A DNA stretch of 64,000 nt, from positions 3,358-67,357 of the forward strand of contig JAFGKT010000075.1 in assembly GCA_016928435.1 (NCBI GenBank), read 5' to 3'. The position numbers were made by a program, and so were the translations under genes. Origin of the DNA: Sedimentisphaerales bacterium. Lineage in GTDB: Bacteria; Planctomycetota; Phycisphaerae; Sedimentisphaerales; SM23-30. Positions 1 to 64,000 of the stretch are shown one piece after another. The notes under the pieces were generated by a model. That model did not search any database. It saw only the letters and a program-made list of their open reading frames with translations, and was not told where the DNA came from. How positions within the stretch are numbered: the stretch's first letter is position 1; every line of letters begins with the position of its first letter.

Positions 1-923
1 AGAATGCGAGGCAGCAGTTTCTTGGCGGTTTGCACAGCCCCTTTGGTCCAGCGGAATTGCTGCTGTTTGAATCCTTGAATTTCCGGGGGCAGTTCAGCAG
101 GAGAAGTAACATCGGAAAGGAAAATAAAACGCCAACCGGCAAGTTGGCAGCGATATGAAAGATCGAGATCTTCAGTCAACGTATCGTGTTGCCAGCCGCC
201 GCCTTGTTCGATACAAATTCGGCGCCAAATACCGGCTGTGCCGTTGAAGTTCATGAATCTGCCGGAACGACTGCGAGCGGCATGTTCGATGACAAAATGA
301 CCATCGAGTAATATCGCCTGACCACGTGTAAGCAAAGATTGGTCACGGTTGATATGATCCCACCGCACCTGCACCATACCGATTTTTTCATCGGTGAAAT
401 AATGAATGCTGTGTTGGAGCATGTCAGGCTTAGGAACAAAGTCAGCGTCAAAGACGACTATGAATTCCCCGGTCGCGGTTTTGAGGCCGTTGTCGAGAGC
501 GCCGGCTTTGAAGCCGGTACGATCTTGACGATGGATATATACTATATCAATGCCTTGGGCAGCATGACGCTGGACGGCTTTTTGGGCGATATTGCGGGTT
601 TCGTCGGTTGAGTCATCCAAGACTTGGATTTGAAGTTTGTCGGCAGGATAATCAAAAGCACAAACACTATCAATAATACGCTCAGCAACGTAAAGCTCGT
701 TGTACATGGGTAGCTGCACAGTCACCTTAGGCAGCTCAGTGAAACGTTGGGTGATTTTGGGGGTTTGGTGGCGATGCCGATAGTAGAGAAAAACCAACAC
801 CCAGCGATGTATGCCGAATATAGCTACGAAACCCAGCATGAGCAGATACAGACCGGTTATCCCGCCTGTGACTACGGAGACTAAAACATCCATAGCACTG
901 CTGGCAGCAATAACATTCTGCAT
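1..923 (-). CDS. GT2 glycosyltransferase, cellulose-synthase-like; 3' end runs off the window
   Basis: Manual translation (absent from the ORF track): N-terminal TM segment, LPKVTVQLPMYNE, IQVLDDSTD, FNGTAGIWR, TLTEDLDLSYR, QQFRW (QxxRW). Alternative starts at 932 and 893. Confidence 0.9.
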   Translation of the reverse strand, partial: MQNVIAASSAMDVLVSVVTGGITGLYLLMLGFVAIFGIHRWVLVFLYYRHRHQTPKITQRFTELPKVTVQLPMYNELYVAERIIDSVCAFDYPADKLQIQVLDDSTDETRNIAQKAVQRHAAQGIDIVYIHRQDRTGFKAGALDNGLKTATGEFIVVFDADFVPKPDMLQHSIHYFTDEKIGMVQVRWDHINRDQSLLTRGQAILLDGHFVIEHAARSRSGRFMNFNGTAGIWRRICIEQGGGWQHDTLTEDLDLSYRCQLAGWRFIFLSDVTSPAELPPEIQGFKQQQFRWTKGAVQTAKKLLPRI

Positions 924-968
924 GATGGGCATAATAACCTTCAGTTTTTTCCAAACCTACTTAAAACA

Positions 969-1382
969 TCAAAGCAGGGATTTGATTTCTTTGGCAATTT
1001 CTTCGATAAGGCCCTGCGGGTACTTTCCCGCCGGCCATCCAGACAACACACCATCTCCTTCAATCCGAGGGATGATATGGAAATGCACGTGGCCCACTAA
1101 TTGGCCGGCACAACGACCGTTATTATTGAGAATGTTGTACCCCTGAGCCTTGGTCGCTCCAACCACTGCGTCGCCAATAGCAGCTAACTGCCCAGCAAGC
1201 TGAGCTACAACTTCCTGAGGACATTCAGACAGGGTGGCGTAATGTTTTTTGGGGATTAGCAGACAATGGCCGGGGCTAACCGGGGCAATATCGAGAAACG
1301 ATAACATATATTGGTCTTCGTAGATTTTACATGCCGGGATGCTGCCATTAACGATCTGACAAAAAACACAGTCAGCACCCAT
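969..1382 (-). CDS. HIT family nucleotide hydrolase
   Basis: DCVFC N-terminus, HVHFHII histidine triad, GGAGG RBS upstream of ATG 1382. Confidence 0.93.
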   Translation of the reverse strand: MGADCVFCQIVNGSIPACKIYEDQYMLSFLDIAPVSPGHCLLIPKKHYATLSECPQEVVAQLAGQLAAIGDAVVGATKAQGYNILNNNGRCAGQLVGHVHFHIIPRIEGDGVLSGWPAGKYPQGLIEEIAKEIKSLL

Positions 1383-1496
1383 ATTGGCACCTCCAAAATG
1401 CCACAAAATGCATCGCAAATCCGTATCGCTAAAACCGCCAACCTCAGAGCTGACACCTATGATACAACAAAATCAACGAGCAAACAACATGGACTA

Positions 1497-2081
1497 TTAG
1501 TTGCCGGTCTTTTCATCCGTTTGATCTGCGGAAGCAGCTTCGGCATCTTTCGTTTCGGTTTGATCGGCTGAACTTTCAGCGGTGGTATCGGCAGCGTCAA
1601 TATTAGCATCAGCTTTCGGCTCAATGGACACCGGTGCATCCTCGGTAGTGAAGACGGTATTTTGAGGCTTGGCCTTTACTGTTTCTTCGACCAGCTGGAG
1701 CAATACCAATTGGCCATTATCGCCGACACGCCTTAACGGTAGATTAATGATACGTGTATATCCGCCGTTGCGTGAGGCAAAACGTGGGCCCACCTCTGAA
1801 AATAGCTTGCCGATCACCGTATTGACCTTCATGGGCTCACCATCTTGGATTGCACAAATATCGCGATCCTGCAAAAGGGAGATAGCCCTTCTCCGGGCAT
1901 GTAAGCTACCATCTTTGGCTAGAGTGACAAGTTTTTCAACGAAAGGCTTGACGAATTTAGCCTTTTCGCGGGTTGTCGAGATGGTTCCATGCTCGATCAC
2001 CGAAGCTGCCAGATTACGCCGCAAAGCGGTGCGGTGGGCACTAGTCCGGCTCAGGTGTCTTCCACGTACCTGGTGTCGCAT
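1497..2081 (-). CDS. rplQ: 50S ribosomal protein L17 with acidic C-terminal tail
   Basis: MRHQVRGRHLSRTSAHR, RNGGYTRI; follows rpoA. Confidence 0.97.
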   Translation of the reverse strand: MRHQVRGRHLSRTSAHRTALRRNLAASVIEHGTISTTREKAKFVKPFVEKLVTLAKDGSLHARRRAISLLQDRDICAIQDGEPMKVNTVIGKLFSEVGPRFASRNGGYTRIINLPLRRVGDNGQLVLLQLVEETVKAKPQNTVFTTEDAPVSIEPKADANIDAADTTAESSADQTETKDAEAASADQTDEKTGN

Positions 2082-2219
2082 TTTACTTTCCGTCCTTATC
2101 AGAATGGCTGTCCGACATTACATCTTATCGGCACAGGCGTTAACATCATCCAAGCGTTTTTTGGGATCCGTTTCATCAGGTTACGGGAATCCCAGCCGGC
2201 AAGAGCCGGCCACGCTCAC

Positions 2220-3263
2220 TTATTCACCAATATCACTACTATCATCACCGGCGACATGCTGGAGTTCCATCGCGGGCAGATTCATACCCAACAACAAACC
2301 CATATCCGCCAATTTACGTTTTACTTCACGCAAGCTGGTTTTACCGAAGCTGCGTAGATTGAGCAGTTCACTTTCCGGCATCGACACCAATTGCCCGACG
2401 GTTTCGATCTTGGCCATTTCGAGACAATTATTAGCTCGAACAGACAGCTCAAGGTCGGCAATTGTGGTATTGAGCTTACGCCGCAATTCTTCATCTACGG
2501 CTTGCTCAACGGGCGCGCCAATTTCGGCAGCGGCAGGCTCAACCATTTCATCACTCATCTCAAAATACTGCACGAAAGGCGAAAGGTGTTTGCGTAAGAT
2601 CTTAGCTGATTCCACCAACGCCATTTCCGGACTGACGGTTCCATCGGTCCAGATTTCCATGATTAGTCGGTCGTAATTAATTTTCTGTCCCACGCGGGTC
2701 TCTTCGGTCTTATATCGCACACGGGTAACGGGCGAATAAAGAGCATCGACGGGAATAACGCCGACTTCCTGCTCGGAGGCTTTGTCATCATGTGTTGCGA
2801 TAATATACCCACGTCCCTTTTCGACGGTCATTTCCATCGAGAATTCGACGTTGTCGGTAAGGGTCGCGATAACACAATCCGGATTCATAATAGTGATGGT
2901 CGGATCGGCTTGAATATCGGCACCGGTTATTTGGCCGGCGGAGTTTTTCCGCACGGTCATTTTCTTGGGCTCATCACTATCGAGTTTTACCACAAGTGAT
3001 TTGATATTCAGAATAATATCGGTGACATCTTCGAGGACACCGGGCAGCGACATAAACTCATGGGGAGCATTCGCGATTTTAACCGAAGTAATGGCACTTC
3101 CTTCGAGCGAGGAAAGCAAAACCCTTCTTAGGCCATTACCCACTGTTATTCCGAAACCGCGTTCAAAAGGCTCAATGATCAGCCGACCATATTTATCGGT
3201 TGATACGGTTTTGTCCAGTTCAACTTTAGTGGGCAATTCAAGCCCGCGCCACCTAATTCGCAT
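2220..3263 (-). CDS. rpoA: RNA polymerase alpha subunit
   Basis: EPFERGFGITVGNGLRRVLLSS; alpha-CTD LELSVRANNCL...FGKTSLRE. Confidence 0.98.
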   Translation of the reverse strand: MRIRWRGLELPTKVELDKTVSTDKYGRLIIEPFERGFGITVGNGLRRVLLSSLEGSAITSVKIANAPHEFMSLPGVLEDVTDIILNIKSLVVKLDSDEPKKMTVRKNSAGQITGADIQADPTITIMNPDCVIATLTDNVEFSMEMTVEKGRGYIIATHDDKASEQEVGVIPVDALYSPVTRVRYKTEETRVGQKINYDRLIMEIWTDGTVSPEMALVESAKILRKHLSPFVQYFEMSDEMVEPAAAEIGAPVEQAVDEELRRKLNTTIADLELSVRANNCLEMAKIETVGQLVSMPESELLNLRSFGKTSLREVKRKLADMGLLLGMNLPAMELQHVAGDDSSDIGE

Positions 3264-3465
3264 TTGTTAGGCCTCCCTATTTCGGGTCAAGGTTGAGGAT
3301 ACTGTCAACCGCAGGACCAATCGGTCGGATCAAGCAAGTCGAGCAGGGCGTCTCAAATCAGTACCCGGCAGGTATTGCATCAAAACTAAAAAACAACTGT
3401 TGTCGTCAATTCCATCTCGGTCTCGCCTCAGTGGCAATTAATCACACGCAGGCAAAGACAAAGAT

Positions 3466-3852
3466 TTAGACTCTGCGGCGTTTTCCCGGGCGACAACCGT
3501 TGTGAGGCAAAGGAGTCACGTCTTCGATGGATGCGATTCTCAATCCCGCTCCCTGGAGCGATGTAATCGCAGACTCTCGTCCTCCGCCAGCCCCTTTGAC
3601 ACGGACTTCTACTTCGACCACGCCAAGTTTTTTGGCGGCATTGGCACATTTTTCCGCGGCACGTTGCGCGGCAAACGGCGTACTCTTACGTGATCCTTTG
3701 AAGCCGATGGTTCCGGCGGAGTCCCAACAAAGAGTTTCTCCGTTGGTATCGGTGATAGTTATGAGAGTATTATTGAAGGAAGCCTTAATATGGACAATAC
3801 CTTTGCCCACATTACGTCTGACCTTCTTTTTAACACCTTTCTTCTTCGCCAT
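3466..3852 (-). CDS. rpsK: 30S ribosomal protein S11
   Basis: [25 protein letters not shown]. Confidence 0.98.
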
Positions 3853-3913
3853 AAGGTAACCCTTTTTCGCTTAACTAATTAGCACATAATCTTTGAAATA
3901 AACAATCAAAGAC

Positions 3914-4297
3914 TTAGCGCATTTCCTTAACGCCCTTCTTACCAGCAACAGTTTTTCTCGGTCCCTTTCGGGTCCGGGCGTTACTTTGGGTACACTGCCC
4001 TCTGACAGGCAATCCACGTCGGTGTCTCAAGCCGCGATAACACACGATATCTCGGAGCCGAGCGATATTCTGGCTGGTTTGCCGTCGCAGTTGTCCTTCG
4101 ACAATATAACTGCGGTCAATAATACCGGCAATTCGGCTGAGTTCATCATCGGTGAGTTCTTTGGCTCGAACGATCTCAGAGATTTCAGCTTCTTTGAGAA
4201 TCTGCTTTGACAGAAACCGTCCGATCCCGTGGATATACGTCAATGAAATCCAAATAGGCTTGTCATTGGGAACATCAATACCAGCTATACGTGGCAT
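3914..4297 (-). CDS. rpsM: 30S ribosomal protein S13
   Basis: [23 protein letters not shown]. Confidence 0.98.
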
Positions 4298-4308
4298 AAT
4301 CGACCTCG

Positions 4309-4428
4309 CTACTTACCTTGACGCTGTTTATGACGCGGATTAGCCGAACAAATGACTCTCACCACGCCTTTGCGTTTGATAATCTTACAGTTTTCACATA
4401 TTCGTTTTACAGAACTACGTACTTTCAT
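4309..4428 (-). CDS. rpmJ: 50S ribosomal protein L36 (Zn-ribbon type)
   Basis: Manual translation [39 protein letters not shown]. Confidence 0.97.
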
Positions 4429-4463
4429 GGCTATTCTACCTCTATTACAGCATCTCTACGATT

Positions 4464-4679
4464 TTACTTGCGTAGAGTAATCCGGCCCCGAGTTAGATCA
4501 TAAGGACTCAACTCAACAGTGACGCTATCACCAGGCAAGATTCTGATAAAGTTCATTCTCATTTTACCGGAAACATGGGCCAGTATTTCGTGTCCGTTTT
4601 CCAACCGTACTCGAAAAACCGCATTAGGCAACGCCTCTACAACCGTGGCATCGACCTTGATAGCGTCTTTTTTAGCCAT
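4464..4679 (-). CDS. infA: Translation initiation factor IF-1
   Basis: [25 protein letters not shown]. Confidence 0.98.
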
Positions 4680-4726
4680 AGGCGTTTCCTTAGATATCTA
4701 TGTTAGTACCAATATACCTAAAAAGG

Positions 4727-5506
4727 CTAATCAGCAACAGTAAGGGCCTGAGCCCCATCGTTTGTAATCGCGACAGTATGCTCAAAGTGTGCTGACGGTT
4801 TACCATCAGCGGTGACGACGGTCCAGCCATCTTTAAGCACCTTAACGCGCCAAGTACCCATATTAACCATCGGTTCGATGGCGAGTACCATTCCTTTACG
4901 CAAAAGCAAGTCGTTAGCCCGCAATTCGGAACTAACGAAGTTGGGCACTTTAGGATCTTCGTGCATATGTCTGCCGATCCCGTGACCAACATAATCTCGC
5001 ACAACTCCGAACCCGGCGTCTTCAGCGTGCTTTTGCATGGCCCGAGCGACTTGGCTCCAGTAAACTCCGGGAGCTGATTTCGCCAAAGCAATGGCCAACA
5101 CTTCTTCAGTAACCTGCAGCAGCCTCTGCAATTCAGGTTCAATAGTGCCGACAGCAATAGTCACCGCGGCGTCGCCGCAATAACCTTTCAACTTAGCACC
5201 GCAATCGATACTGATAACATCGCCGGCAACTAGCTTTCGCTCGCTGGGAATGCCATGCACCACTTGCTCATTAAAGCTGGCACAGATGCTCGCGGGAAAG
5301 TCGAATTTTGCCGCGGGGTTCGGCACGCCTTTAAACAAGGCTATAGCACCAGCATCAGCTATTATATTATCACTCAGCTCGGCCAACTGTGCGGTGGTAA
5401 CACCAGGGGCAGCTTGCTTTTTAATTTCATTCAGGACGCGAGCCACGATTCGGCCGGCATCTCTGATACGTTCAATTTCTTTATCGCTTCGTATAGCGAC
5501 GGCCAT
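4727..5506 (-). CDS. map: Type I methionine aminopeptidase
   Basis: VVHGIP, GHGIG, AIEPM, SAHFEHTV. Confidence 0.97.
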   Translation of the reverse strand: MAVAIRSDKEIERIRDAGRIVARVLNEIKKQAAPGVTTAQLAELSDNIIADAGAIALFKGVPNPAAKFDFPASICASFNEQVVHGIPSERKLVAGDVISIDCGAKLKGYCGDAAVTIAVGTIEPELQRLLQVTEEVLAIALAKSAPGVYWSQVARAMQKHAEDAGFGVVRDYVGHGIGRHMHEDPKVPNFVSSELRANDLLLRKGMVLAIEPMVNMGTWRVKVLKDGWTVVTADGKPSAHFEHTVAITNDGAQALTVAD

Positions 5507-5515
5507 CACTTACCT

Positions 5516-6172
5516 CTATGCCGATGTTTTTACCCCATCTAGCACATCATAAAGAGCCTTGGTAACCTCTTGGATATCCAAGTTACCATTAACATTTTTA
5601 ACATTGCCTTGCTGTTGGTAGTATTCCACCAAAGGCGAGGTTTGTTCGTGATAAGTTTTGATTCTCTGCTGGACGACTTCGCTGGTATCGTCGGGGCGTT
5701 GAGTCAATGCGCCGCAACCTTTATCACATTGATCCTCGGTTTTAGGCGGATTAAAGGTAACGTGGTAAGCGGTACCGCATTTGCCGCAACTGCGTCGGCC
5801 TGTGATTCTGGTTTCGAGCTTGTTATCATCAACTTCAAGATTGAGGACAACATCTACCTTTTTGCCGGCCGCAACCAGAGCTTTGTCGAGTTCTTGAGCT
5901 TGTCCAATGGTGCGGGGGAAGCCGTCGAGGACGTATCCGCCGGACGATTGCGAGCCGATTTCTTTCATCATCATCGCCACGATAAGGTCATCGGGAACAA
6001 GTTGGCCGCTATCCATATACGATTGAGCTTTTTGGCCCAGTTCGGTATTTTCTTTGCGCTCGCGTCGCAGAATATCGCCGCTGGAAAGATGGGTCAGTCC
6101 ATAACGATCGACAATCAGCTTACATTGGGTACCTTTGCCGGCACCGGGGGGGCCTAGAAAAACAACTATCAT
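5516..6172 (-). CDS. adk: Adenylate kinase
   Basis: GPPGAGKGT, LDGFPRT, Cys-containing lid. Confidence 0.97.
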   Translation of the reverse strand: MIVVFLGPPGAGKGTQCKLIVDRYGLTHLSSGDILRRERKENTELGQKAQSYMDSGQLVPDDLIVAMMMKEIGSQSSGGYVLDGFPRTIGQAQELDKALVAAGKKVDVVLNLEVDDNKLETRITGRRSCGKCGTAYHVTFNPPKTEDQCDKGCGALTQRPDDTSEVVQQRIKTYHEQTSPLVEYYQQQGNVKNVNGNLDIQEVTKALYDVLDGVKTSA

Positions 6173-7530
6173 CAATAAGCTCCCTTAATTCTGCCACTTT
6201 CCATGAAGCCGCTGTAGTTACGCATTAACAAGTGGGTTTCAATCCGCTGCACAAGGTCAAGCGATACTGAAACAACGATGAGCAAACCGGTTCCGCCCAA
6301 GAAACCAGCGATATTTTGCGGCACTTTTAGCCAAACAAACACCACTGTGGGGGCGACGGCAATCACGCACAAAAACGCGGCACCAACATAAGTGATTCGC
6401 GACATTACCCGTTCGAGATACTCAGCGGTACGACGGCCAGGCCTCAATCCGGGGACAAAGCTGCCGGTATCGCGAAGCTGATTAGCCATTTCTTTGGGCT
6501 GAAACTGTACGGTGGTCCAGAAATACGCGAAGAAGTAAATCAGAATAACATTGAGGAAATTGTACCAAAAGGCATCACGCAGGAACGCACTGCTTATCTG
6601 CGCCAGGATAACCGGTTGTCTCTCGAACAAACTGGAAATCCATTGAAGGATAATGGGCGGGAACTGCATTACGGTTACCGCAAAAATAACCGGCATAACA
6701 CCGCCATGATTAACTCTCAAGGGCATATAATTGCGTTGGCCGCCATAAACGCGACGACCGCGGGTCATACGAGCGTGCTGAATTGGAATCCGGCGTTGGC
6801 CTTGGGTTATAAGTATGGTTCCAGCGACGACACTGATAAAAGCAATGGCCAAGATTATAATCTTGACGGGCCCGATAGCCTCAGGTCCGGCGTTGCTGGT
6901 GAAATCGGCGTTTTGGATAATATACATAATGGCACCAGGCATGCGGGAAACAATACCCGCCATGATGATCAAGCTGATACCATTACCGATGCCGTATTCA
7001 TCGATTTGCTCGCCGAGCCACATCAGGAAGATGGTACCGGCAGTCATGCCAAGCACGCCCATACAGAAGAACATAGTCCAGTGTTCAGCGACAATAAGCG
7101 GATACACCGACGCCTTGACATAATACATAATGGCACTGCCCTGTATTAGACAGAGTACCACAGTAGCGTATCGGGTATATTCTTGTATTTTCTTCCGGCC
7201 GGTCTGGCCCTCTTTTTGGAGCTTTTCCAACGCGGGGATAACGGTACCGAGCAATTGGAAGATAATCGAAGCTGAGATATAGGGCATAATACCCAAGCCA
7301 AACAAACTACTTTGGCTTAGAGTTCCACCGGTAAACATTTGCAGGTAGTCCGCGATGCGTCCAGCGGGGGTCTCGGAACTACTGGACATCCGCGAGAACA
7401 GCTGCTCTTGATCGACACCAGGAACAGGCACATGGAAGCCGACGCGATAGATGCAGAGCATCAGCAGCGTAAAAAGGATTTTAGTACGCAGTTCCGGAAT
7501 CTTGAAGATATTAGTTATGGCTTTGAACAT
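6172..7530 (-). CDS. secY: Preprotein translocase SecY
   Basis: LGIMPYISASII, WLGEQI, GIGNGISLII, GGTGLLIVV. Confidence 0.98.
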   Translation of the reverse strand: MFKAITNIFKIPELRTKILFTLLMLCIYRVGFHVPVPGVDQEQLFSRMSSSSETPAGRIADYLQMFTGGTLSQSSLFGLGIMPYISASIIFQLLGTVIPALEKLQKEGQTGRKKIQEYTRYATVVLCLIQGSAIMYYVKASVYPLIVAEHWTMFFCMGVLGMTAGTIFLMWLGEQIDEYGIGNGISLIIMAGIVSRMPGAIMYIIQNADFTSNAGPEAIGPVKIIILAIAFISVVAGTILITQGQRRIPIQHARMTRGRRVYGGQRNYMPLRVNHGGVMPVIFAVTVMQFPPIILQWISSLFERQPVILAQISSAFLRDAFWYNFLNVILIYFFAYFWTTVQFQPKEMANQLRDTGSFVPGLRPGRRTAEYLERVMSRITYVGAAFLCVIAVAPTVVFVWLKVPQNIAGFLGGTGLLIVVSVSLDLVQRIETHLLMRNYSGFMESGRIKGAY

Positions 7531-7557
7531 AATGATCTCGGCAAGAAGTCAGATTGA

Positions 7558-8031
7558 CTAGGAGGCCTGTTCCTCGGGGGTGGAGGCCAACATATCTTCT
7601 ACAGTACCGCCGGCATTAGTTATCTTGTCGCGGGCGCTGCGGCTGAACTTATGAGCAACAACAGTAAGACTACGGTTAAGGTCGCCGTTGCCCAGGATTT
7701 TGACTTTCAGGCCGGCGCCGCGGATCAACCCGGCATCAATGAGCATTTGCGGATCAATACGTGTTCCTTCGTCAAACTGCTGCAACTGATCGACATTGAC
7801 AATCGCGTATTTGGTGGCGAAATTGACATTGTTGAAGCCGCGTTTGGGAATACGACGGAACAAGGGCATCTGACCACCTTCAAAGGTAATCAGTTGACTT
7901 GCACCAGCTCTGGAAGACTGACCTTTATGGCCTCGGCCTGCGGTTTTTCCGCATCCGCTACCGGCACCCCGTCCTCGACGGCGTTTGGTCTTATGCTTAC
8001 CAACAACAGCGGTAATATCGTGGTTCATCAT
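7558..8031 (-). CDS. rplO: 50S ribosomal protein L15
   Basis: GRGHKGQSSR, FEGGQMPLFRRIPKRGF. Confidence 0.98.
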   Translation of the reverse strand: MMNHDITAVVGKHKTKRRRGRGAGSGCGKTAGRGHKGQSSRAGASQLITFEGGQMPLFRRIPKRGFNNVNFATKYAIVNVDQLQQFDEGTRIDPQMLIDAGLIRGAGLKVKILGNGDLNRSLTVVAHKFSRSARDKITNAGGTVEDMLASTPEEQAS

Positions 8032-8046
8032 GACAACACATATCCT

Positions 8047-8559
8047 TTAGGAAGCCTGAATCTTGACGCCGCGCAGTTTTTCGATCTGCTCACGACTACA
8101 AAGACTTTTTAGGGCATTCATCGTAGCCTTGACAACATTCTTTGGAGAAGTACTGCCATAGACCTTGGTCAACACATTATGTACGCCTGCCAATTCCAAC
8201 ACGGCACGAGCCGAAGCTCCGGCAATCACACCAGTACCTTCCCCGGCGGGCACCAATCTTACTTTTGTAGCACCGTAAGCGCCTTCCACCTCATGCGGGA
8301 TGGTGTGGCCGGCCAAGCTGATATCTACGATATTGCGGCGGGCTTCTTTAATACCTTTTTCGAGGGCGCCTGCCACTTCATTGGCTTTGCCGTAACCAAA
8401 ACCAACTTGTCCTTCGCGATTACCAACAACCACCAAACCGGCAAAGCTAAAGCGTCTACCACCTTTTACCACGGTAGAACAGCGATATACCTTGACGACT
8501 TGATCCTCATAAGGACTGTCATCATCGCGTCTTTGACTTTTCTGTTCAAACCTTGCCAC
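8047..8559 (-). CDS. rpsE: 30S ribosomal protein S5
   Basis: VVKGGRRFSF, GTGVIAG. Confidence 0.98.
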   Translation of the reverse strand: MARFEQKSQRRDDDSPYEDQVVKVYRCSTVVKGGRRFSFAGLVVVGNREGQVGFGYGKANEVAGALEKGIKEARRNIVDISLAGHTIPHEVEGAYGATKVRLVPAGEGTGVIAGASARAVLELAGVHNVLTKVYGSTSPKNVVKATMNALKSLCSREQIEKLRGVKIQAS

Positions 8560-8616
8560 TATTATCTCCCTGAATCAACTGCCGCAGGTTCACGGCGAAA
8601 TCCATCAGAACTATAC

Positions 8617-8985
8617 TTAAAACACCAACCCGCCTTTTCTTGCGGCGTCGGCCAGGGCCTTGACTCGACCATGGTATTTATAACCACTGCGATCGAGACA
8701 GACTTTGTGAACACCTACATCGATAGCTTTCTTAGCAATCGCTTCGCCCACCTTAGCGGCAGCCGCTTTATTGCTTTTACATTTGCCTTCAAAAGACATC
8801 TCTTTGCTGAGCGTGCTGGCGGAAACCAAGGTTGATCCGGTACTATCGTCGATCAACTGAGCGTACATATTACGCCCTGAACGAAACACACACAAGCGGG
8901 GTTGTTCAGGCGTGCCTTGCACTTTGCCTCGTATGCGGCGTTGACGTCGTCGCCACAAAACTGTTTTCTTTTTTTGCTTATTCAT
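8617..8985 (-). CDS. rplR: 50S ribosomal protein L18
   Basis: [25 protein letters not shown]. Confidence 0.98.
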
Positions 8986-9080
8986 ATTATCACTTCGTCT
9001 TTAGAAACAATCGGTTTTGTCTAGCAGCTAGGTTTTTGAGCTTTCCTGACCGCACCGACCTATTAAGCTGTCAAACTATA

Positions 9081-9653
9081 TTACGCGCTGCCGAAGGCCT
9101 TACCCATCTTACGCTTGATCTGCTCATCGGCATAACGGATTCCTTTGCCCTTGTAAGGTTCCGGCGGACGGCACTTGCGAATCTCGGCGGCGAACTCACC
9201 GACCACAGCCTTATCCGCACCAGAAACGATGAACTCAGCAGGGACATCATTACCTCTGGCATTAGGAGTTTTGATTTCGATCTCTATGCCGGCGGGAATT
9301 TTCACCGAAGCAGGCTGAGCCATACCAACGGTCAACAATATATCCTGTCCTTGGATTTTAACACCATAACCGGTGCCAAAGATCTTCAGTCCTCTGTGGA
9401 AGCCTTTAGTAACACCTTCGACCATATTAGCGATCAAAGCTCGCGTGGTACCGTGCATAGCTCTATCGAAACGTTCATCACTTTTTCGAGAAACACGCAC
9501 CTCGTTAGCACTGGAATCCCACTCGACATCGACCACAGGATTGATGTTGAGAGTCAGATTACCCTTGGCGCCGCTAACTTTGAGCACCGACTGGTTGATT
9601 TCCACTTTAACGCCGGAAGGCACGCTTACAGGTTTTTTTCCAATACGACTCAT
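9081..9653 (-). CDS. rplF: 50S ribosomal protein L6
   Basis: MSRIGKKP, RPPEPYKGKGIRY. Confidence 0.98.
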   Translation of the reverse strand: MSRIGKKPVSVPSGVKVEINQSVLKVSGAKGNLTLNINPVVDVEWDSSANEVRVSRKSDERFDRAMHGTTRALIANMVEGVTKGFHRGLKIFGTGYGVKIQGQDILLTVGMAQPASVKIPAGIEIEIKTPNARGNDVPAEFIVSGADKAVVGEFAAEIRKCRPPEPYKGKGIRYADEQIKRKMGKAFGSA

Positions 9654-9708
9654 TATTCAATCTCAACAGTCATTTATTACCGGGTTTATATTCGATCCGG
9701 CGAATCAT

Positions 9709-10110
9709 TTAGCAGATAGTACAAAGCAGTTCGCCGCCAATTTTGCGTTCTCGGCACTCAGCATCGGACAAAACACCCTGGCTGGTGCTGATAATAGCTA
9801 TTCCGAGTCCGCCCATAACATTGGGTATATCATCAACAGAGCAATAAAGTCTTCGCGACGGCTTGCTGCAGCGTTTGATTTCACGAATGATTTTTTCACC
9901 GAGCGGTCCGTACTTAAGCTGAACCCGCAACATATCTTGTTTACTGGCGGTCTCGATACGGTCATATCCATTGATATATCCTTGCTGGGTCATCACTTTA
10001 GCGATGCCTTCGCAAATACACGAAGCCTTTACACGAACCTCTTCGCGTTCGACACGGACGCCATTTCTTATCCTGGTCAGCATATCAGCAATAGGGTCAG
10101 CATGACTCAT
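9709..10110 (-). CDS. rpsH: 30S ribosomal protein S8
   Basis: DPIADMLTRIRN, GLGIAIISTSQG. Confidence 0.98.
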   Translation of the reverse strand: MSHADPIADMLTRIRNGVRVEREEVRVKASCICEGIAKVMTQQGYINGYDRIETASKQDMLRVQLKYGPLGEKIIREIKRCSKPSRRLYCSVDDIPNVMGGLGIAIISTSQGVLSDAECRERKIGGELLCTIC

Positions 10111-10152
10111 ACTGTTTTAACTCCGAGCTTGTGGGTTTGACACCCGAGTATT

Positions 10153-10338
10153 CTACCAACTAGTCTTTTTCACACCTGGGATTTTGCCTTCATTGGCAAG
10201 GGTGCGAAAACAGATTCGACAAATTTTGAACTTACGGTACACCGCTCTGGGTCGGCCGCACAGTTCGCAACGAGTATAGCCTCTAACCTTAAATTTAGGT
10301 GTTTGGGCTGCTTTGGCTCTTATAGCTTTAGTCGCCAT
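10153..10338 (-). CDS. rpsN: 30S ribosomal protein S14, short Zn-binding type
   Basis: RCELCGRPR...[16 protein letters not shown]. Confidence 0.97.
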
Positions 10339-10384
10339 ACAAATCCTCGTGGGGTCAACACCCCGTATTACATTAACTGCTTAC

Positions 10385-10927
10385 TCAATTACTTTGAAAC
10401 GGCACGCCAAACAAAGTTAACATACGTTTAGATTCTTCGTCATTACCGGCGGAGGTAACCATGGAGATATTCATACCTTGCTGAGCAGCGACCTTATCGG
10501 GATTAATCTCCGGGAAGACCAACTGTTCGGTCAGGCCCATATTGTAGTTACCACGGCCGTCAAAACCTTTGGCGCTGAGTCCGCGAAAGTCTCTTACACG
10601 AGGCACAGCCACGCTGATGAGTCTATCCAAGAACTCATACATTCTGGCGCCCCGCAAGGTAACTTTCAGGCCGATCGGCATACCTTCACGTAACTTAAAA
10701 TTCGAGACACTCTTACGTGCTTTGCAGATCAGCGGCTTCTGGCAGGCAATGACCGTGAGATCACGTTCGGCACCTTCGATAATCTTTTTATCTTGAATGG
10801 CTCGCCCCACACCCATAGACACAACGATCTTGACCAGTTTAGGCACCTGCATGCAATTGCGATACTTAAACTCGTTAACGAGCGTCGGAACGATCTTTTC
10901 TTTATACAGTTCTTCCAACCGTACCAT
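10385..10927 (-). CDS. rplE: 50S ribosomal protein L5
   Basis: FKLREGMPIG, PRVRDFRG, FDGRGNY. Confidence 0.98.
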   Translation of the reverse strand: MVRLEELYKEKIVPTLVNEFKYRNCMQVPKLVKIVVSMGVGRAIQDKKIIEGAERDLTVIACQKPLICKARKSVSNFKLREGMPIGLKVTLRGARMYEFLDRLISVAVPRVRDFRGLSAKGFDGRGNYNMGLTEQLVFPEINPDKVAAQQGMNISMVTSAGNDEESKRMLTLFGVPFQSN

Positions 10928-10943
10928 AGCTATAACCTTTTAC

Positions 10944-11264
10944 CTAGTTGCGTTCAATAACACCGCCATCAGCGGCAACGCGACTTTTCTTTCCTTGAGC
11001 ATCAACTTCAAAATGCACCCGTCGGCCCTTATTACTCTTAGGACTGACAGGCAACACATTACTAATATCGATAGGGCGTTCGACATGGAGCCGACCGCCT
11101 TGCGGATTACGGCGCGAAGGTCTCACGTGTTTGTACACAAGATTAACGCCTTCGACGACAACTTTGCCTTTGACAGGATCGACGGTTAGTACTTTGGCCT
11201 GCGTACCGCGATCATCACCGGCAATAATTTCCACCATGTCACCAGCTTTAACTTTAGCAGCCAT
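10944..11264 (-). CDS. rplX: 50S ribosomal protein L24
   Basis: KOW motif GDMVEIIAGDDRG, VEGVN. Confidence 0.96.
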   Translation of the reverse strand: MAAKVKAGDMVEIIAGDDRGTQAKVLTVDPVKGKVVVEGVNLVYKHVRPSRRNPQGGRLHVERPIDISNVLPVSPKSNKGRRVHFEVDAQGKKSRVAADGGVIERN

Positions 11265-11650
11265 CAAACCACCTCCGAAGCCAGCGAGATAATTTTCATA
11301 AAATTCTTCTCACGCAGCTCACGCGCCACGGCCCCAAAGATACGGGTGCCGATGGGGTTATTGTTATCATCGATCAAGACACCCGCGTTGCGATCAAAGC
11401 GGACATAGCTGCCATCGGGGCGTCTGGTAGGGCTGGCGGTGCGAATAATAACGCAACGATGGGTTTTCTTATCATCCAGACTAAGTGTAGGCAGCGACTT
11501 TTTTATGGCGACTCTGATGATATCGCCGACGCCGGCACACCGTCGGGTATATTGACCGCGAGCAGTACTGCCGCCCAGCACCCGCACGCACAAAGCTGTT
11601 TTGGCGCCGGAGTTATCGGCAATGTCAATTACGGTTTCTTGTTGAATCAT
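11264..11650 (-). CDS. rplN: 50S ribosomal protein L14
   Basis: [20 protein letters not shown]. Confidence 0.98.
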
Positions 11651-11727
11651 GTTTTAGTAACCTCGTTCGGAGCTGTCGGCCATGTTGGGCACGATTTCAG
11701 CCTTTCACTAAACGCTCACAGAGCAAA

Positions 11728-12000
11728 CTACTCTTTGGCAGTTTCGACAACTTCCACCAGTCGCCAATTTTTGGACTTACTATACGGACGACACTCACAG
11801 ATCGAGACAGTATCACCCACGTTGGCAAGGTTTTTTTCATCATGCACGTGAGCGGTCGTCGTGCGTTTCATTATCTTACCATATTTAGGATGCTTGACCT
11901 GATATCGTAAAGTAACACGTATGGTCTTGTCACCCGACTTAGCGGCAACGACACCTCTAAACGTGGTCGGCGGTTTTCTGCCTTCTTTGGTCATTGTCAA
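11728..12000 (-). CDS. rpsQ: 30S ribosomal protein S17
   Basis: HPKYGK, HDEKN, ECRPYSKSK. Confidence 0.97.
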   Translation of the reverse strand: MTMTKEGRKPPTTFRGVVAAKSGDKTIRVTLRYQVKHPKYGKIMKRTTTAHVHDEKNLANVGDTVSICECRPYSKSKNWRLVEVVETAKE

Positions 12001-12042
12001 ATTACCTTGAAAAAACTATTACAATTGGAAATCGCGAACACA

Positions 12043-12255
12043 TTACGCTTGCGAAGCTTGTTGGGCCTCAATCTGACGTTCTCTGATAACGGTCTTAATA
12101 CGAGCAATGTCGCGTTTGATTTTCTTCAACATGGTTGCATCTTCGAGCTTTTCGGTCACAGCTTGGGTACGCACATCGAACAACCGGCGTTCCAGGGTTT
12201 CCAACTCGCCTTCGAGCTCATCAGGATTCATTTCTCTAATTTCAGCAGCTTTCAT
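12043..12255 (-). CDS. rpmC: 50S ribosomal protein L29
   Basis: MKAAEIREM...IKRDIARIKT; start trimmed relative to the ORF track. Confidence 0.95.
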   Translation of the reverse strand: MKAAEIREMNPDELEGELETLERRLFDVRTQAVTEKLEDATMLKKIKRDIARIKTVIRERQIEAQQASQA

Positions 12256-12283
12256 GAACAACTCCAACGGAGCAAAAAAAGGG

Positions 12284-12700
12284 CTAAGCATGATGCCGAG
12301 TAACGAATCGGCACCGAACAGGCATTTTATGAGCAACGCGCGCCAAAGCCTGACGCGCGACATCTTCGGCGACTCCACCGATTTCATACAGCACGGTTCC
12401 AGGTCTTACGCGAGCGGCCCAATGGTCCGGTTCACCTTTACCCTTACCCATACGAGTTTCGAGCGGTTTGGCTGACACCGACCGATGCGGGAATACGCGT
12501 ACATAAACTTTACCTTCACGGTGAAGGAAGTGAGTAGCGGCTACACGACCGGCTTCAAGTTGGCGACCGGTAATAAACGCAGGGCCGAGCACTTGTAAGC
12601 CAAAATCACCAAAAGCGACATAATTACCACGGCAGGCATTGCCGCGAATTTTACCGCGTTGATACTTACGCCATTTTACACGTTTTGGCATTAACGCCAT
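12284..12700 (-). CDS. rplP: 50S ribosomal protein L16
   Basis: LMPKRVKWRK, ETRMGKGKG. Confidence 0.98.
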   Translation of the reverse strand: MALMPKRVKWRKYQRGKIRGNACRGNYVAFGDFGLQVLGPAFITGRQLEAGRVAATHFLHREGKVYVRVFPHRSVSAKPLETRMGKGKGEPDHWAARVRPGTVLYEIGGVAEDVARQALARVAHKMPVRCRFVTRHHA

Positions 12701-12732
12701 TGCTTATCTTCCTTTCCAGTCAAGCGACGCTG

Positions 12733-13425
12733 CTATTGCCTTCTGCCCCTGCCGCGATTAGGCTGTACAGGATTGGGTTCCGGTTCAAAACCAAACATAC
12801 CTCTGTATATCCACACTTTGATACCGATGGCACCATAAGTCGTAACCGAAACAGCCAAGCCATAATCAACATTGGCTTGCAGCGTCTGCAGAGGAATCGA
12901 GCCAAGAATCTGGGTTTCTCGACGAGCCAATTCAGCTCCGCCAAGTCTGCCACCACAAATAATCTTCACACCCAACGCGCCGGCAGCCATAGTATTTTCG
13001 CAATGCTGTTTCATCAAACGTCTAAACGCACCACGACGCTTAAGCTGCTCGGAGATAGACTCAGCGACAAGCTGGGCATCCAGATCAGGATGCTTCACTT
13101 CCATAACATTAACATTAACGCGACGATCGATAAGGTCTTCAAGTTCTTCTCGCAGACGGTCGATTTCGGCGCCTTTGGGGCCGATCACCAAACCAGGACG
13201 TGCGGTATGCAACGTTACTTTAACATCATCACGAGTTCGTTCGATTTCGGTCTTGGCAATCGCAGCATATGGCGGCTTACGATTGAGACGGTCATCTACA
13301 AACGCACGAATCTTCTGGTCTTCCACAAGAAACTCGCCGAATGCTGCCTTTGGGGCAAACCAGCGACTTTTCCAACCTAATGTAATGCCGGTTCTAAAAC
13401 CGATCGGTGATACCTTTTGGCCCAT
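12733..13425 (-). CDS. rpsC: 30S ribosomal protein S3
   Basis: MGQKVSPIGFR, RPGLVIG, GRLGGAELAR. Confidence 0.98.
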   Translation of the reverse strand: MGQKVSPIGFRTGITLGWKSRWFAPKAAFGEFLVEDQKIRAFVDDRLNRKPPYAAIAKTEIERTRDDVKVTLHTARPGLVIGPKGAEIDRLREELEDLIDRRVNVNVMEVKHPDLDAQLVAESISEQLKRRGAFRRLMKQHCENTMAAGALGVKIICGGRLGGAELARRETQILGSIPLQTLQANVDYGLAVSVTTYGAIGIKVWIYRGMFGFEPEPNPVQPNRGRGRRQ

Positions 13426-13464
13426 TACAAATCCTCAAATCAGTGTTCTGAATGGCCTATAAAT

Positions 13465-14013
13465 TTAGTCTTGATCGACGCTCACATGAATATGGCTAGC
13501 CAACCGGGTAAACGACACGGCACGGCCTCGATCTTTTGGACGCCAACGACGAGTACCCTGACGAATACCGCCTTCATCAACTCTAGCTTCGGAAACATAG
13601 AGGCGTTCAACATCAGCCTCTTGTTCATCAGCGTTAGCGATAGCGCTACGCAATACTTTATCTATCATAACCGCGGCTCGCTTGTTAGCGAACTTGAGTA
13701 CATCCAAGGCATCCTGTACGTTACGATCCCGAATGAGATCGGCAACTAAACGCACTTTGCGGGGCGCCATTGGAGCATAATAATGGGAAGCGCGCCAAAC
13801 GATTAAGTCTTGATGAGTCACGTTGAGGGCACGGGCTATACGGTCGATATCAGAGCGTTTGGGTTTAGGAGAGAGAAGTCCTCTTTCCCAATTGCCAATA
13901 GCGGTTTTCATATCGGCGGCGGAGCGGCCTCTTTCGGCGACTGCCTCAGCCAATTGGCCCACGGACATCCCGGCGGCTTCACGGCTTTTTTTCAATTTAC
14001 TTGCACTTAGCAT
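13465..14013 (-). CDS. rplV: 50S ribosomal protein L22 fused to an N-terminal XRE-like HTH domain
   Basis: Residues from ~72: PRKVRLVADLIR, KVLRSAIANA, RGRA...SHIHV (uL22). Residues 1-70: LKKSREAAGMSVGQLAEAV...IGNWERG...IARALNV (XRE pattern). Lies between rpsS and rpsC. Confidence 0.95.
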   Translation of the reverse strand: MLSASKLKKSREAAGMSVGQLAEAVAERGRSAADMKTAIGNWERGLLSPKPKRSDIDRIARALNVTHQDLIVWRASHYYAPMAPRKVRLVADLIRDRNVQDALDVLKFANKRAAVMIDKVLRSAIANADEQEADVERLYVSEARVDEGGIRQGTRRWRPKDRGRAVSFTRLASHIHVSVDQD

Positions 14014-14066
14014 AATACTCGTATCCTACAAATCAGACAGCTCAATCGCTTAATCTGCTATCAAGC

Positions 14067-14336
14067 TTATTTCTTCTTAGAACCAGCGTGACCTCGGAAA
14101 GTTCGCGTTGGAGAAAACTCGCCCAGTTTATGGCCGACCATTTCTTCAGTGACATAGACTTTGTTGAAGATTTTGCCGTTATGCACCATAAACGTAAAGC
14201 CGACAAATTCCGGAACGATAGTGCAACGACGAGCCCAGGTTTTCATAGGCTCATGGCCGCCGGATTCCTGTTGCTTCACGACCTTACGAAACAATTTCTC
14301 GTCAACGAAAGGTCCTTTCTTAAGCGATCGACCCAT
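14067..14336 (-). CDS. rpsS: 30S ribosomal protein S19
   Basis: [23 protein letters not shown]. Confidence 0.98.
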
Positions 14337-14429
14337 ACTAACATCCTTATCAAGCTTTAGCGTACTTACCGATATTCGGTAACATTTAGTTTATCTTTAG
14401 CGGCCGGCCAATTTAACAGCCGAAACCTG

Positions 14430-15269
14430 TTAACCATTAGCTTTGTTTTTTCGCCGCCTTACGATTCGTTTATTGGAGGCCTTACGCGGATTGCGTGTTT
14501 TGCCGCCCTTAGCCAACAAACCGGTGGGCGAACACGGATGACGACCACCATTGGAACGTCCTTCGCCACCACCCATTGGGTGAGCGACCGGGTTCATAGC
14601 TTTGCCGCGTACATGGGGACGACGTCCCAAATGGCGTTTACGGCCAGCCTTGCCAATTCGGATATGCTGATGATCAGCATTACCAACCTGGCCGATGGTA
14701 GCACGGCAATTCAACGACAGCAATCGCATTTCGCCGGACGGCATCAGCAGTTGAGCCCACTGACCTTCCTTAGCCACCAAACGAGCGGACGACCCGGCAC
14801 TGCGGACGATTTTGCCACCTTGGCCCGGATTCATTTCGATATTGTGCAGTTCCAGCCCAGCGGGTATTGTCGCCAAGGGCATGCAATTACCGACTTTCGG
14901 CTCGACCTGCTGACCACTTTCGACGGTATCACCTACACCCAAGCCAGCCGGGGCGAGAATATAACGTTTTTCGCCATCGGCATATTCCAACAAAGCGATA
15001 TTGCAGGTACGGTTGGGATCGTATTCAATAGCGATGACATTAGCGGCCACACCATCTTTTGTGCGTTTGAAATCAATAATACGATATATGCGTCGGGCAC
15101 CGCCGCCACGAAAACGAGTGGTGGTTTTACCGCTGTGATTGCGGCCGCCGGACTTTTTGATCCTTTTAACCAGGGTCTTTTCCGGCCGATTCTTCGTTAT
15201 CTCCGCAAAATCGCTGACGCTGCTGTTGCGACGTCCGGCACTTGTTGGTCTGTAAATACGAATACCCAT
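14430..15269 (-). CDS. rplB: 50S ribosomal protein L2
   Basis: [28 protein letters not shown]. Confidence 0.98.
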
Positions 15270-15325
15270 AGTTATGTATCTTTCTCTATTGCACTATTAC
15301 TTGGCGAAGGCTGCGATGGTAGCGC

Positions 15326-15604
15326 CTAGAACAAGTCAATATGATGATCCTCATGGAGTACAACAACGGCTTTTTTCCAGGAAGCGGTAAGGCCTTGAGT
15401 ACGACCGCGACGGCGCGGTTTGCCTTTGCGATTAGCCGTTCGCACATCAAGAACTTTGACATTGTAGATGTCTTCCACAGCCTGCTTGATCTCTATCTTA
15501 TTAGCCTGCCGATGTACTTGAAAAGGATACGCCCGGAGCGATTGGCCCTGATGAGTGCCTTTCTCGGTAATCAGCGGTCGAATGATAACTTGATATTTAT
15601 CCAC
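15326..15604 (-). CDS. rplW: 50S ribosomal protein L23
   Basis: RPLITEK, ANKIEIKQAVE, WKKAVV. Confidence 0.97.
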   Translation of the reverse strand: MDKYQVIIRPLITEKGTHQGQSLRAYPFQVHRQANKIEIKQAVEDIYNVKVLDVRTANRKGKPRRRGRTQGLTASWKKAVVVLHEDHHIDLF

Positions 15605-15742
15605 AATACTTTTCCTTAGCTAGTACTGCGTACGGCTAAAATTGCCGGGTACACAATGGGTGTAACTATCTGCAATGGCGGGCTTTGCCCGCGGCAGGCA
15701 CCCAACATTATTTCATTTACGGAACACTAGCAGCCTAGGCAA

Positions 15743-16384
15743 CTAAGCGTTCTTCGGGGCCCCACTGGCCGAGGCCAACACTGCATCCAATGCCTCACGG
15801 GTGAAGACGATTTTTCGCCGACGACAAATATCACCGGCATTCAACTGAGCGACGGTAAGAGCGTCAACATTAGGAATATTCCGAAGCGATTTATAAACGT
15901 TCTCATCATTGCCGCCCAGAGCAACCAAGCAACTGCGATCAATCTTGAGATTACGCAGAATCGCGGCAAAATCCTTGGTCTTAGGCGTATCGAACTTAAA
16001 CTCGTTGATCACAACGGCGTCATCGCTTTTCAACTTAGCCAAGATGGCAGAGTCACGTGCCAAGCGGCGTTGTTTTTTGGGCATGTCTTTGCTGAAATCG
16101 CGATTGCGTTTGGCAAAAGCCACGCCGCCCCCGGTCCGCACTACGGTACGTGCCGATCCCACACGAGCCCGGCCTGTACCTTTTTGGCGATACAGCTTGG
16201 TAGTCGAACCGGCCACCATGCCGCGACTCTTAGTACCAACTGTTCCTTGACGCTTATTGGCGTGATACATCACGATGGCTTGTTTGAGCAGCGGCAGACG
16301 AACCCGCAAGCCCAAAACCGCTTCATCGATCTGAATGCGATCGACTTCTTTGCCTTGTTTGTCATAAACTGGTATATCAATCAT
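15743..16384 (-). CDS. rplD: 50S ribosomal protein L4
   Basis: RQKGTGRARVGS, GGGVAF. Confidence 0.97.
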   Translation of the reverse strand: MIDIPVYDKQGKEVDRIQIDEAVLGLRVRLPLLKQAIVMYHANKRQGTVGTKSRGMVAGSTTKLYRQKGTGRARVGSARTVVRTGGGVAFAKRNRDFSKDMPKKQRRLARDSAILAKLKSDDAVVINEFKFDTPKTKDFAAILRNLKIDRSCLVALGGNDENVYKSLRNIPNVDALTVAQLNAGDICRRRKIVFTREALDAVLASASGAPKNA

Positions 16385-16433
16385 TGTGCTACACCCTTTA
16401 TTGGGCCATTTGTTAAATATGCTTCAAGCGTTT

Positions 16434-17075
16434 TTAGCTTTTGGTTCTAGCTGAGGAAATCACCACATAACCGTTTCTGGGCCCGGGCACCGCCCCGGCA
16501 ACCAAAAGCAGATTGTTTTCGGTATCGACTTCCACCAAATCCAGGTTTCGTGAAGTACAACGGACGCAACCCAGATGCCCGGCCATTTTCTTACCCTTCT
16601 TGATACTTCGACCATCGGCACCAGGAGCTACCGAAATCGAACCAGGGCTACGGTGTTTACGTTCGACACCATGACTGGCAAGCTGGCCTTTGAAACCATG
16701 ACGTTTTACAACACCGGCATAGCCTTTACCTTTGCTGGTACCGACCACATCGACATATTTGACATCTGCGAAGCTCTCAACGGTCAACTTCTGGCCGGGG
16801 GCGTATTGATCGGAATCCTCGGACAGTCTCATTTCGCGAACAAAACGTTTGGGCTTGGCCTCGGCAGCTTTGCAGTGTCCGATAGCCGGTTTCTGCTGCC
16901 GTGATTTTTTGACATCATCATAGCCCATTTGCACAGCGGCGTAGCCATCGGTTTCGACGGTCTTTACCTGCAATACAGCACACGGACCAGCCTGAATAAC
17001 AGTTACCGGAACAATCGTACCGTTGTCATCATAGACACGGGTCATTCCAACTTTTTTGCCTAGGAGCATCGTCAT
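16434..17075 (-). CDS. rplC: 50S ribosomal protein L3
   Basis: GKKVGMT, SKGKGYAGVVKRHGF, GAVPG. Confidence 0.98.
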   Translation of the reverse strand: MTMLLGKKVGMTRVYDDNGTIVPVTVIQAGPCAVLQVKTVETDGYAAVQMGYDDVKKSRQQKPAIGHCKAAEAKPKRFVREMRLSEDSDQYAPGQKLTVESFADVKYVDVVGTSKGKGYAGVVKRHGFKGQLASHGVERKHRSPGSISVAPGADGRSIKKGKKMAGHLGCVRCTSRNLDLVEVDTENNLLLVAGAVPGPRNGYVVISSARTKS

Positions 17076-17120
17076 TTTCGATTACTCGCTCTCAATTAGG
17101 TTTATGAATTATCCAATCAC

Positions 17121-17152
17121 AAAAAAACGTGCCGCCTTTATGAGGGCACGTT
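17121..17152 (-). terminator. Intrinsic-terminator-like hairpin between rpsJ and rplC
   Basis: Minus strand reads AACGTGCC-CTCATAAAGGC-GGCACG followed by T7. Confidence 0.6.
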
Positions 17153-17165
17153 CTATTTGCATTAA

Positions 17166-17474
17166 TCAAACACGTATTTTCACGAAAACACCGGCCGGGA
17201 CCACCAAGCGATTAAGCGCTTCGACGGTGCGCGGGTTGGCTTCGTAAATATCGATCAGCCGTTTATGCGTGCGCATTTCGAACTGCTCGCGAGACTTCTT
17301 GTCAATGTGCGGCGAGCGCAACACAGTATAGCGCTCAACACGAGTAGGCAGAGGGATTGGGCCACTAACTCTGGCGTTAGTACGACGCGCCTGCTCCACA
17401 ATCTCTTTGGCCGAGGCGTCCAGAGACCCGTGGTCATAGGCTTCCATTCTGATACGGATACGTTCAGCGTCCAC
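17166..17474 (-). CDS. rpsJ: 30S ribosomal protein S10 (NusE)
   Basis: [34 protein letters not shown]; GTG start after GGAG. Confidence 0.98.
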
Positions 17475-17598
17475 GCAACTACTCCCAAGATTTTTTTCAA
17501 GCCTAAGTGCCAGGTAGCCCAAAATCGAGCAAAACAGCCAACCCAACGGCGATATCAGTACTAAACGTCAGTAATTAGACGATTTATAAAGACCCGTA

Positions 17599-17626
17599 AG
17601 TTTAACAGCTAAACCTACGGCGTCAA
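17599..17626 (-). promoter_or_regulatory. Putative sigma70 promoter of the S10 operon
   Basis: TTGACG-16 nt-TAAACT with extended TG. Confidence 0.5.
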
Positions 17627-17898
17627 CCAAAAAAAGCGATAAAAAGCAGTCCAAAATGATCTTCACGGGCTTTTTTGAGATTCAAGCCTGCCCAATGTTG
17701 TTACCGAGGCCTTGAAATAGACCTGGTAATTATCCGAGATCTAGCGGCGAGGTGGCCGATTTAGGGCCTGCCGCCACGACTGTCGGTCCATCCTTGGACT
17801 GTAAATAGAGAAGAAATCAACTTGCACTATCGCAGTAACATCCTGTTTCTGCTCGCTTTGGTCGAAGAGTAAGAATTTAGCAGAGGATTAAAAATCTG

Positions 17899-19977
17899 TC
17901 AATAGGCAGTTTCTAAAACTTTCTGTAAAACTTGTTCCGGCATGGGAGCATAATCATACGGCTCCATGGTATAGCTGCCCCGTCCCTGGGTCGAGCTTCT
18001 CAGATCGGAGGCATATCCGAACATTTCAGCCAGGGGTACGGTGGCGTCGATGACTCTCACCGGACCACGTTGGGCGGTCTTGGTTATAATGGCCCGTTTG
18101 CGGGAGAGATCACCCTGGACAACACCGTAAAACTGTTCTGGCGTAAGGACTTGCAGCTTCATGATAGGCTCGAGCAGAGTTGGGCCCGCCTTTTGGGAAG
18201 CATCTTGAAAGGCTATGGAACCGGCCTGTTGGAAGGCGATTTCCGAGGAATCGACAGGGTGAAAAGAGCCGTCGATGATAGCGATTTTTAGATCTGTTAC
18301 GGGGTAGCCTGCCAGGGAACCGCTGGTAGCGGCATCACGAATACCAGTGATGGCGGAAGGAATAAATTCTTTTGGAATTACTCCCCCTACTGTCTGATCT
18401 TCGACAATAATTGCTTCTTCATCGGGTCCGGGCCTATGATGCTCGACCTTAATCACCACATGTCCGTATTGGCCTCGCCCGCCGGTCTGATGGATAAATT
18501 TGCCCTCGCCTTGAGCGGATTTGGTGAGCGTCTCCTTATAAGCCACCCTTGGACGTCCGATAAGCACATCGACTTTCATATCTCGGGTTATCTTATGTTG
18601 GAGGATTTCGAGGTGCAGCTCACCCATACCGCTGATGATGGTTTGGCCGGTAGCTTCGTTATACTTGGCCCTAAAAGTGGGATCTTCGCGTTTGAGGACA
18701 TCCAGTGCTTCAGCGAGTTTGGTCCGTTCACCGGCGGTCCTAGGCTCAATCGACAAACTCATGACCGGCTCGGGGAACTCAATAGCGTCGAGAACCACCG
18801 GTTTTTTGGGTAAACTGAGTGTGTCGCCGGTAAGTATCTGCTTTAGTCCTACCAAAGCGACAATATCCCCAGCCTGGGCTTGTTCACGAATAGTACGTGA
18901 CGCAGCGTGCATCTGGAATATTTTCTGGACGTTTTCTTTGCGATCCTGAGTGGCATTTAGAACACGCGACCCGGCTTTTAGGGTACCGGAATAGATACGC
19001 ACAAAGGTAAGATCACCATGTTGATCGGAGGCGATTTTGAAAGCGTAAGCTACCAACGGAGCGCCGGGGTCGCAGGGACAATCGATCTTATGTTGGGTTT
19101 GGCCGGGCGCGTGCCCTTGAACTATAGGGCGATCAAGCGGACTGGGCAGGTAATTCACTATCGCGTCCAAGAGCTTACGGGATCCAATAGACCGCAAAGC
19201 GGCACCACAGAACACAGGATGCACTTGGCCGGCCAATGTGCCTTTACGCAGACTCTGGATGATTTCATCTTTGGTGAGAGGCTGATCCTCAAGATACTTC
19301 TCCATGAGCGCATCGTCGAATTCAGCGGCTTTTTCGAGAATATCATGATGGGCTAACTCAGCGGCATCCTGCAGATCAGCGGGAATTTCCTGTTCGGTCA
19401 TTACCGCGGCGACTTTATCTTGCTCAAAATAACAGGCTTTCATGTCGAGCAGATCGACAAAACCTTGGAAGTCTTCCTGTTGACCGATGGGAATCTGCAT
19501 CTTGAGAGGCTTGGCGAGCAGTTTTTCACGTAAGCTTTGCACAGCCATGTCAAAATCGGCGCCTATTTTGTCCATCTTATTGATGAAACAAATACAAGGC
19601 ACACCATATTTTTGCGCTTGATGCCAAACGGTCTCAGATTGAGCCTGTACGCCTTCGCTGGCATCAAACACAGCAACGGCGCCATCCAGTACCCGCAGCG
19701 ATCGTTCGACTTCAACGGTGAAATCGACATGGCCGGGGGTATCGATAAGATTAATGGTGTGTTTTTTCCAAGGGCAGGTGGTAGCAGCGGACGTGATGGT
19801 AATGCCGCGTTCCTGCTCCTCGGCAAGGTAGTCCATAACCGCGGTGCCGTCGTGGACTTCGCCGATTTTGTGGGTTCGGCCCGTGAAATAGAGAATTCGC
19901 TCGGTGACGGTGGTCTTGCCGGCATCAATATGGGCCATGATACCAATGTTACGGATTTTCGATAGTTCCGATGCCAT
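17899..19977 (-). CDS. fusA: Elongation factor G
   Basis: AHIDAGKTT, RGITI, DTPGHVDF, NKMD, GMGELHL. Confidence 0.97.
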   Translation of the reverse strand: MASELSKIRNIGIMAHIDAGKTTVTERILYFTGRTHKIGEVHDGTAVMDYLAEEQERGITITSAATTCPWKKHTINLIDTPGHVDFTVEVERSLRVLDGAVAVFDASEGVQAQSETVWHQAQKYGVPCICFINKMDKIGADFDMAVQSLREKLLAKPLKMQIPIGQQEDFQGFVDLLDMKACYFEQDKVAAVMTEQEIPADLQDAAELAHHDILEKAAEFDDALMEKYLEDQPLTKDEIIQSLRKGTLAGQVHPVFCGAALRSIGSRKLLDAIVNYLPSPLDRPIVQGHAPGQTQHKIDCPCDPGAPLVAYAFKIASDQHGDLTFVRIYSGTLKAGSRVLNATQDRKENVQKIFQMHAASRTIREQAQAGDIVALVGLKQILTGDTLSLPKKPVVLDAIEFPEPVMSLSIEPRTAGERTKLAEALDVLKREDPTFRAKYNEATGQTIISGMGELHLEILQHKITRDMKVDVLIGRPRVAYKETLTKSAQGEGKFIHQTGGRGQYGHVVIKVEHHRPGPDEEAIIVEDQTVGGVIPKEFIPSAITGIRDAATSGSLAGYPVTDLKIAIIDGSFHPVDSSEIAFQQAGSIAFQDASQKAGPTLLEPIMKLQVLTPEQFYGVVQGDLSRKRAIITKTAQRGPVRVIDATVPLAEMFGYASDLRSSTQGRGSYTMEPYDYAPMPEQVLQKVLETAY

Positions 19978-20076
19978 ATTAGTCACCTATCGCGGTTAAT
20001 CAAAGCAAAGCATGAATTCTCTAAGCGAACAGCAAAACACAATACAAAACAAACGTCGAACAACCGAGTCTATTTA

Positions 20077-20119
20077 AGAAAACTGCCACAGCCGGGGCTT
20101 TATCCCGATCGTGGCAGTT
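20077..20119 (-). terminator. Hairpin with short U-tract between rpsG and fusA
   Basis: AACTGCCAC...GTGGCAGTT stem; the minus strand continues TTCTT. Confidence 0.45.
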
Positions 20120-20141
20120 GACGGATCTGATAAAATGTTTG

Positions 20142-20615
20142 CTACCAAGCGAAATGCGAAAAGGCTTTGTTAGCTTCGGCCATGCGGTGAACGTTTTCGC
20201 GCGTAGTCATAGCGGTGCCTTCCTTGCGGTAAGCAGCCAGCAGTTCATCGGCGAGCTTAACGCTCATGGGGCGACCCTTTTTGCCTCGGGTCGCAGCCAA
20301 AAGCCAACGAAACGCCAATGCCTGCTGACGCGAAGGCTTGACCTGCATCGGAACTTGGTAGGTTGAACCACCAACACGTTTGCTACGCACTTCAATGAGA
20401 GGCTTGAGATTGTTGATAGCGGTCTCGAAAACTTCCAGGGGCGGAGTATCCGCGACCTTTTTCTGCATAATGTCCATAGCATCGTAGATAATCTGCTGCG
20501 CTACGGTTTTTTTGCCATCCCACATCAAGTTATTGACAAACTTGGAGACAAGTTTGCTCTTGTACTTGGGATCCGGTTTCCATTGTTTGGCTGATGCCGT
20601 AAATTTTTTAGGCAC
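20142..20615 (-). CDS. rpsG: 30S ribosomal protein S7
   Basis: [23 protein letters not shown]. Confidence 0.98.
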
Positions 20616-20906
20616 TAGATGTAACCTCCGAATATCTCTGTTATTTTGAGTTTCTTATATTTTAGTTTTCTCGAAATTAGTCCAGCGTCACCAAAGCGAC
20701 TTTAGCAGCCATCAGGCTACAAGAAATATATCAAAATCCGTTTCCCAAATCCTTAAAGGCTTTTGGCTTTGGGTTCCGGTTAGTTTGCAACATGGGAGAA
20801 CAGCCAAGGTTCTGCAACCATATAAGCCATTGCGTTGACCACAAAACATTGCAAGGCAGGCACTTACACCACTGCGCATAAGAGTCCGGCCGCTGCAATT
20901 GTCAGC

Positions 20907-21278
20907 TTACTTGCCCTTCTTGGCGCCGTATTTACTGCGGCCTTGGCGACGATTGCTCACGCCGAGGGTATCCAACACACCACGAACAATGTGATATCTC
21001 ACACCGGGCAAGTCGCGTACACGTCCGCCTCGAACCAGCACAATGCTGTGTTCCTGGAGGTTGTGGTCTATGCCGGGGATATAAGCGGTGACTTCCTTGC
21101 CATTGCTTAGTCGCACACGAGCGACTTTCCGCAACGCGGAGTTAGGCTTTTTCGGCGTTTGAGTTCTCACCTGCAGGCAGACGCCCTGGCGTTGCGGGCA
21201 ATTCTTGAGGTCGGGCGTACGATTCTTTCTACGTACGGACTTGCGACCGTTTCGGACTAGCTGATTAATAGTCGGCAT
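20907..21278 (-). CDS. rpsL: 30S ribosomal protein S12
   Basis: [31 protein letters not shown]. Confidence 0.99.
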
Positions 21279-21396
21279 TTAAATCTCCAAAAGTTAACAC
21301 TAGATAACACTCCTGCCGGGCAACCGGAGGAGGTTTCGCCTTTCAATTTCACAAACTATTACTTTACCAAAACTAGGTGGCCTCTGTAAAGCCTGA

Positions 21397-24300
21397 TTAT
21401 TCCAGACCCAAGGCCTGTTTAACCGCGGCCTCAGCCAAGGCTTCATCTTCTTCACGCTGGGTGTACTCTTCGCTCTCCAGTTCCACAGGGGTTACCGGCG
21501 CGCCAATGCTCTTGGGGTGAATGCCCAAATAAGGCTTAAACGCGGTACCAGCGGGGATTAGATGGCCCAAGATAACGTTTTCTTTGAGCCCAAGCAGTTG
21601 GTCCACCTTGCCGGAAATACTGGCTTCGGTAAGGACGCGGGTGGTTTCCTGGAAGCTAGCGGCTGAGACAAAACTCTCAGACTGCAGCGACGCCTTGGTT
21701 ATACCCAACAATACGGTCGATCCGGTGGCCGGGCGACACTTGGTGCCTTCGGCTGAGTCACCGCCGATAGCAATGACAGGCTCATTGATTCGCTCAAGTT
21801 CTTCGCGAGTAATGACAGTACCCACTTCCAGATCAGTATCACCCGGTTCGGTGATCTTGACACTATTGCCAACCTTGTCATTGGCTCCGCGGAATTGGAA
21901 CTTGTCAACAACATCACCAGGCAGCAAATCGGTGGCACCGGGATTATCAACCGCCACTTTACGCAACATCTGGGTGATAACCACTTCGACGTGCTTATCG
22001 TTGATACGCTCATTCTGAGCGCGATACACATTCTGGATTTCGCCCAGGAGGTATTCCTGCAACGCTTCTTCACCGCGGATACGCAGAATATCATGAGGTA
22101 CCAAAGGTCCATCGGTAAGCCGTTCGCCGGCCTCGACGTAGTCACCGGTGTGTACATTCAGGTGCTTATCGGGGGACACGTGATGATCATGCTGCATACC
22201 GGACTCGGCAGTAACAATAATGGTCATCTTTCCGCGGCGCTTGTCACTACGCAGTTCGACGGTACCGGATATTTCCGCCATGGCGGCTGGGTCTTTAGGT
22301 TTGCGGGCCTCAAAAACTTCTGTAACACGAGGCAGACCACCGGTAATATCCTGCGTACCAGTAATAGCACGAGGCTGCTGGGCGAGCATTGTACCGGGCT
22401 CGATTTCCTGGCCTTCTTCTACCTGAATACGAGCCTTGGCGGGCAAGTAATGGAAGTCCAAAATCCGGCCTTCGACATCCTCGACAACAATACGCGGATG
22501 CTTTTCGCCCTTATGCTCAATAACGACCGGCCTCATATCGCGGCCTTCCTTGGCATCGGTGCGGATAGTTTCGCCTTCTTCGATATCCTGGAAGCGAATT
22601 ATACCACCAACCTCGGATAGAATCGGCACACTATGCGGATCCCACTCGAACAGTACTTGGTTGGCCTTGACGGTATCGCCTTCATTAGCCAGCACCCAAG
22701 CACCATAAGGAGCGCGATACCGATCAAGTTCACGTCCTTTGGCATCAACAACCACGATTTCACCATTACGCTTTAGAGAAACCTTGCGTCTTTCACCATC
22801 AGGAGCGACAGTCTCAGCAACTTTGAGATTGAAATACTGGACCGTACCTTCAACCATGGAGTGCAACTTGTTTTCTACAACGGCACGTTCAGCGATACCA
22901 CCGGTATGGAACGTACGCATAGTAAGCTGCGTACCTGGTTCACCAATGGATTGCGCGGCAATAATACCGACAGCCAAACCTTCTTCAACAAGCCGACCGG
23001 TGCTTAAGTCCACACCATAACACTTGGCACAAACACCCAACGGGCTTTCGCAGGTCATAGGGCTGCGCACCCGAATGGTATCCAAGCCCAGTTCCTCGAT
23101 CTTGCGAGCGACTTCAGGGGTAATAATATTGTTTTCTGAAACAATGATTTCGTCGGTGATGGGATTGCGAATGGTATCGCGTGCGATCCGGCCGACAATC
23201 AGATCACCCAACGGTACGGAAACCTGCTCACCTTGATAGATGGCGGATTTGTTGACGCCTTGCAGAGTACCGCAATCGTCTTCATTCACAATTACGTTCT
23301 GGCAAACATCAGCCAACTTACGGGTTAGGTAACCACTGTCCGCGGTCTTAAGAGCGGTATCAGCCAAGCCCTTACGAGCACCATGAGTTGAACTGAAATA
23401 CTCCAGAACACTTAGGCCCTCGCGGAAGTTAGCTTTAATGGGAGTTTCGATGATTTCACCGGAAGGCTTAGCCATCAACGCCCGCATACCAGCCAACTGC
23501 TGAATCTGATCGACTTTACCACGAGCCCCAGACTCGGTCATCATAAAGACCGGGTTGAGATACGGCACACCGTCGCGAACATCGTGTTCCAGTTCACGCA
23601 TCATTTCGTTGGTAACTTGAACACGAGCATGGGTCCAAGCGTCAATAATCTGATTGTAACGTTCGCCATCGGTCAGAGCGCCGGCACTATAATTACTTTC
23701 GATGCGGTCAACACGAACCTGGGTTTCGTCAATGATTTCCTGCTTCTTGCTGGGGATACGCAAGTCGGTAACCGACATTGATATACCCGCCAAAGTAGCG
23801 TAATGGAAACCAAGGCTCTTGATATTATCGAGCAAGTCGATAGTCGCGGCCCGACCGGCAAACTCGAAACAGTCACTAATCACACGACTGAGGCCTTTGT
23901 TACCCAAGGCGTAGTTATAAAACGGCATTTCCGGGGACAATATGTCGTTGAAAATGCAACGGCCGGCGGTGGTTTCCACCACCACACCATATTTACTATA
24001 CACACCAGCTTTGTCACGAGCGCGTTTGTTTTTAGGCAAACGAACCTTGACACGGGCATGAACGGAAACCAATCCCTTCTCGTAGGCCATGATAGCTTCG
24101 AAGGTATTGGCGAATATCATACCTTCGCCTTTTTCGTCAGCACGATCGATGGTAATGTAATAGTTACCCAACACGATGTCCTGCGAAGGCGACATAATCG
24201 GCGAACCATTGGCCGGGGAGAAAATGTTGTTGCTAGACAGCATCAACACATGCGACTCAACTTGTGCTTCGACACTGAGAGGCAAATAAACACCCATTTG

Positions 24301-25677
24301 GTCGCCGTCGAAGTCCGCGTTAAAACCGCTGCAAACCAGCGGATGAATCTTAATCGCGTTACCTTCGATAAGTACCGGCTCAAAAGCCTGGATACCCATA
24401 CGGTGCAAGGTGGGAGCGCGGTTCAACAATACCGGATGCTCACGAATAGCTTCTTCGAGTACATCCCAAACATGCTCTTCGCGCCGTTCGAGCATTTTCT
24501 TGGCGCTCTTGATGGTGTCAGCCATGCCCCGCTCTTTGAGCAGACGAATAACGAAAGGCTGATACAACTCCAAAGCGATCTTCTTAGGCAGACCACACTG
24601 ATGTATCTTGAGTTCCGGGCCAACAACAATAACCGAACGGGCGGAATAATCGACACGTTTACCGAGCAGATTCTCGCGGAATCGGCCTTGCTTACCTTTG
24701 ATCATATCGGTAAGACTCTTAAGTGGACGATTGCTCGAGCCAAGCACCGGTCGACGGCAACGGCCATTGTCGAAAAGCGCATCGACAGCCTGCTGCAACA
24801 TACGCTTTTCGTTGCGAATAATGACTTCCGGAGCGTTAAGGTCAACCAGCTTTTTCAGTCGGTTGTTACGGTTAATGATACGACGATATAGATCGTTGAG
24901 GTCACTGGTGGCGAAATTGCCGCTCTCCAGCAACACCAAAGGACGCAGGTCCGGCGGAATAACCGGAATAACATCCATAATCATCCATTCAGGATCGTTG
25001 TCGCTATTACGCAGCGACTCGATGATCTTAAGGCGTTTGGTAATATCCTTGGTTTTCTGCACACTGCTGGTTTTTTCCAGAGCTTCACGGAGCAAAACTG
25101 CTTCTTGCTGCAGATTGAGCTGGCTCAGCAGTGTCCGTACGGCTTCGGCGCCCATTTCCGCCTTGAAAGAATCACCGTACTTCTCGACGGCGCGACGGCA
25201 ATCTTCTTCGCTGAGCAACTCCCGCAACTTCAAAGGCGTATCGCCTGGATCGCTAACCACATAATCCTGGAAATAAATCACCTTTTCCAGATCGGAGGTT
25301 TTCATGTCCAGAAGGTTAGCCAGGCGCGAAGGCATGGCTTTGAAAAACCAAATGTGTACCACCGGCGCAGCTAGATTGATGTGGCCCATGCGCTTACGAC
25401 GCACCACCGACCGCGTAACCTTGACGCCGCAGCGATCACAAATGATACCCTTGAACTTGGTACCTTTGTACTTACCGCAGGAACACTCCCAGTCCCGTTC
25501 CGGGCCGAAGATGCGTTCGCAGAACAGACCGTCCTTCTCCGGACGATATGTGCGGTAATTGATCGTTTCGGGTTTGCGTACCTCACCGAAAGACCAACTG
25601 CGAATATCGTTGGGGCTAGCCAGGCTAATCTTCACGGAACCATAATCGTTAATGCGATCATAGATCGAATCGACCAT
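21397..25677 (-). CDS. rpoC: RNA polymerase beta' subunit
   Basis: [29 protein letters not shown]; large insert in the trigger loop; AAGGAG RBS before ATG 25677. Confidence 0.99.
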
Positions 25678-25772
25678 GTGGTTCACTCCTTTATAGTTAC
25701 AGGCTTTTGTTTCAAAGCTCCAAAACGCTTATGTTCATTTTCAGTTGACGCTGATTGCGCTACACAAACACG

Positions 25773-29510
<3,738 letters not shown>

Positions 29511-29779
29511 GTTTTTTTGCCTCGTAATCAAGGATTCGCCAGTCATCCATAGTCCAAGTTTCACAACTTAGAGCTGCTCGAGTTTTTCGCCAATCACACA
29601 CCCGTATGAGCCTATGACATTTTGACGCAACCCGTTAAACTTGGGTACGACGATCGCTTACTACAAGTCCGCTCATATGCACTAGGCCGTTTTTTTGGCT
29701 CGGCCCGCAAAACAACCAAAGGATGTCGGGCAGCTATCGCAATACGACGGCGCCCGGCATCCTCGGTTTGATACAATAA

Positions 29780-30193
29780 TTAAGCAAGTTTTACAGAGGC
29801 GCCGACTTCTTGCAGCACTTTGGCCAAAGCTTCGGCGTCTTCTTTGCTCATGCCTTCTTTGATCGGCTTGGGAGCGTTGTCCACAAGGTCCTTGGCTTCT
29901 TTCAGGCCCAGTCCCGTAGCGGCACGAACTTCTTTGATAACCTTGATCTTCTGATCACCGGCCGACTCCAAAATGACATCGAAAGAGGTTTTCTCTTCGG
30001 CTTCTTCAGCGGCGGCGCCACCGGCCGGACCAGCGACCATGGCCACTGCACCAGCGGCAGGCTCGATACCATGAACTTCCTTCAGGTAATCGCCAAGTTC
30101 CTTGGCTTGCAGCAAGGTCAAACCAACAATCTTGTCACCCAAAGCCTTAATGTCATCACTAAATGTCTTTTCTGCAATTGCTTCTTCAGTCAT
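29780..30193 (-). CDS. rplL: 50S ribosomal protein L7/L12
   Basis: [28 protein letters not shown]. Confidence 0.98.
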
Positions 30194-30365
30194 GTTCTTA
30201 CAACTCCTAATCTCAAAACTTTTCAACTAAACCAATAGCCAAGATACCTTAATCTTGTTTAACCCTTGCGGGGCAGTTGGATCAGCAAATTTACCAATTA
30301 ATCAACAAAGTCGACTCACCAAACACCGGTTCAACCAAAGCGACATATTCCAATCACCGTTGAAC

Positions 30366-30896
30366 TTAGGCGGCTTGGCCTTCTTCGAGTTTCTCAATGA
30401 TGGTCTTGATGCACCCTGCGATGTTGCCCGCGGGACTATTGATAGCACCGGCAATACGTGCGCCGGGTGACTTGGCGATCATGATAACCGCGGCCTGAAG
30501 TTCGGCGCGACTGGGCAACTTCGATAAAGCCTTTGTGGCTTCAGCATCCAAAGGCTGGCCATCCAAATAGCCGCCTTTGACTTCCAATTTATCGTACTCT
30601 TTCGCGGCTTCAATAACGGCTTTGACAACATCGACAATGCTGTCACCGCCATAGACGACCGAACAAGGCCCGCTAAGAACCTCTTTCATGCCATCCATGC
30701 CCAACTCAGCGAAAGCAGCAGCTGCCAAGGAATTCTTGACCACTATCAGCTTAATGCCTTTATCCAACAATTCACCGCGAAGTTTATTATTGGCGGTGCC
30801 ACGGATCCCGCGGATCGACACTATCGCACATTCATTGACACCTTCTAAGCTGGCTTTCAACTCGGCCTGCATAAGGTTTTTTACTCTGGTACTCAT
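30366..30896 (-). CDS. rplJ: 50S ribosomal protein L10
   Basis: VVKNSL, LSKLPSRAEL; lies between rplA and rplL. Confidence 0.95.
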   Translation of the reverse strand: MSTRVKNLMQAELKASLEGVNECAIVSIRGIRGTANNKLRGELLDKGIKLIVVKNSLAAAAFAELGMDGMKEVLSGPCSVVYGGDSIVDVVKAVIEAAKEYDKLEVKGGYLDGQPLDAEATKALSKLPSRAELQAAVIMIAKSPGARIAGAINSPAGNIAGCIKTIIEKLEEGQAA

Positions 30897-30985
30897 CAAC
30901 AGCCTCTTTTCACTAAAGTCGTTTCCGACCGGATATCGAGCTTAAGGACAAAACAACTAAAAACCTGCCCCAAACATTACAACAC

Positions 30986-31666
30986 CTAGGCCAACAACAA
31001 TTGCACCGACGGACTCATGGTCGCGCTGATGCAAACTTTATTAATAAAGGACCCCTTTACCACCGAAGGACGCATTTTTTTGATGTTGTCCATAAAAGCG
31101 GTAATATTTTCTTCGAGTTTTTGGTTCTCGAAACTAACCTTGCCGACCAACGCGTGAACATTGCCGCCGCTGTCGTTGCGAAATTCAACTTTGCCGGCAG
31201 CATAGTCTTTTACAGCCTGGGCAATGTCAGCTGTAACGGTACCGCTCTTGGGCGAAGGCATTTTGCCCTGCGGTCCCAGAACCCGACCTAGTTTACCAAC
31301 TTGCCCCATAGCTCGAGGGTGAGCGATGGCAACATCAAAATCAAGCCAGCCGCCTTGTACTTTCTTTACCAGGTCTTCCAGACTGGCTTCGATAGCACCG
31401 GCTGCCAAGGCCGCCTTGGCGTCATCGCCTTCGCAAAACGCGACTACCTTCAATGATCTACCAATACCATGAGGCAGAGAAATAGCGCCTCTAATGGCCT
31501 GATCAGCCTGTCTTGGGTCAATTCCCAGATGCATTACACATTCAACCGACTGGTCGAACTTTGTGGTAGCCCAACCTTTGATCTTCTGCACCGCCTCAGC
31601 TAACGGGATAGCTTCTTTTACCGCACTGGTCACGTCGCTTTTGTAGCGTTTGCTTCGAAAACGCAT
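30986..31666 (-). CDS. rplA: 50S ribosomal protein L1
   Basis: LPHGIG, LGRVLGPQGKMPSPKSGTV. Confidence 0.98.
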   Translation of the reverse strand: MRFRSKRYKSDVTSAVKEAIPLAEAVQKIKGWATTKFDQSVECVMHLGIDPRQADQAIRGAISLPHGIGRSLKVVAFCEGDDAKAALAAGAIEASLEDLVKKVQGGWLDFDVAIAHPRAMGQVGKLGRVLGPQGKMPSPKSGTVTADIAQAVKDYAAGKVEFRNDSGGNVHALVGKVSFENQKLEENITAFMDNIKKMRPSVVKGSFINKVCISATMSPSVQLLLA

Positions 31667-31776
31667 TTTTCACCTCGCGAATACATTCGCTCCCACTGTC
31701 ACCGGCCGTGGTTTGCCGTCAATAATTTCACCTACACAAAATACATTACATCCAGCCTAAAGGCCCGACGATAATG

Positions 31777-32208
31777 CTAATCGACAATTTCAATCCCCAT
31801 GCTGCGAGCGGTGCCCGCGATAATCTTAGCGGCTTGCTCGGGACTAAAAGCATTGAGGTCTTTGGTTTTTGTCTTAACAATGTCCTTAATCTGAGCTTTG
31901 GTTACGGTGCCCACTTTTTCGCGGTGAGGTTCGCCGCTTCCTTTGGCTACACCGGCAGCTTGCTTGAGCAAAACCGCCGCAGGAGGACTCTTGATAATAA
32001 AATCAAAAGACTTATCCGGATAAACACTGATCTCGACGGGGATGGTCGTTCCGTTATATTCCTTGGTTCTATCGTTGAACTGTTGAACAAACTGCCCGAT
32101 ATTTACACCGTGCTGACCCAAAGCCGGGCCGATCGGCGGTGCCGGTGTGGCTTTACCACCAGGTGCCTGTAATTTGATCAGTGCTACAATCTCTTTTTTC
32201 TTCGCCAT
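31777..32208 (-). CDS. rplK: 50S ribosomal protein L11
   Basis: [24 protein letters not shown]. Confidence 0.98.
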
Positions 32209-32300
32209 AATTTACTCGCTATAGATTCACTATTGTTTTGTGTACTGTAAATCTTTGATCTCTGGCACGGCTTACCTGCCGGCCCCGCCCGAAAACCCCG

Positions 32301-32864
32301 TTAGGATTTTTCGATCTGCCAATATTCGATATCCAAAGGAGTAGGCCGACCGAAAATCGTGACTATTACACGCACGGTGCCTTTTTCAGCGTCAATGTCC
32401 TCAACCGATCCTTCCATACCTTCAAAAGAACCGCCTTTTACTTTGATGGCGTCGCCCTTTTGGAATTCCATTTGTACCTGAGGGCTCTCTTCCGGACGCT
32501 CGGCTTGGTTGAGCATCTTTGCGACATCAACATCGCTCATCGGACTGGGTTTGCCTTCGGTGCCGATGAAATCACCAACACCATTGGTCTCGTTGATGAC
32601 AAACCAAGACTTCTCCAGCAAACTGCCGTCCTCGGAAGTGGCCATCTCGACAAAAACATACCCTGGGTAAAGTTTACGCTCGTAAACCCGCTGCTGGCCG
32701 GCACGTACACGCTTCACCTTTTCAGTCGGAACCAATATCCGCCCGATCTCGGTCTGCAGGCCTTCGATTTCGACCTTGCGCGCAAGCGCATCGCGTACTT
32801 GCTCCTCACGATTGGAGGCTACACGCAAAACATACCAGCGTTTTTCCAGTGCTTCTTCGGTCAC
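32301..32864 (-). CDS. nusG: Transcription factor NusG
   Basis: WYVLRV, YPGYVFVEM, KOW domain, IFGRPTP; start uncertain. Confidence 0.96.
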   Translation of the reverse strand: MTEEALEKRWYVLRVASNREEQVRDALARKVEIEGLQTEIGRILVPTEKVKRVRAGQQRVYERKLYPGYVFVEMATSEDGSLLEKSWFVINETNGVGDFIGTEGKPSPMSDVDVAKMLNQAERPEESPQVQMEFQKGDAIKVKGGSFEGMEGSVEDIDAEKGTVRVIVTIFGRPTPLDIEYWQIEKS

Positions 32865-32881
32865 GAATAAAATCCCAAACT

Positions 32882-33301
32882 TTATATTACCTGAAGTACG
32901 CCGATCCAATTAAAGAACCAGGCAAAAGCATGGTCCACAACAGCTAAAAGAACAGCTACGATCGCAACAGTAATAATAACCACCTTGGTTGAGCTGACGA
33001 TCTCTTTCTTGCTCGACCAAGACACCTTCTTCATTTCACCTTCGGTGGCGATCATAAAATCAGCGTACTTGGGGGTATTGACAATCTTGAATATGAACCA
33101 CGCAAAAATCGCCAAAAGCACCACAGGCACAAGGGCTTGAGTCCACACTCCCTTGACCGGCCCGAGATAATCATCGTCCAGCAGCACCGCTAGTTTATTG
33201 TAAAGGGCATAACAACCATATATAGACAAAATACCCAGGCCCGCCGCGGTGCCGAGACGTGTATAATAACCTTGTCCTTTTTTGTAGAACTTCAGTGCCA
33301 T
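32882..33301 (-). CDS. secE: Preprotein translocase SecE (long, multi-TM form)
   Basis: EGEMKKVSWSS followed by a TM helix; lies between tRNA-Trp and nusG. Confidence 0.93.
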   Translation of the reverse strand: MALKFYKKGQGYYTRLGTAAGLGILSIYGCYALYNKLAVLLDDDYLGPVKGVWTQALVPVVLLAIFAWFIFKIVNTPKYADFMIATEGEMKKVSWSSKKEIVSSTKVVIITVAIVAVLLAVVDHAFAWFFNWIGVLQVI

Positions 33302-33320
33302 TTATGTGTCCTCATCAAAA

Positions 33321-33394
33321 CAGGCCAGGAGGGAATCGAACCCCCAACCTGCGGTTTTGGAGACCGCTGCTCTACCAAATTAAGCTACTGGCCT
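33321..33394 (-). tRNA. trnW: tRNA-Trp(CCA), 3' CCA not encoded
   Basis: AGGCCAGTAGCTTAATTTGGTAGAGCAGCGGTCTCCAAAACCGCAGGTTGGGGGTTCGATTCCCTCCTGGCCTG folds as a cloverleaf. Confidence 0.96.
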
Positions 33395-33420
33395 AGGTTG
33401 ATGTTCTCTGACTGTGCCAA

Positions 33421-33588
33421 TTATTTTTTACGTAATTTATGAACGGTGTGCTTCCGTTCTTTTTTGCAGTACTTTTTGAGTTCCATCTTGGGAACTCCAC
33501 CCATGGTATTGACCTGCGTACGATAATTGCGTTCACCGCACTCAGTGCATTCCATCGTAAAGAATTCTCTTTTGGCTGCCTTGGCCAT
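33421..33588 (-). CDS. rpmG: 50S ribosomal protein L33
   Basis: Manual translation MAKAAKREFFTMECTECGERNYRT...ELKKYCKKERKHTVHKLRKK. Confidence 0.95.
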   Translation of the reverse strand: MAKAAKREFFTMECTECGERNYRTQVNTMGGVPKMELKKYCKKERKHTVHKLRKK

Positions 33589-33718
33589 TTTGCCACTCCA
33601 GCAATTAATTTAGTCGGGGCGATCTGACTGAAACGTCTTTACATATCAATCAAATCGCCCCGGTTATTGTCAACAGTGCCGCGATATCAAAGAAATGATT
33701 ACGCGACGCCACACATTA

Positions 33719-34924
33719 CTACTCAAGAATCTTGGTCACCACGCCGGCACCCACAGTACGGCCGCCTTCGCGAACCGCAAAACGCAGGCCTTCTTCCATG
33801 GCGATCGGATACATGATTTCGCCTTCCACGGTGATATTGTCACCAGGCATGCACATTTCCGCGCCGCCCATCAGCTTAATTCCGCCGGTCACGTCGGTGG
33901 TACGGAAGTAGAACTGCGGACGATAACCATTGAAGAACGGGGTATGACGGCCACCTTCCTCTTTGGTCAACACGTAAACTTCGCCTTCAAACTTGGTGTG
34001 AGGAGTGATGCTGCCTGGTTTGGCAAAAACCTGACCACGTTGCACTTCGTCCTTGTCGATACCACGCAGCAAGCAACCGACGTTGTCACCGGCTTGACCT
34101 TGATCCATGGTCTTGTTGAACATTTCCACACCGGTAACGGTGGTCTTGCGGGTTTCGCCCAGACCAACGATCTCGATTTCTTCACCCATCTTGATAACGC
34201 CGCGCTCGATACGACCGGTACCCACGGTACCACGGCCCTTGATGCTGAAGACGTCTTCAACCGGCATCAGGAACGGCTTGTCAATCTCGCGCTGCGGTTC
34301 AGGAATGTAGCTGTCGATAGCGTCCATAAGCTCTTGGATGCACTTGGTCGCTTCGGGATCGGTCGGGTTGCTTGCCGCACCCAGGGCCGAGCCGTGTACT
34401 ACCGGAGCGTTGTCGCCGTCGAACTCGTACTTGCTCAGCAGTTCGCGAACTTCCAGCTCTACCAGTTCCAGCAGTTCCGGATCGTCAACCAAGTCAACCT
34501 TGTTCAGGAACACTACCAAAGCCGGCACGTTTACCTGACGGGCCAACAGCACGTGTTCGCGGGTCTGGGGCATCGGGCCGTCGGCGGCCGACACTACCAG
34601 AATAGCACCGTCCATCTGGGCAGCACCGGTAATCATGTTCTTGATATAGTCAGCGTGACCCGGGCAGTCGATGTGAGCATAGTGACGATTGTCCGTCTCG
34701 TACTCTTGGTGACTGGTGGCGATAGTCAGAATTTTGGTCGCATCACGACGGCCCTGGCTTTCCGAAGCCTTGGCTACTTCGTCATAACTAACCGCTTTGC
34801 ACAAACCCTTGGCTGCCTGAACAACCGTGATAGCGGCAGTCAAAGTTGTCTTACCATGATCGATGTGTCCGATCGTACCGACATTTACGTGAGGTTTAGT
34901 TCTTTGAAAAACGTCTTTGGCCAT
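33719..34924 (-). CDS. tuf: Elongation factor Tu
   Basis: [36 protein letters not shown]. Confidence 0.99.
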
Positions 34925-35094
34925 GCTGGCGTCCTCCTGAATCTTTGGGGACCTATGTTATGTTCTCTTTGTTTTATACCAATGGCTGCCCGCAACAATC
35001 AGTGGCCAAATCCACAAGTCGAGCAACCTTACACAACTAACTATACTATTAGCCGCTAAGCTACCTACCGCAAAGCACCAAAAGCTCCGCAAAA

Positions 35095-35166
<72 letters not shown>

Positions 35167-35542
35167 GGGTCACCCACCGCAAAAGACAATGACAACCCCG
35201 CAACATCATCGCCAACCGCCCTAAAGCGGCAACAACCATAGCAGTTAGACACTCCAGGCGTAACACGCCCGGGCGCCGTAGAATGGATTAATATAAAGCT
35301 CCCGCATCGTGAATGCCACCGAAAAATGGCAAAAAAAACACTTTTTTGGCCTGGCCGATATCAGTAGTAGCAGGCGGGTTATATAAATAAATAACAATCT
35401 ACAATGTTGCCTGACTGCACAACGCGCAACATGCGAATCTTTGCTGGTCTGGCTGGAGTTCTGGGCTGGTTTGCCCGAGTCCTCGAATAAACCCGCCCCA
35501 AGTTTCACCGCGACGCCCTGTCAGGAAACTTGGCCGTTTTTA

Positions 35543-36709
35543 TCAGCTTCTATCGTCTCGGGATGGCCGCGACGAGCGAGAATAAGGCCTATTGTCGCGT
35601 GAGCCCCGGCCGGGCCGCTGGTTCACACGGCCTTCGGAACTATCCAGCGCAGGCGACGAACCGTCATCCATCCGCGCGAAAATCATCCGACCCGCCGAAG
35701 TCTGCAATACCGAAGTAACCACCGGCTCGACCTCCTGATTAAGGTAGCCCCTGCCGTTATCCACCACAATCATGGTGCCGTCATCCAGATAGCCGACCCC
35801 TTGGCCGTTCTGGTCCCCCGGCTTGACCAACTTAACCAGGATATTCTCCCCGGGAAGCAGAATCGGCTTCATCGCGTTGGCCAAATCATTGATATTGATC
35901 ACGTCCACACCGCGAATACTGGCAACCTTGTTCAAATTATAGTCATTGGTAACCAGCTTGCCGCCCAGTTTTATACCCGTAGCCACTAGCTGATGGTCCA
36001 CTGGTTCTGCTTGCTCCGCAGCGCTAAGGTGAACCTCTTGAACTGTAATATCAATATTCTCAGTACTTTGCAGCACATTTAGCACGTCGAGCCCTCGCCG
36101 CCCCCTCGTACGCCGCATCCGATCCGCCGAGTCGGCTATGTTCTGCAACTCATTAAGGACAAAACGCGGCACTATCAGCGGAGAGTTCAGGATTTTGGTC
36201 GCGGCAATATCCGCGATCCGGCCGTCAATAATCACCGAAGTATCCAGAATCAGCGGACAAACACCCTTCGTCTGCTTGCTAAACTCCACATACGGAATAA
36301 TAAACCGAAAATCATCCTTTGTCTGCATAACAAACGTAATCGCCAGATAACAGCAGAGAATATTAATCGACAGCTTCAGCGGATCCTTGGCATACATCAA
36401 GGCTGTGTCCGCCGGAACCCTATAGACTTCATAGAGAAAATCGAGGATCGAATTGAACCCCAATCCAATCAGCAAGCCAACCAGCAAACCAAAGAATATC
36501 CCCGCCAACGCCGCCAGAGTTTTCCGCCGAACCAGCAGGTCAATGGAAAAACCCATTATCACCACCACCAAAGCGAAAGCGAACACAAGGTTCCTAAATT
36601 CCCCCGCAACAGTGGAAGTTCCCCGAGACAATTCCACGTTGCTGAAGCTGAACATCACCGTCGCGGCAATCAGCAACACAAAAATCGCACGTACAAACCA
36701 AGATACCAT
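35543..36709 (-). CDS. Membrane PIN/TRAM domain protein (YacL-like)
   Basis: N-terminal TM helices, LDTSVIIDGRI, RGRRGLD, TNDYNL, QGVGYLDDGTMIVV, QTSAGRMIF. Confidence 0.92.
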   Translation of the reverse strand: MVSWFVRAIFVLLIAATVMFSFSNVELSRGTSTVAGEFRNLVFAFALVVVIMGFSIDLLVRRKTLAALAGIFFGLLVGLLIGLGFNSILDFLYEVYRVPADTALMYAKDPLKLSINILCCYLAITFVMQTKDDFRFIIPYVEFSKQTKGVCPLILDTSVIIDGRIADIAATKILNSPLIVPRFVLNELQNIADSADRMRRTRGRRGLDVLNVLQSTENIDITVQEVHLSAAEQAEPVDHQLVATGIKLGGKLVTNDYNLNKVASIRGVDVININDLANAMKPILLPGENILVKLVKPGDQNGQGVGYLDDGTMIVVDNGRGYLNQEVEPVVTSVLQTSAGRMIFARMDDGSSPALDSSEGRVNQRPGRGSRDNRPYSRSSRPSRDDRS

Positions 36710-36782
36710 ATAGCCTCCGGTATTTATAAAAAGTATGGCAATATATACCGCAATTCCCGATGGTCAACGGTCAATTACAACC

Positions 36783-36813
36783 ATTATATATGCCAACATC
36801 AACATGTCGGCAT
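36783..36813 (-). promoter_or_regulatory. Dyad next to a TATAAT box upstream of the PIN/TRAM gene (possible operator)
   Basis: ATGCCAACAT-caac-ATGTCGGCAT (9/10 inverted repeat); minus-strand TATAAT at 36783-36788. Confidence 0.3.
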
Positions 36814-37080
36814 TTTTATCACATAAAGTATTTTATAATAAGTAATTATATAAAATCATATCGCCGAGACGCCCTGGACACACCTCCGTAAGACAGCCAT
36901 AATGCACGCTCGTATATTTGGCATATCACCAGAAAAATCACATATAGACGATGTGACAAACCATGTGCATCAGCCGACTTAAAACACGAATTCCCTAAAA
37001 ACTAAACGTGTAGGCTAGATACTACTTGGGCGATAACAATCCGTCAAGTACGAAGTTACAGCACCGAACAACCGGGCACA

Positions 37081-37731
37081 TCAGATGTCGAGCAACTTGG
37101 GCAGTTGCAGCGGATGTTCAATTATCCCCACAGCACCGTTGAGTATCAATTCGGTCCGGCAGCGAAACCCCCACGTCACCCCCACCGGGAAAAAGCCCGC
37201 CGAAGTCGCGGTCTTCATGTCAACCGCGCTGTCCCCCACATAGGCAACCTTCGATGGTGCTACCTGCATTTCCTCGGCTATGGCCAACGCCGCGCCCGGC
37301 ACCGGTTTCAGCGCGTAGCCGTCACGATGGCCCCAAACACAATCAAAATACTCCCGACCCAACAATCGCGCCACCACCTCTTGCGTAAAACCGTCGCCTT
37401 TATTGGACAAGACCGCGAGTTTACGCCCGCTCTGCTTCAGTTGATCGAGCATCTCCGGCACCCCAGGGTAAGGCCTCGACGAGTCAGCATAATGTTCGGC
37501 ATAGTATTGACTGTGCAGCCCCAGCAATTGCTCAGCCAAATCCTGCCGGTCATCGGGCAACGAACGCTCGATCAACTTGCGTACACCATCGCCCACCCGC
37601 TTGCGATACGACGCCGGTTCATGCGTCGGTAGATTAAGCTGCCTTAGCCCATGATTGACGCTCTCAGCTAAATCATCGAGGCTATTTACGAGCGTGCCGT
37701 CAAGATCGAATATCACTGCTTGGTATTTCAT
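37081..37731 (-). CDS. HAD family phosphatase (phosphoglycolate phosphatase-like)
   Basis: FDLDGTL, LSNK, KP, YVGDS..D. Confidence 0.92.
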   Translation of the reverse strand: MKYQAVIFDLDGTLVNSLDDLAESVNHGLRQLNLPTHEPASYRKRVGDGVRKLIERSLPDDRQDLAEQLLGLHSQYYAEHYADSSRPYPGVPEMLDQLKQSGRKLAVLSNKGDGFTQEVVARLLGREYFDCVWGHRDGYALKPVPGAALAIAEEMQVAPSKVAYVGDSAVDMKTATSAGFFPVGVTWGFRCRTELILNGAVGIIEHPLQLPKLLDI

Positions 37732-37781
37732 GTTGTGAACTCTCGGTCAAATTTAGCAGGTTTGAACGTCGGAATATGCAC

Positions 37782-39440
37782 TCACAAGTGCTTGATCGTA
37801 AGTCCTTGCTGCAATTCTTTCCGGTCAAAAAGCCCAAAGAAAAACTCACGGTTAGCAGACACATTAGCATTTTCAAGCTGAGCTGTCATTCTTTTTTCCG
37901 CGGCAAGCAACTCTTGCCTCTTTTTATCGAGAAGACCGCTTAGTTGCTCATTAACGTCACGAATCTTTTCAAATGCCGCTCGACGCTGCTGGGCTGAGCC
38001 GTTCGCCGACCGCAGTTTACGCGAGTCTTCTACTGCTTGCCGTCGCTGTTCGAGCAATTTCGCTACATCAGCCTGACCCGCGACCGAGTCATCGATATGA
38101 CGTTGAGGATTATAAAGCAGCTCACGTTTAAGTCGTTGAATCCGAGATCGCTCAGTGTCAATCGCAGTCAGGCTCGGCTCGCAGTCGGCAAACAAATGTA
38201 TTGTCGCGCTGGCCACAGCGAACCTCGGCGGTTCAACCCCATAAAACAAACGAATAAAACCATCGGTTACTTGATCGTAACGTCCCCCGCCGATACCGTG
38301 TACAAAATAATCCGCTAAGAACAAACGAACAAATGCCGTCAGCATCAGTGCCTTGGGACGCAATGCCATATTGCCTTCCTTCAATAATCGCCGCAACTGC
38401 CCCACAGCCTGCATATTCGGTTCAAACGCCTCCGCCGGTATCTCGAGCAACGCGTTATCTTGGTCACCCAAAAATATCTTGCCCGCCGATTCGTAAACAT
38501 ACAAAGAACTGCGCGAATGTTGCTCCCGCAATATCCAAAAAGGCATCTCAATCTTGTTGTCATCGATAGTAAGATCAGGTAAAGGCTGCGATTGATTACG
38601 CACACGGTTGGCTGCGCGAAATTCTCCCAAAGCTTGATTGTAACAACTGCTCATCCGCCGCCGTTGCAGCAGCAAATCCAAAAAGAATCCCGTAAAGGCT
38701 GATGAACCACTCATCTCCGAGAGCGGCAAATCACACCAAGACACATTAATCGCCTCCGCCAAGTAGCGATTCAGCAAAACGAAAAACTCACCCAGATTGC
38801 CCCCGCGCCCCGCGATTCGTTCCAGCGTCTCAACCAACCGTGCCATCGGCTGCTTAAGTTTCTCAGGCACCGTCAGAGATCGCAGTTTCGCAACAATACC
38901 ACCAACCTCCGCGACACTCGGCACCGGCAAAAGCTCGACCGGCATAGATAACTGATCCGGACAGAACGGCAAATGCTGCACCGACAGCTTGCCCGCACTA
39001 TCAATCGGCACACTTAGACTGCTATGCTTGGGCAAATCGCTATCCACTGCCACATTCCAGACCACACCCCCTATCGCCCGCGCCAAAAAGTCCGCCAGAG
39101 TGTACTTGATCAGAATGCCGCAATGATAGAACTGACATTGATGCCCGGTGAGTATCAAAGGCGTGGAATAATCGCCGACAGCATCATAAGTGACTTCCCC
39201 ACCCCCAGCCTTACCAGGCCGCAACTTCTGAGCATAACACCTGACCACTTCCCCCAGCTCCTGCCGTGCCTCGCGCCGCATCGAAGGCAAATCACTGTCA
39301 AGAATCTGCAAAGAAGATTGCGACAAGACCACCCGATTGATATCGATCGCCTTGAGCATTTCCCCAATGGTCGGATAAAGCAACTGCTCGCCGTGCTTTT
39401 GAGGTGTATTGAGAACAACTGGATAATTGGAATCGGTCAT
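37782..39440 (-). CDS. Uncharacterised ~550-aa protein, BshC-like (Rossmann-like core plus C-terminal coiled coil)
   Basis: LILTGHQ..FYH.G..IK, VDSD, LRPKAL, FVHGIGGGRYD; helical C-terminus; ATGA overlap with the upstream GT2. The ORF is solid but the function is inferred. Confidence 0.6.
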   Translation of the reverse strand: MTDSNYPVVLNTPQKHGEQLLYPTIGEMLKAIDINRVVLSQSSLQILDSDLPSMRREARQELGEVVRCYAQKLRPGKAGGGEVTYDAVGDYSTPLILTGHQCQFYHCGILIKYTLADFLARAIGGVVWNVAVDSDLPKHSSLSVPIDSAGKLSVQHLPFCPDQLSMPVELLPVPSVAEVGGIVAKLRSLTVPEKLKQPMARLVETLERIAGRGGNLGEFFVLLNRYLAEAINVSWCDLPLSEMSGSSAFTGFFLDLLLQRRRMSSCYNQALGEFRAANRVRNQSQPLPDLTIDDNKIEMPFWILREQHSRSSLYVYESAGKIFLGDQDNALLEIPAEAFEPNMQAVGQLRRLLKEGNMALRPKALMLTAFVRLFLADYFVHGIGGGRYDQVTDGFIRLFYGVEPPRFAVASATIHLFADCEPSLTAIDTERSRIQRLKRELLYNPQRHIDDSVAGQADVAKLLEQRRQAVEDSRKLRSANGSAQQRRAAFEKIRDVNEQLSGLLDKKRQELLAAEKRMTAQLENANVSANREFFFGLFDRKELQQGLTIKHL

Positions 39441-40228
39441 GATTGACAGTTGCACGCTTTGTGCCATGCTAAGCAACCGCAAGGCTGGCTGCTATCCGCA
39501 CACCACCCAACCTTTTCCATCGATTGCTCGAATACCTCCATATAATGGCGTAAACGATTGCTAACATTATCGAGATTGCCGCCGAAGTAGCGATTGGGGT
39601 CATTATAGATCAAACTGACAGGTATCTCACGAACTCGCAAACCATGATACGCCGCCTGTACCCAAAACTCCAGCGGAATCGCATAACCGCACTCGGTCAG
39701 CTCCAATCGAGCCACCGCCGAAACCCGATAAGCCTTAAAACCGCAAAAACTATCTGTAAGATCAAGCCCCAACTTTTCATTCACCATAGCGGTGATGATT
39801 TCATTAACGCTGCGTCTCTCTGCCGGAGGTGTAGAGTATTCCGAAATCGGGCAGAGATAACGCGACCCGCTGATAATATCAGCGTCATCGTTGCAGATAG
39901 CTGAGAAAAACACCGGTATCAAATTCGGATCATGCTGCAAATCACAATCCATGGTGATCATCCACTGGGCACCGCAGGCTTGAGCGAAATGAAAAGCGTC
40001 GATGATCGCTTGGCCATAACCTTTGTTGCAAGGCCGACTGATCAAATTAATGTCAGACCGCCGGACCAGCAATTCCTTCGTACCGTCAGTACTGCCGTCG
40101 TCGATTATCACGATATCATCAGTGTATCGCCGGGCCTGATCCAGCACTTTACTAATGTACTTACGCTCATTGTAAACTGGAATCGCCAGCAACACCGACT
40201 GTCTGGCTTTGAAATCTCGATATTTCAT
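39437..40228 (-). CDS. GT2 glycosyltransferase (DPM1-like)
   Basis: IPVYNE, IDDGSTDGT, NKGYG, MDCDLQH, SGSRY, DSFCGFKAYR. Confidence 0.92.
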   Translation of the reverse strand: MKYRDFKARQSVLLAIPVYNERKYISKVLDQARRYTDDIVIIDDGSTDGTKELLVRRSDINLISRPCNKGYGQAIIDAFHFAQACGAQWMITMDCDLQHDPNLIPVFFSAICNDDADIISGSRYLCPISEYSTPPAERRSVNEIITAMVNEKLGLDLTDSFCGFKAYRVSAVARLELTECGYAIPLEFWVQAAYHGLRVREIPVSLIYNDPNRYFGGNLDNVSNRLRHYMEVFEQSMEKVGWCADSSQPCGCLAWHKACNCQS

Positions 40229-40412
40229 GCAAATATGATAGGCAAAGCACTCTTTAAAGTCAAACAGTCAAGGCTAAACATTACCCATCTTGCCTGTTTT
40301 GCCAATTTGCTTGCCCAATCCCTTCAACCATTGCTTTTACTTAGTCAATAGCCATAATATAGTATTATATTGCCCATTTAACAACACTCTCCTTTCAAAA
40401 CCATAACATTCA

Positions 40413-41231
40413 ATGAATCATACGAATCTATCAACCAAACTCGCTCACCTAAAAGACATCTTGCACAGCTACACCAAAGTAATCGTCGCGTATTCCGGCG
40501 GTACCGATAGCACATTCCTGCTCAAAGTCGCCCTCGATACCTTAGGTCGCGAAAACGTCCTAGCCTGCATCGCCCTAAGCGAATCATTCGCCCAGAGTGA
40601 ATATCAACAAGCCCTGCAACTAGCCCGCCAAATGCAAGCGGAAACCGTAACCATTAACCCCAACGAAATGCAAGACCCCCAATACCGCGCCAACTCCGCT
40701 CAGCGTTGCTTCTATTGCAAACAACATCTATTCGCCAAAATGACCGAACTCGCCCAACAGCGTAACATACCCACCATAATATCCGGCGACAACGCCGACG
40801 ACCCCAACGACCATCGGCCAGGCCTAGCCGCCGCCAAAAATTTCCACATCGCCAGCCCTCTACTAGAGGCCTCCCTCACCAAAGCCGACATCCGAACCCT
40901 AAGCAAACAACTCCAACTGCCCACTTGGAACAAACCCGCCCAACCGTGCCTGGCTTCGCGAATAAGCTACGGCTTAGAGATATCCGCTGATCGCCTGCGC
41001 CAAGTAGAACAAGGCGAACAATTCCTCCGCACCCTGCTCCCAGGACAACCACTGCGAATGCGCCATCACGACCAACTAGTCCGCATCGAAGTACCCACCG
41101 AACATATCGCAAAACTAACCGACGAAAAACTACGCGAAAAAATCGTAACCTTCTTCAAGCAACTAGGCTTCAAATACGTCACCCTAGACCTGCAAGGCTT
41201 CCGCAGCGGCTCCGCCAACGAAGTACTCTAA
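40413..41231 (+). CDS. larE: LarE-family ATP-dependent sulfur transferase
   Basis: PP-loop AYSGGTDS, RCFYCK, DHRPG, PCLASRI, LDLQGFRSGS. Confidence 0.9.
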   Translation: MNHTNLSTKLAHLKDILHSYTKVIVAYSGGTDSTFLLKVALDTLGRENVLACIALSESFAQSEYQQALQLARQMQAETVTINPNEMQDPQYRANSAQRCFYCKQHLFAKMTELAQQRNIPTIISGDNADDPNDHRPGLAAAKNFHIASPLLEASLTKADIRTLSKQLQLPTWNKPAQPCLASRISYGLEISADRLRQVEQGEQFLRTLLPGQPLRMRHHDQLVRIEVPTEHIAKLTDEKLREKIVTFFKQLGFKYVTLDLQGFRSGSANEVL

Positions 41232-41247
41232 CCAACACCATCCGCCA

Positions 41248-41304
41248 ACTTTAGCCCCCGAACGTAAGCAATATTTATATTGCTCTAGCTCGGCGGTTCA
41301 AACT
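41248..41304 (+). repeat. REP-like palindrome, family B, copy 1
   Basis: ACTTTAGCCCCCGAAC...CTCGGCGGTTCAAACT; its ends resemble the reverse complements of 60691-60730 and 60781-60817. Confidence 0.55.
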
Positions 41305-41323
41305 CCAATCCACAATCAATCGC

Positions 41324-42550
41324 CTAACCATCTCCTCGATAAACTACTGTACCCCCCACCATCGTCAACTTCACCTGCCCATCGCCATCCAAAATATCCG
41401 CCGGCACATCCTCCGCGCCAATCCCCCGATCACTAACCGCAACCGCCACAATATCCGCAGCCTTACCAACCGCCAGCGACCCAATCTCATCGGCCCAACC
41501 CAACGCCCGCGCGCCGTTAATCGTACCCATCGCCAATATCGTCTCCGCCTCAAGCTGCGGATAACGCCGCCGCAAAAAACGCATCTCATCAAGAATGCTC
41601 AGCGAATCATTACTAGCCAAGCTGTCCGTCCCCAAACAAACATTGATCCCCATCGCCAGCATTTCCCGAAACCGATGATTGCGATGCCCAAAAAAATCCG
41701 CCGAACGCGGACAATACGCCACACTGTGCCCCCGCCCCGCCAACAAAGCCAAATCCTCATCGTCCGCGTAATTCACATGCGCCAACAAAAAATCACGCCC
41801 CGAAAGCTCCATCCCCAAAAAATACCGGATCGGCGAAACCCCAACCGGCTCAAAACTCCCATCCCATCTTCCAATCCTCTTCAAATACGCAGGCCAAATC
41901 CCCGAACCGTCCCGCAAAAAATCCGCCTCCGCCACCGTCTCCGCCAAATGCGTCGTCAGCAAAACATCACACTCCGCCGCCGCTTCATACAACTTTCGAT
42001 TCGTCGAATACGGCGCATGAGGCGACACCCCCACTCGCATCAACCCATCATCACTCCGCTCCCACACACACTGCGCCAAATAATCCAAAGGCCCCACAAC
42101 ATCCTCCCGCAACCCAATCAGCTCCGCGAACGCCACCTTACGAATCCCACTCTTAGCCAACTCCGCCCGCGCCCGATTCTCATGGCTAATATCACCAACC
42201 GTAGTCACCCCCCCCGCCAACGATGCTTCACATGCCGCACCAATCGTCCCTGCGATATCATCCCCCAACTCCGTCCGCAACTCAACAATCCGCCCCACCC
42301 ATTCCGTAAAATCACCCTCGAACGGAACCCGCCCCCCCAAATCCGACAACTCCAAATGTGTATGCCCATTAACCAACCCCGGCAGCAAAACACAATCCGG
42401 AAGATCAACCACCGCCGCCCCAGAAAACTCCCCCAACAAATCACTATACTCACCAACCCCCAAAATCCGCCCACCATCAACAGCAACCCCCCCCCGCCCA
42501 ACAGCAGCAGCCCCACCCAACCAAACACTATGCCCACGTAATATCAACAT
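41324..42550 (-). CDS. Metal-dependent amidohydrolase (deaminase; aminodeoxyfutalosine deaminase candidate)
   Basis: PGLVNGHTHLE, SPHAPYS, HLAET, YCPRS, LGTDSLASN, GKAADIV. Confidence 0.85.
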   Translation of the reverse strand: MLILRGHSVWLGGAAAVGRGGVAVDGGRILGVGEYSDLLGEFSGAAVVDLPDCVLLPGLVNGHTHLELSDLGGRVPFEGDFTEWVGRIVELRTELGDDIAGTIGAACEASLAGGVTTVGDISHENRARAELAKSGIRKVAFAELIGLREDVVGPLDYLAQCVWERSDDGLMRVGVSPHAPYSTNRKLYEAAAECDVLLTTHLAETVAEADFLRDGSGIWPAYLKRIGRWDGSFEPVGVSPIRYFLGMELSGRDFLLAHVNYADDEDLALLAGRGHSVAYCPRSADFFGHRNHRFREMLAMGINVCLGTDSLASNDSLSILDEMRFLRRRYPQLEAETILAMGTINGARALGWADEIGSLAVGKAADIVAVAVSDRGIGAEDVPADILDGDGQVKLTMVGGTVVYRGDG

Positions 42551-42819
42551 CACCAAAGTGTATCAGCTCCCCCACCACGGTCAACTTCAAAGAGATCACA
42601 ACTTTCTACCATTACATTCAGTTATCCAAGATAACACCCTTGTTTGCAGTCTCTCCTACTGATATACTACCTGCGATCTAGGGTATTTGTCTGGTCGGGC
42701 CATATTCGTATGGCCAAATTTGAGTGTTTACTCGCAAGCCGTTAAGAACACAATGTTGACATACTTTAGACATAGCGGGCTGGTTTAAATGGGCTAAAAA
42801 GAGAACAGAGGCCAAAACG

Positions 42820-44256
42820 ATGAAAATTGGACGAAATCAAAAATGTCCTTGTGGGAGCGGAAAGAAGTACAAGCATTGTTGTGCCAAACCTGAGCCATCG
42901 TTTGACCCGGTTATTGCAGCTACTGAATTGAGCTTACGTGATCGAAACATCATCTTATTTAATGAAATCTTTGATATTTTTAAGATAAATGAGGGAATTG
43001 ACTGGTCAGATATCCAATCAACAATATCTGACGACCAAATTCGTCATATGTATCAAATTGTTGCAGATTTGTGGCACTATAAAACAGACATCGGGTCACT
43101 ATTGCCCAAGCCAGATAACAAGCTTCGCGCATTGTATCAAGGCGACATCGCTCCTGAACTTCTGGTGAGAAATGTATTTCGATTTAGTCTTTATGCTGAT
43201 GAAATTCTTGTGGTTAGCCCATTCTTAAATCCATGGGGAATAAGAGAAGAATATAATCCCATAGATAATCCTGCGCAGCATAAGGTGGATGCACTCAAAC
43301 TTGTCTTCTTCGCAATACAAATGGCACCTTGGATAGATGCCGGGCTAGTTAATCTCATACCAGACCCCAGCGATTATGATCATCAACTGAAAATACGTAC
43401 TTGGAAAATGGCAGAGCAACGAATAAAAAAAGATATGCCGACAGACGAAGATATGGCTCCAGAATTGAATCGTACCGAAGAAGAACTCCGTTCTATTCTG
43501 CTTGCATCACCTAATGAATATCTTATCAGAAAAATGAGGCAATACAACTCTGACGTATCGGAAAAGGAAATTAAAGGCGCACTTGAATATGTGGATCAGT
43601 TACGAGAACAATCCCTATTTATGCCTATGCAGACTTTAGATATGATGGGGCCCCAATTACTTTCACTTCGTTTAGGTGTGAATCTAGAAATGGCATTGTA
43701 TCTATGCCAAAGCACTGGTGCATTTCCGTATACAAATGTCAAATATAGATGGAAAGAGCTACAGTCCGTCAAAGAATCATTGCCTACCGATGCAGAAATC
43801 TGGACCCCATTGACCAAAGCATTTTCTGATTTAGATTTTAGGTTCCTTGATAACATTAATACATCCTTCGCGTGCAATATGCGTAAGGAGAATAGATTGG
43901 AAGGTTTCCGTACGTTTTTGCGACGAATGTGGTCTACTCTTAACAACGAAGATGACTTAACCAAACTTCAATCCAAATCCAGAGATTTTGCAGATGAGCT
44001 ATCAGATGAATATCACAAAGCTAAAGCAGAATGGGACAAGATTGACACCGATTTGATTAAATGGCTTGGGGGGACCATCTCTACTGGAATTGGAGCTAGC
44101 GGATTAGGAGCAATTATTGATGGCAAACTTGGAATCGCGGCTGGAGCGTCGTTTGCCATAAAGGCGGTAACTGAACTAGTTGCCGCAAAAAGAAACCGAA
44201 GGTCGTTCCGCGAGAAAGTTCCAATGTCTGTATTCATAGATTTGAACGGAAAATAA
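42820..44256 (+). CDS. SEC-C motif protein of unknown function (AT-rich)
   Basis: N-terminal KIGRNQKCPCGSGKKYKHCC; 478-aa ORF visibly more AT-rich than its neighbours. Confidence 0.85.
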   Translation: MKIGRNQKCPCGSGKKYKHCCAKPEPSFDPVIAATELSLRDRNIILFNEIFDIFKINEGIDWSDIQSTISDDQIRHMYQIVADLWHYKTDIGSLLPKPDNKLRALYQGDIAPELLVRNVFRFSLYADEILVVSPFLNPWGIREEYNPIDNPAQHKVDALKLVFFAIQMAPWIDAGLVNLIPDPSDYDHQLKIRTWKMAEQRIKKDMPTDEDMAPELNRTEEELRSILLASPNEYLIRKMRQYNSDVSEKEIKGALEYVDQLREQSLFMPMQTLDMMGPQLLSLRLGVNLEMALYLCQSTGAFPYTNVKYRWKELQSVKESLPTDAEIWTPLTKAFSDLDFRFLDNINTSFACNMRKENRLEGFRTFLRRMWSTLNNEDDLTKLQSKSRDFADELSDEYHKAKAEWDKIDTDLIKWLGGTISTGIGASGLGAIIDGKLGIAAGASFAIKAVTELVAAKRNRRSFREKVPMSVFIDLNGK

Positions 44257-44361
44257 ACTATTCAATCAGCCGACCAGGAAGGCCTCATCAGCCCATGCTG
44301 TTTGGTTTTGGGGTACAAGACTTGTTAGGCTGGAATTTTCGCAACCGTCCGCGCGTAGTGC

Positions 44362-45153
44362 CTAGACTTTGACGTACTTTCGCCCGTTGATCTGAGGCAG
44401 CCGCGATTGCGCCGGCCCCGTGCGAGTGGTTCCCGTCTCTGGAGCTGCGAGCTGTTGCTCCATCAGCATTTCCTCAAGATCACCAGCTTTATTTTCGCGT
44501 TCCAGGCTTTCCATGAACTCTTCCGCGGTCTTCAAACGCCGCCGGGCCAGTTCGCGCACCGAATCAAACCGAAAACTCTCGCGCAGCCGCGCCGACCAGT
44601 AATCGTATTCGATCTTGCGTTTCCAGCTCACCAACGCATCGCTGGCACCCCGCCCATGCACCACATACCGGCGGAACTCGTTAAAAATCCCCACTGCCCC
44701 CATATCATCCAAATTGCGCGCATCCGAAAGTATCATCGCTTCGATCAGCGTCGTAGAACGATTCCCAGACTCAATAACAATACTGCAAACCCGCTCCATC
44801 TGCCGCGGGTTGATCAATTCCTGCAATTTCTCCTGGATAATCTGAGCCGAAAAGTCCCGCAAATCCTCATCGGTAAGGTCGGCTAACACCATCCGCGCCG
44901 CCCGATCCTCCTGGTTGGCGTACCGGGCGAAGCCCGCGTCCCGGAAAAGAGCCGCGATATTCAAGCATTCCTGGTCCACCTGGAACCGCTGCGTATCGGG
45001 CAACCGAGCGATACTGCCGCAATGGCGCATTACCCGCCGGGCACGATCGATGAGGTAACGGTCGGGCGTACCCTTTATGGTAGGAACTGCTAGAACTTGA
45101 TCGGATATTTCCTGAATTACGCCTAGATTGGCCATCGCGGACTCCTGTGCCAA
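44362..45153 (-). CDS. HD-fold-like protein with degenerate metal motif
   Basis: IAALFRDAG at the usual AALLHDIG position; EAMILSDARNLDDMGAVG matches the HD-family C-terminal motif. Confidence 0.65.
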   Translation of the reverse strand: MAQESAMANLGVIQEISDQVLAVPTIKGTPDRYLIDRARRVMRHCGSIARLPDTQRFQVDQECLNIAALFRDAGFARYANQEDRAARMVLADLTDEDLRDFSAQIIQEKLQELINPRQMERVCSIVIESGNRSTTLIEAMILSDARNLDDMGAVGIFNEFRRYVVHGRGASDALVSWKRKIEYDYWSARLRESFRFDSVRELARRRLKTAEEFMESLERENKAGDLEEMLMEQQLAAPETGTTRTGPAQSRLPQINGRKYVKV

Positions 45154-45227
45154 TTGTCATCTATGCCAAAAACCAAGGCGACCCAGCGGCAAAAAGAGCA
45201 TTCCCCGCTAAACTCGCCATTTAGCAT

Positions 45228-45256
45228 ATATCGGCCCGACCATCGACAATCCTTGA
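45228..45256 (-). promoter_or_regulatory. Possible sigma28-like promoter of the HD-like gene
   Basis: TCAA-17 nt-GCCGATAT versus the consensus TAAA-N15-GCCGATAA; spacing imperfect. Confidence 0.25.
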
Positions 45257-45302
45257 ATCCCACCGACCAAACAGTCCCATTCCGCTCAAAATCCGCGTCA
45301 GT

Positions 45303-45356
45303 GAAAAAAGGGGACTGGCTCCGCAGCGTCAGCGGAGGTGCCTGTACCCTTTTTTC
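45303..45356. repeat. Long imperfect palindrome (REP-like and/or bidirectional terminator)
   Basis: GAAAAAAGGGGACTGGCTCCGC-agcgtca-GCGGAGGTGCCTGTACCCTTTTTTC directly after the mqnC stop codon. Confidence 0.6.
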
Positions 45357-45358
45357 GC

Positions 45359-46513
45359 CTAGCCATTAATATTGCGATAATAGAAGTCCCGCTGTTGCGG
45401 CTCAAAACCCGCATTGCGTATCAATCCCCGCAGCGTCTCCAACTCCAACATATAGCAAGTCCCCGCCGCGGAAACTACATTCTCCTCCATCATCAGCGAC
45501 CCAGCGTCGTCGCAGCCCGCTAATAAGCTCAACTGAGCGATTTTTGCCCCCATAGTCACCCAAGAAGCCTGAATATGCCCCACATTATCGAGAAAAATCC
45601 GCGCCAAAGCCGTCATTCTAAGCTGCTCCACCGCGTCAGCCGTGACCAATTCCCCCCGCTCGCGAGGTCGACCACTCGCCTCATCATACTCCGCCCGAGC
45701 CCCCAACCGCGTATTACGCCCCTGGAAAGGCCAACAAATAAACGCTGTGAAATACCCCCCCTCACCCGTCCGCTCGCGATACGCCAACGATTCATCCTGC
45801 AAATCCCGCAAACGCTGCAAATGCTCAATCCGCTCCGCCACCGTCTCCACATGCCCAAACATCATCGTCGCCGTCGTACAAATCCCCATTCGGTGCGCTT
45901 GCCTGCTGACTTCCAGCCATTCTTCCGCCGAGCACTTCCCCGGCGAAACCTCCTGCCGCACCGAATCCACCAGTATCTCCGCCCCACCCCCAGGAATACT
46001 GTCCAACCCCGCTTCCCGCAAACGCTCCAGCAACGTTCGCAAAGGCATATCAAAATGCCCCGCCATGAACGCAATCTCAGCCGGCGAAAACCCATGGATA
46101 TGCAACCCCGCAAAACGCCCCTTTATCCCCCTCAACAAATCCTCGTACCACGAAAGCCCCAAAGCCGGGTTCATCCCCCCCTGCAGCAATATCTGCGTCC
46201 CCCCCAACGCAACCAACGGTTCAATCTTAGCATTAACTTCCTCAACCGTCAGCGTATAACCGCCCGGATCCTTACCCCCCACACTAAAAGCACAAAACGA
46301 ACAAGCAGTCCCACAAATATTCGTATAGTTAATATTACGCTCGATCGCGTAAGTGCGAACCTCTGACCCATGCAGCAAATCAGCAATCTCCCCACCCCGC
46401 CGACACAATTCATGCAGATTCCCATCACGATACAACTGCTCCGCCCGCTGCGCCGTTATCCGCTCCACACCCCTTCGCCCCACCGCAGCGACAAAATCCG
46501 CACAAGTAACCAT
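45359..46513 (-). CDS. mqnC: Cyclic dehypoxanthine futalosine synthase (radical SAM)
   Basis: RNINYTNICGTACSFCAF, ILLQGG, PGGGAEIL, TATMMFGH, IQASWVT, MMEENVVSAAG; adjacent to mqnA. Confidence 0.88.
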   Translation of the reverse strand: MVTCADFVAAVGRRGVERITAQRAEQLYRDGNLHELCRRGGEIADLLHGSEVRTYAIERNINYTNICGTACSFCAFSVGGKDPGGYTLTVEEVNAKIEPLVALGGTQILLQGGMNPALGLSWYEDLLRGIKGRFAGLHIHGFSPAEIAFMAGHFDMPLRTLLERLREAGLDSIPGGGAEILVDSVRQEVSPGKCSAEEWLEVSRQAHRMGICTTATMMFGHVETVAERIEHLQRLRDLQDESLAYRERTGEGGYFTAFICWPFQGRNTRLGARAEYDEASGRPRERGELVTADAVEQLRMTALARIFLDNVGHIQASWVTMGAKIAQLSLLAGCDDAGSLMMEENVVSAAGTCYMLELETLRGLIRNAGFEPQQRDFYYRNING

Positions 46514-47364
46514 TACACCGTTGATTCCGTAGCGGAAGGTTCGCTGACCGGACTATAAAAACGCAAAGGTCGGCACTTATCGATCAAACCATACTGCTGA
46601 GCCAATTCATAAAACCGACAAAGCCCCCGTTGTTGGCGTTTCCCGAAGTCAAAGCAAATATTTTCCGCGAAATACCGCTGCGCCACTTCGTTAGAAAAAC
46701 CATGCCGCCCGGCATAAGCCGCAATCACAGCGTCAATATTCTTGCGCCCTTCAGTGGCCGCGTTCTGCAGCAACTCACATAAATGCCCATCAACCGTCTC
46801 ACTCGGACACGCCCAAAACGCGTAAACAAAAGGCAACGACGTCAGCTCAAACCAAGCCTGCCCCAAATCCAACTGGTAAGGCCAATTCGGCAACTGACCC
46901 AAAACCTTATCACCAATCAACAACACCGCTTGCTCCGCTTCAATCGGTCCCGCCAAAGGCTTCATCGGCAACTCGCGTCCAAACCGCAACTGCCAAACCA
47001 CCCCCGCCAACACTATCGAAGTGTGTGAATCCCCATCACATGCCAAGCATTCAATCTCATCCAAAGGCCGTCTAGACATTATCCGCACTGTAAGCACCTC
47101 GCCCTGCGAAGCAATCGCCGCAATAGGCAAAATAAACCAGTCTTGGCTCGTCCGCTGATAGTCAATACTAGGCACTAAAGCGCAATCGACACTGCCGGCT
47201 TCCATCAACCCCGCCAGACGCGAAGGAACATCAAAACTAACATCCACCCGATCGTTATCTGCCAGGGTATATGTCAAAGGCCGGGTATTGAAAAAGCTCA
47301 CCGCCCCCACCCGGTACCTATCACGCCCAACCAGTCTCTCTGTTGCATCGTTGTTTTCTGTCAT
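46513..47364 (-). CDS. mqnA: Chorismate dehydratase (futalosine pathway)
   Basis: GAVSFFNTRPL, SHTS, LLIGD, DLGQAWFELTSLPFVYAFW. Confidence 0.9.
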   Translation of the reverse strand: MTENNDATERLVGRDRYRVGAVSFFNTRPLTYTLADNDRVDVSFDVPSRLAGLMEAGSVDCALVPSIDYQRTSQDWFILPIAAIASQGEVLTVRIMSRRPLDEIECLACDGDSHTSIVLAGVVWQLRFGRELPMKPLAGPIEAEQAVLLIGDKVLGQLPNWPYQLDLGQAWFELTSLPFVYAFWACPSETVDGHLCELLQNAATEGRKNIDAVIAAYAGRHGFSNEVAQRYFAENICFDFGKRQQRGLCRFYELAQQYGLIDKCRPLRFYSPVSEPSATESTV

Positions 47365-47372
47365 AGTTGCTT

Positions 47373-47456
47373 ATTATACCTCGATTAATGCCGCTGACAA
47401 GGGCATGAACCCCTAAGGAAAAATTCCTTGGCCCCACGCCGCCCTTGCCCTATAAT
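47373..47456. promoter_or_regulatory. Back-to-back sigma70 promoters for mqnA and yggS
   Basis: Minus: TTGTCA-16-TATAAT-8-ATG. Plus: TTGGCC-17-TATAAT-8-ATG. Confidence 0.55.
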
Positions 47457-47464
47457 CAGCCATC

Positions 47465-48208
47465 ATGAAAAAAAGGATCGCTGACAATCTGCAACGGATT
47501 CGTGACAATGTAGCCGAAGCCTGCCTCCGCAAAAATCGCGATCCCAACGAAGTCAGAATCGTCGCGGTAAGCAAAACCGTCGATGTAGATGCCATTCTTT
47601 CCCTTTTGGAACTGGGACATTTGGAACTGGGTGAATCACAAGTTCAGCAGCTAATCCAACGCGACGCCCGAATCCGCGAAACCCTGGCCCGACAGCGCGA
47701 ACTGCACAGCACCCCTGAAAGCCAAGCCCTGCCGAGGCCTCATTGGCACATGATCGGCCATCTTCAGCGCAATAAAGTCAAACAAGTACTTCCCCTGGTG
47801 GACATGATCCACTCGGTCGATTCCCTGCGTTTGGCTGAAGAAATCAACACCGGCGTCGCCAAGTCCGGCCTAGCCCACAAAGCCAAAATCCTCCTGCAAG
47901 TCAACACCAGCCAAGAAAAGCAAAAGTTCGGCCTGGCTGTCGGTGCCGTCTCAGCTCTGGCTGAACAAATAAAAACCTTGCCCAATCTCGAAATCGCCGG
48001 CCTAATGACCATGGCGCCGCTCACCGACGACGCGGAAATCTCCCGGTTTTGCTTCGGCCGACTGCGCGAAATCTTCGAGGAAATGCGCGGCGAACGAATC
48101 GTCGGCCCTGAATGCACACACCTTTCAATGGGAATGAGCCAGGACTACATCGCAGCCGTCGAAGAAGGCGCTACTATCCTGCGTATCGGCTCCGCTCTCT
48201 TTTCTTAG
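47465..48208 (+). CDS. yggS: PLP homeostasis protein (YggS/PLPBP)
   Basis: VAVSKT, WHMIGHLQRNK, GLMTM, LSMGMSQDY..AVEEGAT.LRIG. Confidence 0.95.
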   Translation: MKKRIADNLQRIRDNVAEACLRKNRDPNEVRIVAVSKTVDVDAILSLLELGHLELGESQVQQLIQRDARIRETLARQRELHSTPESQALPRPHWHMIGHLQRNKVKQVLPLVDMIHSVDSLRLAEEINTGVAKSGLAHKAKILLQVNTSQEKQKFGLAVGAVSALAEQIKTLPNLEIAGLMTMAPLTDDAEISRFCFGRLREIFEEMRGERIVGPECTHLSMGMSQDYIAAVEEGATILRIGSALFS

Positions 48209-48321
48209 ATCCGAGAAATAACTACGTTGCCAAAGCATTAGGCTGTAACAAGCTATTGTCTTTCGCTGACACTAATTGTCCTTTGAGCTACTCGGTACTC
48301 TAACAGAAAAAGTGTGCCCTC

Positions 48322-48951
48322 ATGAGGGAACCTATTCGCAGCTATCTTTATAGTCTGTATATTTCTTGGCGTACGGGCAATATGGATGGATTCCGCCCCA
48401 AAATATTGGCATACCATCGTAACGTCATAAGGATTGGCAAAGGTGCCCGTTTGATTGTGGGCAAACGTCTGCATCTGTCAACCAGGCCCACAGCATGGCC
48501 CGGCGGGTGCTTCATAGAACTGGGAGCCAACAGCACAATCCATTTCACCGGCTACGCCAGTATCCGCGCCGAAGTCCGAATCGAAACCACCGAGAATGCT
48601 AAAATAACCATTGGTGATCGTTGTATTGTGAGGGAACGCGCACGCATCAATGCCAACCAGGAAATCACCCTTGGCGACCGCACAGGTATCGGAAATAGTA
48701 CCATGATCTCCGACGGCGATTTTCATCCCATAATCGAAAATGGCAAAGTGCAGCAAATGACCGCGCCCGTTCATATAGGCGACCACATATGGGTCGGCGC
48801 TCACTGTATTATCCTAAAGGGAGTTACCATCGGCAACGACACCATGATCGGAGCCGGTTCGCTGGTCACCAAAGACATTCCCGATCATGTTGTCGCATTC
48901 GGCCGACCTGCCAAACCCCATCATAGTATCGACAGTTGTTTTCGCAACTAA
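48322..48951 (+). CDS. Hexapeptide-repeat (LbH) acyltransferase
   Basis: DGDFH, PVHIGDHIWVGAHCIILKGVTIG..IGAGSLVTKDIP. Confidence 0.88.
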   Translation: MREPIRSYLYSLYISWRTGNMDGFRPKILAYHRNVIRIGKGARLIVGKRLHLSTRPTAWPGGCFIELGANSTIHFTGYASIRAEVRIETTENAKITIGDRCIVRERARINANQEITLGDRTGIGNSTMISDGDFHPIIENGKVQQMTAPVHIGDHIWVGAHCIILKGVTIGNDTMIGAGSLVTKDIPDHVVAFGRPAKPHHSIDSCFRN

Positions 48952-48956
48952 CCCGC

Positions 48957-50027
48957 TTACCGCCCCGGCGATGCTATCCAACCGCCCCCCAATACAAATC
49001 CATCCTTATCGTAAAACACCGCCGCCTGACCAGGCGTAACCGCGCTAACCGGCTCAGCAAAATCCACTCTCACCCTACCGTCGTCTAACGGCGTAATCTT
49101 CGCCGGCGCCCCACGATGGTTGTAACGTATCTGGGCCGAAACCTCCAACGAACCCACCGGCCGATCGACCAACCAAATCATATTCTCAGTCACAAACGTA
49201 CCACTAAGCAATTCCTCCCGGCTGCCCAGCACCACCGTATTAGTCTCAGCATCCAATCGAATCACATACGCCGGGTCACCCAACGCGATCCCCAACCCCC
49301 GCCGCTGACCTATCGTATAACGAAAAATCCCATTATGTTCGCCCAACACCTCCCCAGCGGAATTGATAACCACGCCCGGCTTAACCAATTCCGGCGCGTG
49401 TTCCGCCACCACCCGAGCATAATCATCATCCGGAATAAAACAAATTTCCTGCGATTCGGATTTGTCGTGTATCGGCAACTTCAATTCTTGAGCGAAACTG
49501 CGTACCTGCACCTTGTGATAATCACCCAAAGGCAGCAACACACGCCCTTGGTTTTCTCGCCCCATACCGAACAGCACGTACGATTGATCTTTCTTATAAT
49601 CCCACGCCCGGCACAAACGCGCCCCCTGCTCCGTCTGCGCCATTCGAGCATAGTGCCCCGTCGCGAAAAATTTCGCCCCCACCTCATCCGCATGATCGAT
49701 CAGCGCGCCGAACTTCAAACGCCGATTACACAACACACAGGGATTAGGCGTACGGGCATGGCGATACTCATCCACAAAATAATCCACAATCCCCTTGAGC
49801 TGCTCGCGAAAATCCAGCACATCCAATTCAATGCCCAGCATATCCGCCACTAGCCGCGCATCGTCCGCCCCGTCGGTTGATGCGTCTCCGAAAGTATCCT
49901 CCCCCGCTACGCCCAATCGCATATACACCCCGCGCACTTCATACCCCGCCCGCTGCAGCAGCGCCGCCGTAACACTGCTGTCCACCCCCCCGCTCATCGC
50001 CACCAATACCGTATCCTTACGCGCCAT
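48957..50027 (-). CDS. mnmA: tRNA 2-thiouridylase
   Basis: AMSGGVDSS, TPNPCVLCN, ATGHY, KDQSY, SQEICF, TIGQRRGL, TPGQAAV. Confidence 0.97.
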   Translation of the reverse strand: MARKDTVLVAMSGGVDSSVTAALLQRAGYEVRGVYMRLGVAGEDTFGDASTDGADDARLVADMLGIELDVLDFREQLKGIVDYFVDEYRHARTPNPCVLCNRRLKFGALIDHADEVGAKFFATGHYARMAQTEQGARLCRAWDYKKDQSYVLFGMGRENQGRVLLPLGDYHKVQVRSFAQELKLPIHDKSESQEICFIPDDDYARVVAEHAPELVKPGVVINSAGEVLGEHNGIFRYTIGQRRGLGIALGDPAYVIRLDAETNTVVLGSREELLSGTFVTENMIWLVDRPVGSLEVSAQIRYNHRGAPAKITPLDDGRVRVDFAEPVSAVTPGQAAVFYDKDGFVLGGGWIASPGR

Positions 50028-50135
50028 CAAAATCCTTATCATTCCCTCCGCAAACCAGTGGGGTGGGTAATTTTAACATCTTGTTCAATGTTACCCACGC
50101 GGTTCTCTGACCAATCGGTTGCGGTTTAACCACTC

Positions 50136-50720
50136 TTACGACTGCTTACTGTTATAAATCTCCCCACCCTCCTCAGCGTATAGCTGAAGCAACTCAACCG
50201 ACTTATCCCGCAGCACATCTTCAATCACTTTTATGCCCCGCCGCTCCAGCAGTGCCATCCAATAATTGGGTTTATCACCTTCATCAAAGCCTATCGCCCG
50301 AGCGTCATTGTCCCTCGCGCCGCAAACCAACCGAACAATGCCCGACCAAGCCAACGCCCCCAAACACATCGCGCAAGGCTCGGTAGAACTGACCAACTCA
50401 TAACCCCCTTCGCCCACCAAAGCAAGATCATAACTGCCCAACGACTGCTGCGCCAGCGAAAGCGCCATCATCTCCGCGTGGGTTATGGAACAATTGCTCG
50501 TTTGAACAATGTTGACTCCGACGGATATGAGCTTACCGGTATCTTGAGCAAACACCGCCGCGGCAAAAGGCCCCCCCGTCTTACGAGCGATATTCTCCTC
50601 TACCAAACTCAGCACAAACTCCATACGCCGCTCATCGTCGAGCAACGGTTTATTACACTTACGCGCAACAGGCCCAACCCAATCAGGCAGAGCAAGAGTA
50701 AGCTGGTACTTTTTCGCCAT
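50136..50720 (-). CDS. Zn-dependent nucleoside/guanine deaminase-like protein
   Basis: GGPFAA, HAE, EPCAMC, GFDEG. Confidence 0.88.
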   Translation of the reverse strand: MAKKYQLTLALPDWVGPVARKCNKPLLDDERRMEFVLSLVEENIARKTGGPFAAAVFAQDTGKLISVGVNIVQTSNCSITHAEMMALSLAQQSLGSYDLALVGEGGYELVSSTEPCAMCLGALAWSGIVRLVCGARDNDARAIGFDEGDKPNYWMALLERRGIKVIEDVLRDKSVELLQLYAEEGGEIYNSKQS

Positions 50721-50744
50721 AGATTACGCTCCGAACTCGGTCAG

Positions 50745-53519
50745 CTATTTGGCTTCTAAGGCCAACTTCAACACTTTTTCGACCCGTTTGACGAACTGAA
50801 ATTTAATGCCTTTTAGAACGTTCTTAGGCAAATCTTCCAGATTTTTGCGATTGCGCTCCGGAAGAATAACCGTCTTGATACCAGCCCGCTTGGCGGCGAT
50901 GACCTTTTCCTTCACCCCGCCGATCGGCAGCACCGAACCGGTAAGCGTAATCTCGCCGGTCATGGCGATATCATGTCGTACCGACCGACCAGACAACAAC
51001 GACGCCAACGAAGTAAACATCGCCAAGCCTGCCGACGGACCATCTTTCGGTATCGCCCCGGCGGGAACGTGAATGTGAATGTCACGCTTCTTCAACGCCT
51101 CTTCGTCAGCTATAGTTTCAAGCAAATCCTTGGGCAACTTCACCCGTCGCACGCTGCCGTCCGTCACCGCCAGGTTTTTCAGCACACTAAATGCCGCCTG
51201 GGCTGATTCCTTCATCACATCGCCTAATTGTCCGGTAAGCAGCAACTGACCGCTACCAGGCATAATCGTCGCTTCGATAAAGAGAATCTCACCACCCACC
51301 GGCGTATAAGCCAGGCCCGTCGCCACGCCCGGCACACTGCTGCGCATAGCTAATTCCGACTCGTACAGAATCGGACCAATCAACTTGCCCAACATTGTCG
51401 GGGTTACCGTAGCGCTTTTGCGTTTGCCCTCGGCGATATCCGCAGCTACCGCTCGGCATACCGAAGCGATTTTGCGCTCTAATTCACGAACCCCCGCTTC
51501 GCGCGTATATGACTCTATGAGAGCCAGCAACGTCTCATCGCCCAACTTGAGCTTCGACGCCGTCAGACCGTTCTCTTTAAGCTGGCGCGGCACCAAGTAA
51601 CGCTTGGCAATCGCCAACTTGTCGTCAGTCGTATAACCGGGTAGCTCCAAAACTTCCATACGGTCACGCAATGCCGGGGGAACCGGCCCCATGTAATTCG
51701 CCGTCGCGATAAAAATCGTCTTGGAAAGGTCAAACGGCTGATCGATATAATGATCCGTAAAGGTGTTGTTCTGTTCGGGATCGAGCACTTCCAGCAAAGC
51801 CGACGCCGGGTCGCCTCTAAAGTCCGCGCCGATTTTGTCCAACTCATCCAGCATGAATACCGGATTGTTCGTACCGCATTTGCGCAGTTCTTGGATAATA
51901 CGTCCGGGTATCGCGCCGATATACGTCCGGCGGTGGCCTCGAATCTCCGCTTCATCACGCATACCGCCCAAAGACACACGCACAAACTCCCGACCCATGG
52001 AAGCGGCTATGCTTCGGCCCAGCGAGGTCTTGCCTACCCCAGGCGGACCAACCAGACAAAGAATCGGACTGCGACCTTGCGGATTCAATTTACGCACCGC
52101 CAAGAACTCCAAAATCCGCTTCTTTACCTGAACCAAATCATAATGATCGCGATTGAGAATACGACGCGCTTTGACCAAATCGAGTTTGTCGCGACTGCTC
52201 TTGGACCAGGGCAGTTCGCAAAGCCATTCAATATAACTGCGAAGCACACTGAACTCCGGGCTGATCGAATGTATTCGCGACAAACGTTCCAGCTCCCGCA
52301 TGGCTTCATCTTCGACCTTTTCCGGCATTTGCGCATCAATAATATCTTGCTTGAGTTCCGCTATGTCCTGCGATTTCTGATCGGTTTGGCCCAGCTCGGT
52401 CTGAATCGCCTTTAGCTGCTCCTGCAAAAAGTACTCGCGCTGGGTTTTGTCGATTGATTGACTAACCTGCTGATGAATCTTATCCGAAAGCTCCAACAGC
52501 TCCAATTGACCCGCCAACGCGACCGATAGCTTTTGCAGGCGTTCTTCGACGTCGATGGTTTCCAGCAGTTCTTGCTTTTTGTCGATGGGAATATTGATAT
52601 TGGCTGCGAGAAAGTCCGCCAACGCGCCGGGGTCTTCGATGTTGCTCAACACAACATTCACTTCATCGGGGATGTTGGGGGCAAGTTGAATCATTTTTTC
52701 CGCGGTATGCCGAATGTTGGCTGCCAGAGCCTGCAGCGTTTTGCTCGGCTTGACTTCGGAAGTGATAACCTCGATCCGCGCCTGCATGAACGGTTCTATC
52801 GAAAGCCATTCCACCACCTTGAAGCGTACCAAGCCATGCACCACCAGGCTGTTTTGGCCGTCAGGCAATTTCAATGTTTTCAATACGGTAACCGCTGTGC
52901 CGGTCGGATACAGGTCGTCGGCGGTAGGGTTGTCAATACTGGGGTCTTTTTGGGTGATAACGCCGATAACGTTGTCGGGCTGATTGAGCGCTGCCTTGTC
53001 ATTTGCCGTGATCTCGTCAATTTCTTGATTGAGTTGGCCTTCAGCCAAGGCCGCCAAAAGCCGCCGACTGCGAGGCCGCCCCACCGCCAAAGGAATAACC
53101 GTTCCAGGAAACACAACCACATTGCGTAAAGGCAAAATCCCCAACTCAGTGGGAATCAGAAAATGATCGAAATCCGCTTCGGTCTTTGTTTTCATACCGA
53201 CGCGCCGCCGGGTCGAGCGCAATCTAGGCTGCTCTTTGCCGCGAGCGACCGACCTGGCTGTAGCCTTATCGCCGGCCTTAGACTGCACCGTAATCTGTCG
53301 CGTCGCGGGGGGCAGTTCTATCCCGGTGGAATTCACATCCACTTCATCCGGATCGATAGCGTCGGTGTCTAATTGACAGGTATCCCAGATAGAATCGCCG
53401 TTGGGCTCGGCCGGACTTTCAGACGGACCAATCTCAACCTCCGGTTCATCGCGGATCGGTTGTTCGTTGGGATCACTTTTCTTCTTACGGGTGGTTTTTT
53501 TGCGTTTTGTCTCGCTCAT
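50745..53519 (-). CDS. lon: ATP-dependent Lon protease with a long N-terminal extension
   Basis: LPLRNVVVFPG, GPPGVGKTS, PKDGPSAG, GGVKEK. Confidence 0.97.
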   Translation of the reverse strand: MSETKRKKTTRKKKSDPNEQPIRDEPEVEIGPSESPAEPNGDSIWDTCQLDTDAIDPDEVDVNSTGIELPPATRQITVQSKAGDKATARSVARGKEQPRLRSTRRRVGMKTKTEADFDHFLIPTELGILPLRNVVVFPGTVIPLAVGRPRSRRLLAALAEGQLNQEIDEITANDKAALNQPDNVIGVITQKDPSIDNPTADDLYPTGTAVTVLKTLKLPDGQNSLVVHGLVRFKVVEWLSIEPFMQARIEVITSEVKPSKTLQALAANIRHTAEKMIQLAPNIPDEVNVVLSNIEDPGALADFLAANINIPIDKKQELLETIDVEERLQKLSVALAGQLELLELSDKIHQQVSQSIDKTQREYFLQEQLKAIQTELGQTDQKSQDIAELKQDIIDAQMPEKVEDEAMRELERLSRIHSISPEFSVLRSYIEWLCELPWSKSSRDKLDLVKARRILNRDHYDLVQVKKRILEFLAVRKLNPQGRSPILCLVGPPGVGKTSLGRSIAASMGREFVRVSLGGMRDEAEIRGHRRTYIGAIPGRIIQELRKCGTNNPVFMLDELDKIGADFRGDPASALLEVLDPEQNNTFTDHYIDQPFDLSKTIFIATANYMGPVPPALRDRMEVLELPGYTTDDKLAIAKRYLVPRQLKENGLTASKLKLGDETLLALIESYTREAGVRELERKIASVCRAVAADIAEGKRKSATVTPTMLGKLIGPILYESELAMRSSVPGVATGLAYTPVGGEILFIEATIMPGSGQLLLTGQLGDVMKESAQAAFSVLKNLAVTDGSVRRVKLPKDLLETIADEEALKKRDIHIHVPAGAIPKDGPSAGLAMFTSLASLLSGRSVRHDIAMTGEITLTGSVLPIGGVKEKVIAAKRAGIKTVILPERNRKNLEDLPKNVLKGIKFQFVKRVEKVLKLALEAK

Positions 53520-53784
53520 GCAGCGTTAGTTTCCAATATAAGAATACAAATCGACTCCTAAGTACAGCTCCAGCCTCACGCCGCACTTAACAATGGTCTC
53601 AGCAGGAACACAGCGGAAGATTCACTGATAACATAATCTGCCCCCAGCTTCGGCATCGGCATAAGATCAGCCTTGCCCCAAGGGTATCGGTAAGCTTAGC
53701 GGCAAGATAGAGAATTGTCAAACACAGCCCGGCGTAAAGCCTGGCCCAATCACATACAAGAGGTTTTTACAGCGGTAATTACGA

Positions 53785-55305
53785 TTATCGCACCGACCCC
53801 TGGATCAGCACGGTACGCCGCCCTATCGGGCTGACCAAAGACAACTGCATTGCTCCAGTCTCAAAGTCTGTTTGACTGACAATGTCACGCAATTGATCCA
53901 CTGTCTGTATCGCTGCGCCATTCACATGGGTAATTACCTCACCGACACGCAAACCACAAAGTTGGGCCAACGACCCCTGGATCACTTCGACAATGATCAC
54001 CCCCCTGGTCTTTGAATCCAGTCCGTAAAAACGCGCAGCCTCCGAATCGAGCTGCCGCACCGAAACCCCCAACCGCGGCCCGTTTCCATGAGGCGATTGC
54101 GAACGACCAGGCCCATCAGAACGATTACGCGGGTCCGACTGCGCCAACCAATGATTTTGCTCCTCCATCGCCTTGGCGACATCGCGGTCACCCAAGACTA
54201 TATCAAAGTCTATCATCTCGCCGTCGCGCCAGACCGAAAAAGTCGCTTCCGTTCCCGGAGCCATCGTGGCAATAAGATTACGCAATTGGTTATCATCGAC
54301 AATTGGATTGCCGTCGATCGCTGTGATGATATCAAAACCTTCGAGCCCCGCTTCAGCAGCCGGAGTGTTCGGAACTACCAGGTGTATCAGCACGCCTTCG
54401 ACGTCCTCGGGAAGCTCAGCCAAAAACTCCGGAAGATCTCTGCTCAACTCCAAAATATACTCCTCAGGTAGATTACGCAGTTCCTCCAGAGTCCTATTCT
54501 GCATCGTCACTCCTAGATAACCGCGACGCACCTGTCCGTGAGCGATCAGTTCGCTCGTGACAAAACGCACCAAATCACTAGGCACAGCAAAACCATAGCC
54601 CGCTGACACACCCGTCGGACTGAGAATATTGGAATTGATGCCGATCACCTGGCCGTAGAGATTCACCAACGGACCACCGCTGTTACCCCGATTGATTACC
54701 GCGTCGGTCTGGATGAAATTTTCGTAAGCCCATGGGTTTACGTCACCACCCACGCCGCCTCGCAAAACCCCGGTTTGTCGGCCGAGAAAACTCACCACAC
54801 CCGTCGTAACCGTCTGCTGCAAACCGAAAGGAGAACCTATCGCGATGACAAAATCACCTACCTGCAACTCCGAAGAATCGCCCAATACCGCGTAAGGCAA
54901 TTCTTCATCGCCCGGGTCAATCTGCACCACCGCTAGATCGGTATCAGGATCGCACCTTACGTCTTGCGCCGAAAAACGACGCCCGTCCGGCAGAATAATA
55001 TCAACTTCACTGCCGTCAGCTACCACATGATTGTTCGTCACCACATAACCGGCTGGATCAATTATAAAACCCGAACCCAAACCCAAAGGCTGACCGTTAT
55101 TACCACGCACATCAATGAAAACCACCGCAGGCATTACCTGCTGGACAGCCCTACGGAAGGTGTTGTTAATCTGCGCTGCCAGATCGGTCTCGGCCGCAGT
55201 CAGAGGCTCAGGCGGCACCGCGAACGAAACCGCCGGCACTGTCAAAACCGCCAGCAAAAACCAAATTACCGCCACTTTCCGATTAAACCCAATAGCTCGT
55301 AACAT
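53785..55305 (-). CDS. htrA: HtrA/DegP-family serine protease with two PDZ domains
   Basis: Signal peptide, GSGFI, TNNHVV, QTDAVINRGNSGGPL. Confidence 0.93.
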   Translation of the reverse strand: MLRAIGFNRKVAVIWFLLAVLTVPAVSFAVPPEPLTAAETDLAAQINNTFRRAVQQVMPAVVFIDVRGNNGQPLGLGSGFIIDPAGYVVTNNHVVADGSEVDIILPDGRRFSAQDVRCDPDTDLAVVQIDPGDEELPYAVLGDSSELQVGDFVIAIGSPFGLQQTVTTGVVSFLGRQTGVLRGGVGGDVNPWAYENFIQTDAVINRGNSGGPLVNLYGQVIGINSNILSPTGVSAGYGFAVPSDLVRFVTSELIAHGQVRRGYLGVTMQNRTLEELRNLPEEYILELSRDLPEFLAELPEDVEGVLIHLVVPNTPAAEAGLEGFDIITAIDGNPIVDDNQLRNLIATMAPGTEATFSVWRDGEMIDFDIVLGDRDVAKAMEEQNHWLAQSDPRNRSDGPGRSQSPHGNGPRLGVSVRQLDSEAARFYGLDSKTRGVIIVEVIQGSLAQLCGLRVGEVITHVNGAAIQTVDQLRDIVSQTDFETGAMQLSLVSPIGRRTVLIQGSVR

Positions 55306-55519
55306 ATTATAAATCTCTCATTATCAAAGGCTTAAATGCCAATAGCTCTAGTTTTTCTTGCTCCAAGGCCCCCGCCGCAACTTCCTAGCTGTATTATAGT
55401 ACGCTCGCCGCGGGATATCCGTTCATGGCGTACGAATCGAGACTTTTCTGCCCTCAGCCCACTTTTGGCGAGATATACCTTAGATATTACCGGCACGATT
55501 ATGATACACGCTGGATTGA

Positions 55520-56368
55520 CTAAAGTGCCTTGATCGCCGCTCGAAAAGCGTCAATATTCTCGGCGTTCATGTGGTAACAGTGGTCGTTATCCGGGAATCG
55601 CCTTGCCGCTACGTCGGCGACATACTCTTGAGCCGCCTTCAACATCATAGGCGCTACTTGGCAATAAGTCTTGACAAAACGCGGAGCTGAACCACCGGGC
55701 AATCCCATAACATCATGTAAAACAATAACTTGCCCGTCACAGCCGGGACCGCTGCCGCAACTTATAACCGGCACCTCACAGCGTTTGCTGACCTCCGCAG
55801 CCACCTCCGCGGCCACACACTCCAACAACAACGCCACCGCCCCAGCCTGCTGCATCGCCAGGCAATCCTTAACCAAATCCACCGCCTGCTCAACCTGCCT
55901 GCCTTTGACAATAGTAGCGGTTTGATACGCCGATTGCGGACGATAACCCAAATGAGCGATCACCGGAATATTCGCCTTGGCTAAATCCGCCACCAAATCG
56001 ACATAACGATGATCAACTTCTACCTTGACCGCGTCGCAGCCGGCTTCGGTCAGGAACCGCCCGGCGTTACGTATCGCGTCGGCCTTGCTGGTCTGGTAGC
56101 TCAGAAAAGGCATATCACCGATCAAAAACACATTGGGCCCACCTCGACGAACCGCCGCTGTAATCGCGATCATCATATCCATAGTCGCCGGGAGAGTACT
56201 ATCATACCCCAATATCACCTGCGCCAGCGAATCGCCCACCAAAATGCTGTCGATCCCCGCTTGCTGCAATAATGCCGCGGTGTGGGCATCGTAGCAGGTC
56301 AATACGGTTATAGGACGCTGCTGTCTTTTAAACTCCAACAGTTGAGCTAGATTAACTCGCTGTGACAT
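55520..56368 (-). CDS. panB: 3-methyl-2-oxobutanoate hydroxymethyltransferase
   Basis: LTCYD, LVGDSL, DMPFLSY, DGQVIVLHD. Confidence 0.95.
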   Translation of the reverse strand: MSQRVNLAQLLEFKRQQRPITVLTCYDAHTAALLQQAGIDSILVGDSLAQVILGYDSTLPATMDMMIAITAAVRRGGPNVFLIGDMPFLSYQTSKADAIRNAGRFLTEAGCDAVKVEVDHRYVDLVADLAKANIPVIAHLGYRPQSAYQTATIVKGRQVEQAVDLVKDCLAMQQAGAVALLLECVAAEVAAEVSKRCEVPVISCGSGPGCDGQVIVLHDVMGLPGGSAPRFVKTYCQVAPMMLKAAQEYVADVAARRFPDNDHCYHMNAENIDAFRAAIKAL

Positions 56369-56461
56369 ATAGTTTTATTCTCCAACAATCCGCCGAGACA
56401 TCCATCGCGGGGCAATGTAACTAACACGCCGATCCTACACTAATGATAAGCGTTTCGGCGG

Positions 56462-57487
56462 TCAAGGTAAAGGCGAGTTCTTCTTACCCAACAACTCCGC
56501 CAGTGGACGCAATTTGCTCATTAGATTTGAAAAGTCATCAAACGTAAGCGCCTGCGGGCCGTCACAAAGGGCGCTTTTGGGATCGGGATGGACTTCGATT
56601 ATGACCCCGTCGGCCCCGGCCGCGACTGCCGCCTGCGCTAACGGCGCTACTGCCCAATTTACCCCGGCTGCGTGGGATGGGTCCACAACGACCGGCAAAT
56701 GCGACAAGCGCTTTATCACCGCCGCGGCGGAAATATCCAATGTGCTGCGTGTAGCTGTTTCAAATGTACGAATGCCTCGTTCGCAAAGGATCACATCGAA
56801 ATTGCCTTGCGAGACGATGTACTCAGCGGCCTGGAGCAATTCCTCCACCGTGGCGGACATGCCTTTTTTGAGCAGAATGGGTTTGCCGACCTTGCCCGCG
56901 GCTTGGAGCAATGAGAAGTTCTGCATGTTACGAGCGCCGATTTGCAAAACATCCGCGTATTCAGCAACCAATGGCAAAGTCTCAGTATCTTTCACTTCGG
57001 TAACGATGGGTAAACCGGTTTCGTCGCGGGCTTGGGCCAATATCTTCAGGCCCTCTTCCGCCATGCCTTGAAAGCTGTACGGATTCGTTCGCGGCTTGAA
57101 CGCGCCGCCTCGCAACAATTGGGCCCCGGCTTTTTTTACCGCTTTCGCTGTCGCTAGAACCTGCTCATGCGACTCAACCGAACAAGGACCCGCGATAACC
57201 GTTAGAACATCGCCGCCGATTTTATGATCGCCAACCTTAACAATGGTGTCTTCGTGCTTGACTTCACGTGATACCAATTTGTAAGGACGCGACACCCGTA
57301 CGCACTGGGCGATCCCTTCGTGCAGCGCGAAAACTTCCGGATCGATAGCGGTCTGGTTGCCGGTTATGCCGATGGCCACGCGGGTAGAGCCGGGAATCTT
57401 GTTGGGAGTGAAACCTAAGTTGCGAATATGTTGGCAGACCTGCTCAACCTGTTGGGCGGTGGCATCGTTACGCATTACGATAAGCAT
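56462..57487 (-). CDS. aroF: DAHP synthase type I-beta with N-terminal regulatory domain
   Basis: IAGPCSVES, KPRTNPYSFQG, GARNMQNF, CERGIRTF, DPSH. Confidence 0.95.
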   Translation of the reverse strand: MLIVMRNDATAQQVEQVCQHIRNLGFTPNKIPGSTRVAIGITGNQTAIDPEVFALHEGIAQCVRVSRPYKLVSREVKHEDTIVKVGDHKIGGDVLTVIAGPCSVESHEQVLATAKAVKKAGAQLLRGGAFKPRTNPYSFQGMAEEGLKILAQARDETGLPIVTEVKDTETLPLVAEYADVLQIGARNMQNFSLLQAAGKVGKPILLKKGMSATVEELLQAAEYIVSQGNFDVILCERGIRTFETATRSTLDISAAAVIKRLSHLPVVVDPSHAAGVNWAVAPLAQAAVAAGADGVIIEVHPDPKSALCDGPQALTFDDFSNLMSKLRPLAELLGKKNSPLP

Positions 57488-57678
57488 TGATGATAACCTC
57501 TGTGTTTGGAACGCTTAAGGGAACCTCTGATAATTCAATTTTGGCTGAGATGCGGAATGGGCATACATACAATAGATATTAACACTGGAGATATCATCGG
57601 CATTTGGGGCGGAGCAGGCAAGGGGTAATTTGTTCGGATGCTCCGTGGTAGAAATCGAATAATTGTGTTATTGGGGCC

Positions 57679-57707
57679 TTGCAAGTGATGCGATATTGGA
57701 GTATATT
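57679..57707 (+). promoter_or_regulatory. Sigma70 promoter upstream of the small basic ORF
   Basis: TTGCAA-17 nt-TATATT. Confidence 0.55.
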
Positions 57708-57793
57708 AGATGGTTTACGGCTTGGTGCAAGTGAAGTAAGTTCCGCCGAGTAAATGATTTACGTTTTCTATTTGTTGAAATTGGAGTTGTTTG

Positions 57794-57871
57794 ATGGGTA
57801 AACCCAGACGTCGTCGTAAGGTCGGTAGCAAAAAACGTCGTGCTCGCTGGAAGGTACGCAATCGCAAGTAA
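57794..57871 (+). CDS. 25-aa Arg/Lys-rich protein, bS22-like candidate
   Basis: MGKPRRRRKVGSKKRRARWKVRNRK; GGAG RBS; CGT-dominated Arg codons; upstream promoter. Confidence 0.7.
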   Translation: MGKPRRRRKVGSKKRRARWKVRNRK

Positions 57872-57962
57872 TTAGACACTTGGGGCTAAGTTGGGCAACG
57901 ATAGCTTTTCTACGTAAAATGCTTATTGCTAGAGACTTAAAGCGTATATACAGCTAGTTTTC

Positions 57963-57993
57963 GCGTGTGCAAACAAGTTGCACACCCTACGGG
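57963..57993 (-). repeat. GTAG-type REP palindrome, family A, copy 1
   Basis: Minus strand CCCGTAGGGTGTGCAACTTGTTTGCACACGC; 30/31 identical to 61044-61074. Confidence 0.75.
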
Positions 57994-58672
57994 CTGAAGA
58001 TAAAGTGATGTACATTAAGAACACCCGAAGCAATTTGGGTGTTTTTCTATGCGCAGTTCGGGGCAAAAAAGAGAACACAGACATATCAGAAACGCGCGGG
58101 GCGCTGCAACGCAATGAAACAACAGTGCGGTGGTTTTGGGGGTAGCGAAAATGAGAGATTTGTTGGGATACAGGCGCGCTTGGTTTCGTAGGTGGGCGTA
58201 TGAGGACGGGAAGTGAGATGCGCAAAGGTTTGGCGGGAGCGCGCGGGAGTGGGATAGGTGAGAATGGACGATCAAAAACTAGCAGAAATTTGTCGGTTTT
58301 GATTGGTTTTGGTTAGAAATGGGGCTGGAATTTTCAGAAATTCGGAAGTTTTTTGGGGGTGGCTGATTTTGCGCGGTTTGGTAGGTATTAGTTTTGCGCA
58401 ATGAGGAACCGAACCACGAATGGACACAAATATTCGCTAATAAATTGGCTCCGCAGTATCTATTGATGATTGTTTTTCAATATCATTTTTGATTACTAAA
58501 ACAATATTGATGGATACCAATGGACACGAATAAAGGCATGATTGTAGTTCATTGGTGGTTGCAAAAGCATGAACGGTTACGGAATTGTTGAAATAATTAG
58601 ACTGAAATGGACAGCTCGATTGTGTATTAGATGAAGGATGATCATTCTGGTGCATAGCTAGCGAGGCGAGAC

Positions 58673-59215
58673 ATGCTGGAAGACAGATTGCTGTTGTGGA
58701 AATTCAAGCGCGGGTCAAGCGAAGCGCTGGAGAGGATCTACGACAAATACGAGACATATCTGATAACGGTCGCGACGGCTCTGTTGAACAACACCCACGC
58801 AGCGGAAGATGTGCTGCATGATTTTTTTGTTTCGTTTGTGCAATCGGCTGAGAAGGTAAAGCTGAACGGCAATTTGAAATCGTATCTGGCGGTGTGTGTG
58901 GCGAACCTGGCTCGGAATAAGATTAAAAGAAGGCAGATAGAGCCGGGGTCGTTGGATGACGGAGACAGCATTGTTTCGACAGAATCGGAACCGGATTTGC
59001 TGGCGATGCAGAAAGAAGACGTCGCTAAGCTGAATGAAGCTATGGCACAACTGGCGTATGAACAGAGAGAAGTTATTGTTCTTCATTTGCAGGGAAATAT
59101 GAAATTTACCCAGATCGCGAAACTTAGAAGTACTTCGGTGAATACAATTCGCAGTCGATATCGTTACGGCTTGGATAAACTGAGATCACTGCTGAACAGC
59201 GAGGTGATCATATGA
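58673..59215 (+). CDS. ECF sigma factor
   Basis: AEDVLHDFF, LKSYL...NLARN, REVIVLH...IAK...SVNTIRSRYRYG. Confidence 0.93.
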   Translation: MLEDRLLLWKFKRGSSEALERIYDKYETYLITVATALLNNTHAAEDVLHDFFVSFVQSAEKVKLNGNLKSYLAVCVANLARNKIKRRQIEPGSLDDGDSIVSTESEPDLLAMQKEDVAKLNEAMAQLAYEQREVIVLHLQGNMKFTQIAKLRSTSVNTIRSRYRYGLDKLRSLLNSEVII

Positions 59216-60639
59216 AATCGCTGAAAGACATTAAAAAAATTGTTAAGCAATTCAGTATCAAACCTCGATCAGAGATGCGAAGCAAGGTACTCAAGGACGC
59301 TTTGGATGTCCAGAGAAGCCAGAAGCATTTGTCTGATATGAGTATATGGAGAATGATTATGCATAGTAAGATTACGAAATTGGCAGCGGCAGCAGCGGTG
59401 ATTATCATTTGCATTGGAATCTTCACCATTTTGAATCATAGCGCGAAAACAGCCTATGCAATCGAGCAAACAATTACAGCAATGCGGTCTATAAGTTCCG
59501 TTCACGCATATTGTACGGATTGGGACGGCAGCAGAGGCGAGGTATGGGTGCAAGTTAATCCGGTAACAGGCGAAGAAGAATATTGCTACAGTGATATAGG
59601 CAACCTAGTGATAGTGGGTACACCGGAGGTAACGTATTACTATCAAACAGACGAGAATAGGGTGCGAATCCGGGCGGGATATGTGACGGCTTCGGATGTA
59701 CGTTTTTCCTATTTCTTCGAAGATATGATAGCGTTGATGGAACAGTACGAAGGGGAGCTTACCATCAATAATCAATACGACGAAGAACTGCGACGAGATG
59801 TGATTATAGTACGAGCATATATTCCTGACCAGCCTGATATGCCGGAAAAGGAGTTTGTGGTGCGGGTGGATCCGCAGACGAAATTGCCAATCAGCATTGA
59901 GGTGACCATATGTGCTGCCGGTAACGGCGTTAAGAGTGTGGATCGGTTAGAATATAATTTGCCGATACCGGAAGGGATATTTGAGTTTGAGATTCCCGAG
60001 GGGGCAGAGGTAGTAGATGAATCACGATATCCGGAAGCAAACGAGTGTTTCGACAGAGGTAGAAGGGCCTTGGCGGCAGGAGATTTTGCTCAGGCGAAGG
60101 AACTTTTTGAGCGGGTCATAGCTATACAGCCAATGCGTAACAGGGCGCATTATTGGCTGGGCGTTACTTACTGTAATCTCGGTCAATACGATACAGGCAT
60201 TGCGCAGTTTACAGCAGTGATAGATATGTTTGGTGAATATAATATGGATGTTCCATACGCAAGATTCACGCGGGGGTTGGCCTATGCGGCAGCGGGAAAT
60301 GAGCAGGCGGCGAATGAGGATTTGTTAGCGGTATTGCCGACGATGATCGGACATCTGAGAGATGGAGAACGCAGAGGCAACCACTTTGACGGTACAGATG
60401 ATCCACTTCTCCGAGATCGTAACGAAGAGCAGCAGATACGGAGCGCGGAGTTGAGCAGAGCGAATATGATACGGCGGCTGCGGAAGATAACGGGGGAAGA
60501 TTTTGGTTTTGATGTTTATGATCGGGAAGCATACGAAGTGCCCGAGGCAGTGATCGAGGCTTGGGAGCGGTGGTACGCGGAGTCGCCCAGCATTGAGATT
60601 GATGAAGATTATGAGTTGGAGTTTGTGTTACCGGACTAG
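59212..60639 (+). CDS. Probable anti-sigma factor: TM helix, LolA/RseB-like domain and TPRs
   Basis: ATGA overlap with the sigma gene; TM LAAAAAVIIICIGIF; VDPQTKLP...IFEFEIPEGAEV; TPR-like AHYWLGVTY..LGQY. Confidence 0.7.
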   Translation: MKSLKDIKKIVKQFSIKPRSEMRSKVLKDALDVQRSQKHLSDMSIWRMIMHSKITKLAAAAAVIIICIGIFTILNHSAKTAYAIEQTITAMRSISSVHAYCTDWDGSRGEVWVQVNPVTGEEEYCYSDIGNLVIVGTPEVTYYYQTDENRVRIRAGYVTASDVRFSYFFEDMIALMEQYEGELTINNQYDEELRRDVIIVRAYIPDQPDMPEKEFVVRVDPQTKLPISIEVTICAAGNGVKSVDRLEYNLPIPEGIFEFEIPEGAEVVDESRYPEANECFDRGRRALAAGDFAQAKELFERVIAIQPMRNRAHYWLGVTYCNLGQYDTGIAQFTAVIDMFGEYNMDVPYARFTRGLAYAAAGNEQAANEDLLAVLPTMIGHLRDGERRGNHFDGTDDPLLRDRNEEQQIRSAELSRANMIRRLRKITGEDFGFDVYDREAYEVPEAVIEAWERWYAESPSIEIDEDYELEFVLPD

Positions 60640-60690
60640 AGGTCGCGAATGGCGATGGATCAATTGATCGATGGTAGTTGGTTTGTACCG

Positions 60691-60817
60691 AGTTCGAACC
60701 CCCCGGTGTGTGACGTGCGGAGCTAAAAGTTTCGGTTGTGGTTGGTGTTCCATAGGTGATTTGGTTTGTTTTGCACAGGGAATTCTAACCCCCGAACATG
60801 AAGTTCGGGGGCTAACT
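60691..60817 (-). repeat. REP-like palindrome, family B, copies 2 and 3
   Basis: 60781-60817 reverse complement AGTTAGCCCCCGAACTTCATGTTCGGGGGTTAGAATT; 60691-60730 is a more degenerate copy. Confidence 0.55.
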
Positions 60818-61043
60818 TTGGGGTATGGAAGGTTGGCGGGATTGGATAAAGGTTAGTGAGGACATAAGGGGTGATGGATTTTTTTGTTGGGTTGATTTGC
60901 TTTTTGGGGAATTGAATTGTAGGGTATAGGTGATCTTCTTCTTCTCTTTCTCTAAAGCCTACTTAGGAGTGGGCATTTTTTTTGCGCAGGCGGGGTTATT
61001 ATCGGGCGTGGGTGGGGGGCGATATGGCGATACAGGATATGGT

Positions 61044-61074
61044 GCGTGTGCAAACTAGTTGCACACCCTACGGG
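61044..61074 (-). repeat. GTAG-type REP palindrome, family A, copy 2
   Basis: Plus strand GCGTGTGCAAACTAGTTGCACACCCTACGGG. Confidence 0.75.
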
Positions 61075-61152
61075 TTGGTGGTATTATTGGAGATTGTTGG
61101 GCAAGGAAATCTGTTTTTTGACTGAGGGCGAAAACGCAGAACAGGGAGCAAG

Positions 61153-62868
61153 ATGGATCCGATTAAGATATTGTATTTTGTTGTGGGCTTTGTGGTTTTC
61201 ATGGTGGGGTTTCGGTATTTCAGCATTGTGAAGAATCTGCTGAATTTTCGTTTCAGGAGGCCTAGCGGGGAACTGAAGGAGCGGGAGGATTTGCCGGGCT
61301 ATTTGGAGGAGTTATTGCCTTGGTATGAGAATAAGCTGGCAGAATTGGGGTTTGAGTTTTCGCAATTGTATTTGATTGATTCGTGCATAGTGGCAAGTCA
61401 GAGCCAAAGCTGGAATTTGGTTTATTATAATGAGGAGAGCGGTTGTTATGCAGAGCTGGTGGTAAAACCTATGCCGGAGGCGTACGAGCCGGTGGGGGTT
61501 GCATTTAGCAGTGATTTTTCTGATGAAACTCATTTAGCAACGAGCAGTGGTATGGAAACGGATATTATTGGCGAATTGCCAAATACAATATTGCATTTTC
61601 CCCGGCCAGTGACGATTGAAGAGCAATACAAAACACATTTGGAGAAGCTAAAGAGTTTGGGACGAGAAGGAATTTGGTTGAGCCCAGAGGAAAGTTTAAC
61701 ACGCGGTACAAAAGATAGCAACGACTATATTGAATGGTTGATTGACAATGGGTATTTGAAGGCGCAGGATGAATTTAGCTGGCAGTTGCGTTTGAAGATG
61801 GCTATGAAACAAGCGTTCAAGGTTATAAGGGTTGCTGGGAAATGGCGGACATTGAAGGCGGCTCAGCGGAAGGTTCGGGGGGAGCAGGGGATGGTGGTAG
61901 AGGTGCCGATCGAGGCGGAGGTTGATGCTTACTTGAGTATGGAGGAGTTGACAGAAAAACGTAAGAGCGGGTTTGGGTGGAAGTTGCTGGTTTTTGTTGC
62001 GAGTTTGGCTTTGGGGATCGCGATTTTCGGCGGTGCGTTTTCGTTTGACTTTGCATTGTCGCTCGCGGCCGCTTTGATTGTGCATGAGTTGGGACATTAT
62101 TTGGCGATGTTGGTGTTTGGTTATCGAGACAGGCAGATATTGTTTTTGCCTTTCGGTGCAGCGACGTTGGGTAAAAAAAAGGGCGCGAGTGCAATACAGC
62201 AGGCGGTGGTTTTTTTGGCGGGGCCTGGGTTGGGTTTGATCGTTGGGAGCGTGTGTATGCTGCTTGCGTTAAAGCTGCACTATAGGCCTTTGTTTTTTAG
62301 TGGTGCGTTTTTTTTGGTGCTGAACTATATAAATCTTTTGCCGATCGTGCCATTGGACGGTGGGAGGTTGTTTGAGTTGGCGTTGTTTGGGCGGGTGCCG
62401 GTGATGAAGTCGGTGTTTTTGGTTTTGAGTCTGGCGGCGGTGGTATTGGCGGGGATTCTATTAAAAGACACTATTATAGGGTTCTTCGCGATTTTTATGT
62501 TTATGGGGATGAAGCGGAGGTTTTCGATAAATTCGTTTCATGCGCAACTGGCGAAGGAGATCAAGCATGGGCGGATCGAGGCGGAGAAGGAGGTTTTGCT
62601 GGGTGAGGTTTTTGGGTGGTTGAAGGAGAAGGAGTTCGCGAAGCTGCCATTTGCGGAGAAATACAAGATCGCGGATGAGTTGGTGAGTGAATTGATGCGG
62701 AAGCCGTGCGGGGTGGGGACATCGGTTGCGGCTTTGGGTTTGTATGTTTTTGTGGTAGTGTTGCCGGTGTTGATAATGGTGGGGACACTTTTGTATTGGG
62801 GAGTGCTGGGGCGTTTGATGGAGAGGTTTTCGGCGGGCGAGGGATTTAAGCCGGGGAAGAAGTTGTGA
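61153..62868 (+). CDS. Site-2 protease (peptidase M50) with a large N-terminal soluble domain
   Basis: IVHELGH, LAGP, NLLPIVPLDGGR, multiple TM helices. Confidence 0.88.
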   Translation: MDPIKILYFVVGFVVFMVGFRYFSIVKNLLNFRFRRPSGELKEREDLPGYLEELLPWYENKLAELGFEFSQLYLIDSCIVASQSQSWNLVYYNEESGCYAELVVKPMPEAYEPVGVAFSSDFSDETHLATSSGMETDIIGELPNTILHFPRPVTIEEQYKTHLEKLKSLGREGIWLSPEESLTRGTKDSNDYIEWLIDNGYLKAQDEFSWQLRLKMAMKQAFKVIRVAGKWRTLKAAQRKVRGEQGMVVEVPIEAEVDAYLSMEELTEKRKSGFGWKLLVFVASLALGIAIFGGAFSFDFALSLAAALIVHELGHYLAMLVFGYRDRQILFLPFGAATLGKKKGASAIQQAVVFLAGPGLGLIVGSVCMLLALKLHYRPLFFSGAFFLVLNYINLLPIVPLDGGRLFELALFGRVPVMKSVFLVLSLAAVVLAGILLKDTIIGFFAIFMFMGMKRRFSINSFHAQLAKEIKHGRIEAEKEVLLGEVFGWLKEKEFAKLPFAEKYKIADELVSELMRKPCGVGTSVAALGLYVFVVVLPVLIMVGTLLYWGVLGRLMERFSAGEGFKPGKKL

Positions 62869-62903
62869 TGAGGGTGTTGTCGGGGTCGGCGAGAGAGAGC
62901 GAT

Positions 62904-63947
62904 TTATTTGGTGAGGTGGCGGCGGCGGAGTTGGCCGCAGGCTGCTTGGATGTCTTGGCCTCGGGATTGGCGTAGGTGGGCGTTGATGCCTAGTTGGGTT
63001 AGGCGGTTTAGGAAGGCGGAGCAGGTTTCGTCGGAGGGAGCGGAATAAGGTGAAGATTCGACGGGGTTGTAGCGGATGAGGTTGACGTTGGAACGGACTT
63101 TGCGGCTGAAGTGGGCGAGTTGTTCGGCGTGTTTTAGGGAGTCGTTGACGTCGGCAAGGAGGAGGTATTCGAGGGTTACTTCGCGATGAGTGGCGGCGTA
63201 GTAATCTTGGAGGGCGGCGAGGATTTCGGTTAGGGGGTATTTGCGGGAGAAGGGGATGAGTTGGTCGCGGAGAGATTGGTCGGCGGCGTGGAGGCTGAGT
63301 GCGAGGGTGACTTGGAGGGGCTGCTGGGCGAGTTGGCGGATTTGGTCGGGTAGGCCTACGGTGCTGATGGTGATGTGGCGGGCGGCGATGTTGAGGGCGT
63401 AGGGGGCGTTGATGATCTGGGCGGCTTTGATGGTGGCGGGGTAGTTGGTGAAGGGTTCGCCCATGCCCATGATGACGATATGGCTTAGGCGTTGGTCGGG
63501 CGGGAGTGCGGAAGCGGCCCATAGGGCTTGTTCGACGATTTGGCCTGGGGTTAGGTTGCGCTGGAGGCCTTGACTGCCGGATGCGCAGAAGGAGCATTTG
63601 ACGGGACAGCCGACTTGGGAGGAGAGGCAGGCGGTGTTGCGATCGGGGTTGGGCATAAGGACGGTTTCGACGAGGGCATCGTCGGGGAATCGCAAGAGGG
63701 CTTTGATGGTGCCGTCGTCGGAGGTGAGGGTTTGCTGGACGGTGGCGGAGGAGATGGTGAAGGATTCAGAGAGTTGGGCGCGAAGGGGTTTGGCGAGGTT
63801 GGTCATCTGTTGGAAGTCGAGGACTTTTTCTTGATAGATCCAACGAAGGATTTGGTCGGCGCGGAAAGCGGGGAGCGATTGGGCTTGGAGCAGCGAGCGT
63901 AGTTCGGTTTGGGTGTGGTCGAGGATGTTGGGTGTTGGGTTGGTCAT
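62904..63947 (-). CDS. rlmN: 23S rRNA/tRNA m2A methyltransferase (radical SAM)
   Basis: CLSSQVGCPVKCSFCASG, MGMGEP, STVG, SLHA, DIQAACGQL. Confidence 0.96.
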   Translation of the reverse strand: MTNPTPNILDHTQTELRSLLQAQSLPAFRADQILRWIYQEKVLDFQQMTNLAKPLRAQLSESFTISSATVQQTLTSDDGTIKALLRFPDDALVETVLMPNPDRNTACLSSQVGCPVKCSFCASGSQGLQRNLTPGQIVEQALWAASALPPDQRLSHIVIMGMGEPFTNYPATIKAAQIINAPYALNIAARHITISTVGLPDQIRQLAQQPLQVTLALSLHAADQSLRDQLIPFSRKYPLTEILAALQDYYAATHREVTLEYLLLADVNDSLKHAEQLAHFSRKVRSNVNLIRYNPVESSPYSAPSDETCSAFLNRLTQLGINAHLRQSRGQDIQAACGQLRRRHLTK

Positions 63948-64000
63948 AAGAAGATATTTCAGTTAAGAGGGATGTTAGATGTTGTATTCGGTCCAGCGGT

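Follow-up and report, generated by a model that had tools for sequence, protein, structure and literature searches.

uL22 is a universal ribosomal protein that shapes the constriction of the exit tunnel, and its surface docks enzymes that process the nascent chain. According to PMC5071890 the tunnel exit is ringed by uL22, uL23, uL24 and uL29, and bioRxiv 10.1101/2022.04.20.488877 describes the docking groove of PDF as formed by uL22, bL32 and rRNA. Several lineages carry added terminal sequence on uL22 (the Mycoplasma PRK12279 proteins, D. radiodurans, organelles); for N-terminal additions this is seen in solved ribosomes from the chain numbering, which starts at 23 in D. radiodurans, at 61 in the Chlamydomonas chlororibosome, at 105 in the plant mitoribosome and at 226 in the Chlamydomonas mitoribosome. 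A helix-turn-helix (HTH) of the Cro/C1 type is also found on the ribosome: in the account of PMC7486125, the HTH of EDF1/Mbf1 is located between h16 and h33 of 18S rRNA and contacts these rRNA helices, and the protein is reported there as absent from bacteria. In the type V-K CAST system the N-terminal HTH of TniQ binds TnsC and so serves a protein-protein contact, as presented in PMC9798831.

The locus described here brings such a fold into uL22 itself. The window, a stretch of 64,000 nucleotides from a Sedimentisphaerales bacterium, holds rplV on the minus strand at 13465-14013 (ATG start, 182 codons plus stop; assigned from the ORF list, Pfam and NCBIfam), and the gene encodes one polypeptide in which an XRE/Cro-C1-fold domain passes directly, with no intervening linker, into the first strand of a complete uL22. 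The upstream neighbor is rpsS (uS19; 14067-14336, minus strand) and the downstream neighbor is rpsC (uS3; 12733-13425, minus strand), both also used as tree markers. The stop of rpsS and the ATG of rplV are separated by 53 nt, and a Shine-Dalgarno-like AGGA (14024-14027, minus strand) is present 10 nt upstream of the ATG. The fusion thus keeps what is canonical for uL22, namely the rpsS-rpsC operon slot, the single copy and a superposable fold, and differs from it by 70-72 extra N-terminal residues that make up a globular domain.

Completeness of the uL22 part is established by sequence families and by superimposition alike. Ribosomal_L22 (PF00237, Pfam) matches residues 75-179 with 98.6 bits (cut-off 28) over model positions 1-103 of 104, and the rplV_bact equivalog (TIGR01044, NCBIfam) gives 96.6 bits (cut-off 73.65) over positions 3-103 of 103. 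The Mycoplasma model for an "L22/unknown domain fusion" (NF008917, PRK12279) reaches 51.9 bits against a cut-off of 526 and aligns through its L22 part only (positions 12-109 of 311), so the fusion does not belong to that family. In the fold search VIA, residues 71-182 of the AlphaFold2 model align to residues 1-110 of solved bacterial uL22 chains (8buu_S and many others; rmsd 1.1 Å over 109 of 110 residues, Z 19.1), and the alpha/beta globular domain and the long beta-hairpin are both present in the model. Since the superposition spans chain residues 1-110, the uL22 part is complete and residues 1-70/72 are the additional part. W73 corresponds to residue 3 of the canonical Phycisphaerae uL22 ("MAW.A.HR.AR"). 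From the VIA alignment and the canonical N-termini of 20 non-fusion loci we place the uL22 core, residues 73-182 plus stop, at 13465-13797 (minus strand) and the N-domain, residues 1-72, at 13798-14013 (minus strand).

The N-domain is a five-helix domain of the XRE/Cro-C1 type (helices 4-14, 18-25, 32-43, 53-63 and 67-69), on which HTH_3, AlphaFold2, Foldseek and VIA agree. In Pfam, HTH_3 (PF01381) passes marginally with 25.3 bits against a cut-off of 23, HTH_31 stays just below (26.0 bits, cut-off 27) and HTH_19 is below as well (13.5 bits, cut-off 30.2). AlphaFold2 predicts the N-domain with pLDDT 94.2 and the full-length protein with pLDDT 92.9 and pTM 0.82, the values across the junction being 93-96. 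Foldseek gives TM 0.70-0.76 to C.BclI, P22 c2 and SinR. When VIA compares the domain with 48,161 chains, the best 50 have Z 10.8-7.3, and all of these with an identifying title are XRE/lambda-repressor-like; by score, the closest structural neighbors are DNA-binding repressors, with which the five-helix fold is shared (C.Csp231I, C.AhdI, SinR and P22 c2; Z 10.8-9.8, rmsd 1.2-2.2 Å over 57-66 residues). The fold also serves roles other than DNA binding, as illustrated by neighbors such as the enzyme domains of HppE, HEPD and MPnS and a chain of the T. gondii mitoribosome LSU. No solved uL22 chain among the best 50 listed covers the N-domain convincingly; those whose alignment begins at model residue 32 or 33 superpose with an rmsd of 2.9-4.1 Å. 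A preliminary description, made from the sequence, had recognized an in-frame XRE-type HTH and a complete uL22 in the 182-aa ORF and had proposed an HMM scan and a structure prediction. In agreement with it, Pfam places HTH_3 and Ribosomal_L22 both above cut-off, the N-domain is predicted to fold as an XRE/Cro-type HTH, and the fold searches concur on the fusion.

Within this common fold, the N-domain departs from the regulators in the region that in a repressor would read DNA. In the AlphaFold2 model the connection of helices 2 and 3 has 6 residues and helix 3 has 12, as compared with about 3 and about 9 in 434 Cro, and relative to CapH the helix 2-3 region is about 8 residues longer in the alignment. 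The segment from helix 2 to the core of helix 3 varies among orthologues (13 residues in 34 of the 45, 19-21 in eight, 11 in two and 7 in one), and helix 3 begins with turns that are variable in sequence and often acidic. A tight helix-turn-helix with a recognition helix conserved among orthologues is therefore not what the domain presents. It also has no separate oligomerization or sensor domain, being fused instead to a ribosomal protein. A prediction of an N-domain homodimer, with a score of 0.08 (mark 0.42), speaks neither for nor against a dimer. What is constant lies elsewhere: N41-W42 (codons at 13888-13893, minus strand; from the alignments) are the sole invariant N-domain residues in all 45 orthologues of both carrier lineages, the 3-4 loop has 10 residues in 44 of them, and basic residues are conserved at K6, K8, K/R40, K/R44 and K48. 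The net charge of the domain has a median of +4 and ranges from -4 to +8.

The best match among PDB sequences that keep the long helix 2-3 segment ungapped is the N-terminal HTH of TniQ (7oxd, 7n6i). The profile match (positions 22-71, E 4e-4) is marginal, though, and Pfam finds no TniQ family at E <= 1; zinc fingers and a transposon context are likewise lacking from the uL22 fusion. The HTH of EDF-1 (1x57) is a structural neighbor with Z 7.3. EDF1/Mbf1 is, however, a separate recruited factor at the mRNA entry side of the 40S subunit, whereas the uL22 HTH belongs covalently to a protein of the 50S subunit, on the exit side; the MBF1 N-domain and zinc ribbon are absent from the fusion, for which Pfam gives only HTH families and L22.

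That the domain is translated as part of uL22 follows from the start codons and from selection. All 40 Sedimentisphaerales loci have their ATG at the aligned position, and nearly all of them show, as judged by eye, a GGA- or AGG-containing motif about 8-15 nt upstream; in the second carrier lineage, the Phycisphaerae family f19, the start is GTG preceded by GGAG or AGGA (5/5). An annotation artefact, in which uL22 would start internally and the upstream 70 codons would be untranslated or a separate product, is hardly credible. It would account for the NCBI-derived members of the same 90% clusters that are shorter (148, 160, 122 and 138 aa), some pipelines having picked internal starts, and the window does offer GTG for V65 (13819-13821, minus strand) and ATG for M82 (13768-13770, minus strand, in the region of the first uL22 strand) in frame. 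But neither is supported as a start by the codon survey of the 45 orthologues, and no SD-like 4-mer precedes either of them in the window. A start-type codon occurs at the V65 position in 12 of the 45, with an SD-like motif upstream in two, and at the M82 position in 18, with such a motif in one; no position within 60-84 exceeds 18 of the 45, so that an internal start is conserved nowhere, and 26 of the 45 lack ATG, GTG or TTG at positions 66-76 altogether. A start at M82 would moreover remove the stretch aligned with residues 1-11 of solved uL22. The preliminary description had noted no in-frame ATG or GTG where uL22 usually starts. This holds for the canonical start position itself, where residues 71-72 are encoded by ATC and GTT, but not for its surroundings, as GTG for V65 sits seven codons upstream and ATG for M82 is close by.

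The upstream codons, in turn, carry the marks of a protein. No stop codon separates the N-domain from uL22 in any of the 45 orthologues, the frame opens just 0-28 codons upstream of the conserved ATG with its SD-like motif, and the N-domain is predicted to fold with confidence. Of 190 f1 pairs 24 were usable; their median dN/dS is 0.29 in the N-domain against 0.08 in the uL22 core, and in the four least-saturated pairs the N-domain value is 0.03-0.23. The pace of evolution is 3-4 times faster in the N-domain than in the core, yet the domain stays folded, and it is under purifying selection across Sedimentisphaerales and the second Phycisphaerae family.

All sampled Sedimentisphaerales genomes with an rplV have the fusion (16/16 in the class sample of 121 genomes), as have six of six f19 genomes, and it is not found in 17 other Phycisphaerae families (98 genomes with a match); in these fusion-free families all 25 loci that were read have the canonical uL22 start. 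Among the matches listed for the remaining phylum sample the fusion is not found. Matches that reach the N-domain region with stops, or that start at residues 42-49, were read as candidates for a third lineage or for a split, unfused precursor, and the 11 loci proved to be rpsS in the same frame or short unrelated N-extensions. Of what the preliminary description had supposed, a trait of the whole class is thus contradicted by this distribution, while conservation in relatives upholds its suggestion that the fusion is not unique to this genome, and shows that it is no local artefact. The two carrier lineages are not sisters in a three-protein tree. Recent transfer of the whole gene between them was considered and is unsupported, because the uL22 core of f19 shares 50.9% identity with the cores of Sedimentisphaerales but 61-62% with those of the non-fusion families f11, f15 and f26. 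The Sedimentisphaerales core has features of its own, namely a proline in place of arginine at the position equivalent to E. coli R11 and a three-residue insertion, R151-Q152-G153 (13555-13563, minus strand), in the uL22 beta-hairpin (tunnel loop), which is Sedimentisphaerales-specific (40/40, against 0/18 non-fusion and 0/5 f19 rows).

The window's genome gives a single uL22 match, as does each of the 39 other relatives with a match, and no N-domain paralogue is found in the window's genome (next match E 0.35). Because a second uL22 is absent, every 50S subunit of these bacteria very probably carries the N-domain. For its role, we put about even confidence in a permanent ribosomal surface module beside the tunnel exit that contacts rRNA or a factor and does not read a DNA operator. 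Fixed rigidly to the solvent face of uL22's globular domain, the module would occupy the uL22/bL32/bL17 side of the exit-tunnel rim. The basic face formed by K6, K8, K/R40, N41, K/R44 and K48, located where helix 3 ends and in the 3-4 loop of fixed length, might rest on the 23S rRNA backbone, or offer an extra docking surface for a nascent-chain factor, or both. The HTH fold would then be employed as by EDF1/Mbf1 on 18S rRNA or by TniQ on TnsC, without reading a DNA operator. Rigid packing, and the inward or outward facing of the basic patch, are proposed solely from pTM, pLDDT and the absence of a linker. Counting against such a module are the failure to find a co-varying partner in the comparisons described below, the rank of DNA-binding repressors as its best-scoring structural neighbors, the span of net charge, which is loose for an obligate rRNA contact, and a basic surface that suits DNA as well as it suits RNA.

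The same surface could instead make the HTH a working nucleic-acid-binding head, by which uL22 would tether the ribosome to DNA or RNA or, as free protein, would act as a feedback repressor; we regard this as unlikely. As a tether, the exposed HTH of the assembled ribosome would bind DNA (nucleoid association) or mRNA or other RNA without sequence specificity, which we hold to be just as unlikely. The median net charge, the conserved basic K6, K40, K44 and K48 and the backbone contacts that the XRE fold serves are compatible with it, as is the solvent exposure to be expected from uL22 N-terminal extensions in solved ribosomes, but some orthologues go down to a net charge of -4, and the tunnel-exit face of the ribosome is its membrane- and factor-facing side, not the mRNA side. 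The N-domain might otherwise act in cis before or during 50S assembly, in uL22 solubility or early binding, and be passive later. According to PMC4937340 uL22 joins assembly early and has a long basic hairpin, and a domain that evolves 3-4 times faster than the core while keeping its fold would suit this role; 17 other Phycisphaerae families nevertheless do without it, and a specific contact is suggested because two distant lineages share the N41-W42 pair without exception and keep a fixed loop length. An assembly or solubility aid is accordingly improbable in our judgement.

The repressor alternative, in which the HTH of free uL22 would bind an operator in the S10/str region or elsewhere and repress transcription when ribosomal proteins are in excess, is quite unlikely. 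In fold and HMM family the domain matches DNA-binding repressors, feedback by an operon's own product is common for ribosomal proteins (uL4 acts on the E. coli S10 leader as a feedback regulator), and Sedimentisphaerales have a conserved promoter and a long structured leader between fusA and rpsJ. Yet orthologues of one family differ in both the length (7-21 residues) and the sequence of the recognition-helix region, and no linker separates the domain from a protein that spends most of its time buried in rRNA. The search for inverted repeats (at least 10 nt, seed 6, spacing up to 40) finds none in the fusA-rpsJ and rpsS-rplV spacers (17400-17950 and 13950-14120), and the only widely shared "palindrome" upstream of rpsJ (TCTAAAA..TTTTAGA, 29 relatives), tried as an operator, is fusA coding sequence. 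The leader motif of Sedimentisphaerales is not seen upstream of rpsJ in two fusion-bearing f19 genomes. With a "recognition" segment of 7-21 residues and no palindromic operator found, a sequence-specific repressor role is unlikely. Of the functional ideas first put forward (autoregulator, nucleoid tether, surface appendage), none is demonstrated; the evidence leans towards the appendage and away from the sequence-specific autoregulator.

The fusA-rpsJ leader itself yields no consensus structure with RNAalifold on MAFFT alignments and no Rfam match at E <= 1; covarying stems are seen by eye only. CsrA was considered for its GGA-loop hairpins and rejected, as the window's genome (85% complete) has no CsrA family match, and the motif occurs in the window no more often than chance predicts.

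An order-wide repressor-type domain on uL22 means that every ribosome of these bacteria departs from the textbook exit site. The fusion is a natural experiment in remodelling of the exit platform, and a rare bacterial case of a transcription-factor fold within a core ribosomal protein. Were the HTH a nucleic-acid-binding head after all, it would provide a built-in link of ribosome and nucleoid or of transcription and translation, or would give a universal ribosomal protein a second function as a classical transcription factor; in that case, the disjunct occurrence of homologous N-domains in two non-sister lineages would be explained by a selectable regulatory module that was transferred or repeatedly retained. 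In keeping with the preliminary description, abstract-level literature searches and a term search within PMC7203096 returned no description of an HTH-uL22 fusion or its function. In databases the fusion is partly hidden, because annotation pipelines disagree on the start codon and versions of 122-160 aa stand in the same clusters. Cultured Limihaloglobus sulfuriphilus encodes the same 182-aa protein, AQQ72051.1, annotated merely as "50S ribosomal protein L22", so the fusion is directly testable there.

The surroundings of the N-domain do not co-vary with the fusion in the comparisons made. The C-terminal tail of PDF has 30-34 residues in five fusion genomes and 28-36 in five non-fusion genomes, the acidic tail of bL17 varies independently of the fusion, and bL32 of the window's genome is present at ordinary size (open frame of 61 aa), likewise without co-variation. 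In an alignment of 23S rRNA that includes E. coli for numbering, six fusion genomes (four Sedimentisphaerales, two f19) and three non-fusion genomes are not told apart by any indel of at least 5 nt. The same alignment shows an insert of 9 nt near E. coli position 1556 in four of four Sedimentisphaerales and in neither of the two f19 genomes.

The rplV gene of the window (13465..14013, minus strand; 182 aa from an ATG start in the ORF list) lies between rpsS and rpsC inside an ordinary S10-spc-alpha ribosomal cluster. Its product belongs to the uL22 family, and the N-domain of that product (residues 1-72) to the XRE fold. With Pfam, Ribosomal_L22 covers residues 75-179 of the window protein at 98.6 bits, HTH_3 exceeds its cut-off of 23 over the N-terminal part, scoring 25.3 bits, and HTH_31 falls slightly below its own cut-off over the same part; NCBIfam assigns the C-terminal part to the rplV equivalog. 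The AlphaFold2 model of the full-length fusion, computed from an alignment of 45 orthologues, has a pLDDT of 92.9 and a pTM of 0.82. Residues 1-110 of solved bacterial uL22 chains superpose on residues 71-182 of this model at 1.1 Å, so the uL22 part is complete and the N-domain is joined to it directly, with no linker. The canonical Phycisphaerae uL22 begins with 'M(A)W.A.HR.AR', and its methionine aligns exactly with residue 71/72 of the fusion. The Mycoplasma L22 fusion family was ruled out (51.9 bits versus a cut-off of 526), and identification of the protein as MBF1 or as TniQ was rejected as well. No description of an HTH-uL22 fusion was found in the literature searched. Lineage-specific accretion of domains by ribosomal proteins is a known phenomenon, of which this fusion is a case; what sets it apart is the nature of the addition, a globular transcription-factor fold, and its place on a universal exit-site protein.

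From open frames, conserved starts, substitution rates, the lack of a conserved internal start and the single copy of each part, we conclude that these organisms have the fusion protein as their uL22. The comparison covers 45 extracted loci: the window itself, 19 genomes from its own family, 20 from seven other families of Sedimentisphaerales, and 5 from f19, a second carrier family of Phycisphaerae outside this order. The reading frame is open across both parts in all 45. In the 40 Sedimentisphaerales loci the ATG stands at the identical aligned position, 0-28 codons past the upstream stop, and nearly all have a GGA/AGG-containing motif about 8-15 nt before it (judged by eye, uncounted); all five f19 genes use GTG as the start codon, with GGAG or AGGA ahead of it. 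Within the window's family, the N-domain has a median dN/dS (Nei-Gojobori) of 0.29 and the core one of 0.08, from the 24 usable pairs of 190, the remainder being saturated; in the four pairs with the least saturation the values are 0.03-0.23 versus 0.01-0.07. Inside the window gene, GTG at codon 65 and ATG at codon 82 are in frame, with no SD-like word upstream of either. Positions 66-76 are devoid of start-type codons in 26 of the 45 orthologues, and across positions 60-84 such a codon occurs in at most 18 of the 45 at any one position. Each matching genome of the relatives sample has one uL22 match, and no second copy of the N-domain was found in the window's own genome. Databases name the protein plain L22, with inconsistent start codons. 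In the 90%-identity clusters of the window protein and of its relatives, members deposited via NCBI measure 148, 160, 122 and 138 aa, versus 181-184 aa elsewhere; annotation pipelines often choose internal starts, which conceals the N-domain.

The relatives sample gave a match in 40 of 41 genomes, all without stops, and the sole exception is a genome 70% complete. The match begins at query residue 1-2 in 38 of these; direct reading of the other two (G036 and G037) revealed a complete N-domain. The annotated L22 of Limihaloglobus sulfuriphilus is one such orthologue. In the class sample (121 genomes, 21 families), full-length matches are confined to Sedimentisphaerales (16/16) and f19 (6/6), whose proteins NCBI labels 'Phycisphaerales bacterium'. 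The 98 matching genomes of the remaining 17 families match from residue 45 on, or only across stop codons, and canonical uL22 was present in all 25 loci read from them. Among the matches listed for the phylum sample (201 genomes), only the window's family and f19 carry the fusion; six suspicious rows were read and all are canonical uL22. These genome sets are samples, and for other families the fusion was not found in those searched. A profile search of 1.84 billion representatives returned 300 matches at E <= 1e-3. With a Sedimentisphaerales-only profile, 55 sequences score above the best generic XRE protein (45.8 bits). An L22 part is recognizable in 24 of them; the others are pieces of 41-159 aa, several visibly continuing into the first uL22 strand. 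All 55 are of the 'ML..' fusion type or the f19 type 'MR..NW(L/M)xGR', so the two N-domain types are mutual closest relatives. Other uL22 extensions occur in the samples: an arginine-rich N-extension of about 25 residues, unrelated to HTH, in two loci of the same phylum (L159 and L160, family f100; '...KRRKQQRLERRQAELGRRFRASHRW...'), and C-terminal tails of about 20-45 residues in two loci of family f12 (L175 and L176).

A tree of uS19, the uL22 core and uS3 (423 columns, 40 rows) places the Sedimentisphaerales in one group (SH-aLRT 95) and f19 with the non-fusion families f26, f15 and f21 (SH-aLRT 100). Constraining all carriers together is worse by 87 log-likelihood units (p-AU 2e-5), in a quick search on three short proteins with the group defined after an earlier tree had been viewed. 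The f19 core is 61-62% identical to non-fusion families versus 51% to Sedimentisphaerales. Tree and identities together leave two readings, transfer of the 5' domain or an ancient gain followed by several losses. A recent whole-gene transfer between carriers finds no support, as the f19 core is closer to non-fusion families and the carriers stand apart on the tree.

Folded alone, the N-domain reaches a pLDDT of 94.2; four helices (4-14, 18-25, 32-43 and 53-63) precede a short fifth turn. Foldseek matched C.BclI, P22 c2, C.AhdI, SinR and C.Csp231I (TM 0.70-0.76, rmsd ~2 Å), with E-values that are modest (best 8.6e-3) because the domain is small. An unbiased VIA-align comparison with 48,161 chains gave Z of 10.8-7.3 for the best 50 rows, and every one of these whose title identifies the protein has an XRE/Cro-type fold. 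They include copies embedded in enzymes (HppE, HEPD, MPnS), the HTH of human EDF-1, and two ribosome chains, 9g6k_Lj of the T. gondii mitoribosome LSU and 9p73_CH of the in situ human 80S, which we take to be EDF1. The profile of 45 N-domains matched PDB sequences weakly (CapH, 8e-5; type V-K TniQ, ~4e-4). Compared with a classical HTH, the N-domain differs at one place, where both the connection between helices 2 and 3 and the start of helix 3 are longer. The length of this stretch is 13 residues in most orthologues (34 of 45), 19-21 in eight, 11 in two and seven in one, while the loop after helix 3 is a constant 10 residues in 44. The tight turn and conserved recognition helix of XRE proteins are thus absent. 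Only N41 and W42 are invariant; L2, L21, A22, P49 and A60 nearly so. Basic residues are retained at positions 6, 40, 44 and 48, and the net charge has a median of +4 (range -4 to +8).

The globular part of uL22 sits at the tunnel-exit rim, as PMC5071890 describes, and the peptide deformylase (PDF) docking groove is formed by uL22, bL32 and rRNA (bioRxiv 2022.04.20.488877); solved ribosomes include uL22 chains with N-terminal additions. Because of these three points, we read the N-domain as a permanent surface module at the rim, a mechanism to which we give roughly an even chance. The conserved basic end of helix 3 and the fixed loop would suit contact with the rRNA backbone, in the manner of the EDF1/Mbf1 HTH on 18S rRNA (PMC7486125), and would equally suit protein contact, in the manner of TniQ on TnsC (PMC9798831). 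The conserved Arg that precedes 'TSH' in the last uL22 strand (window residue 171; 13498-13500, minus strand) occurs in 16 of 18 non-fusion rows. Both carrier lineages have lost it, with L, E or Q at this position in Sedimentisphaerales and Q in four of five f19 rows, a hint that would be consistent with an altered environment there. No partner co-varying with the fusion was seen among 23S indels, the PDF C-terminal helix, bL17 tails and bL32.

A tether to DNA or RNA through the N-domain is unlikely, and the fusion acting as a regulator of its own expression is less likely again. A conserved operator-reading head would fit the fold, but the evidence speaks against it: the 'recognition' segment is variable among orthologues, inverted repeats are absent from neighbouring spacers, and 29 relatives share no non-coding palindrome upstream of rpsJ. 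An aid to assembly ranks below both of these, and an artefact is highly improbable.

Upstream of rpsJ (17480-17905, minus strand; loci L179-L208 compared), a promoter-like TTGACA-N17-TAnAAT overlaps the fusA stop codon and is separated from rpsJ by a leader of about 380 nt; a second promoter-like site lies near 17600-17630. The leader begins with a conserved 'AAGCGAGC' and a hairpin with GGAT in its loop, the stem covarying by eye, followed by 'GCGTTAGTGTAAGTTG' and a second hairpin, CCCA-nGGA-TGGG. Its GCGAGC anchor is present in 28 of 30 Sedimentisphaerales loci, and no copy of the motif was seen ahead of rpsJ in two f19 and three non-fusion genomes. The fusA-rpsJ leader has no Rfam match at E <= 1, RNAalifold on MAFFT alignments gave no consensus structure, and no CsrA was found in the window's genome. 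Judged from sequence, an unclassified S10-operon leader and a small RNA are both candidates for its identity.

A 3-residue insertion (R-x-G) together with P149G in the uL22 beta-hairpin of the exit-tunnel constriction (13555-13563, minus strand) is present in 40/40 Sedimentisphaerales versus 0/18 non-fusion and 0/5 f19 rows. Insertions at this hairpin loop alter macrolide sensitivity in other bacteria. The equivalent of E. coli R11 (residue 81; 13771-13773, minus strand) is Pro in all 40 Sedimentisphaerales. The bL17 of the window (1497-2081, minus strand; 194 aa) has its L17 domain at 21-131, followed by a D-, E-, A- and T-rich tail of some 55 residues; tail length across the class varies independently of the uL22 fusion. 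In families f11, f15, f19, f20 and f23-f26, the bL17 match is split in two, suggestive of inserted sequence near residue 75-85. The gap between rpsK (3466..3852) and rpoA (2220..3263) is only about 200 nt (3263-3466) and lacks rpsD, which must therefore lie elsewhere. The 23S gene of one Sedimentisphaerales genome (L127, G031) measures 3170 nt versus 2733-2923 nt in the other eight compared; some 290 nt are inserted near E. coli position 1868-1876, perhaps as an intervening sequence or an intron.
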